This document shows positions 1 through 64,000 of a DNA stretch of 64,000 bases, piece after piece. The notes below the pieces were generated by a model that searched no databases, had not been told where the DNA came from, and saw only the letters and a list, made by a program, of their open reading frames with translations. The first letter of the stretch is position 1; each line of letters opens with the position of its first letter. The position numbers were made by a program, and so were the translations under genes. This DNA is from Leidyana gryllorum EB-2025a (Eukaryota; Protista; Apicomplexa): assembly GCA_048772705.1 (NCBI GenBank), contig JBLWGC010000230.1:930001-994000 (forward strand). The letters are read 5' to 3'.

Positions 1-1327
1 TTGAGACGGCTTGGGCTTTGACAAATATTGCCTCTGGGAACCAACAGCAGACGGCTGCCGTCCTGGAAGCTGGAGCTATCGACGCGTTTGTGCGCTTGCT
101 GAACAGCCCTACCCCCGAGGTGCGGGAGCAAGCCGTTTGGGCCCTCGGCAACATTGCCGGAGACTCCCCCGGCTTTCGCAATAAAGTGCTCGAGGCCGGC
201 GCTCTCCCCCTTATCCTCAAAGAGCTCAGCGAAGCCGACCTGCCGCACACCAAGGCGAACATCGTGCGCTACGGCACCTGGACTCTGTCCAACCTGTGCC
301 GTGGCAAACCGGAACCGCCCCTGCCTATGGTGTCTCCGGCTCTTCCAGTTCTCCGCCAACTGCTCTACGCTTCCGAAACTGATATCCTCACCGACGCCTG
401 CTGGGCTTTGAGCTACCTCTCCGACACCCAGGAGACCAACGACGGAACCCGCATCGACGAGGTCATCAACTCTGGTGTGTGTGCCCGACTGGCGGAGCTC
501 CTTGGACACTCTTCTTACCTCGTCCAAACTCCCGCACTGAGAGCCGTCGGAAACATTGTCACCGGTGAGTCGTCAGACGCTGTCGGAACTTCCGAGAATT
601 CCTTTCTTTGTTCATTCACGCAGGCAACGACATGCAGACCCAAACGATGCTGGGTTTCAACATCTTGCCTCGGCTCCGCGCTTTGCTGGACTCCAATAAG
701 AAAGCTATCAAGAAGGAGGCGTGCTGGGCAATCAGCAATATAACGGCTGGAAACCGCGAGCAGATTGAGGAGGTGATTTGCGCCGGCATTATCCCTGATT
801 TGGTCCGTCTGCTGCAAACTGGCGAGTTTGATGTCAAGCGAGAGGCTGCTTGGGCGATCTCTAATGCTGCTTCCGGCGGCAACGTTCGCCAGGTGAGTCC
901 TTCACGTAGCCCCGGAGCTGCTCCCACTCTCTCTATTACAGGTGGAGGCTTTGGTGGAGGCCGACTGTCTCAAGCCGCTGGTCGAGTTGCTGGAGGTCAA
1001 TGATAGCAAGGTCGTGAATGTAGCGCTCGAAGCCATTGAGAACATTCTCAAGACCGGAAAAACTCGCCAAGAGGAGGAAGGTCTCTCCGAGAACCCATAC
1101 GTGGCTTGGTTGGAGAGGGTAAGTACTTTCTTTGGCCGTCGCCAACTGCTCTTTCTCAACACTCATCGCTTCAGGCTGATGGATTTGAGAAGCTCGAACG
1201 GCTCCAATACGTTAGCGAAAGGAGTAGCATCCACAAGACGGCCGTGAAGATCATTTCTCAGTATTTGGAAGTTGAAGGGGACGAGCCAGTGACGGATTTC
1301 AATCTTCAGTTCGGCACCCGGATGTAG
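1..1327 (+). CDS. Importin subunit alpha (5' truncated by window edge; introns 565-623, 893-941, 1119-1174)
   Basis: ARM repeats with importin-alpha signatures ([66 protein letters not shown]). GT-AG introns join four ORF fragments in frame. Confidence 0.95.
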
Positions 1328-1904
1328 ACTCACTCACTCGATCGTCCAGCAAGATTCATCTCCCCTCTTCTCAATCAGCCTTCCTTCCCCCTCCTTCCTA
1401 CATGGTGAAAAAACCAAGCCTATGTACACGTGCTCAATGCATCCTCAAAGTAGGGACGAATTTCTTGCTCAAGTTGGCCGATAGTCAGTCAGTCACTCTG
1501 TCTGGCCACCAACACATTCTCTCTCTCGGGGGGGCATCGACGCCACCGTCTCTCTCCCTCTCTACTGTCTCTCACCACACTCAAAGTTCTCAGACTTCTC
1601 TCACGACCACCACCACAGAGTGAGTGTGACCAAGTGGAAGGGGGGGCGGGCTCGCTGGATGGTACGAAAAGAGGCTGCTGAAGACTACTCACTCAGTCCC
1701 CCCACTTCCAAGCATCTATCTAAGACTTTCGATGCCTTCACTCCGTTGTGCGTGTGTGTGTTGGTTGGTGTGTGTGTGGAGGGAGGTGGTTCCATCTCAA
1801 TCTCTGTCTCTCTCTCCAAATTTTCCGTGCGCCACAGGGGGAGGAATGTCATTCTCTTGTGTATCCAAAGTATGAGAGAGTGTGGGGGAGATATGATATG
1901 ATAC

Positions 1905-4151
1905 TTAGTTGCTGTCGCGGATGTACGCAAGGAATTCGTCCCAATCGATAACACCGTCCCCATTCTGATCTATTTTTGATATCATTCGTTCGACATCCTC
2001 AGCTTGCAGGAGTTTCGTACTGCCGTCTCCATTGAGTAGAGTGACGAATTCACTGACAGAAATCTTGCCGTCGTGATCTTTGTCCATCTTCGAGAACGCG
2101 GTCCACATAACGTTCAGCTCACTCTCGCGCCAGGTGTAGGCGGCCGCCAGGAACTCCGTGTACGAGATGTCCCCTGATCCATCGACATCTAATGCATGGA
2201 CGACTTTATTGATATCCCAAGGCTCAAACCCAGCCTGGGCGAGCCCTCGACTCAGTTCTTCACGGGAAAGCGTGCCAGAGTTGTCAGTGTCGAGACTCTT
2301 GAATAAGTCGCTCAGTACCTTTACTTGTCCGCCGTTGAAGTTCAACTGATGCGTCATCAGATTGATAAGTGCCGCCTTCAAACCGCTATGCTTCGCATAG
2401 CTTCGCAAGTTCGCACACAGATCCGGTGTCAACTCAATGTCCGTCGTTCCACCGGCTTCACGGAACCACCTGTGCTGCAACGCCTCCTTTGCACTTATAC
2501 GATTACGAGGATTCTTAGTCATCATCTTTTGCATCAGATCCAATGCTTCAGGTGACACATGACGACAGTACGCCTCGTAGGGAGGCTCTTGTTTAGTGAT
2601 CTTATTGCGGACCTCTGTCACACTACGTCCCATGAATGGCAAATGCCCAGTCATCAACAAGAACATTATACACCCCGCAGACCACACATCGCACTTGACA
2701 GTTACCCCTGACCAAACAACAAATGTATACAATCCCAACCCACACACTCACGACGCGCAAACACTTCCGGGGCCATATAGAGGACAGTTCCCGCTGCGTT
2801 GCTCGAGGTACCCTCAAAGATTTCGGCCAGACCAAAATCGATAACCTTGATAGCGGAGTGAGGATCACGGTCTTGGAACAGAATGTTCTCCGGTTTCAGA
2901 TCCCTACAAATATTCAGTCAACGAAATTGGTTACCACTTCCAGAAGCGAATAGGGACGCAAATTGTCGCGCGACCGCGCGTGTGTGTTCGGAGACACGAA
3001 CAGAGCACAAGGCATAGATCACTTACTTGTGACAGATGCGCTTGGAGTGGAAGTAGGCCAGACCGCTCAGGAGCTGCTTGACAATCTCCCGAACATACTT
3101 CTCAGTGAGAACTTTACCCCGGTCACTAGCTTCCGTGACTCGGGCGAGGAGCTCACCACCCTCGCAGACTTCCTGGATGATGTACAGGTTATTGTAGTCT
3201 TCATAGACTTCAAAGATTTTGATGATATTCGGATGGTCGAGAGTCTTTAATACTTCGACCTCCGCTTCGATTTGTTCCACCGGCACAGCGGCTTTGTCCT
3301 TGTTAATTGTTTTGCAGCAACGCGTGAGTCCGGAACTACGCTCCGTCACCAGATGTACTTCGCCGAAACAACCAGCACCAAGTTTGCGGTTGAATGTGAA
3401 AATTCTCTTGATCTGATCCTCTGCAAGAGCAACGCGACCGACGAAGAAGGAGCGCCTCACGCACACGGCTTTACTCGGGTAATACTTATCCCGAACTCGC
3501 AATAGAATTTGCCAAAACTGCACAACGCAGCAGCATGAGTTGGGCTATAGCGGCGACAGGGACGGCAGGAGACACTGGGAAGGGAGGAGGTGTCCCAGAG
3601 TCTCTTGAGAGACTCTATAAAGAAAGGGCAGAAGCGAGTGTAGCTCTCCGTTGCCACTTTATCGCAAGAGAACTCATCACAAGAGACGTCACCACAGCTG
3701 GAAGGATCTGAGTGCTTACCATTTGAGCAAAGTCATCAGGACTAAGCTCATCCGTATCGCTGGAATTGAAGCGGTTGAAGATGGCCAGTAGGGTATGATC
3801 TGTACAATTCACGATTGAATGTTGTTCACATTGGTGTTGACGCACCATCTATGGGCGGTAGAGATAGATTGACCACGAGACGGTCGATGAGGGCCCGACA
3901 TTCCTCGAAATTGAGGGTGCCCGAGTTGTCGTGGTCGAATTGCTGTACAGATCTGTGGTGTCGTTGAGGTTAAAAAAGGGTACCTGGAAGGAGGCCATTG
4001 CCGATTTAAAGAATTTCTCGCGGTCGGCGAGAACATTCTCCAACTTGGCTTGAATGGACTTGGGCGTGGTGGAATCCGAGCGGGGTCTCACGGTAGGCTG
4101 GTGGGGTTGTGGGACCTCTGAATGGTAAGCAGGCGGGGTAGCTGAAGACAT
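1905..4151 (-). CDS. Calcium-dependent protein kinase with two extra N-terminal EF hands (CDPK6-like), multi-exon
   Basis: Kinase motifs LGAGCFGEV, DLKPENIL, DFG, YMAPE and DVWSAG. Four C-terminal EF hands (DTDNSGTLS, DVDGSGDIS, DKDHDGKIS, DQNGDGVID). Spliced N-terminal exons give FDHDNSGTLNFEE and FNSSDTDELSPDD. Confidence 0.9.
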
Positions 4152-4461
4152 TATTCGTATAGATTTTGCGTCCTACTTGAAGACTTCTGGGTGCTAACAC
4201 CGGGTGGGCCCCGATGCCAACGTTGTGAACGCATTCCCGACCGGTGGTCCCTCATACTTCTCCAAACAACAGAAAAAAGAATCCACAAAGTGGATGGGAG
4301 ACTGCACTCCTCTACCAACTGGCACCATCAAATACGTATAATTCAATGATGTGAGAACGGGTGAAGTTGGTCATTAAACTTGAAACCTAACACTATTCTT
4401 CACGCCGCCCCGACAAACTGGGAAGGTCGTGTGAGTATCTGCATCCATACCCCGCTATGTC

Positions 4462-6489
4462 CTAAACCGGAGGAGAGAAGTCCCCTGAGACGTCCGTTCC
4501 TGTCGGGCGATGAATGATGTTGTCTGACCAGATTATCTCGAAGGTTCCAGCCGGATCCTGAGTGAGCAAGTTCTGGGTGTAACTCGCAACGGTTGTGGCC
4601 GCCTTCACAACCGGCTCCTGCCAGTTCGGGAGGGTCTCACAAGTCTCAGTCTCCTCGATCGCGGTCTGGCCTGCCTCAGTCGCTGCCACACCACATTAAA
4701 CACAGCATACCAACCCTTCCTTACTCTCGACGCCCGTCGAATCGGACAAATTCTGTGTCACCACAACTGTACCTGATGCCGTTGTGTTCACTGTTTGCTC
4801 CGATGCTTCGGCGCTCAACTCTTCAGTCGCCGTTCCTGAGCCACTGGGCGTGCTGGAGGAGTCCCCACTCTCTGAACCACCTGTGGTAGTGGATTGCGAG
4901 ACCTCCGCCGTCCCCGATTCTGCCGATCCAGTCCCCGTGCTACTCGAGGACACCATCTCCGTCGATCCCGACACTTCCTCGCTGGACCCGGCTGCCCCAG
5001 ACGATCCGTCCTCTGACCCGGCTGAGCCCTCCGTACTCGGACCCTCGGTCGTGGTGAGTTCGTCCAGCGTAATATCCGTTCCAGCAACCTGTGCTGTTTC
5101 ACTGGACGTGGAGACTTCTGACGACGACTGAGCGGGCTCGGTACTCTCAGCGGCCGAACTTCCCTGGGTGTCCTCGGAAGCTGTGGCGGAAGCAGGCGGG
5201 GGTGCCAGACTGGTTCCCTCAGAATCTGTGATCGGTGCTGTGGGCGACGGTGGCGGGGGTGCGAGACTGGTGCCCTCAGAATCGGTGACGGGGTCGGTGG
5301 CTTCAGTCTCTTCAGACGCTGTGGGCGACGGAGGGGGCGGTGCGAGACTGGTTCCCTCAGAATCGGTGATCGGGTCGGTGGCTTCAGTCTCCTCAGACGC
5401 TGTAGGCGACGGAGGCGGAGGTGCGAGACTGGTTCCCTCCGAGTCGGTCACGGGGTCGGTGGCTTCAGTCTCCTCAGACGCTGTGGGAGACGGAGGCGGG
5501 GGCGCCAAACTGGTGCCCTCAGAATCGGTGACGGGGTCGGTGGCTTCGGTGTCCTCAGACGCTGTGGGAGACGGAGGGGGCGGTGCGAGACTGGTTCCCT
5601 CAGAATCGGTGACGGGGTCAGTTGCTTCAGTCTCCTCAGACGCTGTGGGAGACGGAGGCGGGGGCGCCAAACTGGTGCCCTCTGAGTTGGTGACGGGGTC
5701 AGTTGCTTCAGTTTCCTCAGATGCTGTGGGCGACGGAGGCGGGGGTGCGAGACTGGTGCCCTCTGAGGCCGTTGTGGGGCCGGTTGGCTGTGTCTCTTGC
5801 GCTAATGTGGATGTGAGTGAGGGAGTGACGGTATGGGTTGCATCTGACGCACTGATGTTAGTGTCCGTTTCGAGGGATTCTGACACCGTTGTTCCAATTA
5901 AGGTGGATTGCGGAGTGTCAGTGGTGAGATGCGTTTGATTCTCCGTATTGGACGGGTCAATGTTAGTTGTGGTGGTGGGAACATTTGGATTCGTCGTTGC
6001 TGAGTTAGTCTCGGGCGCGGATAGATCAGTCGTAGTTGTAGCTGATGGGAGGGTGGTGTTGGGGGCGGCGCCTACAAACATACCTGCGGTTGTCGTTGTG
6101 ACCCTAGCGGTCTGTACGGGGAAGCGAGTGGAAGTTGTGGGTTGTTGTTGGAGGATTCTGGGCGGTGTCGAGCAGTTTCTCAATTCATAGAGAGTAGACG
6201 GTGTGGGTGACGGTGGAAGGGTTTTAAAACTAGAGAGAGTCGCACATAATGAAGTATTCAAATCATACAGTATCGCGACACACAGTGTATCCTCAAGACA
6301 ATCAAAACGACAGTCGCGATGAGAGGGCGAGTGATAAGCATTAAATGGCAGTGTTGCATCAACAAATTGGAAGCAGTCCTCCACATCGGGGACGACGAGA
6401 TTTGTTCTGAGCACTGCCGCGGCACCTCTCAGTTGAGATGCCTGGATGCCCAGGACGGCCGACGTAGAGAGGAGATAGAAGAGCAACAT
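4462..6489 (-). CDS. Secreted mucin-like surface protein with an N-terminal PAN/Apple domain and 27-aa tandem repeats
   Basis: Signal peptide MLLFYLLSTSAVLG (ATG at 6489). Cys pattern CRFDCLEDTLCVAILYDLNTSLC. Thr/Ser/Pro/Glu-rich body. Probable intron near 4683-4724 extends the frame into ORF 4462-4689; the 3' end is uncertain. Confidence 0.75.
5170..5770 (-). repeat. Coding 81-bp tandem repeat (SEGTSLAPPPPSPTASEETEATDPVTD): 6 full units plus 2 partial units
   Basis: Period of 81 nt (e.g. atcggtga at 5281 and 5362). Differences between units are mostly at third codon positions. Confidence 0.95.
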
Positions 6490-6572
6490 GGCTACTGAAA
6501 GAATTATTAATGATAACCAGAAGAGAGAGTGGGATCTAAAAAAAACGCAACAATCAATCCAAGACGCGATGT

Positions 6573-9011
6573 ATGTTGGGGGGACAGAAGACTTCATTTT
6601 CATCCTTCTCAGGTCATGAGAAGCGAGGAGACTTCTCGTCTGGGGGTGGTGGTCATGAAGATCTTATTGTGGCAGCCCCCACGGCCCCTTGTTGGTCCTC
6701 ATCGTCCATCCCTTCCTCGGACGACGATGATCGCTTTGTGCCCATGGGCCGACGGAGTATGACCTTCTCCACTGCGCGTACGACCGGATATGTATGGAAC
6801 TTACGAGGTACCCGCTACTCTGGCGAGGATGACTATCAAACCACCTATGGTACAATGGATGGTGATATTGACACTGCCACTGATACGGGTAGCGACTACG
6901 ATAGCCTCCTCGTCGACGATGACAGAGGGGAGGGGGACTGGCGACGGCGACACAGTGCAGGTGGCACCGCCGACGAAGATATCGATAGTGACAGCAGCCA
7001 GACTGGCGGAGGAGGCGATAGAGGACCCCGGGCCACCACCACCACCATCAACAACGCTACAGAGAACGAATCCATTGTGATGGCCAATACGTTAAGGAAT
7101 GCTAAACCGACCAATGATTTATTCGGATGGAATCCCCTACGACAGTGTCAGTCTTTCTGCCGTGGGCCGACGGCTTTGATCTGTGGTCGCGAGAGGCCGC
7201 CGAAAATGAAGCGGACGGCGAGAGTCATCTCAGCTCCTGACCACAAACAGAAGAGCGGCTCCTCCTCGATCGTCTCCAACGAAGGAGACGACAGCGACTA
7301 CAATGTGGTCCGCAATGATGCCATAGATTATGATCAGCGATCTACGAAGGGCCGATTTCTGGCGGCGGTGGAATCGATATGGGAAATCTTTGATCCAAAC
7401 ATCTATCTGCCCACTGATCCGCGAGGAGGAGGAGGAGGAGGAGGCGGCAATCATTCGTCGACTCAAACGATACCCAATCACTCCCATAGACCGTATCAAC
7501 ACCACCACCACAGCCACCATTCTCACGGGACAAATCTCGTTGGTACAGCTCGAGCGCCCACTGGCAGAAGTTCAATGGAGGGTGGCCGCACGGCGAGACG
7601 ACGGCGACGGAAAGCGTCCACACCAGCGGCGACATCGCGGAGACACCGTGAAGCGTTGCATCAGGCGGCATCCCACACTCCAGCCGCCCCGTTACCTCCT
7701 CCGGGTTCGCGTGTGCGTCGAGACAGTCAGAGTTCGGTTCCTGCGGTACTGTTCGCTCGACAGTGGTCGAGTCGCGAGTCGCTTCCGGAAGATCTGCTGA
7801 AGAGTCGTAAACTATTGAAACTAATGACAACGACATACAGTAATGCCAAGACAGGTGCAGAATTGGTTGAAGAACATCAGCGCAAAGTACACTTCAACAA
7901 TGCAGTTATTGCTGCAGGCGGAGTGGGCGTTGCTGGTCCCGGCGGAGGCAACGTGTCAGATGAAGGGCTTCTGGCTGATCAATTGGAACATTGGAAGAAG
8001 AGGTTTAAACGAGATGATGTATCATTGTCTCCAAATCAAAACAAGTCATACAAGAGACGGCCAAGTGATGCGGTCACAGACCTGCGCAAACTTGAGAACA
8101 CAATTGCATTGTCACCATGGAGCGGAAGAAACACAAAGAATGACAGCGAACAGAGACGAGCCGATGAATGGGCCAAAGAGGCCGCTCGAGTGCTGGCCTA
8201 CGAAACCCATGAAGGACCCTCTGACGACATTGTATATATGTTAATGCGAGATACCGAGGAAAGAGTATCCAAAAAGTCGCAATTCCAGCGACTCGCCTCC
8301 AGCACGTGGAAAAAACAGTATTCGGGAGTAAGTACCACTGCCTGTGTTTCATTTCGGGGCTGTAAGAGACCGTTGCGATGGCGAAGGGCACACCCTCAGC
8401 CGTGCGTCGAAGTATTGCGCATAGCTCCCCACGGAACTGCCATCCTGGGAGAAAACTGCTGGAAACGACTGTTAGATGGAATCAGAGTCTGGGCCTTCAT
8501 GGGCCTCTCAGCCGCAGCCGTCGCCAAGATCGACCTCCACCTCTTCTACCTCGAGCAGACCTCTGGAAACTTCAAGCTCGCCAAAATGTCGGGCGCCGTT
8601 CCCCCAGCTGCTGGGGCGCCCCTCCCTGCCTCCGGCCTCACCGCCGGGAACTCGCGCAACAAACTCCTCTCGGTCGCAGGCGACCAACAGAGACTGCCGA
8701 GTCTTAGCCGCCGAGAAAGCATCATACATGGACTTCGCAATGGAAGGAACTTTCCTCTCGAGAATCTTATTGAAATCGACAGAGGCGAATATCTTCGTAA
8801 GATCGTTCTCGGAGATCCCTCCTTACAAAGGTCAACGCTCGCCCGCCGCCTCACCTCGGTAATAGCGCTCTGGAGTGGAAATGCCTCAGAGCCTCTCGTT
8901 TGCGCCTCTGAAACGGACGCGGATTTGGATACACTCATATCAGTTATTAGGTTCCTCCAATTCTACAACGGCATCAGCCCTGCCGAAGTTGTCGAACGCC
9001 CTCAAGCCTAA
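6573..9011 (+). CDS. Hypothetical protein with a long disordered N-terminus and a possible C-terminal PH-like fold
   Basis: 812-aa uninterrupted ORF. The C-terminal ~200 aa show a beta-strand pattern followed by a terminal helix (SETDADLDTLISVIRFLQ). Start codon uncertain. Confidence 0.6.
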   Translation: MLGGQKTSFSSFSGHEKRGDFSSGGGGHEDLIVAAPTAPCWSSSSIPSSDDDDRFVPMGRRSMTFSTARTTGYVWNLRGTRYSGEDDYQTTYGTMDGDIDTATDTGSDYDSLLVDDDRGEGDWRRRHSAGGTADEDIDSDSSQTGGGGDRGPRATTTTINNATENESIVMANTLRNAKPTNDLFGWNPLRQCQSFCRGPTALICGRERPPKMKRTARVISAPDHKQKSGSSSIVSNEGDDSDYNVVRNDAIDYDQRSTKGRFLAAVESIWEIFDPNIYLPTDPRGGGGGGGGNHSSTQTIPNHSHRPYQHHHHSHHSHGTNLVGTARAPTGRSSMEGGRTARRRRRKASTPAATSRRHREALHQAASHTPAAPLPPPGSRVRRDSQSSVPAVLFARQWSSRESLPEDLLKSRKLLKLMTTTYSNAKTGAELVEEHQRKVHFNNAVIAAGGVGVAGPGGGNVSDEGLLADQLEHWKKRFKRDDVSLSPNQNKSYKRRPSDAVTDLRKLENTIALSPWSGRNTKNDSEQRRADEWAKEAARVLAYETHEGPSDDIVYMLMRDTEERVSKKSQFQRLASSTWKKQYSGVSTTACVSFRGCKRPLRWRRAHPQPCVEVLRIAPHGTAILGENCWKRLLDGIRVWAFMGLSAAAVAKIDLHLFYLEQTSGNFKLAKMSGAVPPAAGAPLPASGLTAGNSRNKLLSVAGDQQRLPSLSRRESIIHGLRNGRNFPLENLIEIDRGEYLRKIVLGDPSLQRSTLARRLTSVIALWSGNASEPLVCASETDADLDTLISVIRFLQFYNGISPAEVVERPQA

Positions 9012-9029
9012 TAACCACACCTCATCCCC

Positions 9030-10288
9030 GCGTCAACGGCGACCCAAAACACGAGACACAGCGTCACGACTCAATCGCAAATCCAATTTCCGCCCCTCCA
9101 AGACTTGTGCGTTCCGCATTTCCTGCATCACAGATCATTGTGGCATCGCCAACCAAAAAATGTACCCCAGTCATACCCCGCCCGCATAGCACACACCCCA
9201 AGTGCAAGGACGGATGCTCATGCAAGGGAGACACACACATTCACACACACAGAAAGACCGCCACAAAACGACCAGCCAACAATCGAACCAATCAGTCAAC
9301 CAACCGTCCATCTCACCACCACCCAACCAATCAGCCGTCCAACACAGTCAGTGCGTCTCACCTGTACGACTTCCTTCAAGAGCCGTTCCCCCACCAAAGC
9401 CAGCAGGCTGGTTGTGTCGCGGGTAACGGATGCACATCCGGGAAGGTCTCGGAGGCATCGTTCCATAACATTGGAGTCGGGTCCAGCGATCAGCATTGGC
9501 GAAACATGGGTCAATATCAGAGTTTGCACTGTGTCAATCATAGGTGGAGCCAATCTCCGCGGATCGCCTGCAGCCATACTGCTGCTCTCTGTCGGATTGG
9601 GGGCATCAGGGTCCGACTTTTCTAAGGGAGGTAGAGGAGTGGCAGCAGCACTGGTGGTCGCTCCGTCCTGCTCATTGGCCTCCAACTCGGCTTTGGGGTA
9701 TGGGAAAAGTCTGATGCCCGACAGAGTGTCGCTCTCCAAGGCTCCTGCAATGTGAAAGTGGCACAGAGAGTACACACTGAGGCTGACTAACCGTACAAAT
9801 GTGGGAGCAGACTCAGTCGGACTTTCTTCTCCAAGTCACTCAACTGCTCCTCTCTGAGTTTCCATTCTTCAACATGTTGAACAACGTTGAGCTTCTCCAA
9901 GTTGCGTCGCTGAGCTTGAAGTATGTTGGCAGGGGGTGCCTGCCAATTGCCCAAGATTTGGGACACAGGGGCGAAGTTTAAAAGCTCATGATTTGTGGGA
10001 AAGCCTCCCCATGAACCCGGCTGTTGCTGCATATATGGCTCTTGAGAGTTTGTTTTGTGACTGAATTTGAGACTGATTCTGCACAGCTAATCTATCCTAA
10101 CAGAGATAGACACCACCACCACCCCCGCTGTAAGCGGATCCGACCTTTGCGAATGGCAAATTCTCAATTGTCGAGATTAAGAGTACCGTGAGATTGATTG
10201 CTCTACTAAAAGACCCTCTCTGAGTGTTGAACGCTATATTCATGGGAACACCGATTATCGCTGGTTGCGCAAAGTGAATGTTGTTCAA
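9030..10288 (-). CDS. Multi-exon hypothetical protein, weakly histone-fold (TAF10-like)
   Basis: Fragments 10097-10288, 9787-10032 and 9296-9775 are bounded by splice-like sites. The segment PDSNVMERCLRDLPGCASVTRDTTSLLALVGERLLKEVVQ loosely resembles TAF10. Both gene ends are uncertain. Confidence 0.35.
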
Positions 10289-10305
10289 TTGTGCCTTTCG
10301 ATTGA

Positions 10306-10315
10306 CTGTGTGTGT

Positions 10316-10359
<44 letters not shown>
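10306..10359. repeat. (TG)n microsatellite
   Basis: About 26 TG units with one interruption. Confidence 0.95.
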
Positions 10360-10360
<1 letters not shown>

Positions 10361-10363
10361 TAA

Positions 10364-12655
10364 CTAATCCTCTTCTTCTTCGTCGTCTTCTTCTTGTTCA
10401 TACTCGTCGTCTTCTGCTTCTTCTTCTTCTTCTTCTTCGTCTTCTTCCTCCTCCTCTTCGTATTCCTCTTCCCCATCTTCACCCTCTTCTCCATCTTCCC
10501 CCTCTTCACCCTCCTCCTCATATTCCTCCTCTTCCTCCTCTTCTCCCTCTTCCTCCTCTTCTCCCTCTGCCTCCTCCTCTCCTTCCCCCTCCCTTTCTTG
10601 TTCGTCCTCTATGTGTTGAATGAATGTGAACCTCTGTTGGGGGATGAGAATGGCTACTTTGGCCTGCGGATCGTAATAGGCGATCCTGAGTGGGCGTTGA
10701 GATGGATTATAGGGGTGAGCGAAGCCGCTTTTGCGGGCGGTGCGGGGGTATATGTGCTGCGGATGATATTGTGGAGAGTCGGGGTCCCAGCCGTTGGAGA
10801 AGGAGCTCATTGGGACGTCAGATGGCTGTTCCATGAATGATCTGACGTATCGGCGTGACCTCTTTTTCAAGGTCTCCTCAAGGGCCTCTGCTTCCTGCAA
10901 GAGGCTGTAGAGGCGAAGCTCCCGACGCTCGATGCCGTCTCGGTTGGGATGACAATGAAAATCGGCTTCGCTGACAATCTGTTCATCGATGTCCCGACTG
11001 GTGACTTTGAGTGTCCAGGATTTATCAATATGCAGTGTTATCTTGGAGGGCATGGGGGTATTGGGCGCTTGAGTATCACCGAGAATTCGTGTTGCGTACT
11101 GATTGGTCAGGTTGCCCTCGATCACCTTTGGCATGTCTTGTGCGTCTGCTGGAATGCGGCAGGTGGCGGTGGCGGGCAGTACAGTGTTGGCGGGAATGAG
11201 CACCCCCACCCCTGTGAGCCCGAGACCAAAGGGGCAGTACCCCGGCGTTATGGACATTGTTTGCACATGGCCCTTGAGGACTGCCGTATACTGTGCCCCT
11301 CCCACGACAGCTGTAGAAATGGGTACAAAGCGTACCCTATCGTACGAGAGGTATGCTATGAAAGCCTCTCGGACACAATCGAATTTGGCCAGACGGTCAA
11401 AGACGACCAGTTTGGTAATCTGATGTATACCCAAGCCGCACTGCTTTAGTACAGTCTCAATTGGATTGAAGAGCCAATCCCGCTTGGTGCTCTCCAACAA
11501 CTCGGTGGCTTTGTCCCAGATCTCTGGTATTTTGTTCGGTTCGACCAGCATATTTGGGGGGGGAAGAACTTTCGGTTCGGTGGTCTCATGGTCGCTGTCA
11601 TCTTCTCGCTGGGCTAAAGCGAGCTCTCGTTGCCATTGACGGTCCTCGTCCAAAATGCGTATATACTCTGGCAATCCGGCTGGGATCAGACCCCGAAGCT
11701 CTAAGTCTCCACAGCCCGACTCCACCTTTACCACAACGCGACTCGTCTCGCTATCCCGTCTATTGACCACCTCCAGAACGGACACGCTCAGCGACTTTCG
11801 GGTCCGATGATAAACGAGAACGTGTTCGCAGAAGACCTCCCCATCGCCGCTCTCCTCCTCGACTTTGGCGGACGACGCGGGTGACAAGGAATGCCGCGAG
11901 GGCGACGACGGTGACTCTGTCGTCACCAAAGCTCCCGATATGGAGGTCGATATACTCAGAGACTCTCTCCAACGGAACCTTCGCTTCGAGTCTCCCTCTT
12001 CGCTGTCAGTCTCCTGTTCTTCTTTGACGGTCCGACCGGAGTCCATATCGTCGAAGTCAATGGGAAAAAGTCTCCGGGCGGCTTCTTGTTCGCGTCTCTC
12101 GTCCTTGACGACGACTGGCCATTGTGTTTTTCGAAGACTGCTATACAAAGGAGGGCCGGGGGTCACGATGGGGCGGGGATAGTTATTGTCTTTGATCAAC
12201 GGCATAGACCTTTCCTCATCGGTCGAGTAAAACTTTGCGCAAATGATGGCACGCATCACTTCGCTGATCCCAATCGCCGTGGCTCGGTGAACCAGTTGAA
12301 TGTCTTCCAGCCCATCCTCCCGAGCGCCGTAGAAGAAATCCAGGCGATCCCTGGCTGTCATGTGCCCAGAGTACACAATCATCACGCCTCCCTTCAACTC
12401 GGGCGCCCAGCCGGGTATTGAACGAGCTTTGGCTACCAGAGCTTTGAATACTGTCGTCGGGATACTCCGATGCGTTATATTGGCCAAATTGTCGCATCGG
12501 ATCTGCTCCACCTGTTCATGCTTCTGACACCACCGAGCGATTAAGCGGTACTCGCAATCGAAAACTATCACTCTCCCCCCACATTGAGCCGGAGGCGACG
12601 GGTACGAGGCCCTTCTGTTTGGCGCAGCGATACCTGTCTTCCCCCAGATGGGCAT
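10364..12655 (-). CDS. Highly divergent Hsp70-fold protein (pseudo-ATPase) with an acidic C-terminal tail
   Basis: Colinear Hsp70-like blocks: GGVMIVYSGHMTARDRLDFFYGAREDGLEDIQLVHRATAIGI; HVLVYHRTRKSLSVSVLEV; LFNPIETVLKQCGLGIHQITKLVVF; AVVGGAQYTAVLKG; CPFGLGL..GVLIPANTVLP. E/D tail of about 70 aa. Confidence 0.7.
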   Translation of the reverse strand: MPIWGKTGIAAPNRRASYPSPPAQCGGRVIVFDCEYRLIARWCQKHEQVEQIRCDNLANITHRSIPTTVFKALVAKARSIPGWAPELKGGVMIVYSGHMTARDRLDFFYGAREDGLEDIQLVHRATAIGISEVMRAIICAKFYSTDEERSMPLIKDNNYPRPIVTPGPPLYSSLRKTQWPVVVKDERREQEAARRLFPIDFDDMDSGRTVKEEQETDSEEGDSKRRFRWRESLSISTSISGALVTTESPSSPSRHSLSPASSAKVEEESGDGEVFCEHVLVYHRTRKSLSVSVLEVVNRRDSETSRVVVKVESGCGDLELRGLIPAGLPEYIRILDEDRQWQRELALAQREDDSDHETTEPKVLPPPNMLVEPNKIPEIWDKATELLESTKRDWLFNPIETVLKQCGLGIHQITKLVVFDRLAKFDCVREAFIAYLSYDRVRFVPISTAVVGGAQYTAVLKGHVQTMSITPGYCPFGLGLTGVGVLIPANTVLPATATCRIPADAQDMPKVIEGNLTNQYATRILGDTQAPNTPMPSKITLHIDKSWTLKVTSRDIDEQIVSEADFHCHPNRDGIERRELRLYSLLQEAEALEETLKKRSRRYVRSFMEQPSDVPMSSFSNGWDPDSPQYHPQHIYPRTARKSGFAHPYNPSQRPLRIAYYDPQAKVAILIPQQRFTFIQHIEDEQEREGEGEEEAEGEEEEEGEEEEEEEYEEEGEEGEDGEEGEDGEEEYEEEEEEDEEEEEEEAEDDEYEQEEDDEEEED

Positions 12656-13024
12656 CTCGGACGAGACACCAGACCAAAAAAAAACCTGCCACAGACTCTC
12701 CAGCTTTTGGAGCTAATAGATGAGACCCTGCTGCCGCTCCCTGACCAGACAGAGCTCTCTTTGTCGAAGTCTCTGCCAAAGGGTACAGAGGTGGAGTCTC
12801 ACTGTCTGTCAGACTCTCCACTACGGTTCGGTCACACTTTCATCAGGCACACATTCATGAGACATCTCTATTCAGCAGTCAGCCGCTGGAGTGTCAATCT
12901 GTCCGTGTCTGTCTGTCTGTCTGTCTGCTATCATTGGGCTCAACTCGTTAGCCTCGGCTCGCCGTCTCAAATACAATACTTAAGCGTTCGATGGTGGGAC
13001 AACAACAGTCAGTCATTTAGTTAG

Positions 13025-14149
13025 TTAGTTAAGTGGGTCATTTATGCATTGTATTGGGCCCCAGTACACTGCTCTATTCATATCAGACCCGACTAAACTC
13101 AAAAGTGAACTGGGGTTGTTCTTGAAACTCGCGGCTTCGAGCTGATGGTGTACCTGATTAGTAGCTGCCGAGCCGACCACTTCACCACCGAGAGGGTGAC
13201 AAAGGGAGAGACCTGGTAGAAAAGCGCGAGAGTGTTCTCGACAGGATCTGGTAGTAAGTGAATAGGAGGATTGCTGCTGTAAAACAGAGCCGATCCTCCT
13301 AGTTCCCCATTTGGTGGACGGTGTGTCCGGTCGCGAAGGCGGCAACAACACCTCTGCACCCCGAAAGTCAGATGGGTGACGTCTTTGTTCCCGTGCAGGC
13401 GGTGTCTTGAGAGGAGGCCCAGTCACGGGAACCCACTGCAATATTCCCCTGTATCTGCCAGAAGCCATAATGGTGGCACCAGTGATTGGCTGACAGTTAT
13501 TGACAGAGTTTCGCAGGATTTCAGTGGCGGTCTCCTCTCCAAAGTCTATTGGCTCTTCCCCGAGGCCCAGCACTAATAAGTCTGTGAGTAAGCCGGGGTG
13601 TGCCGAGGCGATATCTTTATAGGTAGTGACAGCAATCTTCTGAGGCGTGAGCGGAGCAGACACCTTGTGGCTTTGGTATTTCAGGAGCACTGGGGCGGTA
13701 GCCCCTCGCACCACTTTGAGGATTGCGGTGTTTATATGATCCCTCGCGGAGTGGATTGAGAGAACCACGCGCGTGGAAACCGCTGCCGCTGGAGACCCGA
13801 GAATTCGTTCTCCATGTAGAAAAGCAATCGCACAAGCCGCGGCGCTGTTGACGAAAGCCAGTCTATAAATATTACATCTGCGGGCGGCTCCAATCATTGC
13901 CATCCGTTCTTCTCCATCGGAGCAAACGACTACTATCTCCTCCGATGATGATTTACTCGATTCGTTGAGTGGAGCAGCTTGACAAAAGCCGCGCGCTCGT
14001 TGTATGGCGGACTCACAGGCATCAATTCCAAAACATCGTCCACCGAGTTGGGATATTTGTAACTTGGCGACTTGAACATCCCCATATATTTCGCGGTACC
14101 TCCCCACCACTTTATTATCAATGTCAATGCTCATCACATCCCCTCTCAT
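13025..14149 (-). CDS. Second divergent Hsp70-fold protein (NBD-like region only)
   Basis: GDVMSIDID; IVVVCSDGEERMAMIGAARRCNIYRLAFVNSAAACAIAF; VVLSIHSARDHINTAILKV; LTDLLVLG; PITGATIMAS. First ATG is at 14149 (the ORF track uses a TTG at 14212). Confidence 0.6.
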   Translation of the reverse strand: MRGDVMSIDIDNKVVGRYREIYGDVQVAKLQISQLGGRCFGIDACESAIQRARGFCQAAPLNESSKSSSEEIVVVCSDGEERMAMIGAARRCNIYRLAFVNSAAACAIAFLHGERILGSPAAAVSTRVVLSIHSARDHINTAILKVVRGATAPVLLKYQSHKVSAPLTPQKIAVTTYKDIASAHPGLLTDLLVLGLGEEPIDFGEETATEILRNSVNNCQPITGATIMASGRYRGILQWVPVTGPPLKTPPAREQRRHPSDFRGAEVLLPPSRPDTPSTKWGTRRIGSVLQQQSSYSLTTRSCREHSRAFLPGLSLCHPLGGEVVGSAATNQVHHQLEAASFKNNPSSLLSLVGSDMNRAVYWGPIQCINDPLN

Positions 14150-14790
14150 ACAGCGTTTCCACGACGGCTGGGCACCTCGCGAGAAAAAAACTCGAGTGCT
14201 AAATTTGAACAACGCGCAATATATTCAACTCGCAATCTTCAATTTATGCCACTTCACTCACAATAGCCGAGACTCACCACATAAGAATGCAAAGATCACA
14301 AACTTCGCGCGCGAAAAAGCACCGCACAGTCAGCGTGGCGACGCCATCATCAATAAATCTCCCCGCCCGCCACACTAAACGACATATCAGAGAAAGTTCA
14401 CATCACAGCCAGACAGATAATTCGCAAGAAAGGACACCCCAAAAAGCTCCACAATCATCACATCAGTCATTAAACCGCCTTCCACGCCGTCCAGTCACCG
14501 TTACACTCGTCGACTGAGACGGCCACATCAATCAAAGGGGGCCTGCGTGAGGGGGCCTAGATGTATTCATATATATATATATATGTAACTGACTCTAGCG
14601 CGAGTTTTGGTGCGTCAATAGTCAATAGTGGGCACAGACGACGGTCTTTTTGGTGAGTGCCATTTTGGTCGGCGATGAATAGAGAAAGAGGGGCCGGTCG
14701 GCCCTGCGAACCACAACAATTGGATAGCCAGTGCTGTTTTTAGGAGGAGAGTTGGAACACCGCATCAGCATAGAAAAGATTGGTAGTCAT

Positions 14791-15228
14791 TCAAGCAGAC
14801 TTGGCGACGATGCAACGAGCCCTCTGGACCTGGAAACGCTCGAAATCGTTGAGCTTTCTCTTGGCCTGGAACTTCTCGCGCTTCTGACCCCAGGGACTGT
14901 TCTTCCACTGAGTGATGGGGCACTCGGCTCCAGCAGCCTCCAAGGCCTGTTGGACGGCGTGGCTAGACGCACCCTTGGGAATATCGAGCTTGAAGTCGGT
15001 CAATTGGAGTCTCTTGAGAGTGATGACTCTACGGCTGACACCGGTGGTGGGGCCATCAACAACAACACGGTTGAGGTCAACAATGTCAGTGATGATGACG
15101 GGCTGCGAACGCAAGACAGAGTTGGAGGCCTCTCTCTCCACCGAAGCATAGCTTACCTTATCGAACTCCTGTCCGAAACGGACGATAGCCAAGCGGCCAA
15201 CCTCAACAAATCTCTTGAAGAGTGCCAT
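14791..15228 (-). CDS. RPL14: 60S ribosomal protein L14 (eL14); intron 15103-15156
   Basis: MALFKRFVEVGR...IVDLNRVVVDGP...LNDFERFQ. Confidence 0.95.
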   Translation of the reverse strand: MALFKRFVEVGRLAIVRFGQEFDKVSYASVEREASNSVLRSQPVIITDIVDLNRVVVDGPTTGVSRRVITLKRLQLTDFKLDIPKGASSHAVQQALEAAGAECPITQWKNSPWGQKREKFQAKRKLNDFERFQVQRARCIVAKSA

Positions 15229-15327
15229 CTCTTCCTCTCCTATTTCACTCGATAATTTTTTTCGGACGTCTTTGTGTTGGTGTTGTGTCCCGCCTAAGAG
15301 GAATAGGTCACAGAAGGCTTCTAGGAG

Positions 15328-17198
15328 ATGCCTAAAGACTCCGAAGGCTATGAGAAGGTCAGTGATCTTAAGTACCAACTCAAATCTTCCCGTTGCAGCT
15401 CCGTCTCCTGGGGCAATTGGCGGGAGACGACGTCCGCACCGTCACCGGAGCGGGCCATGTAGTTGAGCGACCCAACTGGGAGCACTTACAACAGACGGGA
15501 CAGATCACTGGGGAGACTGCTGCCCTCCTCACGCGTCTCGATCAGCTCCCTGCGGACCAGAAACGACAGGAACTCCAAGAGGTATGAGGCGTGGCATTGT
15601 GAACGACTTTTGTTGAACAGTCACGGCGGACCATTGATCACCTCGTTCGCGCAATCCTCACTATCGACCAAGACCACAATGCGGTCACCTACATCGTCTC
15701 TGGCCTAATTGATGCTTGCAAAAGTGTGTAAAGATGACTGGGCCGTCCCTCCTGTGGCTACACACTCACTTTATAGTGGATTCGGTATTGTGGGGGGTCC
15801 TTGCCCACTATGTCGCGGATGATGGCCTCACTCCCCACACGGCCTGTTACAAGTGGGTTCCGCTCCATCAATGGGTCATTTGTCCACCCACCCCTCGTCA
15901 GAGCACTTGAGCGTAACTGGCAGGATCCGATGACCAATGATGCCCTGGCTTTCCTGCTGTGTGGTCTGCAGAGGTAAAAGACTCGTCCTGCCTGACTCGT
16001 CACCCTCAACTCGATGACGCCACAGTCATCACCACGTTCTCCAGAACCACAAGAATCTCTGGAAGATCGTTGTAGATCCGTCAGTCCCGATCCGGCTGTC
16101 CCCGACCGGACGCTTGGCTGCCATCTCTAATTTGCTCAAAGATGGTGAGAGCCGCTCTCTCTCTCTCTGAATGATACAGCTTTCGCGGACAGACTCTTGT
16201 CGATGGGAGCTCTTCAGCCATTCCACTGTCCGAGGCCATATTGTCAACGGGTTTCTCAGTAAAACCCCGGGTGCGATGTATCACGCAACAGTCTCGTTCT
16301 GGTTAATGACTTTCCAGAGCGCGATAACTGCAGAGAACGGCCCAATGTGGCAACATCGCTCCATCCTCGACGCTTTCTGTGAGATGTTCACCACCTGTAA
16401 GAGGGAAAAGATTGTCCGGGTGGCCTGCTACGCCCTCAAGAATCTCGTCAACATTGAATGGGTCTTCGAAGTCTTCTTCCTGAAGAAGCTCGATCACGTG
16501 AGAAACAAAGTGTTTCCGTCCCACCTTCACTACCCACAGACTCTGACGCTGTTGGAATACGAAAAGTGGAGGGATCAGGAACTGTATGAAGCGATTCAGG
16601 AAATGATAAAGATATTCTACCAGCGCACACTGGTCTACAGCAACTTCAACCGGTATATAAAGGAGATCGACAGCGGTCGTCTCCGTCCAGGACCCCTCCA
16701 CACTGAGAAGTTCTGGCGCGAGAATGTCAAACACTTTGAGGACAACGAGTTCTCAGCCATCAAAAAGCTCTCGGCTCTCCTCCACTGCGACGACCCGGAG
16801 ACTCTGTCAGTCGCCGCATTCGATTTGGGCGAATTCTGCAGACTCCACCCCACTGGCAGACGGTGAGTCTCACTCAAACTGTCATCGATCGATCCATCGC
16901 CGCCCCACAGTCTGTTACAAAAGTTTGGTGCCAAAGATCAGGTTATCAAACTGATGAGTCACCCAAACAAGTAAGTTGGCGAGTGTCCCTCTCTAATTGT
17001 GGGCCGCGCCGCGCCCCATCTATGTATATTCATTCCTACACTTCTCATCTCATTACTTCACACACCGCGACTTGTGATCGTTGTCATAGAGAGGTGGCCC
17101 GAGAGGCGCTGCTGTGCACCCAGAAGTTCATGCTGGATGATTGGAGGAAGCTCGGCAACGACGCGCAAGAGAAGCACCAGAAGCAGGCCGTGGCTTAG
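15328..17198 (+). CDS. ATP6V1H: V-type ATPase V1 subunit H, multi-exon
   Basis: REKIVRV, PLHTEKFWREN, VAAFDLGEFCRLHPTGR, EVAREALLCTQKFM. Start MPKDSEGYEK followed by an intron. Confidence 0.9.
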
Positions 17199-17219
17199 CG
17201 GAACTGGTTCCACCAGCTA

Positions 17220-18417
17220 GCCACCCGATTGAGCACTGTATTGGAGTCTCGCACTCCCTGGTTCACCAGATTCAGATTAGAGTGGGCCCGGTCGATCCCT
17301 TCCCGCTGTTCAGCGAGCGCCATTAGGGTGTCAGTACCTGATACCCCATATCATCCCACTAACCGCACCCCCCTCACTCACCCATAATCTCCGAGGTTTG
17401 ACTCGCTTGCAGAATTCTGCTTAGACTCGACAAACCTGCACACAGAGAGTGAGCAACAGACAATGGGGGAAAGACAGCTTACCATCTGCCATCATCTGAG
17501 ACTCTCGGAGAGCCTGTTCGGCTTCTGGATTGAGGTCGTTCGATCGGGGGGCTGATTGGACTCCAGTGCGGCTCAGAACCTCATGCGGATCCTCCGTTGG
17601 CCGCATCGACAGAGCAAAGCTCCTCTCAATCAAATCAGCCCGCCGACGCAGGTCGTACACTTCGGTTCTGTCAGCGCGTAGTGATGGCGGCACACACATC
17701 AACACACTCGTTTCGATCGTCGTCAACTCGTCTGGGAAAGCGAGCGGGGATGGCGGGAGATCAACAAATGGGAAGAAGCTCACCTCGCATAGCCTTCATA
17801 TTCTGCTTGAAAACGGCTTCGTCGCGGGGCCGCTTGGGTGTCTTGGCAACGAGGGTTTCACACTCCTTGGCATGTTGCCGAAACTCGGCCAAATGCAGGT
17901 CATAGAGTAGCATTTCCACTTTGGCTCAACCGCTCCGTTGGATCAGATTTGAGGAGAGAGAAAGACGTCTGTCGGGGTCCAGTTGATGCAGCGGCTTCTT
18001 GAAGTGCTTATAGTTGAGTATATTGGGGGGAATGAATGTGGTAAAGTCGGTACTCCGGAAGGTCGCCGCCGTGGGAGCCGGGGCAGCAGCGGTGGTCGTT
18101 GAGCTCTGCGACTGCCGTAAATGCTCTCTCTTGGGGTCTACGTACCAACCGTCAGCACCTCGAAATACAGCACCAACAGCTTCACCGACTTGAGGATGAG
18201 ACTGGTTCTCGGGCTCAGGGTGCAAAAGTGAAGGTATCGGTGTCGAGATGGACGGCGGAGAGTCGTCTAGGTCGATGGACAGGGGTGGGGGTCTATTTGG
18301 CTCCTCTTCAATAGGCTTGGTGGGAAGGTCGGGGCTCGGAGCGAGAAGTTGGGAGAGGCTGGCAGGTAAGGGCCTCTGATTCCGCCTTAACTTCTCAAGT
18401 AGGGATGTTTTCTTCAT
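17220..18417 (-). CDS. Hypothetical protein, multi-exon
   Basis: ORFs 17926-18417 and 17421-17783 plus an intervening exon with GT-AG borders. No family recognised; 3' end approximate. Confidence 0.45.
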
Positions 18418-18441
18418 TGAATTTTATATAGTCGAAGAGGT

Positions 18442-20538
18442 ATGAGCTCAACGACGGTTGTGAGGGGCGTCGACACCCTGCCATGGGTAGGCTTCCAGCC
18501 TTGATTGCGTGTGTGTGTGTTCAAGGTGGAGTTGATGTAGGTGGAGAAGTACCGTCCGTCTTCTATGGACGGCATTCTTGGCCATGAAGAGGCCGTCAAG
18601 ACGAGTGGGTCTCAGTGTTACGTGTCGGATCGGATGGATTTTGATGATCAGTACGCAGCTTTATCAAAAAGGGAGAGCTGCCCCATATACTCTTGCACGG
18701 CCCGCCTGGTGAGGATCGTGTGCGTAGTTTGACAGACCCTTTCGACTCCACATGTGGGTGCTGCGCTTGCTTGCTCCCTCACGCCCACACTCCAACTATG
18801 AACTATTGAATGCTGGTATATATTGGACTGCTGGTTGTAGGGACGGGGAAGACAAGTTTGGTTCAAGCCTTGGCTCGGGTAGGAGGGGGAACAATACTGC
18901 TTCTTCCCACTCGTATAGGCACTGTATGGGTGTAACCGCAAACATATGGTATTGGAGCTCAACGCCTCTGACGCAAGAGGCATTGACGTTGTGCGCACAC
19001 AAATCCGAACGTTCGCCGAATCGCGACCACCCCTCTTCCTCAAGACTACCCCACCCAAAAGCACAGACCGAGTACATACTAAGGAGAACCATTCTCCCCC
19101 GAATACTGCCGTTCCTGCGCAGATCTCTCCCACCCCCTCCGAGGCTGCCAAACCGCCCGCCAAACCACCGGTGGAGTAAGTAGCCGGCCAAGGGGACCGG
19201 TTGCATATGTATCGATCGCTTCTGTCTGCAGTCTTCGAAGTTTCTTCACCAAGAAGCCGACAACTTCTTCGGCGAGTCAAACCAATGTGGTCACTCCGGC
19301 TCCATCGCCCACCGGACCGGCGTCAACAGGGGCGCCAGCAAACCTAACTCGGCCCGCTAGCCAGCCTGACCCACACAGAGCCGCTGCTGAGACTATATCC
19401 ATACCCGGTACGTCGCCTCGCGGTGCTCCTGTCACGTCAATTGCTCCAGATGATTTGGATATTGGCCTCGAGGGGGTCAGTGAGCACATCCGCAAGCTGA
19501 AGCTCGTGGTGTTGGACGAAGTTGACCAGATGACCGCCGCAGCACAGACAGCTCTGAGACGAAGTGAGTCAAACAAAGCCTCCCTCACTCATTCGTATTC
19601 AGTTATGGAACTGTACGCGGGTAATGTCCGATTCTTTCTAATGTGCAATGACGTGGGAAGAATCAATCCGCCCATCCAGTCTCGTTGTACAAAGTGAGAT
19701 CACCACAAACGAGCCCGCCCCCGTTGCGAGCGACCACACGCTGCAGATTCCGCTTCTCCCCGCTGCCCCGAGCAGCGATCGAGGCCAAGTTGAATCAGGT
19801 TATTGAAAGTGAAGGGTGAGTGTGACGAGATCTGCCGTCATTGATTCTTCATGGACACACTTTAGACTACGGATCGATCATTGTGCTCGGGAGTTGATAT
19901 TGAAATTAGGTGAGACCTGCGGTGGTTTTGTGTTCGGTATGTTCTGCTGCTCGGACTCGCAGCCCGTGGAGATTTCAGGAAGCTGTTGAACACGCTGCAG
20001 GCCACGGCAATGGGGTTCAGCGGGCAAATGATCAACGAAACGATGGTGCTCAAGACCGCTGGGCTGCCGTCTCGCCAGGATGTGGTGGGGCTGATGGAGA
20101 CATTGAGTTCGAAACCCTTTCATATTGCTGTCGACGGTGAGATCGCGCCGATACCCATCGACCTCATCTTCACTATTTATGTGTCAGAATTGAACAGATT
20201 CTTACGGTCGAATGGGTACTCACTGGAAGACGTACTGCAGGGGATTTATGAAATGGCGGTGGAAATCGAATGGCCCAATCTGACAGCACTGACTCTCTTT
20301 CCTCGCTTAGGCGACATTGAGTAAGTCATCGTTCGGGGGCGGGCTGCTAAAGGACGGACGTTTTAGATTGAATCTGACCGCGGGAGCCGACCAGGGCATC
20401 CAGGTGGCTGCCCTGGTGGCTGCGTTTGCGGAAGTCAAAGTTCTTTTAGGGAGGACTTCTGTAGGCATGAAGCTCCCTGAAATGTTGCAACGCGCACTGA
20501 CTAAAGCACAGGACGATGCGATGATCGACGTTATGTGA
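18442..20538 (+). CDS. Replication factor C small subunit (RFC5/Rfc3-like), multi-exon, with a long insertion
   Basis: LPWVEKYRP, spliced GPPG/TGKT Walker A, LELNASDARGIDVVR, VVLDEVDQMT, IQSRCTKFRF, GDFRKLLNTLQ. Confidence 0.9.
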
Positions 20539-20580
20539 TACCCAATTTGGGTGTAAACTTTTCGTGATTTGTGTACCAGG

Positions 20581-21270
20581 ATGCGTGACGCTATGAAGAA
20601 CATAGATGCAAAGAAAGTCCTGGAATTCGGACAACAATGGGGGGCAGAGTTGCGTCATCTCCAGAACCTCCTGGAAGGTCCCACTCCCCTTCGTACTGCC
20701 TCTGGACTCGGTAGGCGGACACTGCACTACTCGCTCTGTCCCATACATCAGATCAGTGGGGTTCGCGCTGGCTGCCGGGACTCTCTTCTCTCTTAGACAC
20801 ATCATCGGCCACATGACCGACCCTCCAGTTCTGGTCCTCAAGGCATACACCATGTAAGTGCGACCCTCTTAATGACTCTGCGGCTGCTTGCCAATGACTT
20901 CGGCTACCCCCATTGCCCCCTCTCCCCTTTCAATCGATCGCTGAGTTGCAGTTTATTCGGAATGGTGATCTTCGCTAATGAATTGAAGAGCGGTGCCTCG
21001 GAACGGTTGGAGTCTGTGAGGCAATTCACCTTCAAGTACTTCCCCTTCTTGTCAGTTATGGCTGGCAAAGGTTTGTTTATGGTATTCGTGGGATCGATCG
21101 GCCTCGCCTTCCACCATGAAATTGAGGTTACGATCCCCGCTATCTGTGTTGCAGCTGTGGGATTGGCTTATCTATTCACCCACATCGCCAAGCGAGATGA
21201 AGTTGGACCCGCTATCGAGCGGTCTATGAATCTTCACGCAGCCAGCTGCTATGAGCCCCTACGTCCCTGA
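20581..21270 (+). CDS. COPI-associated / Tvp15-like Golgi membrane protein
   Basis: Multi-TM protein with the YFPFL..MAGKGLFMVFVG motif; two probable introns. Confidence 0.7.
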
Positions 21271-21297
21271 GTGACTCCACTTTTTTGTTCCCACCAA

Positions 21298-23224
21298 TCA
21301 CTTTCTCTGCCGAACAGTCTGCTGCTGAGTGGACTTGCTGCCATCGTCTATGATTTCCGTCGACTCGTCATCGTCTTCTGCCTTTGTGGTGTCATCTGCA
21401 GTAGCAGCAGCTCCCGCTGCCCTTTCTTCTGCGCGCTGACGTAGAATGCTTTCCGCCGCTCGGATGGCTTCCTCTTCGTCAGAAGGAATGAAGCGGTTGA
21501 TGGCCCAGAGACCCCCCACGATCACAGCCACAGCTCCCTATTGAACACGTTTGCGATGCAAAGGCCACAGATCTGTCGTCACTTACCCCCATAATAGCCT
21601 TTTGGTGCCAGGGAGAGTTCCTCCATGCGCGCCGAACAATCTGACCAAACATTACAAACTCCTCCTTCGTCCTGTGCCACCACCCCTTGTCGGCACGATA
21701 GAACGGCTCGACTTCCCCTCTCCTAACTTTGTGGATCCACTCAAACAACTCCTCTTTGACTCCATCAAAAAGGAAGAATTCTTGTTTCGCCAGCGGACCC
21801 ATCCAGACACCCACCCAAGGCAGCATCTGGTCCCCAGCACCAACTTGCTCGAAGATTTTGGCCAGCGGAGCAGCGACCTTTGTCTCCAAAAAGATCGCAC
21901 TCTCACGCAGACTGCAGGGACGCGGGGAAATCAGATTGTCGCAACCTACAACACTCACTCGTCATCGCGAATCTTCTCGTACTCCTCCATCCACTCGGGG
22001 TAATCGCTCACGTGTGTGCGGCTTCCGACCATCAGCACAGTCATCTTTGGAGTCTCCCGTCGGGCTTGGAAAAAGTTCTCCCAAGTCGCCTCGGTCAAGA
22101 TCATCGGATGTGCGTACTTCCTGGCCGCTTTGCGCAAAGCCCCTTCGTAGTCCGGTAATTCCACGTTCACACAATGTCGCACCCGTAGCCGGATGTTGTC
22201 CAGGAAGCAAACCCGCTTGGACTCGGGATAGAAACGTTCTATAAGTTCCTGAACAAATTGAAACCATAGAGTTACAAAGACTTGTCACCACCTCACTCAC
22301 CCCCTCCGGGACCCGTAGAACTACGTGTCGTTCATTGATATTGGGTATTAACTTCTCGAGCTGGGGCAAAGATGACGGCTCAAATTGTACCCACAACATC
22401 ACTCTCTCACCTTCTCGATCGAACTCTCGTCTCCCAGGATTGCATTGTGAATGAGATTAGCTTTGCAAAGGCTCATGTGATATGATTTTGACCCTGCTAA
22501 GCCACCGTCCTGCCGGCACACTTGCTGCACATTCTTCTGCCACGTGTCGAAACGGCTATCATCCATTGGTATAGGGGTCTTTGGTCTGCCCTCAAATCAC
22601 TCATCGAAACATTTGACCCAACCGCTCGACTCACCTTAATTCTTGGGCCACAAAGGACAAAATGGCCTCCGACGATCGGGGACCCGCTGGAAACTCCGCG
22701 AGTAAATCCCCGTTTCCATTCAACCTATCACCCACAAAAGTCGATCATTGTATCACTCACACCCACCATAGGATTGTTGGGTAACTGTACACGCCGTAGT
22801 TCGCACACCGTTTCTTCGCCACTGTGCAGTCAACTCGCCCAAATCTCACAAGAGACTTTTGCTGCCACTGCTGGAAGTAGTGTGACGCATCCAACATGTT
22901 TGGAATCATCCGCTTGCAGTGACCACACCACGGTGCGTAGCTGCCATACCATCTCATCACAATCTACTCTCAGACAACTCACAATGTCACCAACAGATAC
23001 TTCTCCACATGATCCAACGCATCCTCTGACTGCGCCGCCCTCTGCAGCATCTCCGGCAAGTCGGATGTGTTCCGACCCCAGGACATGGCGTCTTCCCAGT
23101 CGTCGCTCTTCGTCAGGTCATAAACAAGCGTAGGCTGCGCCAACTCCTCTTCAGGAGCTCCCACAGCCCCTCCCTGTGCGAACAACACCCCGATCACCCC
23201 TATCACAATCGATGTCAACTTCAT
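21298..23224 (-). CDS. Membrane-anchored PDI/thioredoxin-family protein (TMX-like), multi-exon
   Basis: Signal peptide MKLTSIVIGVIGVLFAQGGAVG, YAPWCGHCK active site, RVDCT and YSYPTI motifs, C-terminal TM helix and a basic tail. Confidence 0.8.
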
Positions 23225-23246
23225 AGCTACTGAAAAAAAGGTGAAG

Positions 23247-23950
23247 ATGGCTGAAGAAGAGTTCAATGAATTCGATTTGTTCGCTCGGCTGCGAAAACGG
23301 AAAACGAAACCGTCTTCCACCACCGAAGGGCCCGAGCAATCAGAGGACAAACAAGCCGCACAAGAAGAGGCACCTGCAAAGGCAGCCAAAATAGCAAATG
23401 ACCGCAATGACTCATCGACCTCTGCCAAGTCTGCATTACCTAGCGATACTGCACCCTTGCCCAGCGTCGATGAAGCGTTCAAAGCTGCTAAACCCAGGTT
23501 CAAGGAAGAACATGACAAATGGCTCATAACAGAAAAAGCGAGAACAGAAGAGGCTGAACGGGAACGTCGTGAGATGGAGGAGCGACAGAAAAAGGTGGAA
23601 CCTCCAAGTTCAGTCTTCGCCTTGCCTGAGATCACCTGGCATGTGCCCATGACTTCCTTTGACGTAAGTAAAACATGTGAGTCATCATTGGTGTCATTCG
23701 ATGATCGCAGTACTTGAAGGAAGAGCAGGAGAAGGCGGAAAGGAGGTTGGAGCACGAAGTTCGCAGTCAAACACTGAGCCAGCTGCGAGTAGCCCTATCT
23801 TCAGAAGGTCATCGAACATCAGAAGACCGCACTGTGAAGAAGTCCTCAATCAAAGATCGAGAGAAAGCTAAGAGGTTGAAAGGAGGGCAAAGTAGTCATG
23901 CAACCTGGAAGTCTGAGGGAGAGATGCGCCTGCGACAAGACTTCGACTAA
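23247..23950 (+). CDS. Conserved small nuclear protein, UPF0690/C1orf52-like; one intron (~23664-23710)
   Basis: LPSVDEAF motif and C-terminal KDREKAKRLKGGQSSHATWKSEGEMRLRQDFD. Confidence 0.55.
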
Positions 23951-23978
23951 TTCGGTACCCGAGCTCTGCTCAAAATCT

Positions 23979-24620
23979 CTAGCTCGCCTCATCAATCTTT
24001 GGGAGCCTCGAAACGGTCGGCTCAACTGGGTCGTTCACAGGAACCCAAGTTGAGTTGCCGAACATCAAGGATCCGCGCCTCACACGCCGACGTGGAGCCG
24101 CCTCTGGCAAACTGGTGGCTCGCCGCTTTCGGATCCCAACCACAGAATACTGATCTTCCTCCAGTTGTGGCAGCTGATGTAAATGCCGAGATCGGCAATG
24201 TCTACGTGAAGTAGCGTAAGTCACGCTGCAGCTCCCGCCAGTCTGGCTTGAGTCTCCGGCCATCGTGGCAGGAGGTTTGTGCGCGGGTGGAGTTGCAACG
24301 GGGGACGTTGAGCCATTATCTGCCGAAGTATGACTGTCAAAATGCTCTGTGGGTTCGTTGGGGTCAGCTTCGTCCTGCAAAGGAGAGCTTCCTTCCAGGT
24401 CACTGTCATTCAGCCCTTCATCAAGGGCCCATGATGTGGCTGTAGTAGCTACGCTCAATCTGTTGGTTTCATTGGGTGGAACGATTTGAGGTTGTTCGGA
24501 GCCAAAAAGCCAGGCGCGGGCACGTTCTATGGATGCTGGGGAGAGCTCCACGGGCAAATTGTCATATGCGGTCAAGAAAACAGCGGCGGATGCTTGAGGC
24601 TTCATATAAATGGTGGCCAC
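23979..24620 (-). CDS. Hypothetical protein
   Basis: 213-aa ORF, mostly low complexity. It fills the gap between two other genes. Confidence 0.5.
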   Translation of the reverse strand: MATIYMKPQASAAVFLTAYDNLPVELSPASIERARAWLFGSEQPQIVPPNETNRLSVATTATSWALDEGLNDSDLEGSSPLQDEADPNEPTEHFDSHTSADNGSTSPVATPPAHKPPATMAGDSSQTGGSCSVTYATSRRHCRSRHLHQLPQLEEDQYSVVGIRKRRATSLPEAAPRRRVRRGSLMFGNSTWVPVNDPVEPTVSRLPKIDEAS

Positions 24621-24665
24621 ACACGTGTGCTACTCAGCTGCAGTGCTGCCTGAGAACATTCAGCT

Positions 24666-25042
24666 TCAGTGTGGTGCTAGTGCTGCAGCTACAGCACTGC
24701 CAGCTTCAGCCCGCAGAAGCGAATCGCATCTGAAGTCTACGGGCTTGGTGCGCTTTATCTGAGGAATCACTCCTTCTCCGGGGTACAAGAAACCGTTCTG
24801 CGATAGGCATATGAAGAGGTTTGGGCATGACTGATGTACCTTAGGCAATGGCTTCGAAACCTTCTTTCCTTGACTGATGGCGGCTGTGATGTTGCTCAAT
24901 TCAGCCAAATTGTCTTTGACGACAGTAGCTACATTATCATGTCGAATTAGGAGTTGTAGTGACAAGATAACCTACCCTTGAGGTGCTCTCGCTTGGCTGC
25001 GCGCCAGCGACGCTTGATTTTGGACTTGATGCTCTTACCCAT
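24666..25042 (-). CDS. Small basic protein, LLP/LAPS18-like; multi-exon
   Basis: Exon 1, absent from the ORF track, reads MGKSIKSKIKRRWRAAKREHLK followed by a GTAGG donor. It matches the M[AG]KSxRSKxKR..R..KR N-terminal motif. Confidence 0.6.
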
Positions 25043-25068
25043 GGCTCAACCTATAAAAATTTACGAAC

Positions 25069-25368
25069 ATGACAGCAACAGCTGGAGGCGAACAAGAGAT
25101 ATTTGAGCTGAAGAAGTGGAATGCAGTTGCTCTGTGGTCATGGGATATAGAGGTGGACAATTGTGCCATCTGCCGAAATCATACAATGGATCTATGTATC
25201 GAGTGCCAAGCTAATCAAGATCCCGCCGCGAACAAGGGTGAATGTACGATTGCTTGGGGAACCTGCAACCATGCTTTCCACCTCCACTGCATTTCAAGAT
25301 GGCTTAAAACACGTCAAGTCTGCCCATTGGACAATACTGATTGGGAATTCCAGCGCTATGGGCGGTAG
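25069..25368 (+). CDS. RBX1: RING-box protein 1
   Basis: [25 protein letters not shown]...[28 protein letters not shown]. Confidence 0.98.
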
Positions 25369-25399
25369 TTGCGTGATTTTGCAAACGTGTGTGTAGCCA

Positions 25400-26690
25400 A
25401 TGATTGACGGCTACCAACCGCGGAAGATATCCAAATGGTTACTTCCCGGCTTGTCCGCTTTGACGCTGTTCACTGGAGCTTCTGTGGTCCTTTTCCAAAA
25501 ATGGATGAACCGGACTAGCGTGTCACCCTGCCAAGATTGTCCTCCGCGACACTTTGCTTCCCCGCTGTGGCAGACTTTAGTTATGTTTTCAGGACGTGAG
25601 TTCCTTGTGCTGCTCTGGCAATTGAAGCAACTCCAAAACTGCAGAATCTTTAGCTCTACTAGCGTATATAGTTGATCGAGCTGTGACACGTTCCAGAGGC
25701 AAGCAATCACACATGGAATTTCCGAGTTCTGCGGCCTCAACTATGAAACCCGCGATCCCGATTCTCTTGTGGTCCCTTCCAGCTTCGCTCGATTTGATTG
25801 GGTCCACTCTGTGCAACGTGGCCTTCACCATCACCTTCGTGTCTACAGTCCAGATCCTTCGAAATAGCAACGTGGTGATGTGCGCTTTCCTCCAGATGTG
25901 GTATCTCCGACGGCCACTTCGTTACTATGAATGGCTCGGGATCACAACCATCACAGCCGGCATGGCAGTCACAGGAATTTATGCTGTCATCACTGCCGAT
26001 CCGAGTAGTCACGTTTCCGCCACTCAGAGTTGGTTGGGTGTGGTATTCGCGATTGTCGGGACAGCTTTCGTTTCCTTCCAAATGATTTTTGAAGAGAGCG
26101 TGATGCGGAAGTATTATGCGAGTCCGGTAGCAGGAGTTGGCTGGCAGGGATGCTTTGGATCGCTTTTCACCCTTGTTGCTCTCGTACTGGCTCAGCTCAC
26201 TGGCTTCGAAGCAGTCACTGAGTCCCTGTATCAGATCAGCCAGTCGCGATCCCTGGTGCTGGCGAACCTTTCTTACTTCTTCTGTGTCGGGATATTCAAC
26301 GGAGCAGGCATGACAGTGACCAAATTGAGCGGAGCAGTCCTGAAGAGCATATTGTACGCGGTCCGATCTGCCATCGTATGGTTCGCGGAATTAGGACTTG
26401 GTTGGAACGTGTTCAGCGGGCTGAATCTGGCAGGATTGGTAATCCTCATTTGGGGGTTCATCCAGTACACGAATCTTGACAGCCCACTGCTTCCTGATAC
26501 CATAGAGGAGTGGCTGAAGAAAGAGGCTCTGTGCCAAGGCGCTGTGCGCGACGCCGACAGTATTGATAGAGCGACTCAAACAGGAAGCGTCGAAGAGAAG
26601 AACATGATCATTAGTCGTGTTCCCACCACTCACACGAAGATAACACCACCGACAGTGCCAACAGCGCCCGATCTCGCGCGAAGTCCATGA
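25400..26690 (+). CDS. DMT/SLC35 nucleotide-sugar transporter-like protein (SLC35F6-like); intron ~25596-25698
   Basis: About 10 TM helices with WQTLVMF, LPASLDL, QILR, QMIFEE, VGWQGCFG and FNGAGMTVTK. Confidence 0.8.
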
Positions 26691-26733
26691 AAAGTCAGGC
26701 ATATTGCCATTGAAGTCCCATCATATACAGCAG

Positions 26734-28081
26734 TCAATCGCTAAGCCAAGGACTCGCAAGGATAAAGCCATCTTGAGTATTTTGGTGATCGATTCGGCGG
26801 TTCGCAGGCTCAGGGAATTTAGCCACTTCTTTACGGCGTCGTTCAACCTCGTCTTTGCACACGGTGGAGACCAGGAGGGGGAAGGCGATGGTGGCGTCAC
26901 AAGAAACTTTGATGTACTGTGCGCCTGCTCTGATCTTTCCCCAACTGACAGCTTCATCTGGCGACGCCCCACTGTCACATCCATCGAATTCTTGAGCTGT
27001 ATTGATGTACACCGCGAAATCAGCACCGTTGCGCATGAGGTTTGCGTTACATACATGGTGCTTGGCGGCTCCTCCTCCAAGTATGATCATACCAGATTTC
27101 TTGCTGGACAGAGCCAGTTTGTTGATCCGCGCAATATCCTGGCAGACATCGACAATCAACCCCTGAAAAGGCGGTGATGACTATGGAAGAAGTAAAGCTC
27201 AATTCATACCGGATTACGTGCTTGGTGGAAGAAGATCATATCACCGATGGATCCGTCGGTGAAAGCTGGGCAGAAGACCGGGATATCATTTTTGGCACAC
27301 CAGTAGTAGACGCTGGATTCATCATTTATGGCTTCTCCCATCTTCTTGATCAGATCACTTGGTGTCCAAATCCGTCCAGTTTCTTTCTGGATTCTGAGTG
27401 CATCGTCAAGAATGGGGGTGAACCAACTCTCGAACTTGACATAATTTTCATTGGGCACGTAGATGTTGCCAATTCTATTCCATCCTTTGGAACGCAGTTC
27501 AGCTCCTTTGATTTTGTGGAAGTCTCCGACGACAAAATCACCAAGGCATTTGACGAAGTCCTCCTCAATTCCACCTGCTGTGCTCACCAGACACTGGAGA
27601 GGCAAGGAGAAGAAAGGATTAGGATAGATGGGATAGGGTGACTTACATCGATGAGTTTGTTTTTCGCCAGGTAGACGAAGCATTCTCTGAGGCCAGATGA
27701 GATCATGTTGGAGGTGTAAGCGAGGAAAATGCGAGCTCGGGTACGTTCTTGTACCTCTGGGTGGCCCCATGAGAATGTATCTTCATCTACGGACTCATTA
27801 TCGTCGGCATCGTCGGAGCTGGGTGGTGCATCGTCATCTTTGAGTCTCCATTTGAGCATGTTTTCGAGGACTTCTGCGGCTCGGCCGAGGTGAGTGGCTT
27901 GGTAGCCAGATGTTTTGAAGCTTCCAACAAGGTCTTTGAGGGTGAGGTCATTTTCGTATGAGCAACCCTTGACCCTGTCCTGATTGTCGGAAATGGGTTG
28001 TGAGTGGACTGCGACCGCATCGTGTGCTGCGGCAAGTTCGGGGGGAATGGTCCCGGTGAGGGTTACGACGGGGTTGGACAT
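26734..28081 (-). CDS. DHPS: Deoxyhypusine synthase; two introns
   Basis: [69 protein letters not shown]. Confidence 0.97.
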
Positions 28082-28109
28082 TGGGGTGATTATTTTTTTT
28101 TGGGTATAG

Positions 28110-29983
28110 ATGATGGTGGAAGCTGAGCCCGACACTGGTCCATCGACGGATGTAACGTTACCTGAGTCAGAGGAGCAGGAGAAGGCCCGTATATATGACT
28201 CTTTATCAGAGATCGTGGACGAGAATGAGGGTGATAGTGGCGAGGGTGCCGTTGGTGGATCGAGTGTTAAAGATCGTATGTGGTCTTGGATGTGGTGGTG
28301 TCGTGCCCGGAGTACGGGAGATGGGCGAGCTCTGATCTGGATTGGTTTTGTGATATTGGTGATGATAGTGGTAGCCCTGATTGCGATGGTGGCTCACACA
28401 GTCCGTGTGCAAGGTAGGGGTGTTTGAGGGGATGCACAATACGGTCGATAGGGAGGCCAAAGTTGGTTCGGGCGTTGAAGCCGATTGAAGCGGGGACGGC
28501 ATTGTATCCGACGACAATAAATTCGCGTCTGCAAACGCTCCCAGTTGGGCCGCAGACGAGCTGGTACCGTGCCATTACCTTTGTTGATCCAGGTTTGCAC
28601 GTGGATGTGTTGTACGACAGTTTGACGAACTACGGCAACGATACTGAGAAAGCAATCTCGGAAGTACAGGACAAATTGGCGCATCGTTACCAGCTGACGG
28701 CTGCTGAGAGGAAAGTTGACGACGCTCAGATCTTGAAGCAATCGCAAGATTGGTTGGATTCGTCAGCCGATTGGACTAGACATTTGAAGGAGGCGAAGAT
28801 GTTGCCAGACACCGCTAAGGTGTCAGTAGAACCGGAGTTCGGTTATGTTGTGCCAATCAAGACGACTGCCGCTTATAAGACATGGGCGAGTCTGGAAGCG
28901 CTTCGAACGATGCGTGTGTGGCCGTCAGAAGCGGTGTTCAGTGCTGGTTTTGAGTTGAGTTCGACGCGACGGCAGGATTATCGGTCTTTGATGACATTAT
29001 TGCGAATGTTCTTCTTGAATTATCACGCGATTGTGCCGACGGGAGCACATTTGAAATTGATACTGTTTGATCCTGAGGGAGGGCCGTGGAGCAGTCGGTT
29101 ATATGGTGTGCAGAACACGAATGCATCAGTGATGACACTTATCGACAACGATGACTACATGTTTCCGGACGCTGTAGCCATCAAAGCTGAGTTTATGAGG
29201 CGGAATCCTGATGTTGATTATCTGTTGTCTGGATATGTGAGTGTGCACTTTGATGGGATGGAGGGTAAGAGCCGGGACGACCTGCTGAGTGAGCGGTATC
29301 TAAAGACTTTGAAAGAGTTTTATGATACGTGGGACGAGGAGGATTTTATGTCAGAGGAAGCGTTGGAACGGCACATCAAGAAGCGGGCAGATCATTACAG
29401 TGAACTTGTTGGCGAGCAAGCGTTCATTGAGAGTCGGCACGAATTCGAGGCCCGGCGGCGAGCCAATTGGTATCTCGGGAGTATTGTGGGTTTACCAAAT
29501 TTGGGCGTCCAGCACTACCGGCGTCGGGATAAGGCCTACAAAGACATACTGAACGAACTTCGGGAGCGGATCGTTCAGCTTCAGGTGCGAAAGCAGTTAC
29601 CGCCGAACCCGTTGGACGAGTTGATGGCTTCGGGGGACAGTCAAGTGCACCGGAGTTTGCGAGTGCATCGTGAGAAACAAGACGAAGAGTATTTGGACAG
29701 TGAGATAGCTAACCCGGGCCAGGACTGGGATAAGAGGTGTCATAACGGATGGTCTACGGCGCGGAAGGAGGTATACCGTCACCTGCCGCCCCCTATCCAC
29801 CAGTGGCAGGGCGAGGATGCCTGTTACAACTTTATGGTTTACCAATCGGGGTTGAACGGAATGTGTATCGGCGAATGGTCTCCCGGTATGTACACCGGCT
29901 GGTCTGGAGACGCGAGGCCACTGTTTGAGGTGGATCCCTGGTTCCCGGACGAAAAGGAGACGAGCAGGAGACTCTACTGGTAG
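28110..29983 (+). CDS. Type II membrane GT-A fold (GT2-like) glycosyltransferase, paralog 1; intron 28414-28451
   Basis: TM anchor in exon 1; YVVP, GGPWSSRLYG, TLIDNDDY (DxD), STARKEV and GED motifs. Confidence 0.7.
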
Positions 29984-30115
29984 AGGGCGCCGTAGCTTTG
30001 TGTAAAACAAAGGTGTCCCCTAGATGATACCTAGCTAGACAGACAGACTGACCGCCGGCCAACATATATACACAAAGATAGGCCCTATTGGGGTGGGGAC
30101 GGACGGACGGGGGGT

Positions 30116-32167
30116 TCAGAAGACTTCCAAGAAGGTCGAAAGGTCGAATCCCCACCACAAGTACAGGCCTATCTCGATCTTGCTGCACATATAGTTGAAG
30201 CGTTCTGACAATGAGACCATCATATTGTAGGTGGAGTCCTCAGCCATATCCAGGAGAGTCATCGGACGAACGAGTTCTAACACTTCTCGTCTCATAGCCG
30301 ACCACCCATTAGCGCACCCATTATCAATTACGTAATCTTTACGCTCACTACGAGTCGCCCACCAATTATAGTCATCCGTGTTTCGGACTTGATACCAAAT
30401 CTTCTCCGTGCGATTTTGATTCTCGTTCTTCGCTCCAGCAGCAGTCATTGTCTCTTCTTCTTCGTCATCATCGATTGGAGTCGACTCTTTCTCGTCCTCA
30501 CGTTTACCAGATGTCTCCTCTCCGTCGCCCGCCTCTGCCCCCGTGTCGCCACTCCCAGTTTCATTCGCCGGTGGCACTGTGGTGGTCACCAAAGTCTCCA
30601 AATAGGCATCCGTTTCCCGATCGAATACCGGTCGCGTGGGACGTCTGCGACGCTCGATCTCTGCATGCGTACCGTTTTGCAAAGCGTCCAGATACTCCTT
30701 GTCGACGGGCCACCATCCCTCCTCACGCAGCTTCTGCAGCCGCGCTGCCGTGACGTTCTCCAAACGCTCAATGGGCTGTTTCTGAAACCAGATGCCCCCG
30801 AGCCCAGTGATTGAATTAGGGCGGTAGCGGTGCCGAAGCTCCTCGGGCCAATTAAAGTATGCGTTACGATATCGCTCTTCGACCGCGCCCCGATCTGACG
30901 CGTACCATTTGTCTATTTGAGCTTCGAGCACAGTGATATTGTGTTTCAATTGGACCACTGCGGGCGCTAACACTGTACGGAACTGCAGAGCTGTCGCTCG
31001 CCAATGTAACTCGGGACTCAACAAAGCTTCATTCTTTGGAGGAATAGTGCCCCCCCGATCAGTCGAATTATTATTGTCTCCCTCCGCTACCGCCGCTGCC
31101 GCTGCCGCGGCGGCTGCCTCTGTTTCGTTTCGATGCAAGTCTTCTATGACGGTAATGTTGGGAGACACCTTGGCACCAACATAGTGGCCGAGGAGATAGT
31201 CCAGATCATCTATTTTTCTGAACATCAGAGTGCGCTGATAGACACTGCCGGGGGCCAAGTAGTCGTCAGAGTCGAACGTCAATACAATGGGAGCGTCACT
31301 GACCATTCCACCGAGCCACCGGGCAGCCATTGGCCCACCGATACTCTCTGTGACCACGTAGCGGACACGCACCTGCTTGGGTACCATCCGGAGGAAATAG
31401 CACTGGAATACCCTAAACATGGCAGCGAGGGGATAGAGATCGTTCATATGGTTACTGAGGGCAGTGACATATATAATCTCGTTGGGCCAGGCAACGAGAG
31501 TGCGTAGACTTTCCATTGAAGGCCAAGCCTTGAGAGGATTGTGAGGGGATACGGGGATCACCAACGCCGTCTCCTTCATAATGAGAGGCTCGTCATTTGT
31601 CGCAGCCGGATCTGGGATTCGGGCCGTCTCCATGGCCTCCTGCAGGATCGGCCGCCACATGGTGGAGGCCCTCAACCAGGTGATGATCCCGACTCGGCAG
31701 TCAAGTGTATATTGGTGGAGCGCCTCTGTGCGGTTTTCAGTATCACTCCATTGCAAGTCCAGTACCTTCTCCAAGAGCGGTTCCAGTTCAGCTATCATCT
31801 CTTCCTCCATGAGGCACTTTGTGGTGTCTAAGGGCTCGTCGAGGGGCTGGAGACGTCTGTTATTCAGGGCGTCTGTGGGTCCGATGCGTTTGTCTGTGTC
31901 AACGACGACTGCCATCTTGATGGGCGCGGGGATCTCGGTGTGGACGCGGTGCATTGTAGTGGACTGATACATTCGCTCCCACTCGTACCGATTGTGGCGT
32001 CGGTCTCGCGGCGGCCCTCCGCCTCGCTGCCATTCTTCTGCTTGTTGGAGGAGGGTTAGCTGACTCTCCTCGCGGAAAAACCGATTCGAAGAGAGCGTGA
32101 CCATCAACAAACTTGACACTCCGATACCGGCCACCAGGCCCAACAACCCAGCCGCCACCCCATGCAT
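30116..32167 (-). CDS. Type II membrane GT-A fold (GT2-like) glycosyltransferase, paralog 2
   Basis: N-terminal TM; LVIP, GGPMAARWLG, TFDSDDY, SAMRREV and AED motifs; colinear with the 28110 gene. Confidence 0.7.
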   Translation of the reverse strand: MHGVAAGLLGLVAGIGVSSLLMVTLSSNRFFREESQLTLLQQAEEWQRGGGPPRDRRHNRYEWERMYQSTTMHRVHTEIPAPIKMAVVVDTDKRIGPTDALNNRRLQPLDEPLDTTKCLMEEEMIAELEPLLEKVLDLQWSDTENRTEALHQYTLDCRVGIITWLRASTMWRPILQEAMETARIPDPAATNDEPLIMKETALVIPVSPHNPLKAWPSMESLRTLVAWPNEIIYVTALSNHMNDLYPLAAMFRVFQCYFLRMVPKQVRVRYVVTESIGGPMAARWLGGMVSDAPIVLTFDSDDYLAPGSVYQRTLMFRKIDDLDYLLGHYVGAKVSPNITVIEDLHRNETEAAAAAAAAAVAEGDNNNSTDRGGTIPPKNEALLSPELHWRATALQFRTVLAPAVVQLKHNITVLEAQIDKWYASDRGAVEERYRNAYFNWPEELRHRYRPNSITGLGGIWFQKQPIERLENVTAARLQKLREEGWWPVDKEYLDALQNGTHAEIERRRRPTRPVFDRETDAYLETLVTTTVPPANETGSGDTGAEAGDGEETSGKREDEKESTPIDDDEEEETMTAAGAKNENQNRTEKIWYQVRNTDDYNWWATRSERKDYVIDNGCANGWSAMRREVLELVRPMTLLDMAEDSTYNMMVSLSERFNYMCSKIEIGLYLWWGFDLSTFLEVF

Positions 32168-32204
32168 GACTCACTCGGTGCCGTGGGAAAAAAGTGGGGA
32201 ATTA

Positions 32205-34792
32205 ATGACAACCATATGGGGCAAATGTGGCAAGTCCAGTAAACAAGCTATCACGTGGTCCTGTGAGAGGGGTAAGTCTCGACACCGTCAGCTAATTATA
32301 CACTCATAGTCAGTACTGGCGAGTGTCAAACGGGCCGTTAACATATGGTGGTGGATTATCTCAAGGTATACAGTCCTCTTCCTACAATCGGTCAGGTTCT
32401 ACTTTGGCTTCTACCATGGCGTGCGCATATGCTTCGATATATTGGGTCTACTGGCTATACACCTCGTCGGCCGTCTTGGCTTACTCCGCCCGTCTAAACT
32501 ACTACTCCGCTTGATCGTGGGCGGACGCCGAGGCCGCCAGAAAGTAAAACTCCATCGCAAGCTGCAACGAGCCGCCACGTACCAGGAATGGTGGGTGTAA
32601 TCCAAATACACAGCCGGATCGATCTTCGTTTGTGTGTGTTTTCTCCACAGGCGGCTGGTTTCAGAGGAGTTGGATGAGGTGACCAACCAACGCGCTTGGT
32701 GCGAAACCACAGACGGCCCCGGCGATAGTCAATTATGCGACTTCGAAGCCCTCAAAACCCACACCGAGCGTCTCCAAGCGGCGCGATATCACCAGAATTG
32801 GCCGGAAATCGCCTTCCTACTACGTGTGTGCTGCAATCGTAACTTTTGCCAAATACGCAATGCCGCACTATACGCGCATTCATTTGTGCACACCAAAAGA
32901 GTCGTTGAAGACTTCTACAATGAAGTGTGTTTGTCACTGGACGCGCTGACAGATGCAACTCTGAATGAAGAGAGGCCCGATTCAAGGATGAGTGAGACTC
33001 CTGCTGGCATTGAAGTTGATCATGCGTTTGTGACCACTCCGGTTTCCCACTCGGCGTCACAAATCGATGATTCTGAGCAATTCGGCGGCGTAGAGCAACC
33101 CGCTTTGAACATGGCAGAACTTTACGATCTGCTCTCGTCCTTGCGACTGTCAATGGGAAGAACAGCCCTCTGTCTCAGTGGTGGCGGAGGCCTCGCTATC
33201 AGCCACTTGGGTGTTATCAAGATTTTGATGGAAATGCGAATGATGCCTCGAGTGGTCTCCGGAAGCAGTGGAGGGGCTCTCATTGCGGGCCTCTTGGCCG
33301 TCACCACAGACGAACAGTTCCAGGAACAGTTCCTCCGCCCGGACTTCCTGGACTCCCGCGCCGTGCAGTTGTGCCCCTCCTTCTGGCAACAAATCAAAAC
33401 CTTCGCCAAAACCGGGCATCTCCTCGACAGCGCCGAGTTTATCCGACTCGCGCGCACGCTCTTCGGAGACTGTACATTCGCCGATGCCTTCGCGCGCACG
33501 GGACGATTTGTTTCCATCACCACCACACCCGCTAGCCGGGGAACTTCGGCAGAACCTCTCGTCTGCAACTGCATCAACACTCCCGACGTCCTCATTTGGA
33601 GCGCTGCCGTAGCTTCCTGCTCGCTCCCTTTAGTTCTCCCCCCCTCCTTCCTATATACAAAGCCGCGCTTCCGATCTCCGCCGCTCCTAACCATTCCTAC
33701 TTCGCGAAGACCCAACCGCCGTCTTACCGGATCGCCCCCGAGCCGACTCATCACGTCGCGCCGGAACTCACTGCGTTCCTCGGGCGATCTTTTAAGCGAA
33801 CCCAGGAGTGAGAGCGGTGGAACCTGCTGGCAGAATAACATCGGCACCGGCTCAACCGCCTCACCCGTCAACGAGCCCTACGAGTTGGCGCACTACGCAC
33901 CCGAGACTATGCGCTTCGTCGATGGCTCCATTCTGCAAGACATCCCCCATACCGAGCTACAAACTCTATTCAATGTCAAATCCTTTGTGGTTTCTCAAGT
34001 CAACCCCCACTTCACCCCCTTTATCTCTGGACCTGCGAGCTACCGGAAGGAAACACGACTGCTCTTCGGTATACTGGATAGCCTATGGAATTATCTCGCG
34101 CTCGACCTCCGCAACAGATACGCGCGGCTCTTGGTGCTCTCACTCGTACCGAGCATCCGGGGCCAAGACGTGTCGCCATTCTTAATGCAAGTGAGTTACA
34201 AGCACCGGGGGCTTCCCGTGGTTCCGTCTGCTCCTCGGCCGCTCAATCAGAAGAGCGACTGATTCACGACCTGTCATTCGCGCGTTTGTGCGCGTGTGCG
34301 CGTGTCTCTGCGTGTCCAGATGTACTGCGTCTCGGCCCCTTCATTCTCCTTTGTTCTGCGCACAGAGTCTTCCGCATTCAGTCTAATCAACGGTGTGTCT
34401 TTTGCAGAGCGCTGAAGGCCATGTTACGATCGTTCCAGCTTCACCTTCTGACTTCTGGCGCTTGACCGCAAATCCCCATCCAGAAGATGTGGCAAGGGGA
34501 CTGAGGGTGGGGGAGCGCAAGACGTGGCCTCATCTGAACAGGTTGAAACACGTGATGATGGTGAGTGACAGACATTGTGTCCTCCATTGGCTCTGCGAGT
34601 GACATTATCTTGTTGTGCAGATTGAAACAAAGTTGCGCAATCTATGGCTGAGAACTGCGGAAATGCATGGCAGAACCTACCAGCAACGCTCCTCACTTGA
34701 AGGTCGGTAAGTATAACATCGATCAAGTAGGGCAGGGCTGCCATCGCCACCGGCCACCACAGAACTGTGTACCGCGACTGGTTTCCGAATGA
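32205..34792 (+). CDS. Patatin-family triacylglycerol lipase (SDP1/TGL4-like), multi-exon
   Basis: AATYQEW..SEELD, GRTALCLSGGG, GSSGG (GxSxG), PDVLIWSAAVASC, DGS, VSQVNPH, GERKTWP. Both ends approximate. Confidence 0.9.
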
Positions 34793-34827
34793 TGAGCAAG
34801 GCGCGCGACGGTCGCCCATTCAAAGTT

Positions 34828-36497
34828 CTACTTGAACTCCTTCAACACCGCTGCCTTGAGCGTTGTAAGCAGCGTTCTTCTGATGCCTATAAGAATATAT
34901 ACATGTCACCTCCACTGTTCGCTGGGGCCCACTGGGTGTTCTTCAACACCCACCTATGTTGTAGATTACATTGTCCGTTCTCGTAAGCTGCCGCTACTCG
35001 CACCAACGTTGACCATAAACAATTCACCTGCGTTGGAGATCAGTCTGACTCGAAATGAATAATCACCCACCGTGGGCGCTTTTTCCCACGTGACCTTCAC
35101 ATCTTTCTCAACCGCATTTCGTTGCATATTCAACGCAGCCTCCAGCATTTTATTTGGGGCTTGGAGGTCCTCGGAGTCATCCGTGCACTCAGGGAGAACC
35201 ACCTCAGTGACGCTGTAGCGCATCAAGAAACTTTCTGAGATGGGCATGGGCGCATTAATGACGACCTCATCGACCTCGCGTAAGGCTGAGAGAAAGATCG
35301 TCGAATTCTCTCGCTTCCCTACCGTAAAGATTCATCATTCTCTCAGTCATGCCGAGGACGGGATGTCCTTCCCCGTAAGCTGCTGACGCGACACGGTCCT
35401 CTGCACCCAAAGAAAAATGGTCCCGCAGATCCAGTCCTCGCCTCCTTGTTCCACTCACCATACAGACCAACGATCAGATAGTCGCCCCGGGCTTTGACTT
35501 TCCTCAAAAAGTTTACCATATCCCCTGAAGATGAATTAATTACGTCTGACGACATTGCGCGAAGAGAATTTGACGCGAAGAGGGAACTGGACGCGAAGAG
35601 GGAATCTGATAGTCGCCACGCAACAACGGACAGCGGACAGCGAACATCAATCTTTCGTTTCGATTTAATATCACTCTCTCACCTCGCAATACATCGAATA
35701 CCCCACAAGTATACACTATTTTGCGCCCGTCAGCCCGATCTCGGCAATTGAGGGCACGAGTGGAGCCCACAAACTCCAGAACCCGTCGAGTGTCCAGAGG
35801 CCCAGCAATAGGAACCATCACTTCCGGGTTTGAAAAGGTCGTGTCGTCATTCGACATTCGTAAGAGTCCCGCATGAGAGCTCGCTGACATCGAGGGACGT
35901 GTGTCGGGACTCCTTTCATCTCGTTCCCACCGCTCACCCAGCAATAATCGGCTCAGAATAGCCGTTGAAGAAACTCCATGGGTCCGTCGAAACACTCGGA
36001 ACAACCCTGCTTCCCGAGGCTCTTTATAACAGTCCTGGCCGTCAGCTCCGACGACGAGGTCGTCGCCGTGGGCGACCGCATTACATTTGGCCACATTCAA
36101 CAATTGATGTAAAGAGGTTACATAAGGAGCTCCAGGCAGAGTGCGAGCGACCCATCTACATGAAGCTAAAATGTTAGCTCGCTCTTCGGTATTCAGAATA
36201 GGTACCGAGCCCTTGGCTTCCCAAACTTCGTGGTCTGAGCATCAGTCAGTCAGTCAGTCAGTCAGCGATGCAATGGATCGACACCAGAATCATTCTCTCA
36301 CCGGGATTTACTCCAACACATAGATATTGGCCCAGAGTAGCAGCCTGTCGTATGCCATTTAGATGACCTGAGACGACCAGTGAGCGAACTTGGCTGGGTG
36401 GGGGGGAATTATCACCTGAATGGACCAAATCATAGACTCCGTCGACATATATCCATTCCACCGACTCAGCTACGGTATTGACCACGCAATCTGGCAT
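34828..36497 (-). CDS. PCYT2: Ethanolamine-phosphate cytidylyltransferase, multi-exon
   Basis: YVDGVYDLVHSGHLNGIRQA (HxGH), HGDD, RTHGVSSTAI; second domain IVYTCGVFD..GDYLIVGL. Confidence 0.88.
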
Positions 36498-36548
36498 GCG
36501 AAATTCTGCACGATTCGATGTTTGTTGGCCTAACACAAGCCCAATGAT

Positions 36549-37803
36549 ATGTTGTCGTGGACCAGAGTGAACAGCAGATATTATCAAGTCGCCTCTGGGC
36601 ATCAAAGTCCAATCCCCACCACAAGTGATGGCTCCTCCCCCGCAGTACCTAACGAAACTGACGCTTTCCCCCGCGACGTTGTTGCAGTAGCCTTCTGGGT
36701 TGAGCAAGTGCTGCGTGCCGTTCTACTCTATAACGTCTTACTGCGGGTAATACATTCACTCACACACTCACTCACTCACACACACACTCACTCACTCACT
36801 CACTCACTCACTCACACACTCACTCACACACATTCCCTTCGTCCATTGCTGATCCTCACCACAGGTCTGGAAGTTGCGATTCTTAATCGTCTTAGCTGTT
36901 GTGCTTTACGGCTATATACTATACTCGCGTGGAGATTTGACACGCGATACTCTAACCCATCATGGGGCATTTGCCAATCTCATCTGGCGCCAACTGACAG
37001 GTTCAGGCCACTGGCTACACATTCTCAGTCTACTTGTGACTGATGTCTGTATCTCTGTCGGACGCAGCTGGACGCAACACCTGCAAGCGACACAAGCACC
37101 AGCTTCAGCGCCCTCTTCACAGAGGAGACATCGGCAACGCATCTCCGCAGCGGACCAGGATACTGGACTCGCGCCTTTATGGGGACGCATCACGGGCGGA
37201 ATCGACTCTCTATTCAGGTCGCGGTCTCGTCGTCGCAGAGACTCTTTCGGGTTGCCTCCCATATCAGACAGAGACGACTGGGCCGATGATGCCGAACGCG
37301 AGGCGTTTACTAATTTCCTGCTAGAAAAGTACCGACAGTCAACCGAGACGGAACTCCGACTCGATTGCCCAATAACCAAAGTAAGGTCCAATCTCAATGG
37401 CACTGGGAGCGAATTGGCAACGCCGATGTGCTAATGATGATGAGTGTTGCATCGCCCGATATCGTGGAATGCCCACGACTCCTCTCCTCACTTGGTGGCA
37501 GGAACTGATGCGATACCCAGTGGTCGCGGCAGATGGCTTTACCTACGAAGCGAACGCGATCAAAAGATGGATGCGTCTCGCAAAGGATACCCCGCGATCA
37601 CCAATTACTGGTGAGTGAGAGAGATTGGTGATCGTCTGCCTGATCTTCGCTCGTTGACCGAAACAGGAGAGGTGCTGCTGCATACCAATTTGGTCCCGAA
37701 TCACACTTTGAGGAGTATAATCGAAGCGCACAAGGAAGAATTTAGAGAGGAGAGGCGACGTAGACGGACCCCCCGCAATAGGAGGTCGCCACTCCCGTCG
37801 TAG
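36549..37803 (+). CDS. Membrane-anchored U-box E3 ubiquitin ligase, multi-exon
   Basis: Spliced LDCPITK/ELMRYPVVAADGFTYEANAIKRW..SPITG/..LVPNHTLRSII; N-terminal hydrophobic helices. Confidence 0.85.
36755..36832. repeat. (CACT)/(CA)n microsatellite inside the first U-box intron
   Basis: Direct reading of the sequence. Confidence 0.9.
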
Positions 37804-37929
37804 CGGGTGGGTAAGCGAAGACATTGGTCATTGATGAGAGGTTGAATGCCATTTGACGAAAGAGGTCGCACAAGACTAGCAGCACTGGTTGAAGGGGACA
37901 GACCTACAAAACATCAAAAACACCCCCAG

Positions 37930-39992
37930 CTAGACGCGATGCTTCGGTTTCGCAAACGACTCGAAATCTGATGTGCGATCAGAGTCAGAACGGCCCGCTC
38001 GTTTCTGGACCGCGGTCGACTGTTTGCTCTTTGCGACTGCTCGGCCGCGTCCTGTGCGCGTCCGCGGTTGCTGCGGCGCGGTGGTGGTCAGCGCAGCCTG
38101 CGGAGCAATCACTGGACTCTGCGGAGCTCTCAGCACCGATGCATAGCTAGGCTGCAATGGAAAGCAAAGACATGACGTCTGGAATCGAATTGAGTGCAAC
38201 AACAACACTTTCGTGACGTACAACACACAGAAACACATGTAAATTACCCGCTCGGTACGCCCTCGATTTGACGAAGAAGATGACTGGTTTGATGGGGGAG
38301 GCGGCGCGGCTTGGGTATCTACTAGTTCGGTCCGCTTTGGAGATGCCAGGTAATTGGCTGGCATGGTGACCACCATCTCAGGTGGGGTTTCGCCAGTCTC
38401 TCTGGGAGAGCTTTGAGGTACGTTTTCGACTCCACTTAGGCGAGGATGCGAGTCGACCACGGGGGCCGACTGTGACGGGCGTTGCTGACCTGCTGACATC
38501 TCTTCAGATGTTGTGGCCCCCGGACCCTCCGTGGTGCGGACGTCCGCTCGTTCCTCTCTGGGACGGCCAGTTCCGAAGATAGATGCATTGCGCTTAGTAT
38601 CGTCCCTGCAAACACATCAATCAACACCCGCCATAGAGCTTCGTACTCACGTCGAGGCAACAGCAGCTGTCAACGCAGCCAAGTTGAACCGATGCTTGGA
38701 AGGAGCGGGAGGGAGCGGACCGTCAGTGCCTGGCCGCACAGAGGGGGCGCTGTCCAAAGTATGAGATCCAATACTAACATCGTCTCCAGCCTTGCTCGAG
38801 TTGTCGTTGTAACGAGGCCCGGCTCGGTACGGAAATTCTTGTCGTCGGCCCACGGACTTTCTACGAGGCATTTTGACACTCACAGGTCTTGAGCCAATAC
38901 AAGTGCCATTGATTGTTTGTATCGCTCTTCGTTGTTCGCTGAAATCCGAGACCTGCGAAATGGAAAGATCTCACACATATCGCCATATGACAACAAATAC
39001 ACGTTTAACGACAATATAGATAAGTACATACACACACACAGATTAACAAGAAACGGACGAGCACACAGAGTGTGTGGGAAGGAGACACGGTGTGTCACAC
39101 ATAGTAATCATATGTCAAGACTCAACCAATTGGCCATTGCAACACGTCGCTGTATAATGCCGAGGAAGCGATCTGTCTTTGCTATAAAAACAGCCACAAA
39201 AGACCGATGACATCCACGAAAGACGAAATGCCACTTTGGCAAGACACACAGAACGGAGCCACTTTTGCATACCTGTACGAACGCAAACGCGCTAGAATGA
39301 TCGGCGCGCGACCCATTATGAGGAATGTCAACTTTAAGAACCTGTTGCCACGCAGATTTGCTCACTATATATAGTTCAGAGAGTGGGGGTTACCTTTAAA
39401 GGCTTAAATGCATCGATAATTTGGTCCGAGGTAACATCGTGGGGTAGCGAGCCCACATGAACTTTATAGGGCGGTCCCTGGTCGTGCTCGGGCAGCTCTG
39501 GTAAGGCGGGAGACATGTGGGAAGTACCGGGGCGTGAAGACGCGGATTCGGCATATCCTCCTCTGGGGCCTTGGGGGCGTCCACCACCTCCTCCGGGTCC
39601 TCCTCCACCGCCTTGCATCCTGCGATCCCGTCCACCACCAGATCCTCCGTAATGGCCTAGGGATGTGGTTGTGGGATAGTGAAATTGTGTAGCATACCAG
39701 AGCGACTCATCTGTGTGGTGTAAGGCCTTTGTCCTCCTCCGCCACTCCTTTGTCCAGATGCCCTCCGCGGTAAGTTTCTTGTTTGTCGACCGTGTTGGTG
39801 GCCGTGGTCCGCGAGGTCCAAAGACGGTTGGCGCTTCTGAAGTGGCGGGGGAGGCCTATGATGCTGAGCAGTACTGGACAAGTCCGTTAGCACTGTGGCG
39901 AACGCATCTTCTTCATCGCTACTCATATCGGCCCAACACACCGGCTGAGGCCTCTGCTCGGCGGCATTAGGCGGGGCTGCTCCATTGCTCAT
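37930..39992 (-). CDS. RRM protein, eIF4B-like, multi-exon
   Basis: N-terminal WAD motif, PPYKVHVGSLPHDVT (RNP2), AFAFVQ (RNP1), disordered C-terminus. Confidence 0.6.
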
Positions 39993-40058
39993 CTCCAAAG
40001 TTGCATCTAATCAATAAGTTCGTGGCTGTGTTGTAGTCTTCTTCGAAAAAAAGTTCGG

Positions 40059-42895
40059 ATGCCCTCTGCGGACCTCCCCATTGCTGCTTACCGGCAGGAG
40101 TTGGTGGACTTGGTGGTTGCGAACCCGGTTATAGTGGTCAGTGGAGAGACTGGTTGTGGTAAAACGACACAGATCCCTCAATATCTCTTCGATGCCCCCG
40201 AAATAAGGCGGTTGGTCAAGCAATGGAGGACCCAGCAGCACCACAATCGGAGACGCTACAATGTGAATGACACCAAGAGACGCCGTGTTGATGTGGAAAA
40301 GGGAGAGTCTGAGAATTCGCCGAAAGAGCCAACAGCTCCGAGTTCGGTGGCCGAGCCGAGAATAGTCGTTGTTCAGCCTCATCGGATAGCTGCCATTGCA
40401 ATGGCGCGACGAGTGGCTGACGAGCGTGGAGTCGAACTGGGAGGGGTGGTTGGTTACAGTGTTCGCTGGGACACAATGGCTGATGCCGAGAAGACAAAGA
40501 TAAAATACGTCACAGATGGCACTTTGGTCAAAGAATGTGTCGATGGGAGGGGACTATCAAAGATGGACATTGTAATAATCGACGAAGCGCATGAGCGATC
40601 ACTCCATATCGATGTTCTCCTCGCCCTTATCAGAAGGCACCTCAATGTGACGTTTCGAGACAAACATCGGTATCCACGGGTCCAAGACATCCCAGTGCGA
40701 TTCATTGTCACCTCGGCCACCCTGGATGTGGAAAAGTTCTGCAAGTTCTTTGACAACTGTCCGCTCCTAACTGTTCCTGGCCGAGTCTATCCCGTCAAAG
40801 TCATTCACGTCCCCGTCAAAATCAGCAATGAGGCGGAAGACGAACAAAACGATGAGGAGAACTCGATCGGTGGCATCACAGTGGCCGCCTCGCCCGCCAC
40901 CACCAACGAAGGCAAAAGTCAAGGCCTCGTCTATAATCCGGCCCGTACCCGTCAAAAGAGGCGGGAGCACTCCCAAATATGGCTCACTCCGGATGCCGCG
41001 GTCTCTGCCGCTGTCACAATTTCACTCCGTATACACTGTGAGACTCCAGTCGCCACTGGACATATTCTATGCTTCCTAAGTGGAGCGGCTGAGTGTGAGA
41101 GAGCTGTCAAGATGATGCACGCCAAACTTCAGGAGGTCGTGCTCCAACAGGAAGCGGAGACGGACCAAATCTCCTCGGTACCATCCGCTGTCGTTATCCC
41201 CCTCTACGGATCTCTGGACGCAGCTCAGCAGGCCAATGTCTTCGTCCAGGTAGACCCCGAAACACGAAAAATTGTCTTTGCCACCAATGTTGCTGAGACT
41301 TCCCTCACAATCTCCGGTGTCGGACATATTGTCGACTCCGGAATTGTCAAACAGACTTATTACCACCCGCGATCCGGGATGGTTGCGCTCAACGTAAGGC
41401 AATAGTGTGCGTGCGTGTGTGTGTGCTTGTGTGTGCTCGTGTGTGTGTGTGCTCAGCAGTCAGTTAATCATGTCTCCTTCACACAGCGAGTTCCCGTGTC
41501 AAAGACACAGGCCAAACAACGCGCCGGGCGTGCAGGAAGGACCAAAGATGGGACGTGTTGGCGACTGTACGGCGAAGAGACGTACAATCAGTGAGTTCTA
41601 TTTCCTTTCCAATGTCTCTCTATTGGCACGCCTCACTTTTGTGTAGGATGGATGAGCACGCGGTGCCGGAGATTCTGAGATCGGACCCTTCTGCAGCTGT
41701 TCTGAGTTTGTTGGCGATGAATATCAGAAACGTGTTAGCGTTGGAGTTCATAGACACTCCCAATAAGCTGAGTGTGGCACTGGCTTTGAAAGAGTTGGCA
41801 ACACTTGGTGCCATAGAGCCGAGGTCTTTGGAAGTGACCCCCATTGGGCGAGCGATCTCGCAGACCCCATTGGATCCCGTTTATGGGAGATGTTTCGTGG
41901 CGAGTTTGGAGTACGACGTGGTGGAAGAAGTGGCGACAATTCTATCTTTGCTGTCAGCTGAGCAGGTTTTCACGTCTCCGAATCTGGCAGCGATGGTGGA
42001 GTCGCCCGAGGACCCGTTGCCGACTCTGTTTGATGTGTTTCGTCATAAACACGCGCGCTTTCGGGACTACGATAGCGATCATCTGACGTTGCTGAACATT
42101 TTCCAAGAGTGGCGCAAGCGACGAGGGGCAGAGGTGAAGATGATGCGGAAAGATGAGCTGTACGACTGGTGTTGGGACAATTATCTGTCAATGAGAGCTC
42201 TTTTGACCGCCGAGAAGATTCAACGGCAGCTGATTGATTTGATGCCCGACATTGAGGAGATTGTTGGACCGGTTCCGGGGCACCGGTTGGAACGGGTGAG
42301 TCGAATGCGGCGGAAAGAACGTGTGCTGCGGGCGTTGTGTGAGGGTCTGTTTGTTAATACCGCAAAAGTACACATAGTCAAGTCCCTCTCGCGGGGTCCA
42401 ATAGTCAGAGGGTGGACAAGTGCGAGGGAAGGTGTAGTTTTACGGCCCGCGGCTCAGAGCTCGTTGAGCGAGTTCATTGAGAGCGCCGACATTGCAGCCC
42501 AAGCACCCCCTCCCAAAAGCGATCCCCCGAGTTGGATAATCTACGACCAACTGGTATCGATTGGCAGTGCCCCGGGCACCAGCCAGGCGAGTGGAGTGGT
42601 TCGGGTGGCCTCTGGGATCGAGTACGATTGGGTGGCGTCGTTGATGCCGCGGATGTACCAGACGTCTTTGGACGAGCTGATTGACGCAGTTCAGGCTCCA
42701 GCCCCACGTAGTGTCCACAAAGAGCAGAGAGTAGAGGCCGCCTCATTTACGGAGGGGCGCCGTGTGGGCGGTGGTGATAGCAGGGCGGCCGCAGACAAAA
42801 CTGACGTGCCCGAGAGTACTGAACAGGAACGGAAGCGGAAAGTGGAGGAGGCGAAGAAGCGGTTGGAGGAGCGCAAACGACGACAGCCCAAGTAG
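40059..42895 (+). CDS. DEAH-box RNA helicase (Prp22/Prp43/DHX40-like); two introns
   Basis: [35 protein letters not shown], and an HA2-like region SDHLTLL. Confidence 0.95.
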
Positions 42896-42975
42896 CGCGC
42901 GAACACAACGACTGGTGGACATATAAAGAGTACACACTCTGAGACACACACATCAATATATATAAAGTGAGTCAA

Positions 42976-43500
42976 TCAATGGCGGAGTCGTCTGTGAGAA
43001 GACGAAGAAGAGTCGTCGTCTGTGATCATGACCGGGACATCCGTGTCTATCGGAAGAGGCGGCATATTGTTCTCGTCTACCAATTGGTCGTCGTCGTCCA
43101 ACAAGTCGTCTTCAGGTGGATTGGGAAACGTGATTGTATCGACCTCATAGTTAGTTATGTGCTCGTGACTGTCCAGAAAATTCAGAATCGCCAAACCATC
43201 GTCGAGACTTCCCGCATAGATAGTGAACATTGACAGCATATGGAGGTAAAACCCAATGCTTGCCTCAATACCCGAGTCTCGCAACCCCTTCAGAACCTCA
43301 TCAGAGACGTTTTTCAAAGCTTCCGTATCCCCCTTCTCCACATCAGTAGCGATCAAGATCTGAGGCGGTAGACCAGCGTCAATCAACGCTGCCAGTTTCT
43401 CCTGGGGCGACATATCGATCGGAGGTCTTGAATTCAGAGCCCATCCGGGGCACAGAAAAGCCAAGATGGCCAGCAGTAACACTCCTAATGGTGATCTCAT
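42976..43500 (-). CDS. Small secreted protein resembling a stand-alone subtilisin propeptide (I9-like), with an acidic tail
   Basis: Signal peptide MRSPLGVLLLAILAFLCPGWA; core YLHMLSMFTI...LNFLDSHEHITNYEVDTI; no protease domain follows. Confidence 0.5.
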   Translation of the reverse strand: MRSPLGVLLLAILAFLCPGWALNSRPPIDMSPQEKLAALIDAGLPPQILIATDVEKGDTEALKNVSDEVLKGLRDSGIEASIGFYLHMLSMFTIYAGSLDDGLAILNFLDSHEHITNYEVDTITFPNPPEDDLLDDDDQLVDENNMPPLPIDTDVPVMITDDDSSSSSHRRLRH

Positions 43501-43686
43501 CTCCCAACTAGTGGTGTCTGAGTGGAAAACTCGAGCCAATTAGTAACACTTGGCCTGGAACGGGGGTGAGGTACATAGCTTGTGTCCGGTCGACACCAAA
43601 CGACTCAATCGCTAACTAGGGAGACGTCACTGTGCACACTATACGTGCCCGACATTCTTTTGGCACTTGTTGCACCGGTAGTCACT

Positions 43687-44300
43687 TCACCGAGCAGAAA
43701 TCAAACTGTCGAGTGTCAAGCGTAGAGACTTCCACTTCTCCATCACTTCCGCTTCTTGTTCCTTCACTTTCGCCTCCAAACTCATCGCGTCCTTTCCAGT
43801 GTATTGATCCACCAAAGAAGCCTGTGTAAGTAAACGTGACTACTCAATCCTCGGAGACGGCTACCTACCTTTGCCTTGGAGGTATCTAAGGTTTCTAAAG
43901 CGTCCTCCGCTTTGGCTACCCCCTCAGCTCCTGGAGCAAGCGACTGGATTTCTACGTTGTCAAACAGTTTCTCGCAGATTCGGGCTCTAATCAGACTTAG
44001 GAGCTTCTCTTCTTTGCGCTCCGCCTCGGTCAGGTTGCTGCCCCCCTTCCCGTCTTCGGCATCAGACGCCTCCTCGTCATTGTGCAAAAGTAAGTCTCGA
44101 GAGACGGCGGCCTTTCGGCGGGGGAACTCGATGTGCTCTTCGAGCACAGCATTCTTCGGACGGCGGCGAGCATCGACTTCTCCCCGCAAAGTCCAGGCTT
44201 TGGGGGCCACCAACTCAGCTTCGAGGTCTCTCAGACTCATTTTATTGTCAAATAATTTTTGGACTCGCTCTTCTTCGATGCTGTTGTTTGATTGGGGGGG
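43687..44300 (-). CDS. MPP10: U3 snoRNP protein Mpp10-like (short form); 5' end uncertain
   Basis: LEAELVAPKAWTLRGEVDARRRPKNAVLEE, IRARICEKLFDNV, spliced SKAK/ASLVDQY...LTLDSL. Confidence 0.75.
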
Positions 44301-44433
44301 GGGGCGGTCAGTGAGTTGGCCATCGGGCCGACTTTTATGGGCGCGGGTTTCATTCTCATTCTCTCCGGCCCCCGTAATTAGAGGTCCACGGGGGGTCGCT
44401 GGACGACTTAGATGATGAGTGGATGCGATTCCA

Positions 44434-45433
44434 TCACTCTGTTATCGTTTTTTTCACCGGGACGAATCCGACCAGCCACGCCCCATACCCTCGTACACAT
44501 TCCTTCTTGATAGCCCGGAGGCCCCCCGGTTCCTCCCAGATTCCTGTGCCGACGCCGAGCCATTCTGCTGTGTGGGGGAGTTCAGAGTTGTCCACAGCAG
44601 AGATTGGGCAGAGCATCATGTATTTCCACTTGGTATGCCATATGTTCTCCAGCCAATTCAGGAGCTGATGGGTAGTCTCCAAAAAGTACAGATCGCAGGT
44701 AGGAGCCTTCTCGGGGTACAGAAGCCATTGATATATTAAGCGTTCCTTGAGCGACTTCTCAAACGTTGCATCGCCCCCATACACTAAGGGGAGTTGCTTC
44801 CAGGACGACATCTCGCGTCGCACAGCAACCCATAGGCGCTGTAACTCGTCTTCGCCGAATAAATCTCGGACGCCAAGCTTCCCATTGGTCAAAGGACTAA
44901 GCCGCAACTCTCGAGTCTTCAGTTCCCGTGTCAGTGATCCCATAATTATTCTCAATCCTTCGTTGCCTGTACCCTTCCACGAAATGGTCACCATTTGTCC
45001 AGGCTTCATTATCAACATCATCGGCTCGTGGGACACTGGCATCTCCACACCGCCTCCGTGAGAGGGACTGGTCGATGAAGAACCGGCAGACGTTGATCCA
45101 TTCGAAGATGCAGCGGATCTGAAAGCGCTTCGCACTTGCAATCGGTGACGATCTGCAAAACCTTTTCACCTCGAACCAGACTCTCCGTGTGTCCTACCAT
45201 CCAGAACGATCAGAACGCCCCATTGTCTAAACGTGTAGTCCAGTGAACCGGAACTTGTCGGTGTACGGCTGACTTTCGGTTCTAGAAGCACTATCGGCTT
45301 GTTGAGGAACGCTTTCAGGAGAAAATTCAGCTGTGTCAGCGAGCGAACAGAAACGGCACCCTCCTCTACATCGCGAAACAAATGTGCGAATAGCACCAAC
45401 GGGATATGAACACTGTAAGGCAGCATAGCTCAA
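44434..45433 (-). CDS. Hypothetical protein, multi-exon
   Basis: ORF fragments 45166-45426 and 44434-45141 with splice-like borders. No family recognised. Confidence 0.5.
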
Positions 45434-45437
45434 AAAT

Positions 45438-47665
45438 TCAACGATCAGAAAGATTCCGCATCTGAGTGGTAATCTCTTCTTCCAACTGTTTGAAGAATTT
45501 GCTGAACTCTTTCTCAGAGGATCGAGGTGGGAAGAACTTCATCGACGTCACTTTCGTAATCGTCTCACGCATCGAGTTTCGGATAGTACTCCATCCAATC
45601 CGATTCGCCTCCCTGCTGCTCTCTGCACCGATCAAACAAATTGAACAAGACCCCAACCTCAACAACAACTACTACTCACCAGCAATGACCCGCCCAGCCT
45701 GGTCGTAGAAGTGACAGATGATACGCATCATTCCGGTCGTCTGTTGACAAAGCAATGAGAAAGATACTGGCTGGCCCCCCCCTCAACACAGTCACTCACC
45801 TTAATCAGAGGACACATAAAGTCATAGTCAGTGAAAGCATTCTGCTGAAGGAAATCTTCACGAATAATCTTCGCCACTTCCATGATCAACTTTTGATCCT
45901 CCGACAAGGAATCCTTTCCGACCAATTGGACAATGTCAGACAACTCATTCTCCTTCTGCAGAATTTCACCCATCTTCTGTCGCAAAAGACCGAACTCGGG
46001 ATCGTAAGAGTCAAAATACGGATCCAACGCCCTCTTGTAATTCGAATACGAAGTGTTCCAGTTTACAGACGGAAAATGCTTCCTTTGGGCCAACTTCTTA
46101 TCCAGACCCCAGAAAACTTGCACGATACTCATGGTCGATGTCGTCACAGGATCCGAGAAATCACCACCCGGGGGTGACACGGCACCAACAATACTCACTG
46201 AACCTTCACGATTCGGCGAACCAAGACACTTCACTCGCCCCGCACGCTCGTAGAAAGATGCCAAACGAGCTGCCAGATACGCAGGGTAACCGCTATCGGC
46301 AGGCATTTCGGCCAGACGACCTGAGATTTCACGAAGAGCTTCGGCCCAACGACTCGTAGAGTCAGCCATCATAGCCACATGGTAACCCATATCTCGGAAA
46401 TACTCAGACAGAGTGATACCCGTGTAGATAGATGCTTCTCGGGCAGCCACAGGCATGTTAGACGTGTTTGCGACCAGGCAAGTACGCTTCATGATACCGA
46501 CTTCCCGACCCTGAAAGAATCATCCAGTGAAGAACACATTGCGCAATCCGCAAGGGGAAAGAACAGATGAAGCACAGGTGGTACGCGGCTCAGAGGAGAC
46601 ACGGCGCTACAACACCACACCATCCCGCTCGGAGACGCACACACGCACATAAGAACAGATTACAACTTATGGCTTTGGACATTGGACTTACATCCACGTA
46701 TGTGGTCAGTTCAGGGAACTCTTGAAGCACTTCAGCCATCTCATTCCCGCGCTCGCCACATCCTACGTAGATAACCACGTCGGAGTTGGAGTACTTGGAT
46801 AGGGCTTGACTGATACAAGTCTTTCCGGCACCGAAGGCACCTGGAATGGCACATGTACCTCCTTGCACGGAGGGGAAAAGGCAGTCCAGGACACGCTGGC
46901 CGGTGAGGAGCAGAGTGTTGCCAGCGAGTTTCTCGTGCACGGGTCTTGGCTCACGGACCGGCCAGAAGTGTGCCATATAGACATCAGTGACTTTGCCGTT
47001 GAAGTCGAGAGTCAACAGTTTGTCCTCAACAGTATAGTTCCCAGGGGGTGCGATATAGGTGAGGCGTCCTTGGTTCTTGGGCGGCACCATCATATGATGC
47101 TCTTTGAACAAGAAGTTCTCGAAGATAGTTCCATAGAAGTCGCCACCGCTGAGCATATCTCCAATCTTCAGGCTCTTGGCGGGTTTGAACTCGTAACTCT
47201 TCTTGCGATCGAGACTTGGAATGTTGATACCCTTAGGTACGAAGACAGAGCCAGTTTCATCAGCAATGCGGTAGAGCGGACGCTGAATACCATCGAAAAT
47301 GCAGTCCATGATACCAGGGCCCAATTCGACTGAAAGAGGTTTGCCAGTCTTCTTGACTGGGTCGCCGACCGTTAGACCGGCTGAGTGACGACATTTCAAT
47401 GCGATGACGCTCTGGGCTAGTGATTTACCTGTGTCCTCGTAACACTGGATGTATGCACGATCCTCATCCAGACGGATGATCTCTCCGACGAGCTCGAACC
47501 ACCCTACTCGGACGAGCTCAAACATCTTCGTTCCCGACATGTTCTGAGCGATGACCACTGCATGGCAGCGTGACACAGGTTCCTCTAGTTGATAGAGAAC
47601 TTACATGGTCCAGACACTTGGTCGACCACGCCATAGTCGCTCTCCCTGTCGACAGCCTCGGGCAT
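45438..47665 (-). CDS. ATP6V1A: V-type ATPase catalytic subunit A, multi-exon
   Basis: GAFGAGKT Walker [36 protein letters not shown]; start [20 protein letters not shown]. Confidence 0.98.
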
Positions 47666-47808
47666 TGTGTCAAGTTTTTGGTCTTAGCACTGCCTTTTCC
47701 TGCCTAGGAAATTGATGTTGTTTATAATGTGTGCGACCGTGGCTGGCACTCTTAAGATAAGCAAGCTACTATGCTGTCTGGTCTGCGCCGCTATATCTGA
47801 CATATGGC

Positions 47809-48093
47809 TCAGGCTTTGGGCAGGGCCTTATGAAATTTCATCAGCAGATCGTCCCAAGCATTTCCCGTCAAGCGTGTTCGGTGATGATGAACATAGTCAA
47901 CCATGATGTCGAACCTGAAGCAAGTGTAGTTGGGGGGGGCGGAACGAGGTAGGGAAGTAGTTGACCCGGGATTGGGGGGCACCAAGGGGGGCGAGTGTGC
48001 TCACCATTCTTTGCGTCGTGGAGTTGTTGTGACCTTCCAGAACAGAGCTGAAACGCCGAGAAAACCGAAGGTGGTGACTAGTCGCCCCGTCAT
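47809..48093 (-). CDS. 64-aa single-TM protein, possibly MPODD/SDH11-like myzozoan mitochondrial protein; intron 47915-48004
   Basis: Spliced translation MTGRLVTTFGFLGVSALFWKVTTTPRRKEW/FDIMVDYVHHHRTRLTGNAWDDLLMKFHKALPKA. GT-AG intron with consistent phase. Not in the ORF track. Confidence 0.6.
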
Positions 48094-48177
48094 TCGCTAA
48101 AGATTGCAAAATCTATTCTGTTTCACAATCAATAGTTAGTTATACACGGCGCACCCAGGATTGACTTGTTTATATAC

Positions 48178-48487
48178 CTAACCACTACCCACAATTATGT
48201 TATTGATTGGAATGAAAAACAGCTTGACCGCGAACCCGATAATGCCCATAGCGAGTAGTCCGAGCGAACAGGCCGTAATCATACTGCGGAATTCTGTGCA
48301 GATTGTATAGAGTCAGTCAGTCAGTTAATCGGTTACCTTTGGTGTCTGGTTTAGTACACATGCGAACCAGATGGACCGAATCGCTGGTGAACTTGTGACC
48401 CGACTGGACGAAATAGCCCAGAGGGTGGCTTGGGTCCTTGAGCATGCCCAAGATGGCGGGAGATTGACTGATCTCGTCGACACCCAT
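48178..48487 (-). CDS. SEC61G: Protein translocon Sec61 gamma subunit; intron 48294-48336
   Basis: DSVHLVRMCTKPDTK/EFRSMITACSLGLLAMGIIGFAVKLFFIPINNIIVG. Not in the ORF track. Confidence 0.95.
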
Positions 48488-48545
48488 GATAAGCCCAAAA
48501 ATGTGGTTCTATATGTAGGTGGGAGAATGGGTTACTAAATATTTT

Positions 48546-48964
48546 TTAGGATCTCCCAGTGATCCCCCTCAAAATGACTGAGATGAAGTGGAGCAACACC
48601 ACCAACACCATAAAGCTAAAGGAACACACGCAAACCATCACCGGCGACCTGCACACACAGTCCAGTAGAACAATGTCGATAGTCAGTCTAACACTTGGCG
48701 ACACTTACAGTTGTAGGCCGCACGCAGATTCAGAGTAATACCTATTGGTCATCTGATCCTTGGCTGGTTGCGATGCTGGCTGGCCTCCTTGCTGAGCACC
48801 TGGCTTTGACCTCCTGTAGACGAAGAAGGATGGGGTCATCGTTGTACTTGACGTCACTCACTTGGTCAGGCCCTTCTGGATAGCCGCATTTGCACCACCG
48901 GATTCGCTGCCCGACTGCGGTGGAAGAATGATGACACGGATTCTAATAGCCAACCACTCACCAT
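48546..48964 (-). CDS. SEC61B: Protein translocon Sec61 beta subunit; introns 48915-48961, 48814-48861, 48649-48708
   Basis: 87-aa spliced product ending RYYSESACGLQLSPVMVCVCSFSFMVLVVLLHFI, matching the Sec61beta motif FYxxxxxGLxxxPxxVxxxSxxFxxxVxxLH. All intron phases are consistent. Not in the ORF track. Confidence 0.88.
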
Positions 48965-49020
48965 TATAGGTCTCTCAACAGGGGTCAGACAGTGGGAAGA
49001 ATCTTTTGCTGTATGTGAAA

Positions 49021-50575
49021 ATGTTATCACTCCTGGGAAACGGTCTGGCAGGTGCGTTAGCCAAATTCCAGCAGGCCAATGATGTGAACGAAGAGGTGAG
49101 CTTCACAGAAGGATCACACACACACGCCACCACCAACTTTGACCCGCAGACCATCGAAGCACTCATCAAGGATGTTTGTACTGCCCTAGTTGCTGCGGAT
49201 GTACAAATCAAGATAGTTGCCACGCTGCGGACTAATGTGCGCAACCGATGTCTCGGCATCAACAACGACTCGCAAAAGGTGGCCGCTGCCCAATTGAAGA
49301 GAAGAGTACAACAAGCGGTGTATGAGGAGCTCATTTCCATCCTCACCCCTCCCAAGACCCGTTACCAACCAGTTAGAGGAAGACCAAATATAATTATGTT
49401 CGTTGGTCTCCAAGGCGCTGGCAAAACCACCACCTGTACAAAGTATGCCAATTACTACAAGAAACGTGGGTGGCGAGTCGCCCTAGTCTGTGCGGACACC
49501 TATCGTGCTGGAGCCTTTGATCAACTGAAACAGAATGCGGCCAAGTGCAAAATACCCTTCTACGGCAGCTACTCTGCCGTAGACGCCGCCGAAGTCGCCG
49601 CCAAAGGAGTCAACCTCTTCAAGAAGGAGAGGGCAGAGATCATCATCGTGGACACTTCGGGACGCCATAAGCAAGAAGAGGCACTTTTTGACGAAATGAC
49701 AGCTATCGACGACGCAGTCGTAAGTCGCACTTTCTGCTTTTCATCCCGCACACCTTCCCGCGCAGCACCCCAACGAAGTCGTCTTTGTCATGGACAGCCA
49801 TATAGGACAGGCCTGTGCTCTACAAGCGCAGGCTTTCAAAGACTCCGTGGACGTAGCGTCCGTGATCGTTACCAAATTAGACGGCCACGCTAAAGGTGGC
49901 GGAGCTATCACTGCAGTCGTAACAACGGGGTGCCCGATTTCGTTTATTGGGACTGGCGAAGGCTTCGATGCTCTGGAAGTCTTCGATCCGCCTGGATTCG
50001 TATCCAAACTCATGGGGATGGGGGACACTCGGACTCTGATGCGCACCATACAGGAATTCATGCCCGAACACAAGAGCGCTGAGACTCTGCAGAGGATCAC
50101 TGCAGGTCACTTCTCCTATGACGACATGAAAGGGCAGCTCAAAACCATGACAACTATGGGAGGTCTGACAAGCATGTTGAACTGTATTCCTGGAATGTCA
50201 GCTCTCAGCGGCGCCATGCCCCCAGAGGTCGCCGATCAAACTAAGAAACTGTATGAGCGGTTCCTTCACATAATTGACTCAATGACTCGTGACGGTAAGC
50301 AACAAAGTCCTGGGGGTACCCACACACGTGTGTGATTCTTGGGATTCACAGAACGCGAGTGCCGAGTAGAGCTGGACGAAAAGGCTATCCAACGATTGGC
50401 TCGCGGCGCGGGAGTCAGAACGGTGGAGGTCGAGGCTCTTGTTGAACAACGACGAATAATGGCGAAAACGATGGGCAAGGTTGGCAAGGGTATGGCAGCT
50501 GCCAAACGGAGTGGCCTGCCCCCTCAACTCATGGAGCAAATGGCTAGTGCTTTCGGTGGTGGTGGTGGTAGATAG
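49021..50575 (+). CDS. SRP54: Signal recognition particle 54 kDa subunit; three introns
   Basis: GLQGAGKTTT, DTYRAGAFDQLKQNA, DTSGR, TKLDGHAKGGGA, FIGTGE, and a Met-rich M domain with IIDSMT and RLARGAG. Confidence 0.96.
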
Positions 50576-50629
50576 AAATATAAAAACGGTCCCGAGAACG
50601 GACCACACCATTAGGCTGACTATCATACA

Positions 50630-53600
50630 ATGAGGCTTAGACTTAGTGCAGCGGCCGCAGCACTATCCTTGGCGCTGAGGGAAGGCCTGCTGCATGCTTA
50701 TGCCTCACCAGCGCCGGTGGTCGGTATTGATTTGGGCAATGAATACATGAAAGTGAGTGGCTTTTATTGTCCTCTGGACCCTTATGTCACGACTTGGTGG
50801 AATAGCTGGCTGCCATCGCCCCAGGCCACAACCTGGAAGTGGTGCTCAACAGTCAGAGTAAGCGGAAGACTCGGTCGGTGATGAACTTTGCGGGAAATGT
50901 TCGTCAATTCGGAGAGGCTGCGTTCGGTGAGACTTGATAAGGGCAGCGAGAAGAATGAGACTCTCTCTCTCTTTCTTTGTGTGCAGCCCAACAGTCCATG
51001 CAGCCGAATGCCACGCTGCAGTACTTCACGACAAATCTTGGCCGTCTGAGCAGCGAGCTGGAGTCTGTCCAGAAGACGCCGAACGGCTTTGATAGCACTT
51101 GGTATCCCTATAGTGTGCGCGATGACAACAACACACGCCACACTGTACGTTACGGAGTTGATTCCAAGGGAAAGTAAGTTGTCTCACCGGGAGTGCATTG
51201 TGGGCCATTTGTTACCGCGCAGGTTGCTATACAACGAGGAATTGGTCTCTCATCTGTTGAGTCACGGCAAGGACTTGCTCCAGGAGCACCTGAAGGACAT
51301 GGAGTACCCGGAAGACACTGAAGTGGAGGCTGTGCTGTTGATTCCGGCGGACTACTCGTATCGTCAGCGTCAACTGCTCCGTCAGAGTGCTCAGATGGCC
51401 GGGTACCACCCGATCGGATTCCTTTACGAGCCCATTGGAGCCGCCCTCTCGCACGCTCTGGATATGCCTCCCCCTCCCGAAACGAATGACACTTCAGGGG
51501 AGTCGAAGGGAGACGGATCCAGTCCCATCTATAAGGCGTTTTACTCTCTGGGGTCGAAGAACAGTCAGATATGTCTGGTGCGCTACCGATATGTCCCGGC
51601 TCCCTCGACACTGAAGAGTGGAATCGGCAAACAGCGCGAGGCTAAGGAGATTTTGAGCATTGAGACGCTTGGCTGTGCCGTGACTCAGGGCACTGGGCTC
51701 GGTGGCCACGCTGTGGATGTGTTGCTCGCAGACGCAGCTGCCAAGGAGTTCTTCGCTCTCAACAAGAGGGTCAAGAAGACAGCCCCAACGGCTCGCTCTT
51801 GGCGTCGGCTCCTCAAGGAGGCGACCAAAATGAAGCACACCCTGTCGACCAACCGAGAGGCCAGTGTGTTCATTGAAGGGTTCGCTGACGGCAAAGATCT
51901 CCGAGTTTCGATTGCTCGCGAGAAATTGGACGCTCTGCTATCCGAATCTGGATATCTCAAAAAAGTAAAGGACATTCAGACAGGTCTCCAGTCTGTATGG
52001 ACGAACTATCAGAAGAATGAAGGGTCGCCGGAGGTGGAGGGGAAGTTGGCCACCGACGTCAATGAACTGATCCAAGATATCGAGCTGGTCGGAGGCGGTT
52101 GGAGGGTCCCGCGTGTGCTGTCAGAGATTGAAAAGACTTTCCAACCAGCTCCGGTTGGGATGAAATGCAATGCCGACGAGGCAATGGCAGTGGGTGCGGC
52201 TATGCAAGCGGCCAACTACTCCAGTACCTACAAGTTCAAGTGAGTCGTCCCTTTAACAAGCCTCGCGCGCGACTGTGTATATCTCACTCGTCTGTTTTCA
52301 GGCCTTTGATGCTCTCCGTTCCGCTCTTCGAGGACTTGCACGTCCAGATGTCATACCGCGACCGCGGCAAAGCTGATGTGGTGGTCGACATTGACTTCCC
52401 CACCGGAACATTGTACGGTACTCAAGTGAAGAAGATATTGATGACGCCCATCTCGTCTGTTCGCGTGGTGGTCACCGACAAGGACAAGCAGGTTTTGGAT
52501 GTTTGGACGCTCGATGGAGCCGATGTGGTTCGCAAGGTGGGCTCTTTTGTAACACTACGACTCCCAATTGTGTCTTACACAGATGGAGGGCGCCGCAATG
52601 GAGGCGGCTGGCAAGCGGAGACGTGAGTATGCCGAGCTCATGTTGGACCCAGAGATCGCTGGTGACGAGACATTGAAACCCGAGTGGCACGATCTCCCCT
52701 CCAACGTTACCATGAAGCCTGAGACAGAGGTGGCTGTGGTCGTCAAGGTGAACAATATGGGATTGATCTCGATCACAAAGGCGGTGGCCTCGTGGCAAGA
52801 GCTCGTGGTGGAGGAGAAGAAGATCGACAAGGTCACCACGACGACCTCGACCTCCACCTCGTCGGCTGGTGAAGAGGAGACAACCACCACCACCAGCCCG
52901 GCAGCGTCGGAGACTACTACGGGCGATGAGTCTGACACCGCGTCCTCGGAGGAGACCTCCTCTACGACTACGACTCCCGCTCCGAAACGGAAGGTGATAT
53001 TCACCGAGTCGATCCAGCAGAGATTCAAAGCTCTGACCATCTCGCCACTCCCGATCAAAGACGACAGTAAAGAGCTGACAGAGGCCGAGATGTCTAAGCT
53101 CAAGAAACCGTACCCCCTGAACCCGAGACAAGTGCGAGACGGCAAGAATGGTCTCAAGACGTACATCAAAGCCGATCGCGAGGCTGAGAGACTGGGAGAG
53201 ATAAGGAATCGGTAAGGAGGAGTGTTGTTGTCGTGGGTGTTCGGGGAGTACTGATTGGTTGGTTCGCACGCAGACTGGAGACTTACATTTATGACATGAG
53301 ATCGAAGCTGAAAGACGAAGAGAACGCGCTCGTCAGAACCAATGCTGCCGCTGTGGTGGAAGGGCTGTTGACCAAACTGCAGGAAGCCGAGGATTGGCTA
53401 TATGAGGAAGGGTTCGCCGCCAACTAGTGAGTGGGAGTGATCATCGTGATCAGACGTTAAACCCTTTTACTATTCAGCAACACGGTGTCGAAGCGTTATG
53501 ATGGTGTCAAGGAGGCACTGGCCGAGGCGGTGTCTCGGGCGGAAGAATACAACGATCGCGATCGAGTTATAGACGGTGCTCGCCTGGACTTGACAGAGAT

Positions 53601-53898
53601 GCGGAAGAAAATGGACAATTTGCGGGTAAGGATCATTGAAGCGCTGCACAATGCAATGTGTACACAGACTGGACGATCGTGGCTGACTGAGGACCATTTT
53701 AGACCTGTGGTCGAGGCTGTGGAGCAGTTTGAGAAATGGTTTGATGAAGCTGTGGCAATGATGCGAAAGCAATCTCCTGATGAGAAGCCGCTAGTCAACA
53801 AAGTGGTCTTGAAGGAGAAGTGGGTGATTGTGAAAGATGCATTTGCTGCTCTGCAGAAGGTCAAGAAACCCAAGGCTTCAACAAAGTCAGAGTTGTGA
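50630..53898 (+). CDS. HYOU1: ER-lumenal large Hsp70 (GRP170/HYOU1/Lhs1), multi-exon
   Basis: Signal peptide, GIDLGNEYMK, LGGHAVD, LSTNREA, ELVGGGWRVP, NADEAMAVGAA, LETYIY and EDWLYEEG; C-terminal KSEL. Confidence 0.88.
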
Positions 53899-53910
53899 TT
53901 TTTTTGCAAT

Positions 53911-54487
53911 ATGCCCATTCAACCAGGAGAGGTATTCCCACCTATATGTCTGGCACTCAAAGGCCAGGACTTAGATCTGAGAGGTAGATTTCAATTCTCT
54001 CCAGGCCTACTGATTGGTGTCACCGGCGCCTTCCACCCGATCTGCTCGAGTGTCTTCTTGCCTGGATACAAGGCCGTCGCCCCCTTCCTTAAAGATCAAG
54101 GCCTCGGCTTCGTTGGCTGTCTATCTGTCAACGATCCCTATGTACTTCGCGCATGGGCCAAGAAACTCAGAGTCACTTCCGAACTGATATTCATTTCCGA
54201 TGTCAACGCCTCACTCACAAAGGTATTGTTCTCCGTTCTCTCGGAAGAGTATCTGTCTGCAGGCGCTTGATATGACTCTGGAGACCGGCGACGACGGGTA
54301 CGGGACCATATTGGCTCGCGGACGCCGGTTCGCCATGTTCGTTGGCGAAGGCGCTATCATCCAGGCTGTGGCCGTCGATGAGGAAGCCACCGCTGGTGCC
54401 TTTGTACCCAAAATCGCGCAGATACTCAACGTCTCTTTACCCGCTTCGCTGAGTATTCGTAAGCCATCTAACACTGAACACAGGTGA
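53911..54487 (+). CDS. Peroxiredoxin-5-family (redoxin) protein with an atypical active site; one intron
   Basis: GVTGAFHPICS, LPGY, CLSVNDPYV..AW, SDVNASLTK/AL, RRFAMFV. Confidence 0.8.
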
Positions 54488-54545
54488 AATCTTCTTTCGC
54501 GCTCCTCGCATAGGACTCAAACAATCACAAAGTACTGCGAGCCTC

Positions 54546-55475
54546 ATGACGGCTCTGGCGCCTCACCCGCAGGAACAGCCGGCTGATGAGAGTAAGAAGA
54601 GTTCCGATGATCTATCCATCCTCCGATCTCATTCATCTTAGGGCTCTTACCCTATGTTTTGGCTCGCGATTCCTCCGTTATTGACACCGATCACGTTCAT
54701 GTTGTGTTTGATTATTCCGGAGCCGCACTCGCAGATGGCTACGTTATTCGAAAAGTGGAAGGTGCTCTAGAGGTAAGCCACCCAACACAGCAGCTGCTTT
54801 GCTGTGACCTCATACCACTCGGCCGCAGATTGCAGGCATGGATGGGGAGGACTTGGGCAGTGCCTGGGTTGATGAAGCACGTCCGGACTCCTTACGAGAT
54901 GGACTCCCTTCAGCCACCTCTGCCTTGGGAGGTGAAGGGATGTACACCGTCGAGAAAGTCATGATCACCCCGTCGTATAACATGCGCGTCTACAGCACCG
55001 AAGGCTTGCTGCCATCCGCTACTATTCTCGTCGTTCATCGACAAACTAATACAAATACCTATATGGTCGCAGCCTTCCATTTGCAACCCGAGGGGCGCGA
55101 CGTCCTACTAGCTAATCTACTCAGTGTGCAAGACAAGTTTGAACAAACGCCAGACAACACCTGGAGCCCTCCAATCGAGCGATCTTGTCTGAGCGATCCA
55201 GACCTCGGATTGGATCTTGCTCACTTTGTCTGGGCTTTCGCCAAATTCTACCGCTTCAAGGGACCCTGTGCTATTCTGCCAGAAGCAGAAGGACAGGATG
55301 TCACTTGGTAAGGCTTAACATGTGCTATGTTCGACACTAAATAATGTCAGGTTCGTGGCCGCCGACTCGGCATTCGCTTCCAGCCAGCAGCTTGAAGCTC
55401 TCAAAGCGCTGGTCCCCGCCCCAGCCAAGTCGGCACTCTCCCCCTACCATCGGCGGACCAAGCCCGAGGTTTTGA
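54546..55475 (+). CDS. Hypothetical protein, multi-exon
   Basis: Fragments 54659-54772, 54830-55307 and 55351-55475 join through GT-AG introns. No family recognised. Confidence 0.5.
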
Positions 55476-55526
55476 TGACCGTATGCCAAGTTCAGTGAAT
55501 CAAAAAAATTTCGGGTTGTGCCATGA

Positions 55527-56512
55527 ATGGACTCCACATGCCAGGCTTGTGGAAAGAAATATGCTAGGCATGATCACCTGCTGCGCCATATAAGGCTCGC
55601 GCACACGTGTGCTGAAGAGCGTAACTTCTCCTGCCAGCATGCTGGCTGTGAAAAGAAGTTTTATGACAACTCATCATTAAACCGACACGTCAAGAAGGTC
55701 CATCAGAAACGCTATCAGTGCCGTAAGTTTGACTTTGGAATGCAGCAATTGATTTCTCTTGCGCAGGAGCTGGATTTGGTTGTACTGCTCGGTTTGGGAA
55801 AATAAGCCAGCTGCGGAAGCACTTGTGTGCCAAGCACAGCCGGCTTCCTTTCGACACGTTACATCGTTTGTTCCTACAATGCTTGCCTGGCACGCCTGAG
55901 TATCGGGAAGCGTGGGAGAATGTAGGACCGCAGCCGCCAACAGACGGGGTAGATTGCACTAACACTGAGGGAAGCACCACCAAGGGCGGAATAGAGAGCG
56001 ATAGCTCCCAGTCTAGCTCGTATAGGTGCCCCTTCCCAGATTGTGAGCACATTGTACCCAGCTACCGTCAGTTGAAAGAGCATTGGAAACGGCACTTAAA
56101 TCCCTACAAATGCAAGCTTTGCAACACTGCAGTATTCTATTCCTTCAGAGAACTGCAAGATCATAAGAATCGTGAGCATTCGACCTGCCCGATATGCGGC
56201 TTGCGCCCTTCTCACTCCAACATGGCTCGTCATATGAAGACTCACACCGAGGGTGTGGAGAGTACAGGCTCGCCGGACGATGGGCACTATCATTGTGAAG
56301 ATTGTGATAAGATCTTTTCATCTGTCGGTAGTTACACGGCCCACCGTCGCCAGTGTTCGGAGGAAAAGTTTGAGGGTTCTGTTGGGAGTGGGGTTGATAC
56401 CCCTCTCACGATGGATTCTACCCCACTAGCAGATCTCCCAAAGCCGAGTGAGGCGAGTTGTGATATGCTTCTTCATTTTGGACCACCTCGTAAAAAAAGG
56501 AAAGATGCCTGA
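55527..56512 (+). CDS. Multi-C2H2 zinc-finger protein (TFIIIA-like); one intron
   Basis: About 7 fingers, e.g. CQACGKKYARHDHLLRHIRLAH and CQHAGCEKKFYDNSSLNRHVKKVH; C-terminal NLS-like PPRKKRK. Confidence 0.85.
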
Positions 56513-57359
56513 CATCTGCACTCGATACAAAGTTCCGAAGGGGTTCGACACCTCTAAGTTCCTGCCAATATGCCCCGTATGCTCGGACTTTCCTCTCAGC
56601 GAAGAGAACATGAGGAAGATCCTCCCTGAGACTGAGTATAAAGTGATGCGGCTGAAGGAGGACGAGCCGCCCGGTTCTCACCCGTATGTGAGGGAAGATC
56701 GGGAGGGTAATTACCATTGCCGAGGTTGCAACAAGTTGCAGTTCGAGTCGAGTGCGAAGATAGCGGCGACTGATTACTGCGTATTTACTCAATTAAAGGG
56801 GGAAGTGACCAAGTTCCCTGCCGAAGGCGACAGCATAGTATGCGAAAAATGCGAGTGCTATCTGGGACGGGAGGAAGTATTGGAAGACGGGGAGAAAAGA
56901 TATTATGTAAATGGTGCAGCCTTACAGTTTTACCCCATGAAGCCGGACACACCCCGTCAGTTCCCTGTTACTTTGTCCGAGGAGGAGTGGAAGGCGAAGA
57001 TCGGAGACGACGTGGCCTTTGCTGTTCTACGCCACGCCGAAACCGAAGCACAGAACGCATCGCCCCTGACCGATAACTTTGAGTCTGGAAAGTATTACTG
57101 CAAGGGATGCGACAATTTGCTCTTCGACTCCAAGGACAAGTTTAGAGCAACATGTGGGTGGCCGAGCTTCTGTCGCCCAGCGACACCGGAAGAATCGTGC
57201 GGGTATGACTTTGACTACAAGCGTGGATTCCGACGGATTGAGGTGCATTGCAACCGTTGCGGAGGTCATCTTGGCCATCGATTCAACGACGCTCCTGATC
57301 AGCCAACGGGTGAACGTTTTTGCATCAATGGGGTGTGCCTGAAATTCGTCCCTGAATGA
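56505..57359 (+). CDS. msrB: Methionine-R-sulfoxide reductase with tandem MsrB domains (N-terminal one degenerate)
   Basis: C-terminal domain: YYCKGC, CGWPSF, RIEVHCNRCGGHLGH, RFCING. The N-terminal repeat keeps CxxC...CxxC only. Confidence 0.92.
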   Translation: MPDICTRYKVPKGFDTSKFLPICPVCSDFPLSEENMRKILPETEYKVMRLKEDEPPGSHPYVREDREGNYHCRGCNKLQFESSAKIAATDYCVFTQLKGEVTKFPAEGDSIVCEKCECYLGREEVLEDGEKRYYVNGAALQFYPMKPDTPRQFPVTLSEEEWKAKIGDDVAFAVLRHAETEAQNASPLTDNFESGKYYCKGCDNLLFDSKDKFRATCGWPSFCRPATPEESCGYDFDYKRGFRRIEVHCNRCGGHLGHRFNDAPDQPTGERFCINGVCLKFVPE

Positions 57360-58312
57360 AACTGATTTTAAGTGTGATTGTGCTCGAGGGCATATTTGGT
57401 AGTATTGTCGACCAGGTCCCGCACTGGAGCGTAGATGATCTGGTCCAAGCTGACTGTCCCAGAAATCATCATATCTATCCAACCTGTGCACATTTCTGTG
57501 AGAATCATCACCAATGGCGTACCCTAAGAGAGCTGGACGAGAGCTCATGCGGTGGAGTTTTACCTGTAGATTACGAAATCCTTCTCCGGCGGAAACGCGG
57601 GCATTGGCCGGTGAATGCAAGTGAAGTGCGAGACATTGGGGATCGCCAGTCAAGATTCCTGGTGGACTTTAGATTCACTCATGCGAACTATAGTGACCCT
57701 GGCTCGATAGACGAAGTCACCATCAATCCGCACAGGCGTAACCATTACTGCAAGTGGTCCAATTATGCGGCCTACGAAGTGGCTATGGACGATTTCGAGT
57801 GCACTGTCACCACAGGTGCCAACCGATGCTCAGCTCGCCGACCCTTCACCAATGCTGAGATGCGGAAATGGTTCATTCAGGATTGGCCGAACGATGTTTG
57901 GTATGAAGGGCTGCTGACCGATGAAGAGAATTTTATTGCCCACTTTAATGTAACCCGCCATGTCGTCACCAATCACACAAGGGCTCTTCAAGATGGATTG
58001 CTCATAGAGAGACGCGGGTCAGAAACCCAAACATGTGTGCCTCCACGGGACGAAGCGGGTTGGGTGGAGGTAATCGATAGAGCATGGGTCTCAGGATCTA
58101 ATTGGTGTGGTTCCATCACCGACTGCTACCAATGTCAGACTGCCATCAATTGCGACTGGTGTCTAACTCCTTCATATGAGTACAAGTGTGTTGACTACTG
58201 TTTGGATCCCTGGAAGGCGAGTACCACTTGCGATTCAGCCTCTGGCCATCGCCCAATAGTCAGTGCAGCAATCTTTGTCCTCGTCCTTAGCTCAGCGTGC
58301 TTCTTAATCTGA
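57356..58312 (+). CDS. Secreted, probably GPI-anchored Cys-rich surface protein with a C-terminal PSI-like domain
   Basis: Signal peptide MKLILSVIVLEGIFG; CGSITDCYQCQTAINCDWC...C; hydrophobic C-terminus preceded by SAS. Confidence 0.65.
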   Translation: MKLILSVIVLEGIFGSIVDQVPHWSVDDLVQADCPRNHHIYPTCAHFCENHHQWRTLRELDESSCGGVLPVDYEILLRRKRGHWPVNASEVRDIGDRQSRFLVDFRFTHANYSDPGSIDEVTINPHRRNHYCKWSNYAAYEVAMDDFECTVTTGANRCSARRPFTNAEMRKWFIQDWPNDVWYEGLLTDEENFIAHFNVTRHVVTNHTRALQDGLLIERRGSETQTCVPPRDEAGWVEVIDRAWVSGSNWCGSITDCYQCQTAINCDWCLTPSYEYKCVDYCLDPWKASTTCDSASGHRPIVSAAIFVLVLSSACFLI

Positions 58313-58353
58313 CCCGCACGAACAAAAGTTTGAATTTAAGCCTCTTCACGCCC

Positions 58354-61300
58354 ATGGTGGGCGTTGTCACCCGACGAGCATTCCAGCTCCCTTTGCCATA
58401 TGAAGTCAACCTGGTTGATGCTCTGCTCGCGAATGACGGCTTGGTGGTGCTGGGCAGTGGGATGTGCGAGATTCAAATTAGTCTCTTATATTTAGCTACA
58501 TGGCTCATAAAGCGCAAGGCTGCCAATATATTCACCCTCCCGCTCGTTCTCATAGTCGGTCTATCAACCCCGGAATCGTTTGATGCGTTGAAAGCACGTG
58601 TAAAGTATGTACAAGAACTGCAAGATATACCTTTCGAATTCTTAGGAGTTGATTCTGATATACGTGAACGAAGCCAGAAACTGCAGAATGGGGGTATTTA
58701 TGCCAGTACCAGCCGTACGTTAGTCATAGATGCTCTCGCGGGTCGTCTATCCCGCGACCGAGTTGACGGCTTGCTGATCTATGAAGCACACACGTAAGCG
58801 TACACAACACCACACACGCTGATATGTCTGTGTCTCCGTATGAATTGCTGCAGTTTGTTAAATCGCTGTAATGATATGTTTATGATTCAGCTCCTACGCG
58901 ACTCCGAGCGATATCAAGAGATGAAGCGCGGAGCTTATCGAGCACCAACCCTGCATGATTCATCTCCGCGGAACAGCGCCACATCGCAGAACGCCCAAAG
59001 CCCAGCGGATAGCAAAGTCCGCCAGCGCTTCTGTCACGCCTTCTCCGACAACCCTGTTTTGATGAATCGGCATTTCAATCAGGCCGAAAGGACAATGCGG
59101 GTGCTGGGTGTTCGTCGTGTGTTCTTCATGCCCCGTGCGGCTCAGAAAGTGAAGGAGTGCTTGAATGCGGCAGTAATCGCTCCGAGCGCTGAGCAGAAGC
59201 TCATCAAGTTGTCACCGCTGGGCGACCGAATGCAGACTGCCTTGTTGGATATGATACAAATGGGTCTGGAAGAATTTCAAAAGCGTGCGCCTGGGATCAT
59301 AGGGGCAGCAGATAACCCTCTGGACGCTCGCAAGCAATTATTTCGGGACTTGGATCAGTCTCAGCCGGGCTCAAACTTGGACCACTATTGGCATCGCTTA
59401 CGGCCACGTGAACGCAAATTATACAATGACATTGTGATTTTGCGGAGTCTTCTGGTGCGGCTCATCAGATCGGACTCCGTTGAGTTTTGGAGAGCGCTCA
59501 CCGAACTACATACGAGTTCCTCGGACGCGACTGGGTTGGATGAAATCTGGTTCATGCAAGAAGCTGCGGCAACATTATTTGAGTGTGCCCGTGGCCGATT
59601 ATGGCGGCCTGAAGCTGATCCGGATGATCTGATGAAGCGGCGGTTTCATCTGTATTTTGAGCCCAATACTCGGCTGGTAGAGGTTCCTCGCATTATATCT
59701 AACTTTACGAGCGTTTGTCCGGATTTACCTCGCGACTTGCGGATATTAATTCTGGCTGAAGATCCCAAACAACGACTACAGATACTCAATGTGAGATCGT
59801 ACCTTCCGTCAACTCCTTTTCATCACTCTGCGATTGCAGACTATCGCCTTCGGAGCCTCTTACACTGTGAGCTGCAATGCTCGGCGACTATTGGAGCATA
59901 TGGTGGACTCTGACCGGCAACGTCGAATGGTGACAGTGGGTGGGGTCGGTGCTGTCAAGACCGATAACGCTGCTACTCGGGACATAGAGATGTTGGAAGA
60001 GGCCTGGAATGATCCGAAAAGGGCGTCGATTCCGCTCCGGTGAGTGAGACGCGAGAGTTGAAAGTATTATCACACGTAATGACCGATGTGTAGATCCAAT
60101 CCGCGTACTTTGGTCGAGGAAGAAGAGGTTTTGGAGTACTTGCGGCGCGATTTGAGCAAAAAGGGGTATCCTGTGAACCCCCATTTGAGAGTGTTATCAA
60201 TGCAGGGGGCCCCTCCCGATTTTGTGGAGTTTACAATGCTCGAATACCGTCCCCATCTGATCATATCTATGGGTATGCACTTTGAATGGTTCCGAGAGGT
60301 TGAGATCGGCAATGCACGACTCGCCTTAGCGTGTCTCGATTTGAAACGTCGAGTGGAAATGAAGGCCCAGCAGCAGGAGACGGGGAGAGAAGCATCACCT
60401 TCGACGGATAAGAAGGCCGGGGCCGGGCGAAAGAACTGTTCTCCTGCGACGAGTGAGCCGATAGTGAGCGTCGCAGGAGACTTGGCCCGCGAGATCACGA
60501 ATCCGACACCCGCAAGTTCATCCAACGGGGCCTTTTCGGCCCCGGCGTCAAACGAGATTGTCGGCGGCAGTTCTTCATCGGTTATAACGGTTAAGAGCGA
60601 AGAGGAGGGAGTGATTGCGCCCCCTAAGAAGAAGCGGAGGACTATGGATCTGCACCCGTTGATGAGTAGCCCAGACGACCAGTTGGGATTGGAAGGTGTC
60701 GAGAAGTTTGATTACAACTCGTTGGATAATACGGGGGGTCCCGAGACGTTCGTTTACGTTCTGGGATGCGTCAACAGTTGCGAACAGGCGGAATACGAGT
60801 ATCAGGTGAAGGCTGAGCAGAAGGCCTGGGATTTCCTCATTCAAACCAAAGCCACCATGATGATGACGAGTCGCCCACACGAACTGGATATGTTGGCAGC
60901 GATGCCCACTGAAGAAGAACGCTTAAAATACGTTCTCTCTGTGACGACCGACGTAACGGTGGGGTCAACGCGTAAAGGTGGCGGTGGCATTGCTATGGCC
61001 ACCAAGCAACTGCGCGACCGGGCAATAGAATACTATCGCGAGGCCATCAAACAGGCCAGAGACAATGGACTGCAGGAGCCCAAGTTACCGGTGCTGAGCC
61101 GAATGAGCGCTGTCGAACTCCTCGAGATAGTGAAGCCGAGCATTCTGGTTGATGTTCGCGAGTTCCGATCATCGCTGCCTTTCCAACTCTACCAAGAGAG
61201 TATGCGTCTGGTCCCTCTGACCCTTCCCATTGCCGACTATGTTTTGACACCGGATATCGGAGTGGAGCGGAAAGCGCTCCCCGATCTGATTCAATCGCTG

Positions 61301-62916
61301 CGGTCCGGCCGTTTATATCACCAGTGCGAGAGATTGACCCGGGCCTACGCCTGTCCCACTATCCTCCTGGAGTTCGACTCGGGCAGCAGAGGGTATCTGC
61401 GACAGTCCGCCATGGCCCAGGGATTCGCTGAGAACGACGACGGACTCAAGTTTCAGCACAACAAGTTCCATTTGGGCTCAAACCGCACTCTCGAGGATCC
61501 GGTCGATGCTCCTTTTGTGATCAGCAAACTCGCTGTTCTAATGACCCGGTTCCACACACTCCGCTTCATATGGAGTCCCGACTGCGCCTTCTCCGCTGAG
61601 ATGTTGAGAGCTCTGAAACAGGGAGCCCCCCAACCAATCGTGGAACAGGCGATGCAAGTCTGTCAAGGGGGGGCAGGTGAGACGGCCGACAGCGCCGTGG
61701 CAAAGAAGAAGCCCAAAGCGAAACCCGCCGTCGAGGAACAGCCCAAAGAGGAACACCACAGCCCATCGCCCGTCAGAGAGAGCAAAGCAGAGCCAGGAGT
61801 GGCGGAGACGGCGAGAGAGGAGGAGAGCGAGAAGGATGTTGAAGTACTCTCGGTCGAGGCTGCGTCCACCAAACTGCTCCCTCCAGCCGAGACATTGAGG
61901 GCGCTCGATAGTTTCGCCCACAAATCCCAACCACTCAACGGGGACGACATTCCAACGACAGCGTCTCCGGCAGTGAAGAGCCGCGCCACAGCCAAAAGCC
62001 GCGCCAAGAGCAAAGCCGCCGCCGGCAAGTTGAAAGCCGGCGAAGAGGTCGAGGTCGATGAGTCCAGCTCATCGGTCGCGAAGCCCAAAAGTAGAGCTGG
62101 CGCAAAGGCGAAGGGGAAAGCGAAGGCGAAAGCGAAGGGGAAAGCGAAGGCGAAAGCGACAGCCAAAAGCAGAGTGAAAGGGGCAGCCACCGCCAAGTCG
62201 CCTGACGATGATGGAGAAAATCCGGGGTCAGGCAAAGTCATCGAGACGATCAGTGAAGAGGCTGCCGATATAGTGGTCACTGAGTTGGAGGAATTGATGA
62301 GACGGTTTCGGGAGAAAGAAGCCTCTGGTTCGGCGGAACAGTTGGCACATGATGCGAGTCCGAGGCCCTTGGAGGACTTGGATTTTGACTATATTGAAGA
62401 CCCGAATGAGCCGATTCTGGAAGAAGAGGCACCGGACCTGCTGGGGCAAGTTGTGGGTGGTATATCATTGGGTCCACGTACACAACTGGAATTGGGGGCT
62501 CAGTTGAAACGAAAAGACGACGAGGACACATTCGAGCCGCAAATCTGGTGGAACGCCTCGAATGCTATTAATGTGGGAGCAGTCGATCTTCTACAGAAAA
62601 TGCCCAATGTTGGCTCGCTGGCATTGGATCGGACAGTGAGAAGATACAGAAGCCTCCGAGACATTCTCTTGGCTTCCGAAGAGGATTTGGGGACAAAAAT
62701 AGGCAGGTATGTTGGCAGTTGTATAGCGGGACTCTTGGCTGACCGCACTCTTCTGTCGCAGTGAAGAAGCGCGTGGTATATTTTCAGCACTCGACAGATG
62801 CCATCAGTGGTCATACGATACATTGGACTCCAACAACAGCGTAAGCTGCTGGATGCAAGCAGATGTCGTCAGGATCCGAACTCTTTGTGCAGGGAGCACG
62901 CGTTCTGAAATCGTGA
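58354..62916 (+). CDS. ERCC4: DNA repair endonuclease XPF/Rad1 (ERCC4), multi-exon
   Basis: DGLVVLGSG, SRTLVIDAL, STRKGGG, LVDVREFRSSLP, DYVLTPDIGVERK..DLIQSL.SGRLYHQ; HhH region LLQKMPNV. The 3' exons are predicted. Confidence 0.93.
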
Positions 62917-63012
62917 TCCATCGGCGGCAGAGGGAACGGACGGATGAGGAGACGGTGGGGAAGACATGAAATAATAAAGGCGGTTTCCTGATGGAAGTAT
63001 TGCACTCCACAC

Positions 63013-63780
63013 TTATATCACATTGTGTCCATTTGCCAGTGGCAACAGCTTCGCAACCTGAAACCAAAGTCTCACCCAAACGCGGCCTCCCACTCACCAT
63101 ATTCGATATGCGATTCAGCGACTTGGCGCCATCGGCCTCCTCAACACAGCAGCAGCCTGCACCTACGTACGGGAACTTCACCCGTACCCCCAGTACGACT
63201 AAATCCTGTGAGTCGTCAGGTGAATACCAACGGGTATCATTAGGCAACCTGAATCAGCCAGCAACCAGTCGTCAGCTAACCACAAGCTTCCCGAATACCA
63301 ACTCACTGGCGGTGGAACAAATTGAATAACTCTTGAGCCGTCCGCGAGACACAAGCACCGTGAACCTTCTTCTCCCGTTCAAAGCTCTCAGCAGCCTCCG
63401 CCTCCCGATTCACAGCAGCCTGCTTTGATGGAGGACACAGAGGTAAATTTGGAAGCTCCGCCTTTGCGGAACCAGGCTCTGCGGCCCCCATTTGATCTAT
63501 CAAATCCGCTCCGACAAAGTAGTAATTAGACTTGCCCGGAACCGTTCCATTTTCCCCTGCAAAGTAAACCCAATCATAATGCTGCAATTCTAACCAGCTT
63601 ACGTAAAATGGCCAGGCCCGTGGGGCCATTTACTGCTTCCTTTGCCTCGTATGTACAAAGCGTACCGGTCAGCGAAGTGCCAGAAGTCAAATGGGCCGTA
63701 ACGCGTCCTGCATTCTCAATCAAATATCGGTAACCAAAGGGAAACCTACCACCAATGGGAGGAGGGGCGTTGGTCGCCAT
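63013..63780 (-). CDS. LSM12: LSM12-like protein (Sm fold plus anticodon-binding domain), multi-exon
   Basis: Sm-like strands SGTSLTGTLCTYE; VSRTAQELFNLF.., RW..., LVVLGVRVKFPY; last exon VAKLLPLANGHNVI*. Confidence 0.75.
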
Positions 63781-64000
63781 TTCGAAACGCAGAAAAAGCT
63801 TTATCAAAAAGGTTTAAGTTGACTATACCACATGATTGGTTCAGTTGTGTGAACCTCAACTTTCTCCCCTACAACCTCATTACTTGTCCCCACCAGCCCA
63901 TTCATGGCGGATGGCCAGTCGCACAGGTTCCATCTCAACCCGGTGGTTCTGACATTGCGAACCGGAACTGCTCAGGCGAAAATGTATCGTACAACAGGGC

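Follow-up and report, generated by a model that had tools for sequence, protein, structure and literature searches.

Why do four genes for protein import into the endoplasmic reticulum (ER) lie side by side in a gregarine genome? The question is raised by a locus of Leidyana gryllorum EB-2025a, in the 64,000-nucleotide stretch of DNA analysed here (the window). Between positions 48178 and 53898, the sequence reads as an intact, contiguous series of genes for Sec61gamma (minus strand), Sec61beta (minus strand), SRP54 (plus strand) and a GRP170/HYOU1-like, putatively ER-lumenal Hsp70 (plus strand). The Sec61beta stop codon is separated from the Sec61gamma ATG by 58 nt, or by 100 nt if Sec61gamma begins at its second Met at 48445. 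The start codons of Sec61beta and SRP54 are arranged head-to-head, 56 nt apart, and the SRP54 stop codon is followed by the GRP170 ATG after a spacer of 54 nt (50576..50629). Reading of 48178-53898 identified no further credible gene between any of the four. The contiguity and spacing claimed in a preliminary description of this DNA are thus borne out, as are its four gene identities, which are backed by Pfam, PDB and orthologue matches. Each of the four is an intact, single-copy gene for a component of the ER protein-import machinery. All spliced models were searched exon by exon, and the domain scores given below are those of single exons.

The Sec61gamma gene (SecE/Sss1 family; 48178..48487, minus strand, exons 48487-48337 and 48293-48178) has a phase-1 intron of 43 nt, and its product comprises 88 amino acids if translation begins at the first ATG, or 74 if it begins at the second Met (48445). 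In phmmer searches of the PDB, exon 1 matches solved Sec61gamma chains over residues 6-31 of 68 (E=1.5e-3) and exon 2 over residues 27-61 of 62 (E=1e-6), so that one match ends where the other begins. In Pfam, exon 2 alone reaches 15.5 bits, under the cut-off of 22.7 bits, because the intron splits the domain. Both exons align by tblastn with a SecE gene of Gregarina niphandrodes (49-67% identity, E=2e-13 and 3e-10), the product of which carries PF00584. The protein has the characteristics of this family: it is small and tail-anchored, with a cytosolic helix (CTKPD) and a C-terminal transmembrane segment (IPINNIIVG). It is the sole SecE match in the genome.

Sec61beta (48546..48964, minus strand) is encoded by four exons (48964-48962, consisting only of the ATG, 48914-48862, 48813-48709 and 48648-48546), which specify a tail-anchored protein of 87 amino acids. 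For the last exon, Sec61_beta (PF03911) is the sole Pfam match (15.8 bits, E=0.015, model positions 19-40 of 41), and this half of a domain falls short of the whole-domain cut-off of 27 bits. The counterpart exon of G. niphandrodes has the same sole match (E=0.017). A two-exon profile made from both last exons had no PDB matches other than Sec61beta/Sbh1 chains (E=4.6e-4 and 1.9e-3), and the lone exon from the window returned only noise there. Both the family motif and the transmembrane anchor are present. The ATG-only first exon, already suggested in the preliminary description, is supported by comparison. The frame of exon 2 contains no ATG, and an exon that consists of the ATG alone, directly followed by GTGAGT, is therefore required. 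A matching one-codon structure, ATG followed by GTAAGC, is kept in G. niphandrodes. There, the gene is situated between those for SecE and SRP54, and it had been missing from the annotated gene set, which is hereby corrected.

On the other side of the divergent spacer, SRP54 (49021..50575, plus strand, exons 49021-49095, 49150-49719, 49766-50294 and 50352-50575) encodes 465 amino acids with N, G and M domains. Three Pfam domains exceed their cut-offs over exons 2-4, namely SRP54_N (6e-9), the SRP54 GTPase (4.9e-40 and 8e-21) and SRP_SPB (2.3e-10 and 1e-4). Among named relatives, SRP54 proteins of eukaryotes come closest. Exon 2 shares 55-69% identity with gregarine SRP54, and no other SRP54 of the cytosolic type is found in this genome.

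The last gene of the series (50630..53898, plus strand) has eight exons (50630-50752, 50806-50926, 50987-51173, 51223-52239, 52302-52536, 52583-53211, 53274-53426 and 53478-53898) and encodes a GRP170/HYOU1/Lhs1-like protein of the Hsp70 superfamily with 961 amino acids. It matches Pfam HSP70 (E=6.7e-23) and Hsp70 nucleotide-binding domains in the PDB (about 1e-16). The model is colinear over its full length with a 917-residue protein of Gregarina sp. Poly (P0273, E=1.7e-113), and likewise with a 933-residue orthologue (P0272), which is closest to HYOU1/Grp170 Atlas clusters (score 0.96-0.97). An Hsp70 nucleotide-binding domain, a length of more than 900 residues and an extended C-terminal part together place the protein in the GRP170/HYOU1/Lhs1 group. 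In the C-terminal exons and the orthologues, no Pfam match beyond HSP70 was obtained with a local Pfam copy that possibly lacks HYOU1_C (PF27508). The N-terminal leader (MRLRLSAAAAALSLALREGLLHAYA, ahead of SP) resembles a signal peptide when judged by eye. The C-terminus is the non-canonical KSEL, and the orthologues end in the canonical KQEL and in NPEL. The protein is a putative ER-lumenal member of the Hsp70 superfamily.

How could such a grouping have arisen? As the preliminary description had argued, tandem duplication is not the answer; we reject it because the four families are unrelated. A relic of a prokaryotic operon was also considered and rejected, Sec61beta, SRP54 with its eukaryotic M domain and GRP170 all being of eukaryotic type. 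Chance adjacency was assessed by a random-order calculation. With 15-40 ER-import genes in a total of 6000-9000, about 1e-6 four-gene runs are expected (range 1e-7 to 1e-5), a number that rises to about 1e-3 if any class of 15-40 genes is allowed. The close spacing is a different matter. That nothing intervenes between the four genes is true, but it is ordinary in this genome and hence not special. A flanking Prx5-like Redoxin gene from outside the pathway (53911..54487, plus strand, Pfam Redoxin 5e-10 from ORF residue 6) has its ATG 12 nt past the GRP170 stop codon, another spacer, to a micro-ORF, measures 84 nt, and nearby genes have overlapping stop and start codons. As judged from these hand-read junctions, tight spacing is the genome-wide norm, and an operon can therefore not be argued from it.

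More can be learned from relatives, in which the linkage turned out to be partly kept, in at least two gregarines. In G. niphandrodes (KK211489.1), SecE (minus strand), Sec61beta (minus strand) and SRP54 (plus strand) are linked, and 24 nt separate the start codons of Sec61beta and SRP54. The trio is thus kept, but the GRP170 link is broken, with NatA next after SRP54. This link is therefore dispensable. In a third gregarine, represented by one Logan contig from each of two runs (L003 and L008), SRP54 is followed 24 nt downstream by the 933-residue GRP170 orthologue. The SRP54 proteins of L. gryllorum, Gregarina sp. Poly, the organisms of contigs L001 and L003, and G. niphandrodes form one clade (SH-aLRT 100); in Gregarina sp. 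Poly, the SRP54 gene is on contig NODE_46 (17.8 kb). Absence of the linkage from relatives, which the preliminary description had named as grounds for refutation, is contradicted by G. niphandrodes and the third gregarine. Cryptosporidium and Besnoitia, however, lack the cluster: neither Sec61 nor GRP170 genes were found next to SRP54 in C. hominis (L004) or Besnoitia (L009). Such neighbours were also missing from L005/L006, the ciliate-like L007, L010, L011 and 55 metagenome loci. Small ORFs 5' of SRP54 in L005 (68 residues) and L011 (78 residues) were considered as Sec61 subunits and rejected. In L001, no ATG directly followed by GT was seen in the approximately 120 nt that the contig includes upstream of SRP54, a stretch too short to be informative. 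A word search for GRP170 gave two matches only, with Hsp70 candidates dominating. Parts of the cluster recur in at least two related gregarines, and the block is therefore inherited; by sequence comparison, we interpret it as a microsyntenic block that dates back to an ancestral gregarine, with partly conserved linkage.

Does the persistence of the block require any benefit? It could be a neutral relic of chance ancestral neighbours, held together by few rearrangements or little time, and by spacers in which breakage is not tolerated, with no regulatory advantage. Several observations are in line with this explanation. Spacing is tight throughout the genome, and an unrelated divergent pair, RPL13 and a 528-residue protein, is also conserved between this genome and G. 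niphandrodes. GRP170 has been relocated in the latter without apparent harm, Cryptosporidium and Besnoitia do without the cluster, and the cluster was chosen post hoc out of a very large scan. However, four neighbours of one pathway are far from the random expectation given above, and around the block the two genomes have otherwise lost their common gene order. The window and the G. niphandrodes locus have no flanks in common, and NatA, PITH and RNase HII, which adjoin the block in G. niphandrodes, are dispersed in this genome. Both adjacencies within the trio are kept, compared with one or two of six outside it, which corresponds to a chance of 0.03-0.11 on a baseline of only about six adjacencies. 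We regard the neutral explanation as a possibility to be taken seriously, but lean against it.

At the other extreme, the locus could be a true operon-like unit, as the preliminary description proposed, with a central bidirectional promoter and dicistronic Sec61beta-Sec61gamma and SRP54-GRP170 mRNAs, both cistrons of which are translated. Contigs L003 and L008 each hold SRP54 and GRP170 in an intron-free arrangement. The intron after VNEE, which is common to the window, L001 and G. niphandrodes, is absent from both, and the two contigs are therefore probably derived from cDNA. In C. parvum, polycistrons span 2-4 genes and take in about 10% of the genes. However, the cDNA origin is deduced from the absence of introns, and not from the library type of the runs (SRR10829746 and SRR10829749). 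In the searchable literature, SRR10829746 and SRR11177099 are not mentioned, and three papers that describe gregarine data use other accessions. Moreover, an assembler can join overlapping transcripts of single genes, so that a shared contig is not proof of a shared RNA, and the terminal ORF of L003 runs into GTGAGT, which fits genomic DNA or unspliced RNA equally well. The same logic would also pull the Prx5-like gene into the unit. Finally, Sec61alpha and the SRP receptor subunit SR-alpha, when located, proved unlinked to the cluster, Sec61alpha being on contig C180 and SR-alpha on contig C92. A fully operon-like unit thus appears rather unlikely.

Overall, we prefer the explanation that the cluster is an inherited microsyntenic block with a shared divergent control region and an advantage from co-expression, although we would give it no better than an even chance. 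Several findings weigh against it: spacers as short join unrelated genes, the GRP170 link is lost in G. niphandrodes, Sec61alpha and SR-alpha are on other contigs, the RPL13 pair is conserved too, and polycistrons of C. parvum show no functional grouping. The block would descend from the common ancestor of one eugregarine clade. Sec61beta and SRP54 have the geometry of a bidirectional pair, conserved and with starts well within about 1 kb of each other. As their start codons are only 24-56 nt apart in the two genomes, promoters and 5' UTRs must overlap. In the window, the spacer (48965..49020, 56 nt) is flanked by the first introns of Sec61beta (48961-48915) and SRP54 (49096-49149). The control sequence of each gene probably lies within the first exon or intron of its partner, and, from the geometry, a divergent control region common to the two genes is very likely. 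Such a region may also account for the conservation of the ATG-only exon and the intron that follows it. The motif TTT[G/-]CTGTATG is present in the Sec61beta/SRP54 spacers of both this genome and G. niphandrodes; the 7-mer CTGTATG, which occurs 10 times in the window versus 5.45 expected, shows no enrichment there. At the outer junctions, SRP54/GRP170 (24-54 nt) and Sec61beta/Sec61gamma (58 nt), transcripts would have to overlap or read through, as would be the case for most neighbours in this genome. The block may then have persisted for two reasons. Breakage within the spacers would separate genes from their control sequences, and co-expression of import components is probably useful. The sequences themselves show the identities and structures of the genes, the partly kept linkage and the close spacing throughout the genome; the shared promoter, the co-expression and the selection on the block are what we infer from this arrangement.

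Among known systems, the GAL1-GAL10-GAL7 cluster of Saccharomyces and other yeasts offers a parallel. In both cases, at least three non-homologous genes of one pathway are adjacent, a divergent pair sits on a shared control region (a probable one in the gregarines), and the arrangement recurs in related species without having been born of duplication. In contrast, the GAL genes encode a conditionally induced metabolic pathway with a mapped UAS and spacers of hundreds of bases, whereas the gregarine cluster consists of housekeeping genes with spacers of 24-58 nt. In microsporidia and nucleomorphs, transcription overlaps and introns can directly follow the start codon. The likeness lies in spacers too short for UTRs and promoters, in extreme 5' introns, and in transcripts that enter neighbouring genes (as may happen here); however, neighbours there are arbitrary, unlike the shared pathway and cross-genus conservation of the ER-import cluster. 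The operons of nematodes and trypanosomatids are similar in having close genes on the same strand and possible co-transcription, but they involve spliced-leader trans-splicing, and the ER-import cluster includes a divergent pair. A further comparison is with C. parvum, also an apicomplexan with a compact genome and same-strand neighbours tens of bases apart, in which polycistronic transcripts of 2-4 genes and many bidirectional promoters have been described (bioRxiv 10.1101/2025.01.17.633476). However, the genes of these polycistrons show no clear functional grouping (bioRxiv 10.1101/2025.01.17.633476), and SRP54 of C. hominis is not beside Sec61 or GRP170 genes.

A stronger version of the preferred explanation is that the block is a selected regulon for entry into secretion, in which a minimal divergent region, made up of the spacer and the first introns, drives Sec61beta/Sec61gamma in one direction and a dicistronic SRP54-GRP170 RNA in the other. 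We consider this doubtful. If true, housekeeping genes of an apicomplexan would form an operon-like unit that is both conserved and coherent in function. To our knowledge, eukaryotes seldom have non-homologous housekeeping genes of one pathway in clusters. In the gregarines, three to four ER-import genes have stayed together across genera, in surroundings that have been reshuffled. The locus is thus a small and concrete place to study where promoters are located in ultra-compact apicomplexan genomes, and to ask whether compaction may favour co-regulation at the level of a pathway.

The four genes were read by hand from the window, which is 930001-994000 of contig C230 in a 15.5-Mb eukaryotic genome assembly of 237 contigs. 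Sec61gamma (minus strand, 48487-48337 and 48293-48178, two exons) is followed by Sec61beta (minus strand, four exons, 87 aa), with exons at 48964-48962 (the ATG only), 48914-48862, 48813-48709 and 48648-48546. SRP54 (49021-50575, four exons, 465 aa) and a GRP170-like gene (50630-53898, eight exons, 961 aa) lie on the plus strand. Spacers measure 58 nt between gamma and beta, 56 nt from ATG to ATG between beta and SRP54, and 54 nt between SRP54 and GRP170, and the preliminary description is borne out on these points. The first spacer becomes 100 nt if Sec61gamma begins instead at its second Met (48445), the start that gives the better alignment to the Gregarina niphandrodes N-terminus.

The spliced models were searched one exon at a time. 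All three Pfam domains of SRP54 score over the cut-off, and the gene is the only one of its kind in the genome. The Sec61gamma exons match solved Sec61gamma chains at abutting residues (E=1e-6 and 1.5e-3) as well as the annotated SecE gene of G. niphandrodes, and they are the sole SecE match in the genome. For the last exon of Sec61beta, the only Pfam match is Sec61_beta (half the domain, 15.8 bits), with the same outcome for its G. niphandrodes counterpart; a profile of both exons matches only Sec61beta/Sbh1 in the PDB (E=4.6e-4). The GRP170-like protein has a leader resembling a signal peptide and an Hsp70 nucleotide-binding domain, and aligns colinearly from end to end with gregarine orthologues of 917 and 933 aa, one of which falls among HYOU1/Grp170 Atlas clusters. 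The C-terminal tails read KSEL in the window and KQEL and NPEL in the orthologues. A great expansion of the Hsp70 family shows in 34 exon-level matches in this genome; a large part of the family sits in three tandem arrays (C104:1252-1268 kb, C2:201-211 kb and C230:1579-1594 kb), each of 5-8 or more copies on one strand.

Relatives were found by a representative search that used exon 2 of SRP54, and by subsequent context look-ups. In G. niphandrodes (GCA_000223845.4, contig KK211489.1, here locus L002), SecE, on the minus strand, is the gene just 5' of SRP54, which is on the plus strand. The deposited annotation has no Sec61beta, but the 368-nt "empty" gap between the two genes contains one (L002:9668-9976, minus strand). 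It has three exons, namely an ATG-only exon running directly into GTAAGC, a 34-codon exon and a transmembrane exon reading SPIVVVVSSLVFMMTVVSLHFFAVIYRLMTRD. The architecture is the same as in the window, where the one-codon exon is directly followed by GTGAGT, and the comparison thus backs the ATG-only first exon proposed from the window alone. Start codons of beta and SRP54 are 24 nt apart in G. niphandrodes, and the gene 3' of SRP54 encodes the NatA auxiliary subunit, not GRP170.

Some smaller features accompany these models. The window has four copies of ATGGTRAGT where 0.84 would be expected (a count of four is reached in 2 of 100 shuffles), and the sites outside Sec61beta, at 34558-34566 (+), 35453-35461 (-) and 63092-63100 (-), may be further introns right behind a start codon. 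The single Sec61gamma intron of G. niphandrodes (L002:9360-9500, minus strand) is filled by about eight tandem 18-nt units (cacaccagtgcgcagtcg), whereas its positional counterpart in the window is repeat-free and 43 nt long. Both beta/SRP54 spacers carry TTT(G)CTGTATG just 5' of the SRP54 ATG (window 49003-49015, L002:9977-9990); its 7-mer is not enriched within the window, so that the sharing may be chance.

The other half of the arrangement is found in a third gregarine. Two Logan contigs from different runs, L003 (SRR10829746) and L008 (SRR10829749), carry SRP54, 63% identical to window exon 2, and 24 nt further on the 933-aa GRP170 orthologue. Both are intron-free (L003:1-4572, L008:1-4146), although the intron after VNEE is common to the window, the gregarine Logan contig L001 and G. 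niphandrodes; they are therefore probably cDNA-derived. Each stops about 300 nt past the GRP170 stop. If they are cDNA, RNA would be continuous over SRP54 and GRP170. Caution is advised, as an assembler can fuse overlapping transcripts into a joint contig without joint RNA, and at the end of L003 an ORF runs into GTGAGT.

The preliminary description allowed for chance adjacency, with the linkage absent from relatives. Instead, gamma-beta-SRP54 is present in G. niphandrodes and SRP54-GRP170 in the third organism. A quick tree search groups the window SRP54 with Gregarina sp. Poly (69% identity), two Logan organisms and G. niphandrodes (SH-aLRT 100). Linkage of Sec61 or GRP170 genes to SRP54 was not found in Cryptosporidium hominis, Besnoitia besnoiti, several eukaryotic contigs and 55 metagenome loci. 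The most economical account is that this gregarine clade started with a gamma-beta-SRP54-GRP170 block and that G. niphandrodes later lost the GRP170 link. C. hominis has a different pairing of ER-pathway genes (L004:6355-9503, CM098024.1), in which SRP54 is immediately preceded on its own strand by a gene for a 344-aa protein of the KDEL-receptor family (ER_lumen_recept).

Within 10 kb of SRP54 in G. niphandrodes there are no other genes of the window, and the neighbours there are dispersed in the window's genome (NatA at C230:119 kb, RNase HII at C230:1264 kb, PITH on other contigs). This is qualified by an eIF5-like gene 8 kb from RNase HII and by a divergent pair, RPL13 and a 528-aa protein, conserved between both genomes. 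Two of two adjacencies are kept inside the trio versus 1-2 of 6 outside (chance 0.03-0.11), a suggestive excess in a small sample. Both of the conserved pairs open to close inspection are head-to-head, as would be expected if divergent pairs that share a tiny spacer resist being broken up. NatA, SRP54, RNase HII and the eIF5-like gene, within 10 kb in G. niphandrodes, all lie on C230 (119, 979, 1264 and 1273 kb), up to 1.1 Mb apart, suggesting reshuffling within rather than between chromosomes. Under random order, 1e-7 to 1e-5 four-gene runs are expected (6000-9000 genes, an ER-import set of 15-40), or about 1e-3 if any class of 15-40 genes is allowed. For a single genome the grouping is significant, but the case was chosen post hoc out of a very large scan, and because gene order is inherited the three organisms amount to one event.

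Tight spacing is the norm of this genome. An unrelated Prx5-like Redoxin gene has its ATG only 12 nt past the GRP170 stop (spacer 53899-53910) and by spacing alone would belong to the same "unit". Beyond Sec61gamma, a micro-ORF follows after 84 nt and V-ATPase A after a further 143 nt, and ORFs 56448-57359 and 57356-58312 overlap at stop and start. None of the flanking genes (DEAH helicase, Mpp10, V-ATPase A, Prx5, a C2H2 zinc-finger protein, MsrB and ERCC4 nuclease) is ER-related; Sec61alpha and SR-alpha are on contigs C180 and C92. Since short spacers and overlaps also join unrelated neighbours, "nothing between them" does not mark a four-gene unit.

That beta and SRP54 have a divergent control region is very likely on geometric grounds. 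Between start codons separated by only 24-56 nt, there would be no room for separate, non-overlapping promoters and UTRs, and the control sequences would have to overlap, probably reaching into each other's first intron. At same-strand junctions of 24-58 nt, transcripts would be expected to overlap or read through. In C. parvum, polycistrons of 2-4 genes are documented, with no clear functional grouping (bioRxiv 10.1101/2025.01.17.633476). Of the operon-like module proposed initially, the conserved ER-import block stands; the spacing, short throughout the genome, is no argument for a candidate operon-like unit with dicistronic transcripts. Judged by sequence comparison, the four ER-import genes form a microsyntenic block that is conserved in gregarines, and can be classed with the functional gene clusters or divergent pairs of compact eukaryotic genomes.
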